Source: Eledone cirrhosa
Taxonomy: Eukaryota
Direction: 5' to 3'
Assembly (NCBI GenBank): GCA_964016885.1
Contig: OZ024740.1
Span: forward strand, 88,536,001-88,600,000
DNA length: 64,000 nucleotides
Position numbers and translations under genes: made by a program. Below, in pieces: positions 1 through 64,000 of the stretch; position 1 is the first letter of the stretch; each line of letters begins with the position of its first letter. Below the pieces are notes generated by a model that did no database searches, was not told the origin of the DNA, and worked only from the letters and a program-made list of their open reading frames with translations.

Positions 1-3000
1 AAAAACTAAAAAAGGATTTTAAGGAGGACGTAGGACCACCCTCTGTCAAACCCATAAACCGCGTCCTACTAAAAAGCTTTCCCCCTCCCCTTCCCCTCCC
101 CAACACAACTCCAAACACCCCAACCCCACCACACACCGACGACCCCACACCACCACAAGACACCCCTTCACCCAACACCCCCGACCCCATGGAAGTCGTG
201 CAACCCGAACCCCGGGAAGCGGAAAGGTAGGTCTCTACACTCTCCTTTGGCTCTGCCGCCCACATGGATGTGTTAAGAGTAGGATGTTTGAATGCACGTG
301 GCCTGGGCTCAACTTGGAAGCAAGCAAAGCTTCTAAATGACCTCAGGTCATGTAGTATAAATGTAATGGTTATCTGTGAGACTCGAATCAGCGTCATGCG
401 GCAGCTGGCCCCCACCTTCGATGACTTTGAGGTGCATGCATCTCTCTGTCAACCTGGAGGTGGGGGTGGGGTTGTCGTGCTGCTGCAAAAACACCTGGGT
501 CTTGCCGTACAGGTTGTGCACTCGGACCCGGAGGGTCGTTTGTTGGTGCTAGACGTTGGCAGTAGTGAAAGTGCGGCCTTGAGACTGGTCGCCGTCTACT
601 CCCCTTTCGGAGCTGAACGGCCCGACTTCTTCCAGCGTTTGGAGACTTTTCTGGGAACGTCGCGTTCCCTGCTTCTAGCGGGGGATTGGAATGACATCCT
701 GGATGCACGTTGGGACTATGCAGGAGCATGTCCTAATAGAGGGGGGTGTAACAGCCTCAAGGGGTTACTCGACCGTTTTAACTTGGTCGATAGATATCGA
801 CTAGATTTTCCAACTGTGCCTACCTGGACTTGGAGAAACCACAGTGGTCAATCTAGATCGTACTTAGATAGATTCTTAGTTAGAAGTAAGGATAGGGACA
901 TATTAAGCTGTCCAGAAATGCGCACGGTTGGCTACACGGATCACAAATTAGTGACCTGCGTGGTCAATCTCGAGAAAACACATAGACAGGGTCCCGGTTA
1001 CTGGAAACTTAATTTGTCTTTACCGGCAAAAGAGACTTACAGAAACCGGATTAGCAGATTAGTTAAGGAGAGGTTGACGGGTGCAATCGTCAACAACCGA
1101 TGGTGGGCATCTCTCAAAAGAGAGATTAGAACAGAATCAATAAGTTATAGCAAGATGTTAGCTGCCAATAGGAATAGAAACGAGAAAGAATTAACAGGTA
1201 AATTAGAAGAGGCAATCAAGAGCGAAGATGTGGCCAGAGTGCTGGCATCGAGGACGGCCTTGAACCAGTTTTTCGATGCAAAGCATGAAGGCTGCGTCAT
1301 TCGAAGTAAAATACGTGCTCTAGGTAATGAGGGGGCCAAAGCCGTTGGATGGGCCCGCGTGACAGAAGCTAAAAGTGGAAATCGATCCACCATCCGGTCG
1401 TTGCAAGACGAAGATGGACGAGTGATCCGGGAGCCTAAGCAGATGTGCGAGGCCTTTCAAAAGCACTTTGCCCGATTGTTCGGGGGAGGCGAGGGTCCGG
1501 GCCGGGGCGTGGATTTCGGTCCATACCTCGACGGCCTGCCGCGTCTCTCGAGCAAAGAGGCAGAGTCCTGCGAGGGACCAATCTCGGCTGATGAGATCGG
1601 AGATGCGCTGAGCCAATGCAGCAGACGCAAATCTCCAGGTCTCGATGGTATACCTTACGAACTTTATTTAGCAATGCCGGTCTTCTTCTCCGAACTCCTC
1701 GAAGCGGTCTACTGCAATTGGCAGCAGAACGGGAGAATTCCTTGTTCTGTAGCCAAGGGCGTAGTCACGCTGGTGAGGAAGGACGAGAACAAGGGGGATA
1801 GTATAAATAATTTTCGGCCCATAACCCTGCTAAACACAGAGTTAAAGATTTTGGCCAAGGTGTTAGCAAAGAGGTTGGCGCTTGTCGTGGGTGGCCTGGT
1901 GGGAGATGCGCAGACATGTGCTATCCCATCCAGGTCCATTCACGATAACCTCCACCTCATGCGATACATCATAGAGAGGGTTGGCAACAAACCCGGCTTC
2001 GGTGGGGCCCTGATCAACTTGGATCAGTCTAAGGCATTCGATAGGGTCGACCATGGTTACCTGGATGCGGTGCTAGCGGCGGCTGGGTTCGGTCCTGTTT
2101 TCAGAGGCTGGATCACTGCCCTACATAGCAACCACATCTGTTCTAGGATCAAGGTGAACGGCTACCTTTCGAAGCCGTTCGAAATCACACGATCCATTCG
2201 ACAGGGGTGCCCTCTCTCCTCCCTTCTGTACGTATTGACTCTCGAGCCTTTACTGAGGAAGTTGGAGTTGTTGCAGGGTATCCCCCTGGAACCAGGATTG
2301 AGCAAAGCGGTGTCGGCCTACGCCGATGACGTAACAGTAATGGTATCAACCGACTCGGAGATCGAGGCGATCGGTACCTTACTGGAGGAGTACGAAAGGT
2401 TGTCAGGAGCGAAACTGAACCGGGAAAAATCCATCGGGCTGCAACTCGGAACGTGGAGAGGCAGACCGATGCCTCCCGATGGTGTCGTCGGACACTGGAC
2501 GGAGGGCCCGGTAAAGTTGCTTGGGGTCTGGTTTGGACCGGACCTCCAGGTGGAAAAGAACTGGAACGAGGTTACGAACAAGGTGTTTGCACTAACCCAG
2601 AAATGGGCCAAGTGTAAGCTGTCCCTAAAAGGCCGGGCGGAGGTGGCGAACATTTACATAGCGTCCGTCACTTACTACCGCCTGACTGTCGTGCCTTGCC
2701 CTAAGGAAACACTCACCACCATGGAACGCATGCTCTTCCAATTTCTTTGGAAGAAGCGTCCTCCTATGGTGAGAAGATCCATCTGCTGCCAACAACCTTC
2801 GAAAGGAGGGCTGGGGATGCCGTGGTTGATGATGCGTAGGCACGCATTAAGGCTACGGCACCTACAGGTATTCCTCACTGGTCAACCGGTGTGGGCTCCG
2901 TTCGTGAAACGAGCCTTTCCGAGACTCGTCTCACTCACCGAGCTACAGTCCTGGGTCAAGCAAAGATCCGGAAAACTGGGAGACTGGCACACTGAGTGTG

Positions 3001-3915
3001 CTCAGGCGCTCAGGGCTCTCTGGCAAGCGGGCCGGGCCATCGGTGGAGAATCCACCTCATCATTCTATAGAGGGCTGGTGGCTAGCAGGGGCGATGACAC
3101 CCTTGGAGAGTCGCTGGACATGGAAGAAGACGAACTGGCCAGCCTGTTCGGTAGGACTTTCGGCCCAGGACCAATGGACAACTTCCAGAAGTCACTGGCC
3201 TGGCAGTGCTACCGAGGGGCTCTACCCGTTCGAGAGAGGCTCTACAGACACGGGCGCCCGGGCAGGGATCCCTCAAAAAAGATTTGCCCTAGATGCGTGC
3301 GTCACGAAGAAACCGTGGCGCACGCATTGGTGCAATGTCCGGGCGTGGCTGATCTGTGGGGCTACGCCGAACAACTGCTGTCGCGGGTGGCGCCGATTAA
3401 ATTGACAGCCGAGTCCGTGATGACAATCAAACCGCCTCCCCTCTTCACAAAGGAAGCAAAGGCGGTTTTTCTGTGCGTAATAGCCATGTTGAAAGAGGTT
3501 GTTTGGTGGACACGATTGAAAGGTCTGAGGTCAGGCAACTTCCTCTCTGGCCATAGTCTGGTCTACTTCTTCCGATATCACTTCGGAAGAAGGATAAGAA
3601 TGGAGAGAGAGGTGCTTGGCCACAGGCAGTTTTATGAAAGGTGGGTGATAGTGGCGAGAATGGCTCGTGTAAATGGGCCTTCTCTGTATACCATCCTGTA
3701 GGTAAAGAAGTAAAGGAGAGGGGAGCACCTTCTCCATGTGCTCCCTGGGCAAAGGATTGCACACTTTTTCGGGGGTGTGTGCAACCCCCATCACGTCCCC
3801 TCCCTTTTGAGGTTATTTTCGATTATTTTCATGTTACACCCTTTTTACTCGATTATATGTAAACTCCCCCTTTGTATTTGTCCCTTCTTTTTATGCCTTT
3901 ATGGTAAATAAAGAA
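1..3915 (+). mobile_element. Tx1-clade non-LTR retrotransposon, copy 1 (5' part outside window; end of ORF1, intact ORF2, 3' UTR)
   Basis: 1-263 is homologous to the ORF1 end of copy 2 (~5720-5976). ORF2 has APE-RT-CCHC. AATAAA at 3907-3912 runs into (ATCT)n at 3916-3939. Confidence 0.92.
264..3701 (+). CDS. LINE ORF2p: APE endonuclease + reverse transcriptase + C-terminal Cys/His finger, uninterrupted 1145 aa
   Basis: Motifs LNARG, GDWN, YLDRF, TDH (APE); SPGLDG, FRPITLLN, LDQSKAFDRV, RQGCPLS, YADD (RT); CPRC..ETVAHALVQC. GYWKLN and CAIPSRSIHDN are typical of Tx1/L1. Confidence 0.96.
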   Translation: MDVLRVGCLNARGLGSTWKQAKLLNDLRSCSINVMVICETRISVMRQLAPTFDDFEVHASLCQPGGGGGVVVLLQKHLGLAVQVVHSDPEGRLLVLDVGSSESAALRLVAVYSPFGAERPDFFQRLETFLGTSRSLLLAGDWNDILDARWDYAGACPNRGGCNSLKGLLDRFNLVDRYRLDFPTVPTWTWRNHSGQSRSYLDRFLVRSKDRDILSCPEMRTVGYTDHKLVTCVVNLEKTHRQGPGYWKLNLSLPAKETYRNRISRLVKERLTGAIVNNRWWASLKREIRTESISYSKMLAANRNRNEKELTGKLEEAIKSEDVARVLASRTALNQFFDAKHEGCVIRSKIRALGNEGAKAVGWARVTEAKSGNRSTIRSLQDEDGRVIREPKQMCEAFQKHFARLFGGGEGPGRGVDFGPYLDGLPRLSSKEAESCEGPISADEIGDALSQCSRRKSPGLDGIPYELYLAMPVFFSELLEAVYCNWQQNGRIPCSVAKGVVTLVRKDENKGDSINNFRPITLLNTELKILAKVLAKRLALVVGGLVGDAQTCAIPSRSIHDNLHLMRYIIERVGNKPGFGGALINLDQSKAFDRVDHGYLDAVLAAAGFGPVFRGWITALHSNHICSRIKVNGYLSKPFEITRSIRQGCPLSSLLYVLTLEPLLRKLELLQGIPLEPGLSKAVSAYADDVTVMVSTDSEIEAIGTLLEEYERLSGAKLNREKSIGLQLGTWRGRPMPPDGVVGHWTEGPVKLLGVWFGPDLQVEKNWNEVTNKVFALTQKWAKCKLSLKGRAEVANIYIASVTYYRLTVVPCPKETLTTMERMLFQFLWKKRPPMVRRSICCQQPSKGGLGMPWLMMRRHALRLRHLQVFLTGQPVWAPFVKRAFPRLVSLTELQSWVKQRSGKLGDWHTECAQALRALWQAGRAIGGESTSSFYRGLVASRGDDTLGESLDMEEDELASLFGRTFGPGPMDNFQKSLAWQCYRGALPVRERLYRHGRPGRDPSKKICPRCVRHEETVAHALVQCPGVADLWGYAEQLLSRVAPIKLTAESVMTIKPPPLFTKEAKAVFLCVIAMLKEVVWWTRLKGLRSGNFLSGHSLVYFFRYHFGRRIRMEREVLGHRQFYERWVIVARMARVNGPSLYTIL

Positions 3916-3939
3916 ATCTATCTATCTATCTATCTATCT
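3916..3939. repeat. (ATCT)n microsatellite between Tx1 copies 1 and 2
   Basis: Direct reading. Confidence 0.95.
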
Positions 3940-4146
3940 GGGATGGACACACGCGTGAAACTTGCTGGGTAAGTTCTGCCTAAATTTCTATAGAAATTCC
4001 TAACTGTAAACCTTCATGTTTATACCAATTTGTAGAGGGACTCCCAGGTCACATTTTGATCTGGTCAGTCTCTCAAAATATTCTACGCCTTTAGGCGAAA
4101 TAGTTCACAAAGAGTTTTTTTTGGAAAAGCTAATATTTAATAAAAA

Positions 4147-5976
4147 ATGGCTGAAGAATCTTCACCAACATTCGAAGGAGGAAAGGAGAAGATAACGCTT
4201 ACAGCTTCCCCCTGCCACTGTCATAGTAGCAGATGTCAAAGACAAAGGTCAGACAGAGGAAAGATTTTCTCCACCTGCTGACCGACAACTTGACGTTGCC
4301 ATGGCAATAAACCAAAAGTGTGAAACAATGAACAAAAACAACACATCAGCGGCACCAGCAACAACAACAACAACAACAATGCTATGAATGAAAATAACAC
4401 CAACAACAATAACAATAACAACAACAACAAGACCAATAACTGCAACATGGAAGTAAACGACAAAATATCTTTTGCGCAAACCGTAAAGAAAACGGTAAGC
4501 TACACTCCGGTAGATATTTCAAATGCAAATGAGCTTTTGAATAACGCCAGACAGTACATAACTTTTGGGGAGAGCGGATCATTCTCCATAAACTCTACCC
4601 CAGATTTGCGAAGAGAAGCTGCCTCGAAAACTGTGGTTTTCAGGACAGTCTCAAACAAAACCCGAAAACCGACTAAACTTTCACAAGGCGAAATTGAGTT
4701 GGTTTTAGAAGATACCTTAAAAGACATTGCTTTCATTCAGAAGGGTAGACTCTACGGGAGTTTATCCATTCTGATAAAAGACCAACTGACGGCACTGAAA
4801 TACTCTGTGTCGCCAATTGTGTCACCGTTGGTCACCTTTTTCCCCACTTACATGGGGAAAAGAACACAGAAAATAAAAATCCAAAGTATCACACCAAATA
4901 TTGATATTTGGTGGGTACTATGTCGATTTTTAAACCTAGAAAAAGACACAATAATATCGGTAGGTAAGTCCTCCAGCGACCTATTGAGCGGAACTAGCCT
5001 GGAAATTCTGGTCCAAATGACACTAGAACGAATAGCTAGGATCCCGGAACGAGTGCTGCTGGATGGACTTATATACATAATCATTTGGGTCGAGGGTAGG
5101 CGGCCCTCATGTTACCACTGCCTAAGCAGGGGTCACCTAAGAGCTTCCTGTCCTCGGCTAACTAGCCAAAAAAGGCATTACTGCCAACACCTGCAACACC
5201 AGCACAACAATCACCACCACCACCACCACAACAACATAAAAAATTATTGACAACAAAACAAACGACAAACACAGTTCCACCCAACCCCTCCCCACCTAAA
5301 ACAACTCCAAAAACACCCACACACATAACAGCTCCCCAAAATGTACTCCTCCCCAACAACACGGATGAGGCCTCATCATCGTCCGACCAGTAAAAAGAAA
5401 AAAGAAAAGACATAACACAAACAAAAATGCAACAAACACAAAAACACCAATACAAGCGACGCAAACAGCATAAACAAAAACACCCCCTCCTGAAAACAAA
5501 ACACCTACTACAAAACGTAAACACACAGAAGAACCACAGAAAAAAAGCAACACAACAGAACAAAAATGTTAAACCTACATAAATATTAACAATAAAACGT
5601 TAACAGACACTATATATAAAAACCCTTCGGTGGAGACCGAAGGGAAAACTCCTACACACTCTTCGGAGAATCCTAATCTTAAAATGATTAGGATCTCCAT
5701 GGACACACATAAACAGTTAAAAGAAAAATTTCCTAACGACGTAGGTAACCACTGCGTCAAACCATATAACCGCGTCCTTTTGAAATGTTTCCCCACCCCA
5801 ACCCCAGACACCCCACCCCAGATGACCCCCCAACATCTCCGTGCCCACCCCGCCAGAGTCTACCACCCCACCAAACAACCCCTCCAACACCTCCATGGAA
5901 ATTGTGCAGCCTGGTCCCCAGGAGATGAAGAGGTGAGTGATTTCTTTTCCTCTTCTTTTAACTTTTCAGCACCAAT
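4147..5976 (+). pseudogene. Tx1 ORF1 (gag-like, CCHC zinc knuckle), disrupted; longest open piece 4384-5250
   Basis: CYHCLSRGHLRASC fits CX2CX4HX4C. Poly-Asn N-terminal part and Pro/Thr/Lys-rich tail lie upstream of ORF2. An upstream in-frame ATG at 4147 is followed by a stop, so the start is uncertain. Confidence 0.75.
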
Positions 5977-8900
5977 ATGGCCAATATAAGAGTTGGATGT
6001 GTGAATGTACGCGGCCTGGGAATGCCCTGGAAACAGGGCAAACTCTTAAAAGACCTCAGGTCGCATAGTATGGATGTAGTAGCCATTTGCGAGTCCAGGA
6101 ACCACAGCGAGCGACAACTGGCCCCCATCTTCGACGACTTTGAGATCTACGCATCTCTCTGTCAGCCGGGAGGTGGGGGCGGATTGCTATTTTGCTGCGG
6201 AAACACCTGGACCTCGTAACACAGAAGGTACATCTGGACCCGGAGGGTCGACTGGTGGTCCTAGACGTTGACGGTAGTGATGGTGGAGCTTTCAGGCTGG
6301 TGACCGCATATGCCCCATCCGAGACACCGCGGCGAAACTTCTTCAAACGTCTAGAGACTTTTCTGGGAATGTCCCGCTCCCTGCTGTTAGTCGGGAACTA
6401 GAATGGAATCCTAGATGCACGTTGGGATTATGTGGGTGCATGTCCCGATAAAGGGGGTGTAACAGCCTCAAACAGTTAATCGGCCGATTTGACCTGGCCG
6501 ATTTGACCTGGCCGATAGATATCGACTAGATTTTCCGACTGTGCCACTGTGGACGTGGACTAAACTAGCGGAGCATCTAGATCGTACCTAGATAGGGTTC
6601 TAGTTAGAAATAAGGATAGAGACATGTTAAGCTATCCACAAATGTTCATGGTTGCCTATTCAGATCACAAATTAATGACCTGCTTAGTCAACCTTGACAA
6701 AACCCATAGACAGAGACCCGGCTACTGGAAGCTGAACTTGTCGTTACCGACATGCAAAGCCTACAGTAGACGGATTAGCAGTTTAGTTATGCAGCACTTG
6801 ACGGGGGCTATTGTCAACAACAGATGGTGGTACTCTCTCAAGAGGGCAGTTAGATTATACTCGATAGGTTTTAGTAAAGAATTAGTGTTAGATAGAAATA
6901 AGACCGAAAAGGAACTGGCAGATAAAGTAGAAGAGGCACTTAGGAGTGGCAACGTAGCCAGCGTGCTAGCGACAAGAACGGCTTTGGACCAGTTCGTCGA
7001 CACAAAGCATGAAGGCTGCGTTGTCAGAAGCAAAATACGTGCTCTGGGAAACGAGGGAGCCAAAACTGTTAGCTGGGCCCGAATGACGGAGGCGAAAAGT
7101 GGCAACAAGTCCACGATTCGGTCTTTGAAGGACCAAGACGTGATACGTGAGCCGAGCAGATGTGCGCGGCCTTTCAGCGGCACATTGCTCAACTGTTCGG
7201 GCAGGGCGGCGCGCCGGCAGGGTCTATGGATTTCGGTCCATACCTCGACGGCCTACCGCGACTCTCGGACAGCGAGGTGAAGTTCTGCGAAAGGCCGATT
7301 TCGGCCGCTGAGATAAGGGACACGCTGAGCCAATGCGGTAAACGCAAATCTCCAGGTCTCGACGATCTACCCTACGAAATTTACGTACCAATGCCGGACT
7401 TGTTCTCCGGTCTCCTGGAAGCGGTCATCTGCAACTGGCACACAAAACGGGAGAATTCCCAGTGCTGTGACCAAGGGCGTAGTCACGTTAGTCAGGAAGG
7501 ACGAGAATAAGGGGGATGACATAGGCAACTTCCGTCCCATAACTCTGCTCAACACAGAGTTACAGATTTTGGCCAAGGTGTTGGCAAAGAGGCTGGCGCT
7601 TGTCGTCGAAAACCTGGGGGAAGAAGCGCAGACATGTGCAATCCCTATCAGGTCCATACACGACAACCTCCACCTCATGCGATACATCATAGAGAGGGTA
7701 GGGTGTAAACCCGGCTTCGGCGGGGCCCTGATCCACTTGGATCAGTCTAAGGTTTTCGATAGGGTTGACCATCGTTACCTGGATGCGGTGCTCGATGCGG
7801 CAGGCTTCGGACCCGTGTTCAGGGGCTGGATTGCTGCAATGCTCAGCAGCAACATCTGCTCCACATAAAGGTGAACGGCAACCTCTCGGAGCCGTTCCAT
7901 ATCACGCGATCCTTCCGACAGGGATGCCCTCTCTCCTCCCTTCTGTACGTACTAACTCTGGAGCCACTACTGCGGAAGCTGGAGCTATTGCAGGGCATCC
8001 CTTTGTGACCGGGACTGCGAAAAGCGGCGTCGGCTTACGGCGACGACGTAACAGTGATGGTGTCGAGCACCTCGCAAATCAGGTAGGTCGGCATCTTACT
8101 GAAGGAATACGAAAGGTTCACAGGAGCGAAGCTGAACCGGGACAAATCCGTCGGTTTGCAACTCGGAACGTGGAGAGGCAACTCGATGGTTTGGTCCGGA
8201 CCTCCAGGTGGAGAAGAACTGGAACGAGGTGACGGCTAATGTGTTTGCGCTCACCCAGAAGTGGGCCGAGTGCAAACTATCCTTGAAAGGTCGAGCAGAG
8301 GTGGCGAACACTTTTATAGCGTCCTTCATCTACTAGCGCTTGACCGTCGTGCCTTGTCCAGCCAAAAACGCTCACCAAAATGGAGCACGCGCTCTTCCAA
8401 TTCCTTTGGAAGAAACAGGCTCCTTTGGTGAGAAGATCCATCTGCTGCCAACACCCTTCAAACGGAGGGCTGGGGATTCCGTGGCTGAAGATGCGCAAAC
8501 ACGCGCTCAGGCTGCGGCACCTCCACGTATTCCTCACCAGAGTACCGGTGTGGGCCCCGTTCGTGAGGCGAGCCTTAACACGACTCGTCTCGCTGACCGA
8601 GCTGCAGTCCTGTGTCAAGCAAAGACCGAGGAAAATGGGCGACTGGCACATCGAATGTGCTTAGGCGCTCACAGACCTCTGGCAAACGGACCTGACGATC
8701 AGTGGAGACTCCACTTTGACATTCTATAGAGGGTTGGTCCTCAGCAAGTGCGACGACAGGCTGGGAGAAACTCTGGGCGTAGAGGAGGACGAACTGGCCA
8801 GTCTGTTCGGTAGGACCTTCCGCCCGGGACCAATGGACAACTTCCAAAAGTCTCTGACCTGGCGGTGCTACCGAGGAGCTCTACCAGTTCGAGACTAGCT

Positions 8901-9360
8901 CTACAGGGACGGGAGCCCGGGTAGGGACCCTTCGAAAAAGATCTGTCCGAGATGTGTGCGCGACGAGGAAACCATCGCGCACGCATTTGTACACTGCCCG
9001 GGCGTTACCGACTAGTGGGGCTATGTAGAACGACTATTGTCGCGGGTGGGGCCAATCCAGTTGACCACCGAGTCCATTGTCATAATTAAACCGCCACCCT
9101 CCTTCAATAACGAGGGAGAGGCGGTTTTCCTATGTGTTATGGCTATGGTGAAAGAGGTTATATGGTGGACGAGGTTAAAAGGGCTGAGGTCAGACACCTT
9201 TCACTCCGGCGAGCAACTGATTCGTTTTTTCAAATATCATTTTGGAAGAAGAATCAGGATGGAGAGAGAGGTGCTGTACCCCAGCAAATTTTATAAAAGG
9301 TGGGTGAATGTGGCAAAGATGGCCCGAGTGGTTGGGTCTTCTCTCTATATAAGCCTGTAG
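5977..9360 (+). pseudogene. Tx1 ORF2 (APE-RT), multiple frameshifts and stops
   Basis: ORF pieces 5977-6219, 6192-6401, 6624-7280, 7160-7510, 7467-7868, 8380-8664, 8716-8898 and 9037-9360 align in order to the copy 1 ORF2. Confidence 0.93.
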
Positions 9361-9608
9361 GTTGAGGAAAAAGAGGAAGAGAGGAAGGGAGTACTCACTC
9401 TTGGTGCTCCTGGAGATGAGGGTTGTACATTTTTTCGGGGTGTGTACAACCCCTGTGTAACGCCCCCTCCCCTATTGGGGATTTCAATTGTTATTTGTTA
9501 TTTTATTAATAGTTATTTTCATATACCTGTATGTAAACTCCCTATTTGTATTTGTCCCCTTCTTTTGTGCCCTTGTGGCTAATAAAGAAATTTATCTATC
9601 CACATCTC

Positions 9609-9654
<46 letters not shown>

Positions 9655-9656
<2 letters not shown>

Positions 9657-9960
9657 GTCTTCTGTTCTAGCGATGGACTCTCTATTATGAACGCCTTCTT
9701 GCGGCACAGTTACATCTATAAATATATATGATATAAAGCGAATCAGGGACAGAGATCTATAATTGATTTTGTTATTGTTTATGATCTCTTTGATGCTGTG
9801 GTGGATGTTCGTGTTACGAGATGGGCTGAGCAGTCAACTGATCACCATCTAGTTATCTGCAACTTGAGCTTAATTAAAGCCAAGGAAGCTCATAAAACAA
9901 GCTGGTCCAGGGTTCCCTACAAGACAAAGTGGGACGCATTGGTGGATAAGAACTCAAAAT
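9655..9960 (+). mobile_element. RTE-clade (Expander/Rex3-like) endonuclease fragment
   Basis: Translates with frameshifts as FCSSDGLSIMNAFLRH...GQRSIIDFVIV..DLFDAVVDVRVTRWAEQSTDHHLVICNL, resembling the RTE APE C-terminal motifs. Confidence 0.6.
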
Positions 9961-10620
9961 GAATTTCACAATATTTCGTTCGTTCCTACACGCCATATAC
10001 CCAACACCAACAGTGAAAAAGCAGAACTTGCATTAACCTCACTGTAGGCACATTTTATTCAACCCCAAACCCATTGATTATTATGTGAACGCCTAAAAGA
10101 CATGGTCATTCATATGACCAAATATATAATATTCTACAGATACATCTAGCAATTGGAAAAACAGAATAAGAATAGCAATAATGCCATAGAAAAACCAATT
10201 AGTTCAGAAGCTATGGGATTCGACCAGATCTATAAAATACCTGACTTGCTGATTAGTGTGAAAAATTACTGAGATTAGTTTGAATGACGTCCAAGAAAAT
10301 TTAAGAAAAAATATAGTGAATGTAAAGAAGACATTCAATAATGTCGGAGGATGAATATAAACTGTAATCTTATGCTACAACGTTTATTAATCTGTATTAC
10401 ATGGTGGATCGGAAAGCATTAGTTCGACATGCTCTCCTTTCATAAAGGCAACATTTGAACGAGAAAGCATATCAATCATTTGGACGACCACAACATATTT
10501 TTTGTTTACCAGAATGCAGGTGATGTACATGAAAACTGCATTGTCTCCTACTGTAACCACAGATTGGTGAATTACTATCGAGAGAAATTTAGTAGATGAA
10601 CATTTTACGCATATCGATCG

Positions 10621-10680
<60 letters not shown>

Positions 10681-10685
<5 letters not shown>

Positions 10686-11446
10686 TGATTGGGAGGAGAA
10701 ATACTGTATATATTTTATCAAATGATTCTATGGACTTACTTTCTTATATATTGCTCTGATTGTTGATTATTAAATTAATTAACTCGTCATTGAGCCACAC
10801 CGTGAATGGTTACCAAAAACATATATATATATATATATATATATGGCTCTGTCTAGTTCATGCATATGTAAACCTCTATATTTTATATATTCCCGTAAGG
10901 TTGAGTAAAACTTTAGGCAGTATTCGGCTGCCCTTTCTAGCAACGAGCCTACTCGCCGTCAGGCACCAATCACAAGCTTTCTGACTTGACCACTGGCCAT
11001 GTGAAAATTCTTAACCATTTTGAATTTGTTTCTGGCAGTTTTTTAAGAAAAATCTTTGTCCAATTGAGTTTGTTTCCTGATGATTTCGAAACTCGTTGAT
11101 TTATCTATGATCAGATATTTCCAAAAAGCGAATGAAAACTCCGGGAGTAGAAACATAATTTTGCTATGTTTATGCACATTTTTTCTTCTAACTTCGATTT
11201 TGTACCTAATTGTGTATGGTTGGCTATATATCTATTCAATTTCTACGGGCTATTAGAAATACTAGGTAAATCTTCTGCGGCTGTGGATCGCGGATAAAAT
11301 AGGTATAATTTATTTATCTATTGTTTCTTCATAAGTACATTTTAAACTTATAGCCTCGTTTAATTGATTTTTTATGTGGTTGATTATGCTGATTGGGAGG
11401 AGAAATACTGTATATATTTTATCAAATGATTCTATGGACTTACTTT

Positions 11447-11454
<8 letters not shown>
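10681..11454. mobile_element. Non-coding module with identical ~70-bp terminal direct repeats, embedded in (TA)n; pseudo-LTR-like
   Basis: tatgctgattgggaggag...ctttcttatata occurs at 10681-10750 and 11385-11454. (TA)n lies on both outer sides. Confidence 0.65.
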
Positions 11455-11496
<42 letters not shown>

Positions 11497-11640
11497 TATA
11501 TTAGAGAGAGAGAGAGAGAGAGAGGGGGGGATAGAGAAGGAGAGCGTGAGAAAACAAACATTTTCCAGTTCCTAGCCAATCTTTATACCTTTCTCTAACA
11601 TGTCTCTTTCCCTGTCTCTCTCTCTCCCCTTCACTCTTTA

Positions 11641-11723
<83 letters not shown>

Positions 11724-12182
11724 GGATAGAGAGAGAGAGAGAGGGAGAGAGAGAGAGAGACAGAAAGAGAGAGAAGATATAAAGATTGGCTCGTAATCTG
11801 GAAAATGCTTGCTTTCAAATAAATATTCCCCTTGTTATATTTGTTCTACACGCACAGAAAGGCCCCTGTCACTTCCATCGACAGAATTGCAATGAACCAG
11901 CGAATCGTTCGGTGGGAACCTGTAACTAACGACGTTATGTGATATAATGTGAAAAAATAAGGAAATGATAGAAATAATATCATTGAAAAAAGTATACAAG
12001 AACCACAATATCGTCTAATGCTTTCATGTAAAATACATGCTGAGAAGATGTCTTTATTGCATTATTTGCTTTTTAACAAATAAAGAATTGATGGTGCAGT
12101 AGATTCTGAAGCAAAGAAAGGATTGGTTGAAAAAATATCCGGTGTGGTATAAACTAAATTAGAAAAGCCAATATATATAATT

Positions 12183-12221
<39 letters not shown>

Positions 12222-12837
12222 TACATACACGCACATACACACACGCACACGCACACACACACAGACACACACATACACCCCCACACACACACCCACACAC
12301 ACATATATATATATATGTATATATATATATGTATATATAAATATATGCCAAATAAAAATAACCAAATACAAGACCACTTTGGGATTTTAAATAACACATT
12401 CGTAAATGTATCACCATAAGAAGTCCATATTTAATTTTAGCGAACACCCATCACATGCAGTTATGGATTATTGATATGGTTTGTTAGTGATTAAAATATC
12501 CCAGATAAACAACAGTATAAACCAAACAAAAATAAACGAAAACAAGTCTTTCATGGTTGTAAAATGAATTGAGGGAATACATCGTGCCAAGTGAAATTGG
12601 TTGCTATGAGAAGGAACGACTGAAGTTGAAAGACGACTGCAGAAGTTAATTAAAGGAATAAAGTGATTGACGATGTATGTATACAATGGTTAAAGATACT
12701 GATTTGTAAAAGTCAAAGAATGTTGAGTAAGGTGCTGTTGTTTGGCAAAACAATCCTTTTTAAACACATCTCATATTCCAGCTCATTACGAGCTTTCACT
12801 ATGATAACAACAACTGAAATAATAATAGCAATAATAA

Positions 12838-15650
12838 TTTCTTTATTGGCCACAAGGGCCTACATATAGGGGACAATATAATAGACAGGGCGTATGGGCA
12901 CTTACATATAAAACGTGTAAAAATATAAATTAAAATAAATAACAAAATAACAATAAAAATACAACAATAGTGGGTATAACCACCTAAGATCGACTCAAGC
13001 ACCCCACCAAACCTGAACTACCCGGCGCTTCGAGGGCACCCGAGAAGGGCACCCCTCTCACACTCAAATTAACCAGCCTACAGGCTCATGCTCAGAGTAG
13101 GACTATTCATACGGGCGATTATCGCCACATTTATCCACCACCTTTTAGCAAATGTACTGTGGGCAGCACTTCTCTCTCCACTCTCACCTTCCATTCAAAG
13201 TGAAATTTGAAAAAGTTGATGAGGTATTAGCAGAGGTGAAAAGTGTCAGTCTTCAGTTCTTTCAACCTTGACCACCACACCTCTTTCAATACCTCCACCA
13301 GACAGAGAAAAAGTGCCTGCATTTCCAGACCAAAAGAAGGCGGTGGTGTCATCTTCATTATGGACTCGGCCAATAGTAGAATCCGATTTACACGCGGCAA
13401 CAGCTGTTTGACATAACTCCACAAATCAGCAATGCATGCACGCTGGACGAATGCGTACAAGACGGTTTCATCGCTCTGCGCGCATATCGGGCAGGTCCGC
13501 CTGACAGCATTTCCGAGTTTGTAAATGTTATCTAACCCCCCCCCCCCCCGGTAGAGCTGCCAAGCGAGGGATTTCTTGAAGTTATCCATAGTCCCGGCTC
13601 GAAAGTCCTTTGGAACAGAGTGGTCAGTTCATCTTGGCCGACGCCCAGAACCTTTCCGAATGCACCTACCACTAATCCTCTATAGAGCTCGAGAGTGAAA
13701 TTTCAATTGACCGCATTTCCCGCTTGGCAACAGTGAGCGCCTGGAAACATTCCAGATGCCAGGCGCCCAGTCTTGATCCTGTCTTAGCCAAAGACTTCAG
13801 CTCAGTCAAAGAGACAAGCTGCGGAAAGGACTGTCACACAAACGGCGACCACCGTTCAGGCAGAATATCTGGAGATGCCACCGCCTCTGCGCATGTGTGT
13901 GCTTCATTGGCCACGGCATGCTATGCCCTCTACCTAGAGGGGGCTGGCAGCAGATGGACCACCTCACCAACGAAACTTGTCCCTCCACAGGAATTTGAAC
14001 AGAAGCCGTTCTAATTTGGTGAGGCGTGAATGGGTGCACAGCACCATGGCCATGCAGTAGTATATGATGGAATCAATGTATGAGTTCCCCACCTCCACAC
14101 GACCTTTAAAGGATAGCTTCTTCTCGACCCATTTCTGGGTGAGAGCGTCTACCCTGATCGCAACTTCGTCCCAATTCTTATCTATCTGGAGGTCCGAACC
14201 AAACTCCCAAGCAACTTTACCCGACCATCCGTCTAGTGCCCAAGGACGCTGTTGGACGGCATGGACTTGCCTCACTAGGTATCGAGATGCAAGCCCATCG
14301 ACTTTTTCAGGGATTAGTTTTGCTCCCGTCACCCTTTCATATTTATCCCAGAAGTTGCCAACCAACTACATTTCCGAGGTGTTCAACACCATCACGGTGA
14401 TGTCGCCAGAATATGACACGGGCTTTCCGCGTCTTGGTTCGAGCAGGAGGCCCTGCAACAGCTTCAGCTTCAGCAATAAACATTTGAGAATCAATGCATA
14501 AGAAGGGAAGAGAGAGGGCACCCTATCAGGAGATCTGAAAAGGTTCCGGAGGATGTCCATTAACTTTGAGCACCGAACAGATGCCGCTGTGTATTGCAGC
14601 GATCCAACTCCTACAGACGGTACCGAAGCCAGCTGCCTTGAGGACAGCCGCCAGGTATCGATGGACAACCTATCGACAGCTTTCAATTAATCTAAATTCA
14701 TCAGAGCCCCACGGAAGCCAGGTTTACACCCTATCCTCTCTATGATGTATCACATGAGTTTGGAGTTTGACATGTATGCACCTGGTCTGGATTGCGCAAG
14801 CTTGCACCTCTCCTACGAAATCATCAACCTCAAGCGTCAACCTCTCCGCTAACAACTTGGACAAAATCTTAATTTCTGTTTTTGGCAGAGTTATGAGCCT
14901 GAAGTTGTCTAATGATTCCCTGTTTTTCTCATCTTTTCTTATCAGCGTCACAACGCCCCGGCTCACAGAACTGGGAATAATTCCGTTCTGCTGCCAGTTG
15001 CAGTAGAGTGTTTCGAGAAGATCGGAGAACAAGTCTGGCATATCTACGTAAAGCTCGTAGGGTAGATCAGCAAAACTGGCTGATTTGCGCCTCATGCAGC
15101 CGACTAGGGCATCCCGAACTTTGGCTGAAGTTATCGGCCGTCGAGATACACGGTAGGCCCTGGAGGTAGGAACTAAAATTCGCCACTGTCTCAAACCCCC
15201 ACTCCTCCCCGAACAGCTGTGCAAAGTGCTGCCGAAAGGCCTTACGCATCTACCTGGAATCGTTCAGCTCGCTTTCGTCTTGATCCGTTCAACACCGAAT
15301 TGTGGTTCTGTTACTACGCTGCGCCTCTGCCACGCGGTCCCATCGAACAGCTTTAGTTCCTCATTTCTTAGAGCACGTGCCTCAGCTCTGACAAGACAAT
15401 GCAACTGCTAACACGTCAGTTGCCATGCCACTACAAATACCCTCGTCTAATTTATCTACCAGCGCCTCCTCATTATTATTTTTTGTGCTATTTAGTGCTA
15501 TTCTTTGCTAAAACCTATCAAAATTACTCTAATCTCTCTTTTGAGAGTCCCCACTACCTGCTGTTGAGTGAAAATGCCCATGCTGCATGTGTCCTCTTCC
15601 TAGTTTTTCTCTACCTGCTGATATCAGCGCAAGACCAAGCTTTTGACCAC
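12838..15650 (-). mobile_element. Tx1-clade LINE copy (older subfamily), 5'-truncated, degenerate
   Basis: Minus ORFs 13227-13589, 13964-14365 and 14724-15224 match ORF2. The 3' end reads CCCTTGTGGCCAATAAAGAAA followed by a (TTA)-like tract. Confidence 0.88.
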
Positions 15651-16446
15651 TAAGTTGATGAGTAAATGTATATCAAATTGGTAAAAGAGTGAATGTATTT
15701 TTGTGTAATTAGTGAAAGAATTATCACCCACTTAGAAAGCGAGGGCAGAATGCAAAATCAAAAGAAATACAAAAAAATACATACCACGATTTGGCTGTAT
15801 CTTCACTGAACAGTGCGTAAATGCTTTGAATAACACGTGTGGTCCCAAAATAATTTACCAGATGTCATTATGTGACAGAATAAAACATAAGATCATTTGG
15901 GACATATTTATCCACACGAGCTATATGTTTGTACACCCCATAACTGTACGTGGATGCTATATTGTTGGTCCCTGCGACTTAAAGTTAGCTTTGAAAGAAA
16001 CTGAAAGAAATATGTAAATACACTGACATGCAACATGAAAGTGTAAGAAAATAGTCAGTGTCACATAACAACACCACGAGAATGCCAGTTGCCATACGAG
16101 CGTTGACTTCGGTAACACTAACATTTTGAGGGTATCTTGAGATATATTTTGAAATACAAATTGCTCTGCATCAAAAGACTGGTGAACACTCGTCCTTTCG
16201 GTTTCGTCATTATATTTAAGAATGGGAAGATATCAAATATATATATATACTATAATGTAAATACTTTCATAACTAAATTATGTAGTTATAATGAGAAGTG
16301 AGTATTCCCACAGATCTACTCATCTAGGAACATCAAAACCGAAGCAAATATCAGGAAAAATCGGAAAAATCGTAAACAAATGAAAGATAGACTGTATGCA
16401 TAGATCTCCGATCTTTAATGAATTCAATAATGAAATAACACTATTG

Positions 16447-16449
<3 letters not shown>

Positions 16450-16489
<40 letters not shown>

Positions 16490-16490
16490 T

Positions 16491-16534
<44 letters not shown>

Positions 16535-16616
16535 GAGAGAGAGAGAAGAAGAAGAAGAAGAAGAAGAAGAAGAAGAAGAAGAAGAAGAAGAAGAAGAAGA
16601 AGAAGAAGAAGAAGAA
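16450..16616. repeat. Compound microsatellite (TA)n-(GA)n-(GAA)n
   Basis: Direct reading. Confidence 0.95.
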
Positions 16617-18176
16617 ACCTTACAATTAATACATAACAAATAAAGACATATATGATATCAAAAGCGCTTAAAACAAGCGATCCTCGCTAAATTAGAAAAG
16701 TTCAAAAGAAAAGTGCCAACGATTCGTTGAACAAAGCGATCATTTGAACGTCAACTCATAACAAATTTATCCAGAAATAGTAGAAAATAATATGCATAAT
16801 AATGTTGGCGAGGGTTATGGACAGCGAATGCATTACAGCGTACGGGTATGTTAAAAAACAATGAACACAGTATCAGAACAATCGGAAATGGATATACCAA
16901 TACAAGAAATAACGCAGGATCTAGAAAATAAAATTTGAAGTTCACATTTCTAACATAATATTTCATAGGAACACAAGAGCATCTAGCACAGAGCTTTAGA
17001 ACTCAGTTTAAGCCCCAAGGCTAAATACATAGTTTACCTTTAAATCTACTGAACCAAAACTTTCCCTAATGTAACCAATAAAACGTTATTTCACTTCAAC
17101 AATATTACTGATCCAAAACAACTCCAATCTGGAAGAGTAAATGCATTTTTACACATGTTCAAATGACTGAACAATATAGCTATAACCAAAGATTATAAAA
17201 GAAACAAAATGTAAGGTTGGGGCATGGCACTGATTGAAAAGCAGATGGCTCATATCATTTTTCCCCTTACGTGGACCGTAAAAATAAAAACCATGAGTGT
17301 AATATAACCAATAATAGTCAAATACATTGAACATCTAACCTAATGTTTAAATGACAAACAAATCTGCCGATTCCGATAAAGGGAAGACATCGATTAAAAT
17401 AGATAAATATGTTTTGTATGGTATTAACATCTTTAACTAATTTATTAAATCAAAACGGTATCAGGTGCATATCCTATCAGAGAACAATGAGATTATTATA
17501 TATAAATATCCTCAAGTTGTTCGCTGCACGCAGTTCCTATAACAAATCCATGTATTGTGTGCAGCAGTATTTCTCATTGTTTCTCATCCACAGCGAACAA
17601 CTTAAATAGATCCATGTATTGTCTTGTGGTTCAGATTGGAAATTGTACCAAAATTACCATGCAAAATACACTCGCAGAGAAAATTAAATCAATTATATTC
17701 TCATTTAGGTATCAATAAAATAGCCACACACTTGTCAAAAAAAATTTAAGGTATATAATTTAACCACGAATATAGTGAAGTCGTGGCCATATGAAACTAG
17801 AAATTTATTATAAAGTATTCATTATACATCTACTATAACATTTCCATTACAAATTCATCTAAAAAAATAATGGACAATTAATATAAATTGCTGCAACACA
17901 GAAAATTTCGCAATTTATTTTCGATCTTTAATGAAGCCAACAAATGATAATCCAGAGAGTTTGAATTGACAGACAATTGTGATACGGAAAAAGAAACTTG
18001 GCTAATGTACCACCCCTATGACGAGGCTGGAAACAAATAGAGAAAAATCGTAAATTGGTTCCGCAGCTCAGGTTCCAAAGCTGAGGTAGAAGTATTTCTA
18101 ATTGCAGTGGCCTATGAAAGCTTCCTATTATCCTATTAGAAGCCACCAAACGTATATAATGAAACAGAATGCATCA

Positions 18177-18355
18177 GTATCGGTAGAGGGTCGGACGCCA
18201 TGCTTTGACGCATAGAGTTACGGCCCTTGCCATTCTGAGTTCAAATCCCGTCGAGGTTAACTTTGCCTTTCATCCCTACGGCGTCGATAAAATAAAGTAA
18301 CAATAATGCACTGGGATAATTGCTGGCCTTGTGCCAAAAGTAGAAACAATTATTT
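18177..18355 (+). mobile_element. tRNA-derived SINE-like repeat
   Basis: B-box-like GAGTTCAAATCCC followed by ctttgcctttcatcc..gtcgataaa and ggccttgtgccaaaa. At least seven more copies occur in the window. Confidence 0.75.
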
Positions 18356-18423
18356 ATTCCTGTTTCTCGCGCTCTGAGTACAAATTCTACTGAGGTAAAC
18401 TTTGCTTTTCATCATTTCTAATG

Positions 18424-18500
<77 letters not shown>

Positions 18501-18506
<6 letters not shown>

Positions 18507-19026
18507 ATGTTTTGGGAGGGTCATGTTGCCAATAATAAACACACGCACCAGTTGCTTTCACTTCAATTTATTATAAATTATATTTATAAATTTAGGAATT
18601 TATAAATTTCCGGTTGGTTGGTTGGTTCCACAACCAGACGATTGTTCATATATTGTCAAAGTTCTGTCCTACGCCATCTTTGTTTTGTCTTTCTTCTGTC
18701 CTACGCCATCTTGTTATTGTGTGTCACACAAAAAAAGATGGCGTAGGACAGAACAAAGAAGACGCACAAAAACAAAGAATAGATTCCCCAGTCACTGAAG
18801 AGGTCACATAATGTGTGACGAAAGAAATTTGACAATATATGAACAATCGTCTGGTTGTGGAACCAACCAACAAACCGGAAATTTATAAATTCCTAAATTT
18901 ATAAATATAATTTATAATAAATTCCTAAATTTATAAATATAATTTATAATAAATTGAAGTGAAAGCTACTGGTGCGTGTGTTTCTTATTGGCAACATGAC
19001 CCCCCAAAAGCATAACAATATCGGTT
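18501..19026. mobile_element. Fold-back palindromic element, family P1 copy A (PLE-type, hammerhead-bearing)
   Basis: Inverted arms centred at ~18724. Homologous to 38381-38954 and abuts (TA)n on the left. Confidence 0.8.
18791..18833 (+). ncRNA. Minimal type I hammerhead motif (P1), stem III mutated
   Basis: GTCA CTGAAGA G GTCACA taatg TGTGAC GAAA gaaa TT TGAC. Confidence 0.55.
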
Positions 19027-19105
19027 ATTCCGGGTTGAATCAGAGGTAACCACAGTAAGTAAGGTACTCAATACATAGCAGAGTATAAAAGTTTTAATAT
19101 AGATG

Positions 19106-19156
19106 AGATTCTACAGGACTAGAACTGTTTCATTCTTTAGAAATCATCAGAAATCT
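19106..19156 (-). ncRNA. Type I hammerhead motif (P2 left arm)
   Basis: Reverse complement: AGATTT CTGATGA tttctaaagaat GAAA CAG ttctagtc CTG TA GAATCT. Confidence 0.7.
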
Positions 19157-19594
19157 GGCTTTCCAAAATAATTGTTGTGGTATTTATATCCTTTCAGGTG
19201 GTAGGAGAGGGTGGGGAGTTGGATGGGTGGAGGTCATTGGTTGAAAGAAAAGGGAATTTATTAAAAGCTGATTCTGTAAGGCTATAATTTATATTTAGAC
19301 TGACAAAGCTAGAAAGAATTATATAAGTTCAGATTGGGAAGCCACTCCTTATTTTTAAGTTTCTCTTAGGCTAACAATGCCTATATTTCAGGTGTCTATA
19401 AGATGAGTGGGGGTGGGTCATGGTTGATGGATTTAAAGAAAAGGGAAATTCTTTAAAAGCTAATTCTTTAAACTCTAGTTAGTGAGACAAAGGCCAAGAT
19501 AATTCTATAAACCAGTTCAAAATATGGGTGTTTATCATATTATTGTCATGTTTCACTTAAGCTAAATTCCAGGTGTCAATAGACACATTCACAT

Positions 19595-19668
<74 letters not shown>

Positions 19669-19746
19669 CTATACACACACATATATATCCATATACATAT
19701 ATACACATATACAAAATACATAAAAACACATACACAAATATATATA

Positions 19747-20082
19747 CCCTAAGTATTGAGTACTCTGGAGCGTTATGGTCCATCTGGTTCCTTACTACAA
19801 TTCCTTTGTTATTAGCTCCTATCTCGGTAGTAGAGTACTTTCCGATTCTACCACGCCATATCCCGACTTTTCCACCCAGCTCAAGTTTCTTCACCCGCAC
19901 GATGCGAAAACACAATATCGACTTCTCCACCAAGAACATCCCAGTTCCACCGAGAAAACTTTACCTTCGGATGCTCACACAAAATCGACCTTTTTGCGAA
20001 AAGACTAAGATGGAAAACTTAAGTAGTCCAGAAATAGCCGTCGAAACGGCTTGAGCTATGCCGTCGGGGTCATACTTTTTCC
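19747..20082 (+). mobile_element. Internally deleted PLE: ORF N-terminus fused to the element 3' end
   Basis: From ATG 19902: [25 protein letters not shown]..(fs)[10 protein letters not shown], the PLE N-terminal motif. 20024-20082 matches the 3' end of the PLE at 53933-55084. Flanked by TA-rich microsatellites. Confidence 0.7.
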
Positions 20083-20109
20083 TATATATATATATACATA
20101 TATGTACAT

Positions 20110-20193
<84 letters not shown>

Positions 20194-20230
20194 CACACCA
20201 ATATATATATATATATATATATACAGATAT

Positions 20231-20722
20231 TAGCACGTGGCCTGAATTCCTTTCAGAGTTCATTGTCACACGCATGTATTGTTTTTTTGGGGCGGTAATT
20301 CACTTCCTCGTTTTTTGAATCAGTTCGAGCACTTCATTCAGAACGGCTGGACTGGCAACCTGACAGATACCTCAGGCACAGAAAGTGATTATCGCTAAAT
20401 GCTGATGTTGGTTAGATTATCAATATTAGTATTATTGGGGCACCCACTGATGAATTATAGGAGCCCACTTGAATATATATCTATTGATGGTATACAAGCT
20501 CTTACATAAATTGCTATAATTTCACCCAAATTGTAGGAATCCTATAATGAAACGAGACGTCCGTCTGGGAAGAGATATATTAGATATGTCTCATTTGAAA
20601 TAATACAGCCAACTTTCCACGCAATACTTTTAGTTAGCACCCCGAACACATAATTGGAAATATAATCACTTATTTCCTAATGTTTGTTGAGTGAGTTGGA
20701 ATTTGGCCGGAGTATCGCTAAA
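20231..20722 (+). mobile_element. Hammerhead-bearing non-coding module family P7, copy A
   Basis: Highly similar to 52363-52872; (TA)n on both sides. Confidence 0.8.
20443..20569 (+). ncRNA. Type I hammerhead with long loop II (P7)
   Basis: CCCA CTGATGA ATTATAGGA [~77 nt] TCCTATAAT GAAA CG agacgtc CG TC TGGG; GUC cleavage triplet. Confidence 0.75.
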
Positions 20723-20740
20723 AAGCTTTCTCCGATATTG

Positions 20741-20868
<128 letters not shown>

Positions 20869-21189
20869 CACATATACATATACACACATACACATATATA
20901 TATACATATATATATACATATATGTATATATGAAAAAATATATATACATATATATACACATATACATATATATATATATACATACATACATACATACATA
21001 CACATAAATATATATATACATATATATATATATATCTACATATATATACATATACACATATACACACATATATACATATATACACACATATATACACATA
21101 TATAAACATATATATATACATACACATACAAATATATATATATACACACATATATATATATAAACATAACATATATACACATATACATA

Positions 21190-21239
<50 letters not shown>

Positions 21240-21416
21240 CACATACATATACATACATATGCACATATACACACATATATACACACACACATATATATTC
21301 ATATAAATATACATATATACAAACATATACAATAGTGCACCTCCACCCATCCGACTCCCCACCCTCTCCTACCACCTGAAAATATATAAATACCACAACA
21401 TTTATTTTGGAAAGCC

Positions 21417-21467
21417 AGATTCCTGATGATTTCTAAAGAATGAAACAGTTCCAGTCCTGTAGAATCT
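21417..21467 (+). ncRNA. Type I hammerhead motif (P2 right arm)
   Basis: AGATTC CTGATGA tttctaaagaat GAAA CAG ttccagtc CTG TA GAATCT; stems I and III are fully paired. Confidence 0.75.
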
Positions 21468-21643
21468 CATCTCTCTCTCTCTATATATATATATACAGTA
21501 TATTTAAAGGTTAAACAAGGTTCAATGAATAAATCAAAGAATGAGTTTTACAATAGATTGGAAGCACTCAACAGTTATGGTTTTACGGAGTTATTAATAT
21601 TAATTCAAAATATTAACAAAATAGATATTCTTGTGATCAAGTA

Positions 21644-21710
21644 TATTTTATTATACATATTTCAGAGGTACTGAGTTAACTTCAACAGTACGTCCTCATC
21701 AGATAAAATA
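21644..21710 (-). ncRNA. Type I hammerhead motif (P3 left arm)
   Basis: Mirror image of 21770-21836. Confidence 0.7.
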
Positions 21711-21769
21711 AGATGATGCATGACTGAATCTTAACCATCTACTATGTCAGAGTATGTCATGCATCATCT

Positions 21770-21836
21770 TATTTTATCTGATGAGGACGTACTGTTGACG
21801 TTAACTCAGTACCTCTGAAATATGTATAATAAAATA
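21770..21836 (+). ncRNA. Type I hammerhead motif (P3 right arm)
   Basis: TATTTTAT CTGATGA ggacGTACTG..CAGTACctct GAAA TATGTA TA ATAAAATA; 8-bp stem I. Confidence 0.72.
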
Positions 21837-21912
21837 TACTTGATCACACGAATATCTATTTTGTCAATATTTTGAATTAATATATATACAGTATATATAT
21901 ATATGTATACAT

Positions 21913-22013
<101 letters not shown>

Positions 22014-22099
22014 GGGATGGGGTGTATGTGTGCGTGTGTGTGTGTAGAAGCATCATTCTCGATGCCTGACTGATGCTTATTACTGTTTAGTAGTAGTGG

Positions 22100-22870
22100 C
22101 AAATGTATTGATTGGATGCTTTGGAGAGACAATAGTGCACGTCATCCTCGAATGTTTACGTTTAATATATTGATAGATCCACATAGAGTTGAGTCTTTCA
22201 TATAGACAGAATCTCAGTACTGAAACCCATATGCACAACTCAGAAAAAAGTTCTTTGTTCAACAACTTTTTCTTCGTCAGCCCTTTGCTTGCTTCACAGA
22301 ACATGTCTCCGCAACTTTCAATTTCATTTCTCTGAACTCAATATGCTTCTAACGTTTACAAACCTCATTTTATTTCGTTTAACGTGAAAGGAACTAAAAT
22401 AAACTCGTTCGATAAACGCCTTTCTATTCCTATTCCTGTATCATACAAAACAGCTTATTTAAAGACTCCATCTCTATATTCTATACTTGTCCCTTCAACT
22501 GTAACAGCTCAATCAAAATGGAACCCAAACGCCATTTGCAAGTCACTGAAAAATTTGTCTGCTTCTCCACCAACCTATTCGTGATGCAAACAGGTGTCGC
22601 TGTCATCTCTGTGATCGCGTCCCAGAGAATCTTCATCCCATTCAGATTACTCTCTAAACACACAATCATTTTCCTAACCCGTAGTCTGATATCCGAACGT
22701 CCAGGAACCACGTTTCTATTTGTGGATTACATTAGGTTACTGACGAATGCTCATCGCATATTTAATCTAGGCACTTAGTCTACCCCCTTGCATACCGTCT
22801 TGAATCACTGAATTGTTTCAATTATTCTTAACTTCAATGACCATGTCTGTATCTTTTTTTCAACCAGCAG
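22100..22870 (-). mobile_element. Highly degenerate LINE (RTE-like) RT remnant
   Basis: Scattered RT-like peptide fragments on the minus strand in the expected order. No intact catalytic motif. Confidence 0.3.
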
Positions 22871-23108
22871 TCGTACTATATATATCTGTATAAATCTCTC
22901 TCTATATATATATATAGTAATAATAATAAAATTGAAGACTAAAATCCAAAGAGGGCTCGATGCGATTCTTTGCTTAAACTTTAATCTGTTATTTTAATAA
23001 ATATATATATATATATATATATATATTATGAATTTATTTGCTTTGACATATGTTTCTATGTCTATTATAAATTATCTACATATGCTGACTACAATATATA
23101 TTGTTCAA

Positions 23109-23231
<123 letters not shown>

Positions 23232-23254
23232 CTATATATATATATGTATATGTT

Positions 23255-23682
23255 TATCCCGGATTCAATCGGGGGTAACCACAGTAAGTCAATAAATGAC
23301 CTTTGATGAATATAATGGCAGGATGTTTTTCAAATTCTTTTCTTATAGCTGAATCATCTTTCTTAAATTTACAAAGAATACCTTCAACAATTTTCTATAT
23401 GTTGATAAAATAACACAGATAACTATTTTGCATAAGTAAACATGAAAGAGCAGCCGAACTCCCACTGTCATTGATCCATCTCTCTCGCTCTCCCCATTTC
23501 TCCGTATGGTGAGCAAATGGGGTCCCACGTGGTGGCCTTCCCACAGCCACGGCGGACAGAATGGAAAAGGCGTTTCCCAAGAGGATGGTAAGGTACTCAA
23601 TACAAAGCAGAGTATAAATATTTAATATAGAAATGGCTTGTACACGAATAGAACTGTTTCTTTCGGAGTAAATCATCAGGAA

Positions 23683-23697
<15 letters not shown>
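23255..23697 (-). mobile_element. Diverged P2-related module with degenerate hammerhead core
   Basis: Shares ggtaaccacagtaagt, aaggtactcaatac..gcagagtataaa and agaactgtttc..aatcatcag with 19027-19150. TA flanks. Confidence 0.6.
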
Positions 23698-23760
<63 letters not shown>

Positions 23761-23765
<5 letters not shown>

Positions 23766-25734
23766 TAACAGATTAAAGTTTAAGCAAAGAATCGCTGCTT
23801 TCACCCTTAACGGGATATTCTGAAACTAACAAAGTCAATCTGTAAACGAAGAAGTGGATATTTCAAATAACGTTGCAAGCGGAGGAAGACAGGAAGACGA
23901 TACTTTGGTTCGTAGAAACGTTCCCTGGCAAAGAACGGGAAAAAACGAATATATACGTCATTAATAGGAGCGATGAAATACAATTACGCGCAAAGACAGA
24001 ACCGCGTTTATGGTATAAAAGAAGTCGTAGACTAATATTCTATTAGGTGGTTCATAGAGACGTTCTCTGGCAATTAACGAAAAAAAACGAAGATAATACG
24101 TCATATGTGGAACGTGGAGAACAATTGCACGCAAAGACAAAACCACGTAAATGGTAAGCAGAAGTCGTAGACTAAAATTCCAACTAGGAAACCGAATGAA
24201 TCTCCGCTTCAGAGTTAAGAATAAAGTAAATAAAATACAATACAGAGGTAATAGAAATTAAATAAATACAGACACGCATGCAAATACGTACATACACAAG
24301 CATACGCGAAAACACTTACCATAGGTATACAAAACCACGCACATATAAATATGTGTGTGTGTGCGTGCGTGTATACAAATAAATAAATAATTAAATAAAC
24401 GTATATAAATAAATAAATACGTATTTAACAAGCGACCACACATACCTACATGTAAATACACAAATGTTCCGAGACGTAAGTCAACCAAAACATGAAGTAC
24501 TTATATACACACACCCTACATACGTACGAACCTGCATACTCACACAGACGCAAAACTCCCGTATACACATAACCAAACCATATGTACCAGAATATATAAA
24601 AAATTATACGCCATAACATATACAATCAAATATACATACGAGAAAGTATACGTACCTTCACAAAACATACAGGTAATATATACTTACCTATGCAAAAATA
24701 AGTAATGGTATAAACAAAACATATACTTAGCTACCACATCAATACGTTAAATATCCACTTATAGATCGTACTATCCGTTAGGGTATAACGTGGGGGCTGT
24801 AATACAGGAAAGTTTTGTGCAATTTATGTTTACAAGCCGAAATTGCCTCAGATTTTTTGTTTAAGATGTCGTCTGTGGCGTAGAGTATTTCCAGGGCCTC
24901 AGCGGCGCAGAGGTCACATGGTCTTTTATTTCCGTTATACGATCTAGCCCTAGCTAGGATCTCCCAGTGTAACTTATATTGGGTGTGGTTGTCTTTTAGA
25001 CTCTAGATATAAGCTGAAAGTGACGTCATATTCTTTCTTAGAGGGTAACGAAAAGAATGTGTATGCATGTAAAGACGCTGCTTGAAACTATTGGCGGTTA
25101 ACCCTATGTAGGCCCTACGGGACGTGGGTCTTTCAACCTTACATTTGTAGACAATGTTACTAGAGAGGAATTTCCCGGATAGGGGGCAATCAACCCGATT
25201 CCCACAATTACAGTTAGTACTAACTACAGGGTTGCACGTGTTCCTACGGCTAGGTAGTTTAGCTAAATTTGAAGCTGTGATGTTATGTGCAAGGTTAGGA
25301 GTCGTAGAGTAACACATTTTAATAGTATTTCTATTAAACATTTTACTATATTTATGTGTAGGGGGAAAATGCTTCGTAATAAGGGAAATAAAGATCTTAG
25401 CTAATGGTGTGGCCACCTCCATATTATATGGTGGGTTATATTAACAAATGCGACGGGATCTATTTCTTCTAGGTCTATTTTCGTACTCTGTATATGCTAC
25501 CTTATCGACAAATCCACTCCGAGCAAGAGCTTCATTGTAATAAGTGGAATGGTCGTTGAAAATATGCTCGTTAGTAGATAGACGGGTAAGCCTCAACGAA
25601 ACGTTTCTTACCAGGTTCTTGGTTATGCTGGCAGGAGGGTTGGAATGCTTACTTATGTAATTAAGCGTACCATTCGGCTTTATATACGGGTAATACAACC
25701 CATTCGATAAATTGAGGGTAACGTCGAGGTAATT
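23761..25734 (-). mobile_element. Penelope-like element, 5'-truncated: RT thumb + GIY-YIG endonuclease + long 3' UTR, between (TA)n tracts
   Basis: YLDVTLNLSNGLYYPYIKP...YNPPY...KHFPPTHKYSKMFNRNTIK...CNCGNRVDCPL..NIVYKC..AYIGLTANSFKQRLYMH...CDLC. Tandem duplication with ~140-bp period at 23918-24188. Confidence 0.9.
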
Positions 25735-25750
25735 ATATATATATATATAG

Positions 25751-26640
25751 GGAAAAAATGAAATTTCCTTTCTCACTCTTAGTACGGCTGATACTTAAAT
25801 ATAAGTATGTATAGTACATACACATATGTATACAGACGTTCAGTAGTATGTATATAATTATACATCGTTGCCCTTTTGTTCAACACTGACAAAGGAACGA
25901 TGAACTAGTTTCTAAATTCTTAGCTGTCATTAGCACCGTATACCTTCCTGTCAATTGATTGAACGTTTAAAAGTATACACTTTCCTTATGCATAGTAACG
26001 GCTTAGCAGCCTAATTTGCATATCGAGTGAGTTAGTCGGCCGGGCGTACCGAAAACGTTAAATGGAAAAAATGAAATTTCATTTCTCACTCATAGTACCG
26101 CTGATACTTAAATATAAGTATGTATACGTACATACAAATATGTATACAGACGTACAGTAGTATGTATATAATTACATACATGCACACATATATATATATA
26201 TATATATGTACGTATGGGTTACCGAACATTTATTATAATGTTCGGTTTGTTTGTAAACAAACAGTCCGAATTAAGCCGTACATGTTTAGGAACCATCGTT
26301 GCCATTTTGTTCAACACTGACTAAGGAACGATGAACTAGTTTCTAGCACCGTATACCTTCCTGTAAATCGATTGAACGTTTAAAAGTATACACTTTCCTT
26401 ATGCATATTAACGGCTGAGCAGCCTAATTTGCATATGGAATGAGTTAGTCGGCCGGGCGTACCGAAAACGAGAAATGGAAAAAATGAAATTTCATTTCTC
26501 ACTCTTAGTACGGCTGATACTTAAATATAAGCATGTATACGTACATACATATATGTATACCGACGTACAGCAGTATGCATATACATACATACATACATGC
26601 ACACATATATATGTACGTATGGGTTTACCGAACATTTATT
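25751..26640. repeat. Tandem direct repeat, ~2.4 units (starts ~25751, 26064, 26477)
   Basis: ggaaaaaatgaaatttc..tctcactc..agtac..ctgatacttaaatataag occurs three times with colinear downstream sequence. Confidence 0.85.
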
Positions 26641-26647
26641 ATAATTG

Positions 26648-26873
26648 AAAATTAGAATTGGTGCTCTGAAATAACTCTGAAAATTAGAACTGGTGCTCAG
26701 AAATAGCTTTATCTCCCCTGTTTGCTGAAAATTAAAGTAAGTGAGACTGTCACTACTCTAAAACAATAGCGTAAAGTTTTCGAAAAGCTTTTAATTAAGC
26801 ATACAGTGTATTGCAAAATACACTATATATACATTCATATATATATCGCTATTTCAGAGCACCAATTCTAATT
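26648..26873. repeat. Small inverted-repeat module (~24-bp arms aattagaattggtgctctgaaata)
   Basis: The left arm is also tandemly duplicated; the right arm abuts a TA tract. Confidence 0.65.
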
Positions 26874-29800
26874 ATATATATATATTTTTATATATATGTA
26901 TATGTATATGTATATATACCTACATACATACACACATGCATACATAAATACATACATACGTACATACATATGTACATATGTAGTATAACATGTAAAGAAC
27001 TGCTCTAATTGGAGATAGCAACATTCTTTTACATTGGTGCAATCATGTCGCCCTGTTTGTACCTACATTAAGACCCTAGAATATAATCTGATATAATTAC
27101 CTATTTTCGCGTTGGATCGCAAGGTATGTAGATATTGAACCTATTCATTGACCCATAATGTATGCCGGTATAAGAACGATATAGGTTTATTTTTGGTATT
27201 TATATGTCAGGGTATTCACTTCATTATGAGAAAAAAAGGGGGGGAAATGATACGTAATACTAATAACAACTAGCACAAAAATATTGTTCATAATAAATAT
27301 ATGGGAAAAATTGAACATTGGAATGAACGATGGAGACAAAGAAGGAAGTAAGTAAAACAAAGACGAATTGAGTCGGAAAGCCATAATAGAAACACAAGCG
27401 CTGAGTTAAAAATATTGAAGATCTGTAAAAGAGAAAATGACAACTGACCAACACATAAAATAATTACATTATATATTAAACTGACGTTAACTACTCCCAT
27501 GTCTAAAGAAGAATTTAATTAAGAAAACAAATATACAAGTAAACAAAAAGATAAAAGGATAAAATAAATAAAACACTCGAGATTTATAAAATCTTGTCTG
27601 TAATTGATTCTTAACAGAACTGTGTTCGTGACCAGCTAGTAGAAATGTGGTAAAATGTTTTCACACTTCATAGTAAACATTACTAGTAAGATATAATTGG
27701 AAAGTGAATGTAAAAGACTTTGTGTTTTTAATGGTTTAAACGAATTTTCTCTTCAGCGAAACCTATTCACGTCAGTTGGCTAAACTTAAAAGTGATCAAA
27801 TATCTATAGAAATAAAGAGGATGATAAAGAGAAAGCCAGGGATGTTGATTATGAATATCAACAATGGAGCTGAGAGGAAAATATCTCAAGGGATCGTTCT
27901 ACATTATAGGTGCATATACATTTTCGGGCTGGTCATGTGAGAGGACTGAAGCATACCTTTAGACCAGGCTTACAACTTCGAATCGTTTATTTATAAAGCC
28001 GATGTGACCACAAATACACGATACCGACGAGTTAAGATAATTTTTCATATCGGCATTAATCTTCGCTTTGGTACTCATTCCCAATAAGTCGACAACCTAT
28101 AAGCAACACAGCAGGTCACAGGCAACCATTTAGTTTTTTCAGAGTTACATAGAAACAAAGAAAAACATTTAATGAGGCGCTGTCCATCAATTCAGAAAAT
28201 GATGGAATCAGGAAAAAGATGAAAAAGAGCTGTATAAGGCAATATTTTCAGCAACGAAAATACTAGAGAAGAAACTCTAATTAGACGACGGATAATCACA
28301 GTGACTGCAAGAAAATTAGTAGAAAGGCGAATCATTCAATAAGTAACATTAAAAGGAGGAGCAAATGAAGACATTTCGACAGAAAATATGATCCAGTATT
28401 TATAGAACGAGATAACGAAACTTTGATCTGGCAGTGAAGTTTTGTTGCAAAAACAGGGAACTATATTAGAAACATGCTTTTGAATCAAAGGAATAATAAA
28501 CATATGAAGGGACACCAATATAGATGTAACAAGAGTATTCCCTACAAGTTAATGGGCTTATAACTATAAAGATACCATTAGGAGGAAGGATAATGTATTA
28601 ATCGATGTAGAAAACCAAGTACGACATCTAGAAAGACACAAATCAAGACATGCAATTGAAGGATTAATTTGAATATAGTCATCACTACTATTAATGGGTT
28701 GTGTAGCATCTTTTCGAGGAAGAGGTAGATAACCATTGAGGAAGAAATTCAAACTAAAAATACCGGGACTCAAGAACTGTTTAGTAAGAAAGACTGGACA
28801 GAGTAAAAGTTACAATAATGACCTCGAATATTTGGGAAAAATAAAGTCAGAGATTTGTGCGACAAATTCGATTTTTATTTTGTTTTCCTATGTGTAAGTG
28901 GAACCCTTTAATAATAAAAAAAAATAATATCAAATGTAAATAATTCCTAAAACTGGTGAAAAGAATAATTGAAAGCAGGTGAAAGCTTTCATACTAAACG
29001 CCTTCTTCAGTAACAAAGGCTCTTGATATTGCTTCAGGAATAAGATATATTTAAGGGACATTCTCATGTATAAAATATCACTGCAAGTACGATGGTGTTG
29101 TGGATTAATCAGTTTCTCATGGCGCTACACCAGAGTTTAGGTACTTAAATACCAGCCGATCTTAGAATCATAAACTTAGACATATATTCTCAACACGAGA
29201 ACGTTTAAAAAAAATGTAATGAGATATAATTCTAGATGCTGGCTCTTATGGTAATTTAATAGGTTGTCCAGACAGAAGTAATTGGGAACGGTAGCAACAA
29301 CAATAGTACGGATATGAATAGAGAAATAAGTAGATAAATATATACGTATAAGGAAATAAAAAAAATATATATGAAATATAAAATAGTAAATAGATAGAAA
29401 GTAGTGTGTTATTCAAAGACTACGACAATGCGAACAATTTTGAAAATTGAAGGCAGCGAAGTTGTTTGTGTGTTCCTCTTAGTAAATAGATTTACATTTA
29501 TCTATATTTATGGAAAGATAACATATTTGTGTAACAAAAGACGGAAGGGTGAGCGATGTGGGTCTCGCCCCCTTTGGGTTGTCTTGTTGATCGGACATGA
29601 GATCTGTTTGAGCTCAGGTATATATCCTAGGTTTATGGCCAGAGGTTAGTTAGGTAGGTATGTCTCTCGCGGATATATCCCATCTGGACAAGATCAACGA
29701 TAGGAGAGGGCTAATGAGTTAGGTGAAGTTACGCTTTCCTATTACAACAGAGGTTACTGTTTACTATATATAAATCATTGGATTAATTATTATATGACAT

Positions 29801-30299
29801 TAATTATTTTATTAATTAATGTCATATAATATACAAAGTTTTGAGGGGAAACTATGTTGAAAGACCTAGTTATAGGAGAATCAATTGGGTTATTCTATAC
29901 ATAGGTAATCAATTTTATGTACTTAAGTCATTCAGCTTAATTGCTGCTGTTTGGGTGATTTCAAGAAATATCTGCAATGGGCATTTGTATAGGTACATGT
30001 GTAAGGACTTATATTTATGTGAACTGTTGTGCAGGACCCTTAGATATCACATTTGAAATTATGATTATAAATATATACTTACATAGTTATTAGTTAACAA
30101 TATAACGCTAAGATTTTCTTTAGATTAATGGTACAATCATTAATGTCTTGGAATTGCTATATATTTAATAACGCACAATGACATTAGGGTAATTTTAGTG
30201 TATGTGGGTACATCTACGGTTATTGTGTTGTTGTGTATGGGTTCAATATTATAACGATGCCGTTGTAGTTTATTTCTTTTAATTTATATATTTATACTG

Positions 30300-33270
30300 T
30301 GCTCATGCGAGTATGCCGTTAGTGATTCTCTGTGGGTTAATGTATTTCAACTTTGTGGATAATCAGTATGCAGTTATTGTACTTCATATCGTGAAAATCA
30401 AGTTGATATGTGTTATTACGTTTTCCCTTGACATGACCCGTGTAGTATTATTTCTAGTCTGTTATCTTAATTTGTGTTCTATGTATTGCAGAATGTTTGA
30501 TTTACGGTATTATTCTATTATCGTTGAGTGGTATGTTGTTAACTATTATGTAATGTATTCTAGAACATGTATCAGACAGTATTAAATAAGTCAATTCTAT
30601 CATTTTACTAATTATATTATGTTACAGATATTAGAGCCTCCTTCGATAGGATACACTAATCTAATTTTCAGCCACGACTATTTTATTTGTCATATTAATT
30701 CAGATAGTGCCATGGACTTTCGATTGTCTATTTTATTGAATGTGTGACGATGGTTATAATATTTTCTGCAGTTGTATATTTGGTTTACGGATAGGAGCGT
30801 ATTCAGATTCCTATTGTTAAAGGGGCTATTTCTATGTTGAGAGTGAACAATTGTTTCTACTCGTGGGGAGGTTACGTGGGAGGTGCTACTATTATAGTGC
30901 ATATTAGTCCGGTAATTGTGTTTGTTTAACACATTCAAGCTATCGATTATATTACCCATTCCATTCCATTCCATTTTTTTAACCTAGTGTAATTAATTTT
31001 AACTGTGTTCTGGCCGACGTTCTGTGTTATAGAGTACGGTAGTTTAACTGTATTTCTATTAAAAATTCTATTATATTTATGTGATTTCGGAAACATTTAT
31101 CAAGCACCCTGAAAAAAATTTTGATATGTTCGTTTTCAGTCTAACTGAATATGGTAGATTATAATATAACATATTATCTAATTGGTTTCGTTTATAGTTT
31201 TGTTTTTGTATTTTTGTTATGCCACTGTGTGTGTTATTTGCTCTTGAGTTACGGCGAATTACATTAAGTTGTAAATGATTAATATTATGTCCAGATTCAT
31301 ATTTAACAGCGTAGTGGGGTAAGTCGGAGACGTATAATTATAGTACTCCTGGTTATATCTTCCATTGCTTGTTTACGATGCTCATTATAGTTATTCAATT
31401 GCTGTGATTTATGTTCGTCCTTACTGCCACTTGTATTAACAACGGTGCTAAGTGTTTTGCATTTAATTTTATTAATTCCATATGGGTGTGTATAGAATGT
31501 TCCTTCATTTTGTGGTTGGGTATTTGTTAATTATTGTTTCCCGATGTTTGTTTAATGTATTAAATGGATTCTCTTAACGGAGCATGACCTTTCATGACAG
31601 TTTGTATCCCTATTTCCAATCCCATTGTTGCCATTCATATTTCTATATTTCCCATTTCTGTTAACATTTGTTTAATGTGGATTGTATAACATCCACTTCA
31701 ATGTTATAATTACTACGTGCTTGGTCATTACTTTTGTTATTCTAGTTACCATCGTCCGTGTATTATTACTACTACTATTATTAAGAAGTTGTGCTGTTTC
31801 GTTTGCTTGCTCATATTAAATGATCCTGCGTTTTATTACGTTGTTCTTATGTTCAGTCGTAGGATCACTGTCATTACCTTTTGGCGTTTCCTAACCTTCT
31901 GTGTACCACTAATTCTCTATAGTCTGCTTTGGATTGGGTATTATTATTGTATTCCACCTTTATTGTTAAATATTCTCAAATTAGCCGATAGTTTTGATAT
32001 CTCTTAGAATCACATTTGTTACTGGGCTGGAGTGATTGGGGTTGTCATTCCCGTAATTTAAATTCCCATTGAGCTTATGGTAGGGTTAGTAGATGGTGAA
32101 TGGTATACATAGTAGAGAGGTTTATGGTAGGGGTAGTAAAGAACGGATTGAGTTACGTCCAAGAATTTCCCCATTTTCATATTTTGTTCTATTCGTTTTG
32201 AATCCTAGTATTTTAAATAAGCTCCTAATATTTGCTGTTCTTTCTATGATGTATTACTATGACTTGGTAAAGTTAAAAGGGTATTATTGCAGTACAATAC
32301 CACCTATAGGCATGGCAACTTATTTTTAACGTGACTTACAATGAACATTCCATTTTTGGTTACATGGGTCGAGTCACTTGAACTCATTGTTATGTCGAAC
32401 TTGTTAGGCCTATCGTTTATTTTTCAGAGTTCTGCGTTATATATTCAATCCTATGTTAATATGCTTTCAGGTTTGGTTAATGTATTTACGTACCTTATTT
32501 AGTAGGATTGGAGAAATCGATGAATAGTAGTTGAGGATACCAAGTTGTATCAATTTTATGTTATCCATAATGGGTAATTCTTGAATCAATCGATAAGGTC
32601 TGTTGAGTCTGACCAAACTTGGAGTTGTATTCATTGTTTTATCATGGGTATAATTCTGACAAGTATATATTATACTCACTATTCCTATATGCGATTGTGA
32701 TATTATTATTAGTCTAACAGGTAGGTTAGAATCACTGTTTGGTTTGTGGGCCTTAAGCGTTATAATTGGCGCTCTTGGTTCTATATTTTCAGTTATTTAA
32801 TTTAGTGAGTATCATATTAGCCTCCTCATTAAACAGGCATGTTTGTGAAGTTTTCTCGTACTGTCTCCTTAGAGCTTTGTATATTTATTGCAAGTTTTTC
32901 ATTCATATTATATAAGATATTGGTTTGATCAGCATGTTTGAAGTTTCCATCCAATTGTTTCATTGCGTTTATTTTTTCATTTAGACTTTTCAGGCATATT
33001 GTCCCCTTAAGAGGGCGCTTCTTGATTTCGAAAGTTATTGATTATTTATTTTGAAAATGCTTTGATATATTTATTAGGCTACATGGTTCTACTTTATTTG
33101 AACTAACATTCATTGATCGGAGGATGTTTGTTTGTATTTCTTGTTGTCATATCAAAATAGAATGCCTACCACCGAATAACTCCGTTTTACGTACAATTGC
33201 ATATACGTATTTGCTTGGTATGTGGGTGTACTTAAGTGATGTAGAGATAACGTATGTCTCATTCTTAATT
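30300..33270 (-). mobile_element. Ancient, near full-length Penelope-like element (same lineage), heavily decayed
   Basis: Ordered minus-strand peptides: HIPSKYVY/AIVRKTELF (N-term), PIITLKAHKP..PVRLI, IQLGILNYYSSISPILLNK, FDITMSSSD, FLDVT..YYPYHKP, YNLPYS..KTNISK, HKYNRIFNRNTVKLPYS. Confidence 0.7.
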
Positions 33271-33581
33271 TTAGATGCTGCAGCATGAAGCGCTTAAGAA
33301 TATTTGGAGCAAGAGTACATTGGTATACAAGCTAGCATCTTGAAAGATATCTCACTACAAATTGACATCTTAATCGATTCAATAATAGACCCGATCAGGA
33401 TACAGCTGGAAGAAACTGGAGCCGACAGGGAATCTACGGGTGTGCCATCAGGTTATGATAACTGACAGCACAACATTAGAAGTTAAGATGTGACTACACC
33501 AAATCCATATGTCCAACAAATAAGACTAATGTCCAACACAAATTTGAAATATACATACTGAGAGAAAGAAAGAGATAGAGA

Positions 33582-33634
<53 letters not shown>

Positions 33635-34555
33635 AAGAGAGAGAGAGATGTGTGCTATGTGAACCACTAATACGTCGCATAATATGTCAACTCCGTACCT
33701 AATGCATCGGATATTAGTCAGTCGAATATATCACCCTCAGTATGTAATTATTTTATTTGTTTTTAGCTATCTGTCTGATGAAGGGCCGCTGCCCGATTAT
33801 ATTATTTATACCGAACAAACAATGAAAATAATGGCACTTTATTGAATGAATTAAATCAAATATAGAAAAGGCGGTGTTGCAAAACGATTACTGCTGGCAT
33901 ATCAGAATCAATGCCATACAAATGTTTTTTAAAACATTGTTTTTTCTGAGAGAAGAATATTTTTAATAAGTAAGCATGCATTTAATATTACTATTTAATA
34001 TAAACTATGTTTTTAAATGTTATTAAATCAGCTTTTATTTATAACTAAAAGCTTGCTGCTGAAAAAACACGAAACTTTTATAAACAATTAATCAACTACT
34101 TTGAATGTGCATCTCCGGAATAAAATAACATTCTTCCTTTTAAAAATCTCTTTAAAACACCTCTTCATTTCTTATTGCTGAAAAACACTTCTGCTTGTTT
34201 GGCGCAATTAAGTAACGGCTTTTTTTGTGCGTGCCCTTAGTAACAATAATTTTATTTGTATTTCATGAAAAATATTTAAAAAAAACTTCTTCAATTTATT
34301 TTCTGTATTGACTATGATTCTTGTATTTCTTTGGGACTCTCTTCCCCCAAATCCTGAATTAATGCCCCCACGAGGCTAATATTGAAGTTGAAACGTGTAT
34401 AGACATTAATAAAAGAATTTAAGAATTTGAAGTGCCTCTTTGCTTGTCAATTGGTTTAAGAAAGATAAACTCTCTATTCTTCCAATAGTGGTGAATATAT
34501 CGAGCTTCTTCGCGTTTAGTAAGAAAACCGTATTATACCAAATATATTAATCACC

Positions 34556-34623
<68 letters not shown>

Positions 34624-34627
<4 letters not shown>

Positions 34628-35385
34628 TTAAAGCGATGAAATATCCGAGACCCTCAATAGACAACTGATGAGGAAACCCCCCCCCCTTTCTTGCTTTCTT
34701 CTTATTCTCATTCCAATTTTAAGTTTAACTTTACTAGCAACTACACAGCCATCCTATTTTACATATATTTTATCATGTTTCGCTGTGACCCGCCTTCTCT
34801 CTCCCGCTACCTACCTATTTCGTTAATATCTACTTTTCCCCCTCTTTCTTCCTCTCCCTTTCTCCCTCTCATTTTCACTCACTCTCTCTCTGTCTGCCAC
34901 CTCATTGTTTCCCTCACCTGATCTTTTAGCAGTCTTTTTCTCACTTATATTCGCTTGGATCAGTCGCGTCTTTTTTTGTTCGATCACACGCTCTTGCAAT
35001 TTTGTAAACAAGCCTCAATTTTATAGCCATATCAGTAGAATGAACACTTCATTCTTGCTCTTGTGTTGGCATGCGAACAGAACTGCAGACACTAATGTTT
35101 CTGGTTATCACCCTTCATCAGTACAGCTCACTCTTCACCTGCCAAACTGGCAGAGCTAATGAAAATATATGCTCTTTTCAAAAATACACAGTGACTGATC
35201 GGCCTGATCTGCATATTAGCAGACTGGCTGATCAGTCAGATCTGCATCATAGCATATCCTCTGAACAGCCAGGTTTGCATATCACAAGACTGGCCAGTCA
35301 ATTTCCTGTATACGAGCCATAAATGGCCGGCTTTGCCAAATTCAAATAAAAAAAAAAATTACGCTCTACATTGCTGAATACAATA
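34624..35385 (+). other. TA-flanked non-coding module whose left end resembles family P6; contains a 33-bp tandem repeat (35194-35300)
   Basis: gtctttaaagcga.gaaata...actgatga.g is shared with 38235-38285. Confidence 0.4.
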
Positions 35386-35412
35386 AATATATATGTATAT
35401 ATATAGAGAGAG

Positions 35413-36183
35413 AGAATTCACAAGAATCAAAGCTATGTTCAAAGCATTTATTCACTTACAATTGTTTCATCCAAACCTAGGCTTGGTGTCTTAGGCGCAT
35501 TTTTTAATGCTTGTACATATAATTGAGCTCCTATCCAACGCAAGAGACATACAGATACATATATATATATATATTGATGTGACATATATTATACTATACT
35601 ATATAGCAATTCAAATTGTATAGCAATTCAAATTTAAAATCAAAATTAAAATACATGCGGCAGATAACACAGCTTAAAGTGCTTGTATTACATGCAATAC
35701 CTTGCCACACAATACTCGTATATAAATGAGACACACTTGCATTCTCCATGAATGACAAACGCATAGACTATCTGCTAGATCTGATTATCGAACTATCCTC
35801 TTGCATTATCTGTGTTATCTGCCGCATGTATTATAATTTTGATTTTAAATTTGAATTGCTATACAAATATAGTATAGTATAATATATGTCACATCAATAT
35901 ATATATATGTATCTGTATGTCTCTTGCGTTGAATAGGAGGTCAATTATATGTACAAGCATTAAAAAATGGTCCGAAGAATCCAAGCCTAGTTTTGGATGA
36001 AACAATTGTAAGTGAATAAATGCTTTGAACATAGCTTTGATTCTTGTTAATTCTATATAACTGCTCTGTAGAACAACTGATGTTCTTACATTGAGCTATT
36101 TATCTTACTGGTAATAATGTAGTAATACATTACTGACCTTCCCTGTTTATAGTTTAAAATATACATAACTATAAATAGTATCC

Positions 36184-36190
<7 letters not shown>
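35413..36190. mobile_element. Fold-back element family P4: arms 35413-35672 / 35810-36054, right tail to 36190, decayed hammerheads
   Basis: ~250-bp inverted repeat. Right arm reads CCGAAGA ATCCAA..TTGGAT GAAA CAATTG TA (35972-36010). Confidence 0.8.
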
Positions 36191-36270
<80 letters not shown>

Positions 36271-36276
<6 letters not shown>

Positions 36277-37476
36277 TTAGTTAAACAAAACAAAACCACA
36301 CATTTCACAAGGAATACATTATCAAAAGATTGTTAACATAGTTTTAGTTTAACGTAAGGAATGTAAAGTATAATAATAATAATACTAATAATGTCCGTTT
36401 ACAATTGTTTCGCTACTCAATATAATGTTTCTGGATCAAATGATTATAGATCATTATTGATCTGGTTCAGTTGAAGATAATTAACTTAGGTAAAATTGGA
36501 GCAGTTCATCGGAGCTTCAAAAGGAATATAAATTAAGGTAAAAAAAGATGGTTACATGAATGTAATGTTCCATATATTGGTATTTCACTATGGTGTCCTG
36601 GCTATATCTATTGTCTGCCATAGGCGAGCAATATTCTGCTGTCGAGGCTGCATTATGTGAGATCTGCCTATGGGTAACAAGATGGCCGCCAAAGGACATA
36701 TTTATCTTACTAATTAGAGGGTGGTTTCAGAGGAAGTAACTCCTCGAGAAATTAGAAATTGTATGTGGTTTATAGTTAAGAAGTGCTAATGAGTTTAAGT
36801 AAGAGACAATGTAAGGGAGGTAATTTATAATTATCTAAGCTATAACTATTTAACTTATTAGCTAATTAGTAAGATAAATATGTCCTTTGGCGGCCAGCTT
36901 GTTACCCATAGGCAGATCTCACATAATGCAGCCTCGACAGAAGAATATTGCTCGCCTATGGTAGACAACAGATATAACCAAGACACCATAGTGAAATACC
37001 AATATATGGAACATTACGTTCATGTGACCATCTTTTTTTTACCTTTATTTATATTCCTTTTGAAATTCCGATGAACTGCTCCAATTTTAGCTAAGTAAAT
37101 TATCTTCAACTGAACCAGATCAATAATGATCTATAATCATTTGATCCAGAAACATTATATTGAGTAGCGAAACAATTGTAAAGGGACAATATTAGTATTA
37201 TTATTATTATTCTTTACATTCCTTACATTAAACTAAAACTATGTTGACAATCTTTTGATAATGTCTTCCTTGTGAAATTTGTGGTCTTGTTTTGCTTAAC
37301 TAATGAATATTTCCAGCTCTGTGCACTTAACCTCTGCATGAACCCAGCCACCAGCCTTCCACTGCATATTGCACATTGAGCACTTGCGTTACGCTTTGGC
37401 TTCTAACTAATTCACCAATCTCTCTTCTCCTCTCATATCTCCATCTCTCTCTTTAAGATTGGTTACTCTTGAACTG
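36271..37476. mobile_element. Fold-back element family P5: arms 36271-36717 / 36862-37310, right tail to 37476
   Basis: ~445-bp inverted repeat (mirror ORFs 36517-36699 and 36880-37074); (TA)n on both sides. Confidence 0.85.
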
Positions 37477-37500
37477 TATATATATATATATATATATATA

Positions 37501-38332
37501 TATGAATAAAGTGGTCCTTCATCAGTGATCTTCCAACTATCATCGGTATTTCTTCGCTTTAAAGACCATATCCCTCCGGTTGGTGCGAGCAACGGCTAAA
37601 GAAAGTCGTTGGGACATGTAAATAAAGGGAACAGCGAGAGTGTAAACAAACAAAGATGGTGAAGCAACGAAAATTGAGGAAGAACGAGTCAAGTCCCAAA
37701 TTTCCAGAGAGGGTAAAGATACAGAGAAAGAGGAAGCAGTAAGAACGTTCTTACTGCTTCCTCTTTCTCTGTATCTTTACCCTCTCTAACAGTCACTCTC
37801 TCTGTTAGCCTCTTCCTCACCCTTCACTCACTCACTCTCTGTTACTACCTCTCCTCCTTCACCTTCTTCCCGTTTGACCTGTGCGTAATTCTTTTCTTTC
37901 GCACGCTTGGCCAGGCCGGTCGGCATTTTTTCTCTCGTCTACGATTTCACAGAACTTATGTTTACCGAAATCACGGACTAGACCCCTTCTTCCTCCCGTT
38001 AGACCTGTGCGAAATTCCTTCCTTGCTCACATTTCAACCAGGTTTGATGGTCTTTATTCTCTCTCGTTCACGATTTCACCGAACTTATATTCATGGAAAT
38101 TTGGGACTTGACTCGTTCTTCTTCACTTTTCGTTGCTTCACCATCTTTGTTTGTTTACACTCTCGCTGTTCCCTTTATTTACATGTCCCAACGACTTTCT
38201 TTAGCCGTTGCTCGCACCAACCGGAGGTATATGGTCTTTAAAGCGAAGAAATACCGATGATAGTTGGAAGATCACTGATGAAGGACCACTTTATTCATAT
38301 GTAACTCATTTGCAACTCCGCAGCACGTTTAT

Positions 38333-38337
<5 letters not shown>
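37501..38337. mobile_element. Fold-back element family P6: outer arms 37501-37706 / 38094-38299, loopless 80-bp palindrome 37707-37786, right tail
   Basis: Direct reverse-complement comparison; (TA)n on both sides. Confidence 0.85.
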
Positions 38338-38382
<45 letters not shown>

Positions 38383-38595
38383 CGTTTCTGAATTTGTTTA
38401 GCAAGATTCTTTATCTGAAATCGTGTGTTGAAACCGATATTGTTATACTTTGGGAGGGTCATGTTGCCAATAAGAAACACACGCACCAGTTGCTTTCACT
38501 TCAATTTAATTTAATATATATTTATAAATTTACAAATTTATAAATTTCTGGTTGGTTGGTTGGTTCCACAACCAGATAGTTGTTTATATATATAT

Positions 38596-38640
38596 AGTCA
38601 TAGTTCTTTCGTCACACACTCTGTGACCTCTTCAGTGACT
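38596..38640 (-). ncRNA. Minimal type I hammerhead motif (P1-B left arm)
   Basis: Mirror image of 38751-38795. Confidence 0.65.
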
Positions 38641-38750
38641 GGGGATTTCTTTCTTCGTTTCTGTGCCTTTCCTTTCTTCTATCCTACGCCATTTTCAAAT
38701 GGCGTAGGATAGAAGAAAGGAAAGGCACAGAAACGAAGAAAGAAATCCCC

Positions 38751-38795
38751 AGTCACTGAAGAGGTCACAGAGTGTGTGACGAAAGAACTATGACT
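38751..38795 (+). ncRNA. Minimal type I hammerhead motif (P1-B right arm)
   Basis: AGTCA CTGAAGA G GTCACA gagtg TGTGAC GAAA G aa C TA TGACT. Confidence 0.65.
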
Positions 38796-38946
38796 ATATA
38801 TATATAAACAACTATCTGGTTGTGGAACCAACCAACCAACCAGAAATTTATAAATTTGTAAATTTATAAATATATATTAAATTAAATTGAAGTGAAAGCA
38901 ACTGGTGCGTGTGTTTCTTATTGGCAACATGACCCTCCCAAAGTAT

Positions 38947-39188
<242 letters not shown>

Positions 39189-39369
39189 TAAACGGAAAAG
39201 AAAATGCTGACAAATTGTTCACAGTGATAATATACAGTATATATATATATACTGTATATACACATATATATTCAGCTCTATTCTTGATCTCGTTTTCAAG
39301 GTTGCTATTCTTTCTGATTAACTTACCGTGTCGACATTTGTACTACTACTAGCATGTTTTCATTATCAC

Positions 39370-39560
39370 GGTGGATTGGCAGTATCGCTAGAGGGTCGGA
39401 CGCCATCTTTGACGCAAAGAGTTACGTCCTTTTTCAGTCTGAGTTCAAATCTCGCCGATGTTACCTTTGCCTTTCATCCTTATGGAGTCGATAAATTAAA
39501 GTAGCAGTAATGCACTGGGTAATTGCTGGCCTTGTGCCAAAAGTATAAACTATTATCATT
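39370..39560 (+). mobile_element. tRNA-derived SINE-like repeat
   Basis: Same family as 18177-18355. Confidence 0.75.
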
Positions 39561-40091
39561 AGACCTTTCTCCCTTTCCTACTGCTTCCTTATTCTTAGGT
39601 TTGAATTTTTATCACTTAATATCGGTACAAACAAATTTAGCAATACAACCAAAACTTTATCCTTGCTCCGACTCAATGCATCCTGCTCAAACCATTTGAT
39701 ATCTTTTCCTCAAGGTAAAATAAATTATTCGACTTTGTGAATGATTTGTTAAAACATATATTACAATTCGTTCTATAAGTTTCTATTGAATTGATTATAG
39801 AATACACTTTCAATCAACCTACTTCTCATCCACAGAAACTACACCACGACTATATTTGAACACTCTTTCATCAGGTATCCCATCGTTTTCAAGCATACAT
39901 TCGACATAAATATTATCATCGCCATCATTGCTATCATCGTCACTGTCATCATCATCGTCATTTACTTCTACAAGATTTCCAGAGACATGCAGAGTTTTTA
40001 GTGTATATATCAATTATACACATGTGGGTGTTACTATGAATGCATATTTATATGGTCCTGTGTATGTGCAGATGTATGTGTGAATGTGTAT

Positions 40092-40123
<32 letters not shown>

Positions 40124-40468
40124 TTGTGCACCCTTGTGATTATGTTTTGTGATTAGATTAATAATCTGTTATGTTTAACACTTCATATGTTTGTATGTGT
40201 GTACATACTTACAATTGTAGAGGATGCGTATGTTGTGCTTGAATGCACATGTGAGAGTTTATGTGTGTATATGCGTGCGTCCTGTAAATGTGCTTCAATG
40301 TGGGAATATATTTGATTGCATTGGATTATGTATGTTATGATACTTGAATATGTGTATTATTGTGTATGTCTGTATGAGTATCTGTGTGTATATATGTATG
40401 TATGTGTTTGCATGAAATGTTGTATTATATTTGAATGTGTTTTATTAGTCTATGCATATATGCGTATA

Positions 40469-40573
<105 letters not shown>

Positions 40574-42339
40574 GTGTGTGTGTGAGTCTGTGTGCGCACG
40601 TACACATGTGTCTGTGTATTTGCTCGTGTGTGTATGGGTGATGTGTATGCATGTGTTTGTTCGATTGCTTGAACAAAAGTAAATATAAAAATCATACGCT
40701 ACCCCATTAACAGAATATTCATTGCTAGGATTTTATCTTCCGGATTTATTATATATTTGTCAGCAATTCTGTTTGCTTGCGTAAATTTTACTGTTTCTTC
40801 TCACTTGAAATTTCATGTTTCCATTGGCAAAAATAAAATTATAGTCTACTATAACGAAGTCATAAGTTTGTGAACGAAGCAATCAAAGAAAGCTTAACAT
40901 TTATTGATTTTTCGAGTCAAACATTAATTAAGAATTTAGATTACATAATGCAGGATACGTTTGTCAATGCAATAGCATAATAATAATGCGGTGATTCCTA
41001 CAATCTTTGTTCGGGTTAAGATAGCAAGTTGAGCTATAGGATGATATGAAATAATGATAATGCAACACTATCAATTTAAGAGAAGATGGTCAGTTATTTA
41101 ATCACTGCGATGCTGCCTGAATTCACTCAAGCTATCCCAAAGCGTGCAGTAAGATTGTGTTATTTTAAATTAAATAATGATTTCTCATTTTCCTTTCACA
41201 TTTACTTCGAACTCTGCTTGTCTCCAAGGTTAGGATTTAACAACACAGTTTCTTCACTTTCGTTTGATAAAGTAACATTTTAGCAGCAAGAAAATTGCCT
41301 ACCTCTGCAGGAACCATAATTTTCCATCTCGTCTCACACTACCTTCCTAAAATGATTATCGCGTTGAACTGTACCAAGTTCTTGTTAATTCTCATTATAA
41401 ACCAGAATGAAATAAAAAATAAAATCTGACAAAAATGTCCTTCTATTTTTTATTAAATTTCCATGAGTGAAAGTAGCAACGTTTGTCTGTAGTTAATGTA
41501 ATAACATTAAAATTTAACTTACTAGACATTACTAATAGTAGACAGATATAGAGAGGATAATATCTAGTGATGGTGACAGTTTTTTTTAATGTAGATCTGT
41601 AGCTGTTCTTTAATGTTGCTATTAGTTAAGAACGATGAATAAAAATAGTTAAATGTAGCTAAGTTGAACTAGTATAACGTTATGCAGATAAGTAACTTGA
41701 AGCTAAAGATTCAAATCGTTAGAACTATTGTTAGAGGTGTTGAGCACCGAGTCAACCTTGATTAAGGTGACCTATGATTATGAATATTCTGTGTGTGGCA
41801 ATTCCATATATATAGAACGAAATTGTCAAATGTGTGCTTCCTCCTTTTTTATTGTTTTACCCAAAGAGAGAAGGGCCGTCCACGTGATGTTTTAGTCGGG
41901 TGGGAAGAAAAGAGGAAGATTATCTTTGAACTTGATATCTGATACGAATGCTTGTATCATAGTGGACTCCGCTAGCCTTCAGAGAGGTGGACGTTTTGTT
42001 TACTATTTCTAGCAGGTCGAGCAACCAAGCAGTGACGCCCCTGTTGGCTTTTAGGGTTTTACCTGCGTATTGATCCTGTTTATTGTAGGGAGTAGAAGTG
42101 TGATCTTGGCTTATTTATATGTTTAGCGATTACATTTATTACGCCGTTGGCTCTTGACATGCACACATCAATGTTAAGGTTGATTTCTATACAGAATAGA
42201 ATGTTTGGTCTATGGAATTCCCTCTAGGTACATAGCTTCCTGGAGAAAGTTGCCTGCATTCTAATAGTAAACTATATATCTCAGCCCCTGAATAAAGACA
42301 TATAAACTTAATGATTTGTACGAATTGTAAAACAATAAA

Positions 42340-42530
42340 TAATTGTTTCTTCTTTTGACACAATGCCAGTAATTATGGAGTGCATTACTGGTATTTATTT
42401 TATCGACCCCGTAAGGATGAAAGGCAAAGTTAACCTTGGCAGGATTTGAACTCATAATGGCAAGGGCCGTAAATCTATGCGTCAAATCTATGCGTCAAAT
42501 CATGGCGTTCGATACTACCAATTCACCGCC
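42340..42530 (-). mobile_element. tRNA-derived SINE-like repeat
   Basis: Reverse complement of the same family. Confidence 0.72.
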
Positions 42531-42569
42531 CTAAAACAATAAATAATGTTGATTCGCTACTCTAAATTA

Positions 42570-42915
42570 ACTGGAGCTTAGAACGGCACGAAGAACTATG
42601 GACTGATGCGCGTTTGAAATCTCTAAAATGGAGGAAAAAATCAATCTATTCAATGAATAAGAGAGAAAACAAACCTACATCATAAAAAAATAGTTAGCAG
42701 AAAAAATAGATGAGAAATGGAAAAATGACTACAATTGTACAATGTCATGTACAGAAGGGAAACGCCAATGGACAGATTTATGCAGTCGAAGAACACAGAG
42801 GAAAAGACGGAGAGAAGGCATCGATACATTTATTAGTGCTACTTGGATGAGAGTATCAAAGGATAGGCACAATTGATACTAGCCCTCAAACTGCAGAAGT
42901 TATATAATGGCTAAG
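42570..42915 (+). mobile_element. Degenerate RTE-like LINE 3' end
   Basis: Remnants of the KW..GHV.R....WT...R....RW.....TWMRVSKDR C-terminal pattern. Confidence 0.4.
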
Positions 42916-44134
42916 AAGAATGATGAATTTGATGTGATTGCTTTTTAAAATAATTGCAAATTATGAACAATAATGTTTGAGTATAGCTAAGTGATAGGCA
43001 TGATGTATATTGGTTGTATGAATACAAATTTCTCTTGAAATATTTCACAACAATTTAGCAGGTAAACGATGTTTCAGTAATATCTTAATATTTGTAATTG
43101 TAATACTTATTCTTTGTTCAGATAATTATCTGTCATAGTAACATCATATAGAATTGTCCTCTTCACAAGTTAGCGTTACATAACAATACAAGGTAACATA
43201 TGGTTCGACAACATACTTATGAGCAGAAACATGAATTTCCAACAACCAACCACAGTGATTTATAAGGTGACCAGAGGTGACAATATATGTCATTAGCATT
43301 CATCTAAATATTTACATATCGAGAGTCGGTGCAGCTCCGGTGAATTGGAGCAATGTTTACCATATTTTGTTTCCTTTTATATATGGTTTCCAGACCCGAT
43401 GCAATGTTATAACATTTATCGTTCAGATGTTGGGAGAGTGTTTGTAGATAATAAACAAAAGTTTATAGCAAAAGCATGGTAGTGAAGATTTATCAATAAA
43501 TAAAGTGCCGGGCAGTCTCGTAAGAAGTTACTCTGAATTATGATCACATAATAAACGGATATTTCGACACATGTCTGTGGTGTACGTATATTATCAAGTA
43601 CCCGTTGATTACATGCAAGGTGAGAAGGGTGCATCATGTTAAACAGTTCAGAGAAGCATCAGCTTAGCGAAACCCGCCTAACACAAAAATATATTCATAC
43701 TTTATTTTCTATTCCCAATGGAATATTATTATTTCATAGGTATCAGAAAGATAAAATGGAGGAAATTATAAATAAAGCATAAAAAAAGAGTAGGATGCAA
43801 AAAAGATCCAGCATAGTTATGGATATGGTCAGAGAATATAAAGAGTATATGCGTACTTACACACACACACACTTAAAAGAATATATGTAATATATATACA
43901 TTGTTATTAGTGATGGATTCACTCTGGAATGAGCGTTAAAACACCATAGTAAAGTAGATTAATAATTCTTCAAAACCAGAAGATTGGTGAAGAAACATTC
44001 CTAGTAGATATACACAAAAATCAAGTTTGATTAAATAATACGCACATATACAGACATATACACACACACATATATATGTGCGTGTGTGTGTGTGTGTGTG
44101 TGTATGTGTGTTGTTCCAATGCAATTATCCATAA

Positions 44135-44335
44135 TAATGGTTTCTGAGTTTGGCACAAGGCCAGCAATTTTAGGAGAGGGAAAGTCTATTAAATCGATCC
44201 CTGTGCGTTAATTTATTTTATCGAACCCGTAACGCTGAAAGGTAAAGCTAACATTAGTGGGATTAGAGGATAAAGGGCTGTAACTCTATGCCACAACGAA
44301 TGTTGTCCGTCGCTTTACCAATACTGCCAATCGAA
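44135..44335 (-). mobile_element. tRNA-derived SINE-like repeat (diverged)
   Basis: ttggcacaaggccagcaatt...ttatcgaacccgtaacgctgaaaggtaaag. Confidence 0.6.
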
Positions 44336-44797
44336 ATTGTCCATAATAATAATCAGTCTCTATGAATAATAGTTGAGGAAATCGGGTACAGTACTCCTGA
44401 TGACGGAAAATGTGGACAGAGATGCCTACTGGGAATCAAACCTCATATATCTCTCCGATACCGGGCGATTAAGTTAAGTACTAAGTTAATAAGTAGCTGG
44501 CTATTGATTCCATCTTTGTATTAAATTTTAAGTCTAGTAGGTGTAAAGGAGTAAGTTATAATCAGGACAAATACTTTGCCAGAATGATTGTAACAAAGTG
44601 TGCTTTGAGCAAATCACCAAGGAGGTTATGTGAAACTGGGAGATCAATTAAGTGTATTACCCACGAACATGAAATCTGTAGAGTCCTTCTGCTAAAAAAT
44701 TCCCCAAACCATTTGATAGGCCTGAGACTAAAGTAGAAAACACTTACCCATGTACCCACCAAAATAGTTCAAACCGTATCATTATTTTGGATTAACA

Positions 44798-44975
44798 GTA
44801 TCGGTAGAGCGTCAGACAACCATGTTTTTCAGCATAGAGTTATGACCCTTAACGTTCCGAGTTCAAATCCCGCCGATGTTTGCTTTGCATTTCATCCTTA
44901 CGGGGTCGATAAAGTAAAGCACCATCAATGCACTGGGGTAATTGCAGGCTTTGTATCTCAAGTAGAAACAATTAT
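44798..44975 (+). mobile_element. tRNA-derived SINE-like repeat
   Basis: gagttcaaatcccgccga..tttcatccttacggggtcgataaa. Confidence 0.75.
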
Positions 44976-44995
44976 TTAAGTATATTATAAAATCC

Positions 44996-45059
<64 letters not shown>

Positions 45060-45060
45060 A

Positions 45061-48000
45061 TGGCTGATAGATATCGACTAGACTTCCCAAGTGTACCACT
45101 GTGAACGTGGAACAAACGCACTGGGTCTTCTAGATCGTATTTAGATCGATTTTTAATTAGACAGAATGATAAGGAAACATTAAAATATCCACAAATGCAC
45201 ATGGTTGCCTATTCAGACCACAAATTAGTCACCTGCGTAATCAACCTTGATAGAGCACATAGACAGAGACCCGAATACTGTAAGCTAAACATGTCGCTTC
45301 CGGCGCGTAAGGTCTACATTAAATTAGCACGGATTAGCACATTAGTTAAGTGCACAGGTGGTGGAGCTCTCTCAAGAGAGCAATTAGAATAGAATCGATA
45401 GCATTTAGCAAGTAAGTAGCTTTAGAAAAAAGACAAAACCGAAAAAGAACTGGTAGCTAAAGTAGAAGTGGCACTTAGAAATGGCAGTACAGCTGACGTG
45501 CTAGCGGCGAGAACGCCACTAGACTAGTTCTTCAACGTGAAACACGAAGGTTGTATTGTCAGAAGTAGAACACGTGTTCTAAGAAATGAGGGAGCCAGAG
45601 CTGTTAGCTGGGCCTGAGTGGCAGAGGAGAAAGGTGGCAACAAATCCGCAATTCGGTCTTTGCAAGACAAAGATAGACGCATTCTATTTGAATCCAAGCA
45701 GATGTGCATGGCCTTCCAGCAGCATTTTGCACAACTGTTCGGGCAAAGCTGTACGCCAAGGGAGGTGATGGACGTCAGATCCTACCTCGAAGGCGTACCA
45801 CGACTCTCGAGCACGGATGCAGAGAGTTGCGAAAGGCCGATCACAGCTGGCGAAATAGAAGATGCCCTAGGCCGCTGAGGGAAATGCAAATCACCCGGTT
45901 TAGATTGTCTACCCTATGTTTTACATATGCATGCCAGACTTGTTCTCTGGCGTCCTCGAAGCGGTCTACTGCAACTGGCAGCAGAATGGGAGGATTCCCA
46001 GTTCTGTAGGCAGAGGCGTTGTAACGCTGATCAGGAACGATAAGAACAAGGGGGATGAGATAAGCAATTTCAGGCCCATAACTCTGCTCAACACAGAGTT
46101 AAAGATTTTGGCCAAGGTGTTAGCAGCGAGGCTGGCGCTTGTCGTCGAGAACCTGGTAGGGGGTGCGCAACCGTGTGCAATCCAAACCAGGTCCATACAC
46201 ACAACCTCCACCTCATGCGATACATCATAGAGCGGGTAGGGTGTAAACCTGGCTTCGGTGGGGCTCTGATCAATTTAGTTCAGTCTAAGGCATTTGATAG
46301 GGTCGACCATCAATACTTGGAAACGGTTCTCAAAGCGGCCGGCTTCGGTCCCCTCTTCAGAGGCTGGATCACTGCTATGTACACCAGCACCTGCTCGGCA
46401 GTCAATGTGAATGGCTACCTATCAGAGCCATTCCAAATCATGCGTTCCATCCGTCAGGGATGCCCTCTCTCCTCTATTTTGTATGTACTGACTCTCGAGC
46501 CATTACTGCGGAAGTTGGAGCTGTTGCAGGGCATCCCGATCGAACCAGGACTGCGGAAAGCAGTGTCGACCTATGCCGACGACATAACCGTAATGGTGTC
46601 GAAAACCTCGGATATCGGGGTAATCGGCAACCTATTACAGGAATATGAAACGTTGACAGGAGCAACACTAAACCCAAACAAGTCTGTCGGTTTGCAACTC
46701 GGCAGATGGAGAGGCAAACCCATGCCTTCCGACAGTGTCGTTCGACGCTGGACGGAAGGACCGGTGAAATTGCTCGGGGTCTGGTTTGGTCCAGACCTCC
46801 AAGTAGATAAGAACTGGTAGGAGGTCACGGCGAAGGTGTTTACACTCACCCAGAAGTGGGCTGAGTGCAAACTCTCCTTCAAAGGTCGAGCGGAGGTGGC
46901 GAACACTTACATAGCGTCCGTCATCTACTACCGCTTGACAGTCGTGCCTTGTCCCCGCGAATACCTCACCAAAATGGAACGCCTAATCATCAAGTTCCTC
47001 TGGAAGAAACAGGCTCAAATGGTGAGGAGATCCTTCTGCTGTCAACACCCTTCTAATGGAGGGATGGGCATGCCGTGGCTGATGATGCGCAAACACGCGC
47101 TGAGGCTACGCCATCTCCAGGTATTCCTGACCGTTGAAGCGGTGTGGCTGTCGTTTGTGAGACAAGCTCTTCCACAACTCATCTCACTAACAGAGCTGCA
47201 GTCCTGGGTCAAGCGAAGACCGAAAATGAGTGCCTCCAGGCGCTCACAGCCCTCTACCAAGCGGAAATAGCAATCATCGGAGACTCCACTTCGACATTCT
47301 ATAGGGGATTAGTGGAGGATAAGTGCGACGACGTTCTCGGGGAAACTCTAGGCATCGAGAAGGACGAACTGACCAGTCTGTTCGGGAGGACTTTCCGTCC
47401 AGGGCCTATAGATAACTACCAGAGGTCTCTGGCCTGGCAGTGCCACCGAGGAACTCTACCAGTTCGAGACAAAATCTACAGGCATGGACGCCCTGGCATA
47501 GATCCTGCCAAAAGGACCTGTTCAAGATGCGAGCAGGACATCGAAACCGTTCTACACCCAATTGTTCAGTGTCCAGGGGTGACCGACTTGTGGAATTATG
47601 TCGAACGGCTACTGACACGTGTGGGACGCATCAAGTTGTCAGCTTAGTCCATCGTGAGGATCACCCCGCCGCCTTCATTTAAGAACGAAGGAGAGGCGGT
47701 TTTCCTCTGTCTGGTGGCTATGGCGAAAGAGGTAATATGATGGACGAGGTTAAAAGGACTGAGGGCAACACCTTTCTCTCCGGACAACAACTTATCCCCT
47801 TCTTTAAGTACCACTTCAGAAGGAATGTGAGAGTGGAGAGAGAGGTGCTACACCCCAGTAGATTCGCTGAAAGGTGGCTGAATGTGGCGAAAATGGCCCG
47901 AGTGAATGGGCCTTCTCTGTATATAAACCTGTAAATTGAGGATGATAAACAGAGGGAAGACAGGAACACCTACAAAACGTGTTCCTGGTGTTGAGGGTTG

Positions 48001-48170
48001 TTCTATCCACGGGGTGTAAAACAACCCTGCAGTAACGTTCCCATCTATTGGGGATTTCAATTGTTATTTTATTATTATTTATTAATGTTAAAGTTATTTT
48101 TATGTAAAACCCCCGCCGTCACGTCTTGTAATGTCCCATTTTTGTACGCCCCTGTGGCAAATAAAGAAAG
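45061..48170 (+). mobile_element. Tx1-clade LINE copy, 5'-truncated in the endonuclease domain, disrupted; (TATC)n on both sides
   Basis: ORF pieces 45195-47934 match ORF2 (YADD in 46173-46820). (TATC)n at 44996-45058; AATAAA at 48160-48165 followed by degenerate TATC. Confidence 0.92.
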
Positions 48171-48701
48171 ATATCTATTTATCTATCCATATATCTATTA
48201 ATCTTACTATCCATCTATTTATCTATTTATTCATCAATCTAGACGTATAGATAAATAGATCCTGCGTGATTTCAATCACAAAAGTTCCACTCACCTGTTA
48301 TTTGGTCAACCCAGGATTGGGGAAGAAAACACTTGCCAAAAGGTGTCACGCAATGCAATCCATCACAGATGTAGGTGATGGTGAAGCAAACTTGTTAACT
48401 GCAGAGACGTGCGTGCTAAAAATGAGTAAAATCCCCTAATTTTCTAAGCTCGACTTTCCATGATATATAATAATATATTGTGTTGTAGATACCATAGCAC
48501 AGACAGGTCATTATTTTTATAACTCCACAGTATTAGTTTTAGAGAAAATGCAATACGATTAATAACACGGCCTAGCGAATCCTATAAAACAGGTGTATCA
48601 TCCCGATCAAACAGCATCGTTCCATTATTTAATTGACGACCAAACGGAGAGTAAAATAAAAGTAAAGTGAAAACCACAAACACTCACAAGCATATATAAT
48701 A

Positions 48702-48793
<92 letters not shown>

Positions 48794-48798
<5 letters not shown>

Positions 48799-51700
48799 GG
48801 GTATGACATTAAACTACATCCAGTGGCTGGCTCCAGTTCGGGAGTTCAGGAGATGTGGGGAATGTGGAGTTACCCCTTAGTTGTCATGACTCCCAGGTCT
48901 GCCCTGGCCCGGGGTGGTAGTACCTGTTAGGGCTCCATTTATGGGTTAAATAACTACCTTATTCGAGTGGCGCCGGTAAGGTATTGTCAGCCATTGAAAA
49001 GAAATATGGAGAGTCGATCTAACATCACTAGGGATAGAGGCCCTAATTACACTGTCAAGGAGCAGCCTGGTCGTTATGACTCTGCTGGCTTAGAGCCACA
49101 GAGAGGGCCAGTGGATGATGGATCAGCTGTCTCTGAGACAAATATAAAGTATGCAGTTTTGTCCTGCAGAAGAGCCATCAAAATGGGCACTTTGAATGTG
49201 AGGACTATTCGGACGCTGGAGAAGAGAGAGGAGTTGGGACATCTGTTCGAGGAGAGTGGTATACAGATACTTGCGATCCAAGAACACAGGATTCTACACG
49301 ATTAGCCCGTGAGGAGTGTGATGATCGGGAGGAAGAGCCAGCTCATCACTACATCGGCAGTGAAGAACACAACAAATGCTGCAGTAGGAGGAGTGGGTTT
49401 TGTGTTCAGTGCAAAAACCAATCTGTTGGTGAGGGAAATAATGCCTATCTCCCCGCGAGTGTTGAGGGTGACCTTCAATGGAAACCCAAGACTGACAGTC
49501 ATCTCAGCCTATAGTCCAACCGAGGGGAACAGTGATGTGAATGCGGAAGAGTTCCATGAGGAGGTGTGTAGAGATGTCAACACCACTCAGGCACACAATA
49601 TCCTGCTTGTTTTGGGGGACTTCAATGCACATCTGAGTAAGGAGGGCAGTGAAGATCCTTGCTGGTACTTCCATAACAACACCAACCGAAATGGAAGACT
49701 ACTGAGAGACACCCTGCTGGAGGCGAACTTGATGGCGACCAACCTAAGGTTTAGGAAGAATCTGGGGAAGATGTGAACCTACATCTCAGATATGCACCTG
49801 TCCAAGTCCCAGATTGATTTCATTCTGGTGAGGAAAAAGTGGCGGAATAGTGTTCTGAACACGGAACCATACAGCTATTTCAGTACACTGGGTAGTGACC
49901 ACCGGCTTGATATGAGTGAGGTCCGCGTGAGCTTAAGAAAGAGCAAGGCTCAGCCCCGGAGAACAATCTATGACTGGGGAGCTTTCAAGGAAGATGATAA
50001 GCTACAGGAGAGGTTCACAGTGGAAGTGAGAAACAGGTTTAGTGCTCTGTGTGGAGAGTTAGAGGAGAGAGAGATTGGATGTACTGAGGAGACTGTGACG
50101 AGGAGGTACGGGCACTTCACCAATGCAGTGGCGGAAGCAAGTGAAACCCTGGTGCCGAGGAAAAAGAACAAAGGGAAGCACGTCAGCTCTGCAAACCCAA
50201 AAGTGTGTGCAGCCAGAGAACACCTGAAAGCTGCCAGGGACCAATTCTATGCTGATCCTACGGAGGAGAGGATGGAGACTGTGGAGGTGATGAGGGAAGA
50301 GCTCTGTACCGCTTACACTGAGATCAGAGAGGAGGCACTGATAGAGAAGATCAGAAGTGTGGAGAGAGCGGTTGACAGATCTGGATGTAAGGAGAGCTGG
50401 ATGATCATCAACGAGATCACAGGGAGGAAGAGAAGGTGTTCGAGTCAGATCCAGGGAACGGGGCCCGAGGATAGGAAGAGGAAATGGCTAGACCATTTTA
50501 GGACCCTACTAGGAGAGCCACCTCCCACAGCCCAGAGCACTGGGGAGATCAGGCGGCTGTTTGAGGAACTGGATGTTGAGACAGAGCCCTTCACCAGAGA
50601 GGAGCTTCAGAGAGCCAAGAAGAAGATCAAGGAGGGCAAGGCTCATGGAGAAGATGGAGTGGCATCAGAGGTGATGAAGAGGTGTGATTTTGATGATATC
50701 ATCCTGGGGTTCTGTAATGGGGCACTGGAGAAAGGAGTTGCCCCAAATCAGTGGAGGATCAGTAACATCGTCCCAGTGCCAAAGAAGGGAGATCTCTCTA
50801 ACACCAACAACTACCGGGGGTTCTCACTGACGTCACTTGTGGCAAAGACCCTCAACAGGATGATTCTTAACAGGATCCAGCCTGAGATGGAGAATAAGCT
50901 CAGGGACAACCAGAACGGCTTCAGAGTGGGTAGATCAACCACCAGTCACATCCTGATGCTGAGGAGGATATTAGAGGGAGCTAGAGCAAAGTGCCTTCCT
51001 GCGGTAATGGTTTTCATTGACTTTAGGAAGGCCTTTGATTCTGTGGACCGTTACTGCCTGATGAAGATCTTACAGGCTTATGGAATCACCAAGAAGATAG
51101 TGGACCTGATATCACTGCTCTACACCAACACCAAAGCCCAAGTCATTACACCTGATGGGATGACAGAGTGCTTTGAGATACTGGCTGGAGTGCTCCAGGG
51201 AGATACATTGGCTGCCTACCTTTTTATCATCGTAGTGGACTATTGTATGCGCCTTGCACTGGAGAAACACCAGGACTCTGGCTTTACTGTAGCACCGGCT
51301 CAGAGCAGGAGAGTTAGGGCGAAAAAGGTAACGGATGCTGAGTTTACCGACGACATAGATTTGGTGACAAATACAGTGAAGGAGGCAGAGGATTTGATGC
51401 GGGAGGTTGAGACTGTGTCGATGAGTGTGGGGCTGAGAATGAATGAGACTAAAACAAAATATCTGGTGGAGAATGTTGAGAAGCCAGAGGGGATCACTAA
51501 TGTAGGCGGGAAGCCGCTGGAATTGGTTGAGGACTTCCTGTATTTGGGAGCAAAGATTGGGAATACGGAGGATGATGTGGTTGAGAGGAAGAGCAAGGCC
51601 TGGGCGGCGTGCCACAGCTTGAGATCGGTGTGGAAGTCGGACCTTCGTAGAGACCTGAAAATCCGCCTCTTCATTGCTGTAGTGGAGTATGTGCTGCTGT

Positions 51701-52100
51701 ATGGGTCTGAGACTTGGACACTGACCAAGAAACTCACTCAGATGGAGGATGGGTGCTACACAAGAATGCTGAGGATGGCTCTGAACATTAATGAGTATAC
51801 ACTGAGGATGAAAAACTCAGAGCTGTATGGGAGCATCCCAAAAGTCAGCTCAAAAGTGACACAGAGGAGACTGAGGTTAGCTGGACATGCTCACCGACAT
51901 CCAAAAGTGACATTGCACTCAGTACTCCTTTGGGAGCCCCTACATGGACACACTAGAAGAGGAAGACAAGGTTAACGTATGTTGATGCCCTAAGGACAGA
52001 CACTGGTCTGTTGGAGATGCAGGACATGGCAGCGATAATGACGGACAGAGACCGCTGGAGAGAACTCGTCCATGGATCTCGGGAATTTTACCCGCCTTAG
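48794..52100 (+). mobile_element. Near full-length single-ORF RTE-group LINE inserted in (TA)n
   Basis: Short 5' UTR and an APE-RT ORF. The stop at 52098-52100 is directly followed by (TA)n, and (TA)n also lies upstream. Confidence 0.9.
49006..52100 (+). pseudogene. RTE-type APE-RT ORF with two in-frame stops (49303, 49774) and a frameshift near 51970
   Basis: GTLNVRT, IQEHR, GDFNAH, QIDFIL, SDH; PKKGD..NYRG, QNGFR, IDFRKAFDSV, GVLQGDTL, EFTDD, FLYLG, LLYGSETW, RRLRLAGH. Confidence 0.92.
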
Positions 52101-52101
52101 A

Positions 52102-52175
<74 letters not shown>

Positions 52176-52178
<3 letters not shown>

Positions 52179-52872
52179 TTATTTACTCTTGGTGCAACAG
52201 ATTTGAAATTCCCGGTATAAGGTTAGGCTTTCTTTGTTTATTTTTTATATATGAATATTGATTGTTCCTTATATCTCATTCTGTTACTTTGCCCGAGAAA
52301 ATATCTGTGTGTGTCATCAAACGTTGTACACACAGATATTTTTTCAATTTCCAATTGAGTTCTAGCACGTGGCCTGAATTCCTTTTAGAGTTGATTGTCA
52401 TGCGCATGTATTGTTTTTTTTGGCGGTAATTTACTTCCTCATTTTTGAATCAGTTTGAGCATTTCTTTAGAACTGCTGGACTAGCAACCTGACAGATACC
52501 TCAGGCACTGATGATGATTATCGCTAAATACTGATGTTGGTTAGATTATCAATATTAGTATTATTGGGGCACCCACTGATGAATTATAGGAGCCCACTTG
52601 AATATATATCTATTGATGGTATACAAGCTCCTACATAAATTGGTATAATTTCACCCAAATTGTAGGAATCCTATAATGAAACGAGACGTCCGTCTGGGAA
52701 GAGATATATTCGATATGTCTCATATGAAATAATACAGCCAATTTTCCACGCAATACTTTTAGTTAGCACCCCGAACGCATAATTAGGAATATAATCATTT
52801 ATTTCCTAATGTTTGTTGAGTGAGTTGGAATTTGGCCGGAGTATGGCTAAAAAGCTTTCTCCGATATTGTAT
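52176..52872 (+). mobile_element. Hammerhead-bearing module family P7, copy B (longer at 5' end)
   Basis: 52363-52872 matches 20231-20722. Small hairpin at 52298-52343; TA flanks. Confidence 0.8.
52572..52698 (+). ncRNA. Type I hammerhead with long loop II (P7)
   Basis: Stems and core are identical to 20443-20569; the differences lie in loop II. Confidence 0.75.
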
Positions 52873-53026
52873 TTTTATATATATATATGTATTTATATAC
52901 ATACACATTTACATTATCCAGCTTTATCAAATTTTGACTGCACTTGTATAACATGAACGGGAAAACATTTACACACACATGTACATATATATTTAATCAG
53001 AGTTAGGTATATCGTCAATGAGCCCA

Positions 53027-53158
<132 letters not shown>

Positions 53159-53289
53159 TATAAATATATATTTACCATATATATTGCGCGAAGCACCTCT
53201 TGGTATTGTGATTTCATCACACTATTAATACACACACACACATATGCGTACAGACACACACACACACACACACATACAAACACACACAT

Positions 53290-53326
<37 letters not shown>

Positions 53327-53559
53327 TATATGGAGAGAGGGGGTGTTAGATGGAGTTGCATTTGTGTGTTTGTAAGAATGAGTGTATCCATATTTACGAG
53401 TGCGTGTGTGAGGGGTGTTTGCAGCTGTATACAAGGAATTTAGATAAGCATCAATCCCAATCTCCACTTCCAACGTTGCAGCCTATAAAAAACAAACAAT
53501 CCTGTTGCAATTCTCTCCTATATCTCCTCCTTTGAACAATAGAGATCGATCAACGTCGT

Positions 53560-53680
53560 CTTCTTCTTCTTCTTCTTCTTCTTCTTCTTCTTCTTCTTCT
53601 TCTTCTTCTTCTTCTTCTTCTTCTTCTTCTTCTCCTCCTCCTCCTCCTCCTCCTCCTGCTCCCCCTCTTCCTCCTCCTCC
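53560..53680. repeat. (TTC)n-(CTC)n microsatellite
   Basis: Direct reading. Confidence 0.95.
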
Positions 53681-53858
53681 ACATGATGCAAAATTCTGAA
53701 AGAATGTTGACTATGTTCGAAGACGTTTCATAATGCCAAATGTACGAATGCAATGAATATGTTTCCATTTTCTTAGCTCTCCCCAGCGAAGGTTATTCAT
53801 CTAGCAGACGGTTACACTGAACGGAATTTTCAATATGAATTATGACGTTAAGAACTGT

Positions 53859-53932
<74 letters not shown>

Positions 53933-53936
<4 letters not shown>

Positions 53937-55082
53937 ATGTTTAACCCCGACGGCAGAGCTCAAGTCGTTTCGATGGCTATTTCTGGACTAAATTAGAATA
54001 GCCGGACTTTCAAGGCGCAATTCCTTATATGGGAAGATTATAGTGTGCAAAAGGATTAGTCACAATTTCTTGTAAGCACAATTAAATCTTTCATGGCAGA
54101 ACAATGAGGGAGTTGGTGGAGCCGGTCAAGCGTTGAAAGTGAATTCTATATAGCAAATTCTGAGGAGTGTGTTTGAAATTAGGTTAGTTAGGAAGCAGGC
54201 GAAAAAGGATACTGAGAGTGGGACGTTATAGAAATGGTTAATAAATTGAGATTAAATGATAATAAATAAAAAAAATAAAAATTAATAAAATTAAATAGTA
54301 AAAATTATTAAAAAATCTCTAGAGTCTAAAGCAGTTGCTATATTTTTAGCTGGTATTGCGTTTTCGGCCAATGCTATATATAATTTACTGGGGTGGGGGT
54401 ACTGAGTCTACAGAAGCCCGATGGGCTGTCTTGGGGTAGGCGAAGGTGGAAAAAGGAAAAGGAAGAGGGTAGGGAGTGGAAGGATGTGATAAGACGAGAT
54501 AAAGGGAAGAAGAGAAGAAAAAGAAAAAGAAAAGAAATACAACTACCTATGTATGCTGGTGTTTCCCCTGTGTTGTTCGGCAAGTGGGGAAAAGAAGGAT
54601 GTTGCAGCCATTATCTACCCCCCCCCGGGTCATGAGGGGGTTGAGGGCGAGGAAAGTCCTATGCAATCAGTGTTTACATGCAGTTACAAGTTCGTCTTTT
54701 TTGTTTAGGAGTTGGTCCTTCGTAAACAGCATTTTTAATGTTTCCTCCGAGCATAAGTTACACAGACGGCGTCCTCCCGTGTAGGAGTTACCCATGGACA
54801 GTAAGCTCCAAGTAAGGTGGTATGTTATTTTGTTATCTTGGAGGTTCCAGCTGTGGCCCGAAAGTGTAGTGGCATGTCGCCGGGCCGGGTTTCGGTGGAG
54901 CCGGGTCTTGAAGTCGGAAGCACTTAATGCTATATAGGCTTAGCCGGAGGTTTCCGTCCTCACGTTACATTGGTAGATCACGTTACGTTCTCGGCATCTG
55001 TTGTTGAGGGGGCACGTAGATCTATTAGGGCAGTTACACCTCCTTATTGGCTCCCCACTAATGTCTAGTTTTTTTTCCTCCA

Positions 55083-55084
<2 letters not shown>
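53933..55084 (-). mobile_element. Penelope-like element 3' fragment (GIY-YIG + 3' UTR) between (TA)n tracts
   Basis: RRCNCPNRSTCPLNNRCRERNVIYQC...YIALSASDFKTRL...WNLQDNKITYHLTW...CNLCSEE...LLNKKDELVTACKH. Confidence 0.85.
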
Positions 55085-55127
<43 letters not shown>

Positions 55128-55608
55128 CTGATATATATATATATATATATAGACTGAATTCATAGATGGCGGTTAAATACCCATGTAATTAAGGTTATTC
55201 ACATGTTATATCAATCAGTAACCTTGATCGTTTCTGATATCATTTCTGTTCTGCTTGTATCAGACAGACCGAGGAAATATTTTCTTATAGTAGATGGCTG
55301 ATTTACAGTATATGTGAGATAAAATACTTCTTTTAACTACAGAGGCAAAGCAATGTTGAAGGAATTCCAATAGTTTATATTATTTATCCGCTTCAACTTT
55401 AAATGCTGCAGTAAATAACTCTATTTGAATTGTACAGTCTTGCATGAAACACAGAATATCACAAATTGTATTTCATTTATATCTTTGCATTCAATGTTTA
55501 TGTCTCAATGCGCAAGGCTTTTTAGCTTTCGTCTTATTTTGCTATATCATATGTATGTATGTTCTTCTGGTTATGTATGTATATGTGTATGTATGTATAT
55601 AACACAAG

Positions 55609-55642
<34 letters not shown>

Positions 55643-55916
55643 GTCCGTTATGTAAGACATTTAAATGCATATATGAATATTTATTTGTACAAGTAACTTC
55701 TCCCCACATCAACCTATATGCACATAATCACTGTATTTCTACACTTCCATATGATATGAGTATCTGAATGTGATCTAGAATGCACAGTTGTTAGGGATAC
55801 TCTGTTGAAAAATATCGAAGATAGTGTTAGTTACAAAGGTAGTATTACAAACTCACACATACATCCTACCCCACCACACACATTCCATCTCACTTTCTGT
55901 TTCACATACATACGCC

Positions 55917-56096
<180 letters not shown>

Positions 56097-56659
56097 CTTG
56101 AGCGTACGCATTAATTCTTAATGAAATGATTTGTGACAATCGGCTGGTTTGTATTGCTTCCATCAGCTTATAAGACGAACGTGAATTTTTAACACTAAAT
56201 AGGAACAAAATTCTTCCAAGTAGCAGAAAAACAAATAGAACAGAACCACGTGAACTTGTACAGTTTATTTCATAGGTTTGGATGAATAAATGTTAAGGAT
56301 TTGAAAAATATCCTATGAACGGATTGTTATGAACGTATCGGAGATTATTATGTGCATCGAGTAAGTGGATGAGCGATAGACAAAGAGGGACAATTGTCAA
56401 GAAGTATAATACAATATGTGTAAAAATAGAGATGAAGTAAACTGATATGAGAGGAGGCAGATATGGTTGAGAGAGTATGTATGAGGGAGTAGTCAAAGAT
56501 AAACGATGATGATAAAGGGAGAATAAAAAGTGTAGGAGTAAATGTGTATCATAAACAATTCAGTGCAGGAAAGGAAAATACTGTGACAAGAAAATAAAAA
56601 TGATAAATATGCGGGAAGAATTACACAGATTTTTGTGATAATGATGATGATGATGATAA

Positions 56660-57195
56660 TAATTGTTTCTACTTTTGGCACAAGGTCAGCAATTAACACA
56701 GAGCATTACATGTGCTTTATTTTATCAAAGCTAATCTCGGCGGGATTTGAAATCAGAACGTAAAGAACCATAACTGTATGCTGCAAAGCATGATGTCTGA
56801 CGCTCTACCGATACTGCCAATCCACCGTCCTCATGCTGATGATAGTAATACTGGTTTCCAATTTAGGCACAAGGCCAACAATTTTAGAGGATGGGGAAGT
56901 CGATTAAATCGAGCCAGTGCGTTAGTGGATGAAAGGCAAAGCTAACTTTGGCAGGATTTGAACTCAGAACGTAAATAGCTGAAGCTATATTGCGCAAAGC
57001 AATACCGTTCGATGCTCTATCGGTAATTCTAATCTACCGCTTTACCAATACTGCCAATAATAATAACAATAATCGTTACCAATTTCGACACAAGGTGAAC
57101 AATTTCAGGGGTGGGGAAAGTCGATTAAGTCGACGACAATGCGTTACTAGTACTTTATTTTACCGACCCAATAAGAATGAAATACACAGTTAATG
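56660..57195 (-). mobile_element. Cluster of three SINE-like copies
   Basis: Three repeats of ..gcacaagg..caatt, two with ggatttgaa.tcagaacgtaaa. Confidence 0.7.
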
Positions 57196-57221
57196 TGAAT
57201 GAGATCTGAACAATCCAAATG

Positions 57222-58510
57222 TTTATTGGCCACTAGGGCCGAAATATAAAGGACAATACAAAAAACAGGGGCGATGGGGATTTATATAAATCGTTTAATT
57301 AGACCTCTATACAACGCTAATTTTGAATTTCCATTGACTAGCTTGCCCGATTGGTAGAGGGTTCAGAGTGGCTGATAACATTCCAGAGACCAGGCGCACA
57401 ATCTCGAACTTCGCTTGACCCAGGACTGTAACTCAGTTGACTGGATGAGCTGCGGAGAGACGCGTATGACAAAGGGTGACCGCACCTATTCAACCAGTAG
57501 TAATATCTGCATATATCGTAGTCTTAGCGCATATTTACATACTCTCATTCAGCATGCTCTGCCCTCCACAGAAAGGATGTTGGCAGCAACTGGACCGCTT
57601 GGCCAGTAGAGCCGTCATCCACCGGCGCCAGTTTTCATCATCCACCGAAGCTGTTGAACGACATGGGTTTGTCTCTCCTGGGTAGAGCTGCAAACCCAGC
57701 GACTTGCAGCGACTTGTCTGAGTTAATTTTTACTCCTATCAACGTTTATATTGCTCGATTTCCAGGTTATTTAAACCATTACGGTGACATCGGTCGCATA
57801 TGCCGATACAGTTGTTCCACGGCTCGGTTTGCGTGAGATACCCTTCAAAAGCTCTAGCTATCACGTTAGTCGCTTGACAGACCAAGCACGTGATCTGAAA
57901 CGGTTCTCATACGTGAAAATTTACTCTGACCACCTAGCAGATGCGGCTTTGCATTGAAGCGATGCAAACTCTCTGAAGATGTGACCGAAGCAAGCTGACT
58001 TTAGCACAATCTCCATGCAGTGATGGTCGACCCTATCGAAAGGCTTAAATTAATCCAAATTGATCAGAACCCTACCGAAGCAAGTTTTACTTTCTAATGT
58101 TATGTTATATCGCATGAAGTGGACGTTACCGTATATAAATCTGGTCGGAAATTCTCGATTAAGTCCCCCTCTTTCGCTTCTTTACCCGTCAGTGTTATTC
58201 TATCTCGGCTTACAGAACTAGGAATTCTCCTGTTCTGCTGCCAGTTGCAGTTGAGAGCTGCGATGACACTGGCAAATTCTGATAATACTAAATACTCGTA
58301 AGGTAGACAAAAGTGCCACAGGAAAGACGCAAACATCTTCTTGGAATTAAACCACACTCGCCGATTTGGGTCTGCGAAATTGTGGCTTTGTTGCCACATT
58401 GCGTTTCTGCCATTGGGGCCCATCGAACAGCCATCGTTTCTTTGTGTTTTCGAGTATGCACAATAGCTATGTCAGCTGTTTTGTCAGATAGGTATAGTTT
58501 CTGTTTAGTT
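57222..58510 (-). mobile_element. Old, internally deleted Tx1-clade copy
   Basis: LNCNWQQNRRIPSSVSR..ENFRP in ORF 58100-58423; 3' end GTGGCCAATAAA. Confidence 0.75.
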
Positions 58511-58828
58511 TAAATATTTCGTTGTATCACTCTCTGGGCTATGACGATGTAAGTGCGTCTATCAAGGCAGAACCACTGAGAAGTACCTGAACGGAGCAAT
58601 AGATGTCAGAGACAGTACTTCTAAGAATACAGAAGTGGTATTGCTTAGAATAGTGAACCAGTTCAATATGGAAAACTGGTCATATAATTGTGGAATGAAC
58701 CGTGCAGATAAGTTTTAAGGTTCATTGCATAAACGATAATCATGTATGCTATGCAATATATGCTTTATTAATGCTTGTATGTTTGTGAATATGGACATAA
58801 ATAAATAAATAAATAAATAAATATATAT

Positions 58829-58893
<65 letters not shown>

Positions 58894-58923
58894 CATATAT
58901 ATATGTATGCACCCCCCCCCCCC

Positions 58924-58971
<48 letters not shown>

Positions 58972-59953
58972 GAGAGAGAGAGATACCTCATGTATATATA
59001 TGCATATATATACGTAAATATATGTATATGTGTGTCTCTGTATGTATGTGTATGTGTGTGCGCGCGCGTGTGTGTGTATGTATGAACGTTGGTAAGCGTG
59101 TCTCTTTGTATTTGTGAATGTGTTAAATTTATGTAACTGTCTGAGACTAAAAATTGCAACGAGAAATGCCATCATATCAACAACGTATAAGTAGCAGGGA
59201 GCTAATGGATTTTGCATCTGCTTCTACGCTAAAAACGGCACATGCTATATACACATCCATTCTAGCATAAATATGTATGAATCCAATTACACACGCTTAC
59301 ATCCACAATCGTGCGGGCGTAGTGTACACACGCATACATGAAGAAACACATCCACACGAGCATACATAATAGCTGATGCAGACACAGGTACTGTCCCTTT
59401 ACATATATACACACACATATTCATGTATGTATGCATATAAAAAAGAAATAGTTGTCCAATACAGAAAAATGATCTAATCAAGAAAACTTAAAGGGCGGTA
59501 GATGAGGTGTGTCCTTTCGATACTGTACTTTCATCATTAACATTGCTTGATCTCATTATAATGGCGCAGCTCTGCAATCTATAGTTTCCTTCCACTATAT
59601 GAAGAGAATGGCCTTTAGAAAAATCATGTTTTCCTACGATTTTAACCTGGATTTTACTGTGGTGACATCAAGGCAAAATTGTCTGGATTATAAGGTTGAC
59701 TTCAGTATGAACATTACTTTTATTGGTGCTATTTTGAATCTATGTCACTAATATTACAAAAAAGGGTATCCAGCTCAATTAATTGTACAATATAGACGCC
59801 TTACTACCGAGCAATGTATTGATACGAGTGCGGCTGGCTGAATCCCGAAAGGGAAAAATGAAAGATTCATAGTTATACGCATTTCCACACGCATACACAC
59901 ACACACACTCACACACACACACTCACACACACATACTCTCTCTCACACACACA

Positions 59954-60059
<106 letters not shown>

Positions 60060-60409
60060 CACCTACACACACTCACACACACTCACACATACACACACAC
60101 TCACACTCACACACACATGCACACACACATACACTCACACATAAACACATGCACAGTAATAACTGCATTCTTTCTTTCCAGAGTATCTCGGTCAGCATAC
60201 GATCTGTTCAGCTGACCTTAATATATATATATTTATAAGTATAAATATGGTACCGGGAAAACAGGAAAAACGATGCACGAAGAAGTGGACTGAAGGAGAA
60301 ATTTATAGTGAATTCAATCTTTAACAAATGTTTCTTTACATTTACGTAACTGTCTACGTGCCCTCACAAACGAAATTTAATTTATCTTCTCATATATATA
60401 TGATACTAA

Positions 60410-61306
60410 GCCCCAGAAGGTCATCAATGGAATGGGTGAGCGAACATGCCTTTAATCAGATCTACTTCTGTTATCCAATGGGGTGAAAAGAACAATATAC
60501 TGCTGAAGGTGGATACATTTGAATTAATCCACTTTGGAATAGAGGATGCACTAACATTCTCATATCCCCTTCCTTCATGAGAAACTCTCATGGCATCCAA
60601 CCACTTGGGAGTAATTGTTGATAACAACATAAGCTTGGCCATTATTTATAATCAGCTAAGTTGACATGGCCCGCAGAATGTGTTCTTGGATTCTCAGAAA
60701 TTACTAGTCGAGAGATATCAACGCCATTATCCTTCTCTTCTCTACATTTGCCCGACCCCACCTTGAATATTGTTGTCCACTGTGGTCTCCCCACACGAAT
60801 CAAAGTATCATGAAAATTGAATCCCCTCAAAGGTCAATAAAAAAATATAGACGGCATGACAGACCTTCACTATTGGGGTCGGCTAGGAAAGCTCAAACTT
60901 TATTCTTTACAACGATGCAGAAAGCGCTTCATTATCTGCCTGATTTGGAAACTATTCCATCAGCATTGCCCAAATGCTGTTAGCTTCATCTTCAAAGTAC
61001 ACCTACGGCCTGGGCCCCGTGCTATCCGCCCACAGCAAAAATCACACTGAAAACAACATTATGGTACCAATATTTCACCATAACTGGTCCCGCTCTCTTT
61101 AACATTACACAAAAACATTAAAACAGAAACGGACCCCTTAAAATAAAAAAAAAACGTCTTTGTACAAATTTCTCCAAGAAATCCCAGATAAACCACTTAC
61201 ACCCGGATATGTCTCCATAAACAATAATACTTCATCAGATCTTGCATTTAAGTTAGAAATAGTCTGGGCCATTACTGACTGAAACCTATCAAAGTTATCA
61301 AAGTTA
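60410..61306 (+). mobile_element. CR1-group LINE 3' fragment
   Basis: QWGEKNNI..FELIHFG, LGVIVDNN, RPHLEYCCPLWSP, YWGRLGKLKLYSLQR; short tandem tail atcaaagtt x2. Confidence 0.75.
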
Positions 61307-61816
61307 TATATATATAAGTAAAAATTAGCGAGAATCGAATTTCAGCCCATGAATTAACGAGAAACACTTTCGAGTTGTGAGGCAAGCGCTCTATAATTCA
61401 AATGAATTAGAGCTTACAACTTACATTAAAGGCCAAACACACTGAGATGGTGGTTAAACTAATCATCCACACAGCGAAGATTCGATCTCCTATTTCGGGT
61501 CAAACAGATATACAGATATAAAAATATATGAAAATATAAATGTTTGAGACTCACCCGGACCCCTGGAATGATGGTAAAGTCCAGTGTTGGGGTTTCTTTG
61601 GCTCCATAAGTCATTTACTGTCCACTTACATAAAGGATGTTAAGTTTCTTGTATCCTGACTGAACTAGGAGTACGCGTTGTCAACGGGATTCAGTTCGAG
61701 AGTCTACATAGATGTGTCTGTAACTGACCCCACGTGGGGTTCAGCAAGGGAGGCAACGCCTATATTAGGCGATTGAATTCTTGTGTGTATAATATTGCGA
61801 AAATGCAAAATATCAC

Positions 61817-61873
<57 letters not shown>

Positions 61874-61874
<1 letters not shown>

Positions 61875-62540
61875 GATATTAAACAAATGGAAACTATATT
61901 TATAAAACCATATTTATTTCATTATACATATTTCAGGGATACCATATTAAAAATATGGCATGCCTTCTTCAGATAAAATACAATGTATAAACAGTTTTAT
62001 AAATAATTTTGACGTACCATAAATATAAGCGACCATTAAAATAGGAGGCTGGCTTGGTCGTGAAGTGTTTATAATTATTTAGTTATAGTGTTAAGCACAG
62101 TTAGAAAAAAAGACGGAGAGAAAGAAGAAATGGATGTAAAGAAAAACAGAGAGAGATAGGGGAGAGAGAAAGAAGGAGGTGGTGAAAAAAGAGAGGCAAC
62201 CGAAGGCAACAGATGAATAATAATAATTCACCATACAAATAGAGAGATTTAAGAGAGAGGGAGTAGAGTAATTATTTAGTTATAGTGTTAAGCACAGTTA
62301 GAGAAGAGACGGAGAGAAAAAAAGAAGATGAAGATAAAACAGAGAGAGAGAGAGAGAGAGGTGGGAGGAGAAGAATGAGGGAGAACAAATATAATTATAT
62401 AGGGGGAGGTGAAAACTAAGAGAGAAATAAGAGAGAAACATGAGAGGCAAAATCAAAGCGACAGATACATAAAACTTCATCATATATAAAGAGAGAGGAG
62501 AAGAAAGACCTATATCTAGAGAGAGGGAGGATACAGTTAC
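61874..62540 (-). mobile_element. TA-abutting module with a P3-type hammerhead and internal direct repeats
   Basis: Hammerhead at 61915-61980. taattatttagttatagtgttaagcacagttag is repeated at ~62072 and ~62269. Right boundary uncertain. Confidence 0.5.
61915..61980 (-). ncRNA. Type I hammerhead motif (P3-like)
   Basis: Reverse complement: TATTTTAT CTGAAGA AGGcATGCCATATT ttt AATATGGTATcCCT GAAA TATGTA TA ATGAAATA. Confidence 0.78.
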
Positions 62541-63619
62541 CTCTTTACGTCATGTCCTATCAATTTGAATTATCAATTCATATGAACTGGGTAATATAAT
62601 GTAAATATCAATATTCATGAATGAGACATAGATATATAATGTGAGAAAATAATTTTGCTCAATAATGACCATATGTTTAGTTTAAAACTCTGCGGTCAAT
62701 GTACCAAAATCTGAGATAAATCTTCAAAAAATTACCCTATTTATAAAAATACGGAGATATATATGTATATATATATATACGTATATGCACTTTCTGAAAA
62801 AAGAAAAAGAGAAAGTTATGTCTAGCTCTAGTCGATAATATAGTCATACACATGACTTTACGTGATCAACTCTATAATTTCTTGTGTCATAAAAAAATTT
62901 CCTTGTGTTATAAAAAATTTCACTATATATATACATACAAAATAAACGATTAATATTCATGCCCTCACACATATGATTATCGTTCATGCATATAATATTA
63001 TGCATATCTGTAACATATACAGAACTATACCTATATATATATATATATGTATACATAAGATATCTGCGTGAGTTTTCCAGCATCTCTATGCACACATACA
63101 GGCACATGAACAGATAAAATAGACTCTGTAATCTTTCCATATGCATGTTAATACATATGGCCTTTGCATAGAGAAAACCAGATATCAATATATCAGCACA
63201 GAAATATCAAAAGGTTAAAATATTTTCAACACACCATAGAGTATCTCAAGCCACAAAACAGTATGCTTCATATATTTACCACAGAAATCTATCCTTCCAA
63301 TTTTTCAGACAATATATTGCAAAGTTTTTTTAGAAGCAATCAGAATCAAAAAGCAAATAAAAAAGCAAATAAAAAACCAAAAAATTATTTAACAAAAATT
63401 ATTTAAAGGATTTAGAAGACCCAGTGGTTCTACGGATGCTCTTATATTTAGTATAGAAATTTATCTTGCGTAAAATTTATTTAATACATTGGGAGCATAT
63501 ACATTTTAGAGTAGTTTAATTACATCATTTGTTTATATTTATGAAGAAGGTTTAAAAGAAGGAATCGAAAGATTTATCGTCAGGTTTCATACATTAATTA
63601 AATTTCTTAATTAATTATA

Positions 63620-64000
63620 CTACATTTTAAATTTATATTTATATTTAAACGTTGAGTTCAGTCTATGTCTGCAGCAACTGAATAAATTGCTCCTTAAATT
63701 AAGGGAATTTTTGGATTTTAATATAAAGAATATCTCCTCCACACAGTGATCACATGTCTCAGATGAAGAATTAAAAGGAATCCCTCTTGAGACAATATTC
63801 CAAAACATCGAATACTCAACATTATCTCGTTTAAGTTGCCAGAGTAGGCTTGATAGCGAAGTTGAAGATTTTTTGTTTGGATCTGTGAAATAATTCTTAT
63901 GATTATTGAAGCGAAGTTTAAATTCTGTCGAGGTGGAACCAACATAGTTGAAAGAATTTAAGTTAGTTTTAACATTACAATTGTATATTATATTTTTAAC
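63620..64000 (-). mobile_element. Penelope-like element GIY-YIG domain, open frame continuing beyond the window
   Basis: VKNIIYNCNVKTNLNSFNYVGSTSTEFKLRFNNHKNYF...LWQLK...CDHCVEE...LNLRSNLFSCCRH. Confidence 0.85.

Follow-up and report, generated by a model that had tools for sequence, protein, structure and literature searches.

The 64,000-nt stretch of DNA analysed here (hereafter, the window) comes from an animal genome rich in microsatellites, and carries, on its minus strand, a hammerhead-shaped RNA motif which, judging from its letters and surroundings, is the end of a 5'-truncated and decayed Hydra-type Penelope-like element (PLE). The remnant of the open reading frame (ORF) of this element (24778-25733, minus strand), truncated at its 5' end, encodes the thumb of a reverse transcriptase (RT), a CxCX5C linker (CNCGNRVDC), and a C-terminal endonuclease of the GIY-YIG type, with in-frame stops at 25443-25441 and 25005-25003. 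Three near-full-length homologs share 35-40% identity with the remnant over about 310 residues, and a YIGLT motif that follows its RT thumb lines up with the full-length homologs; no GIY-YIG match was returned by Pfam for the ORF fragment. The CxxC and CxH pairs around the conserved E and N are also present (CDLC..E..N..CKH), and this end, together with the CxCX5C linker, defines the Hydra clade of the PLEs (PMC8557442). The RT core is missing from the window copy. The N-terminal RWK/DKT region is cut off in this copy, and was found in homologs that are only about 40% identical (DKT in P0002, P0003, P0016, and P0017; RWK in P0016).

The element lies between two runs of (TA)n, a (TA)8 tract at the 5' truncation point (25734-25749) and the (TA)37.5 microsatellite into which it was inserted (23686-23760). 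Its 3' terminus (23761-23776, minus strand) adjoins the latter, and loose ends fall at 23756-23761 in all four of the public sequencing runs described below. A second copy of the 3' end, 35 nt long and identical at 35/35 positions, is found on the plus strand (22962-22996), where it ends alike, followed by (TA)n; it covers the 3' arm of stem III, the UH, and the 3' arm of stem I of the motif, not the core. Both copies are thus inserted into (TA)n, the usual target of the clade, and the element would fit the Hydra clade by its protein motifs and target, not by the clade's "canonical hammerhead" trait. Directly upstream of the truncated element (25751-26615), a unit of about 330 nt occurs twice, the two copies being 88% identical, and a third time in part.

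Between the ORF remnant and the motif lies a long 3' non-coding region (23828-24777, minus strand), which includes a 135-nt duplication, 79% identical (24180-24048 and 24040-23906). The number of these units differs between copies, as indicated by the read joints, and homology runs on beyond 24252 in one run. The distance from the stop to the core is about 960 nt, far above the 100-494 nt that separate the end of the endonuclease from the core in related loci (n=50), and we therefore infer the linkage of ORF and motif in one element from their shared strand, the flanking (TA)n runs, and the lack of any other candidate. The original prediction had placed the motif at the 3' end of a coding PLE; its terminal position is upheld, and the element is coding by origin only, being 5'-truncated and bearing two in-frame stops. 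Other mobile sequences are also found in the window, including further Hydra-type ORF remnants on the minus strand (64000-63623 and 32796-31004), with at least four such coding fragments in all, a non-LTR element with endonuclease and RT in an open frame of 1156 codons (plus strand, 231-3698), and a second, interrupted non-LTR element (plus strand, 48931-51972).

Read on the minus strand from 23827 to 23777, the motif is a type I hammerhead-shaped junction of stems I, II, and III, with the cut predicted after 23782, and its letters, coordinates, and type I order agree with those first proposed. Stem I pairs 23827-23823 with 23781-23777, and is followed by the core slot, C3 to A9 (23822-23816), with A4 at 23821 and U8 at 23817. 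Stem II (region 23803-23815) pairs 23814-23812 with 23806-23804, and consists of three C-G pairs, a 5-nt loop, and, at the base, a U10.1·U11.1 mismatch, not the four base pairs originally drawn. After the GAAA (23802-23799), stem III (23783-23799), which had been drawn as short, has five pairs (A15.1-U16.1, G-C, C-G, A-U, and G·U) and a 7-nt loop, and G15.2-C16.2 replaces the C-G pair of the clade; the UH is at 23783-23782. The predicted fold also contains a possible extension of stem I (23768-23843, minus strand), a 9-bp helix of 23843-23835 with 23776-23768 past a 7-nt bulge (23834-23828), to which the family polymorphisms at 23830 and 23834 would map. A helix as long as this is found by the same test in 7 of 50 related motifs, and the distal helix was dropped as strong evidence on account of these matching flanks.

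The defining parts of a hammerhead are present in unequal measure. Three helices are arranged in type I order around a core, and G12-A13-A14, A15.1-U16.1, and H17 are all present, with no variant row among the 40 of 113 family rows listed. The CUGANGA box is not found, its place being taken by CAGAAGA in the family and CAGAAUA in the window copy; the C3-G8 pair is found in the family (G8 at 92-100%), not in the window copy. The 10.1-11.1 pair, which is usually G-C, is absent, with U·U in its stead. For lack of the CUGANGA box, the motif is not classed here as a canonical type I Hydra hammerhead, from which it would nonetheless descend.

Detection of the motif depends on the tool. A relaxed descriptor (stem I of at least 5 bp, stems II and III of at least 3 bp, and at most two core mismatches), with thresholds chosen after the motif had been seen, matched three times in the real 64-kb window, whereas 20 block shuffles averaged 0.25 matches per 64 kb. 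In the 1-kb 3' region of the element, the motif is the only real match, and 0/1000 shuffles of that region gave one. A stricter descriptor that demanded the 10.1-11.1 pair found no match, and the folding energy of the 51-mer is no better than that of shuffled sequences (z -0.33). Rfam returned no hammerhead at E<=10 in 23750-23900, and none in the whole window among the 150 of 220 matches listed. A custom model (R1), built from 30 related canonical motifs, aligned the motif in register, at 6.1 bits and E 0.63 in 1 kb, the sequence scored being the window copy with its two core changes; the motif was not among the 17 matches of R1 at E<=5 in the window.

The letters of the family were obtained from public data. 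Four of 19 candidate runs (X1, X4, X7, and X17) were aligned to 23755-24255 at 80% likeness, yielding 15,299, 47, and 46 contigs and 17,980 reads, and the family is abundant, given that so many contigs and reads align, the RAD data giving no reliable copy number. Exact DNA matches to the family end were absent from metagenome contigs and from viral contigs, and the protein matched no viral loci. The evidence on variants is that of the 40 rows listed of 113. At 23817, G8 makes up 98% of the depth in X1, 100% in X4 and in X7, and 92% in X17 (4549/4934 reads), so U8 is a letter of the window copy or of a small subset, and the family retains C3-G8. This U8 is one of 11 near-fixed differences between the window copy and the family in 495 nt, and the chance of one of the 11 landing in the 7-nt core is 0.15. 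The loss of the C3-G8 pair, which the original prediction had ascribed to the motif, does not hold for the family, and CAGAAUA was rejected as the family core, since G8 dominates in all four runs.

Position 4 is different. No row for 23821 appears among the 40 of 113 listed, and the three T>A places of X4 are all located away from it. Two contigs span the core and carry A4, contig 10 of X4 (23800-23913) and contig 17 of X7 (23814-23886), all five differences of the former and all six of the latter lying elsewhere. A majority change at 23821 in X17, at about 4500-fold depth, would outrank a row of 484 reads that is listed. A4 is the majority letter of the family, and the family core is CAGAAGA (U4A), found in runs under three organism codes and four studies; X1, X7, or X17 may contain a minority with U4. 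The earlier suggestion that the variant is more than the decay of a canonical core is borne out at this position, and the consensus is non-canonical here, with position 8 returning to G. C16.2 is also a family letter, as both G>C places in X1, X4, and X17 map elsewhere, and the second window copy (22962-22996) agrees.

Relatives of the element set A4 apart. The descriptor was run over 92 related loci, and gave 56 motifs in 56 loci, all distinct, a count that includes two rows with an altered position 3, one of them probably spurious. All 56 carry U4; C15.2-G16.2 is found in 55 of them, and U·U at 10.1-11.1 in 24. The other 36 of the 92 loci gave no descriptor match; many end shortly after the ORF, and several show a CUGA core by eye. 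The pattern CAGAAGA..GAAAG was matched four times in the related loci, each time inside an ORF or on the opposite strand. Thirty aligned related motifs show strong covariation of the stems, and the 15.2-16.2 pair is invariant, C-G in 30/30. Thirteen of the contigs with Hydra-type fragments, several with canonical hammerheads, are filed as bacterial genomes (L080-L092), and are probably animal host DNA in bacterial assemblies.

The published Hydra-clade hammerheads (Craig et al. 2021, PMC8557442) give a similar picture, with the canonical hammerhead described as universal in the clade and, by our count by eye, CUGANGA in all 26 Hydra rows of File S2 (U4 in 26/26). The present motif resembles them in its type I order, its position near the 3' end, a stem I of 4-7 bp, a short stem II, U10.1·U11.1 (14/26), U17 (10/26), the (TA)n target, and the protein motifs. 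It differs in A4 and G15.2-C16.2, both found in 0/26 there, in its 7-nt loop 3 (1-3 nt there), and in a much longer 3' region. The U10.1·U11.1 mismatch has been described as the one best tolerated (PMC3088659). The layout thus appears ordinary for the Hydra clade, A4 and G15.2-C16.2 being the two unusual features. For the latter, the letters suggest that a G-C pair was inserted before the common CAG..UUG stem; the stem III change requires two substitutions or two insertions, and keeps the pairing. Listings of the open literature, the Craig 2021 supplement, and supplement file 2 of Cervera 2014 yielded no natural PLE hammerhead with U4A. A search of the Perreault 2011 supplements gave no natural U4A either, a weak negative in that the positive control matched only the primer table.

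The window itself contains a counterpart. Two copies of a canonical Hydra-type hammerhead (plus strand, 21417-21467, and minus strand, 19156-19106) have a CUGAUGA core, U·U, a 3-bp stem II, and a long loop 3, and score 34.1 and 31.4 bits with R1. This family (+21423 and -19150) offers a natural control for the variant, and a partial look-alike of it is found at -23679. The notion of a lineage-specific core variant is too wide in the light of this second family, in which U·U and a 3-bp stem II recur beside a canonical core, and a host-wide variant was rejected on the same ground. U4A is specific to its family rather than lineage-wide, given U4 in 56/56 related motifs and the canonical second family in the same window.

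A second PLE subfamily with CAGAA, cited in the original prediction as a parallel, gives no support. Its two 3' ends before (TA)n (plus strand, 20015-20085, and minus strand, 54015-53940) have GAAA, stem III, and a GUC triplet, with the core slot decayed or missing. In this supposed subfamily (+20029 and -53985), only 6 nt separate CAGAAATA from GAAA, too few for the hairpin of stem II, and it was rejected as support for the variant. In the -53985 copy, the 6 nt are predicted to pair with an upstream arm, forming the 3' side of a hairpin; the +20029 copy lacks this pairing. The predicted fold points to a long stem II, and to a core slot near 54013 that has decayed. A Hydra-type endonuclease remnant (55038-54670) is found about 700 nt upstream of the -53985 copy. 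The window also holds canonical minimal hammerheads of another family (+18795, +38756, and -38635), the last two inverted around a perfect hairpin (38655-38736), and canonical-core hammerheads with a long stem II (+21778, -21702, and -61972), of which the first two form an inverted pair.

Within the family, the 28 polymorphic sites found in 495 nt all lie outside the 55 paired or core positions (Fisher p=0.033, from the 40 of 113 rows listed), and the stems, which might have proved variable across copies, appear to be conserved. The signal is modest, being one of conservation and not of covariation, and does not tell ribozyme function apart from the recognition of the 3' end. No covariation was seen in the family stems, for which the 40 of 113 rows listed hold no variant, and minor stem variants are possible. 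The depth of X17, at 0.99 of its maximum over 23789-23805, is down to 0.44 over 23823-23839, and strand-switch joints cluster at 23790-23827, inside the hammerhead, which together suggest that many copies of the family are truncated or inverted within the motif, the drop in depth being partly due to clipped divergent reads. Most loose ends lie beyond the predicted cut, and the inserted 3' ends derive from RNA that was uncut at that site. This does not discriminate between the readings considered below, because published Hydra elements also extend beyond their own cut site (PMC8557442).

Several published constraints bear on the catalytic capacity of such a core. Within the uridine turn, U4 touches the phosphate of A6-N7 (PMC3088659) and, in a comprehensively mutated type III hammerhead stabilised by tertiary contacts, all changes in the CUGA turn gave low activity, except the C3/G8 swap (PMC9901934). 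A viroid hammerhead with a natural U4C cleaves far more slowly in vitro and still supports infectivity, and peripheral contacts have been proposed to offset variants of the core (PMC3088659). In the Poseidon element PAc of Anolis, catalytic mutants had no effect on insertion in vitro, and cleavage needed the protein (PMC11167929); Naiad elements are present in high copy numbers although they lack canonical hammerheads (PMC8557442).

Folding predictions place the hammerhead fold of the motif 2.1 kcal/mol above the predicted minimum, and about 2 above it with either core. The predicted pairing probability of proximal stem I is 0.07, and 0.11 with a canonical core. With A4, an inactive pairing of core and GAAA rises from 0.01 to 0.33 in these predictions. 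By the NUH rule, CUU is a poor cleavage triplet. PMC1636495 offered nothing on this triplet. Weak cleavage of the U4A motif would be predicted from the published mutagenesis.

Given the mutagenesis, the viroid U4C, the CUU triplet, the folding, and the PAc data, the reading favoured here, at about even confidence, is that the motif would be a true homologue of the Hydra hammerhead, with weak or protein-dependent cleavage and a fold that has been retained. The source element would have gained U4A and the new G-C pair beside A15.1-U16.1, losing the contact of the uridine turn and turning the triplet into CUU. Cleavage of the bare RNA would be weak, or would occur only with the protein of the element. 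Amplification could nonetheless have continued, as target-primed reverse transcription needs no cleavage, and selection may still act on the three-way fold near the 3' end for a structural or protein-binding role.

A less probable alternative, and still one to be taken seriously, is that the motif is a dead relic, in which U4A and the stem III change descend from a single source copy, no cleavage takes place at all, and the shape survives through recency or through the need of the RT for the terminal sequence. The two departures at positions that are invariant in the relatives point in this direction, as does the abundance of Naiad without canonical hammerheads (PMC8557442). The intact remainder of the core tells little here, since 28 polymorphic sites in 495 nt lead to an expectation of fewer than one in the core. 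The stem III change, however, preserves pairing, the other ten conserved core bases are canonical in the majority letters (of the rows listed), and the polymorphism avoids paired positions (p=0.033), all of which argue against a relic.

That the motif is a working natural variant, cleaving at useful rates because contacts between loop 2 and the bulged, extended stem I, or the protein of the element, offset U4A, appears unlikely. The general base G12, as well as G8, the C3-G8 pair, and A15.1-U16.1, are retained in the family, and the variant is common to runs under three organism codes, which would suit activity; the CUU triplet is a poor one, A4 favours the predicted inactive pairing, and the extended helix is not unusual in comparison with related flanks, which would not. 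Peripheral contacts, as proposed for other variants, and the persistence of natural U4C in a viroid (PMC3088659) are also consistent with this reading, but all U4 changes were low even in the tertiary-stabilised type III hammerhead (PMC9901934).

More doubtful again is a protein-gated ribozyme switch, in which U4A would be active, with A4 pairing to U11.1-GAAA or to loop 3 until the protein of the element refolds the RNA. Four nt of loop 3 are complementary to A4-G5-A6-A7, a match with a chance of about 0.05. If such a switch were real, it would escape all searches based on CUGANGA.

The copy-specific decay of a canonical CUGANGA hammerhead is highly improbable, being true for G8 (one of the 11 near-fixed differences, with a chance of 0.15 that one falls in the core) and in keeping with the two stops of the ORF, but false for U4, where no run shows a majority change at 23821 and two core-spanning contigs carry A4. 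A chance look-alike in the AT-rich 3' region, for which the lack of significance with Rfam or the custom model and the 0.25 descriptor matches per shuffled 64 kb would leave room, is scarcely credible against 0/1000 local shuffles, a position at most 70 nt from the end of the element, where Hydra hammerheads sit, the U·U signature of the clade, and a family letter at 23817 that brings the core nearer to the canonical one.

Variation at the core has precedents among other hammerheads. The U3-A8 hammerheads of PLEs (Cervera and De la Pena 2014, PMC4209133) are also a case of a core variant found throughout a PLE family, and low activity in vitro has been reported for animal PLE motifs in the same source. 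U3-A8 is a compensatory pair, whereas U4A is an unpaired change in the uridine turn, and, unlike the motifs of that study, the present one has a full stem III, so dimerisation is not required. The natural U4C hammerhead (Perreault et al. 2011, PMC3088659) shares the changed position 4 and the tolerated U10.1·U11.1, but is a sequence variant of a viroid, in contrast with a U4A that is fixed in a high-copy family of animal retroelements. The Poseidon element PAc (Frangieh et al. 2024, PMC11167929) is likewise a PLE with a hammerhead in its terminal repeat and short terminal "tail" copies; its core is canonical, unlike the present one, and its cleavage is protein-dependent and dispensable for insertion in vitro.

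The purpose of the PLE hammerheads is debated, with the processing of tandem transcripts, a structural role, and parasitism all under consideration. A family with a changed uridine turn, beside a canonical family with the same layout in the same genome, represents a natural test pair for this question. If the variant cleaves, position 4 would be more tolerant than mutagenesis suggests, and descriptors based on CUGANGA would overlook real ribozymes. If it does not, a successful family would be able to do without catalysis in vivo, and the fold would have some other job.
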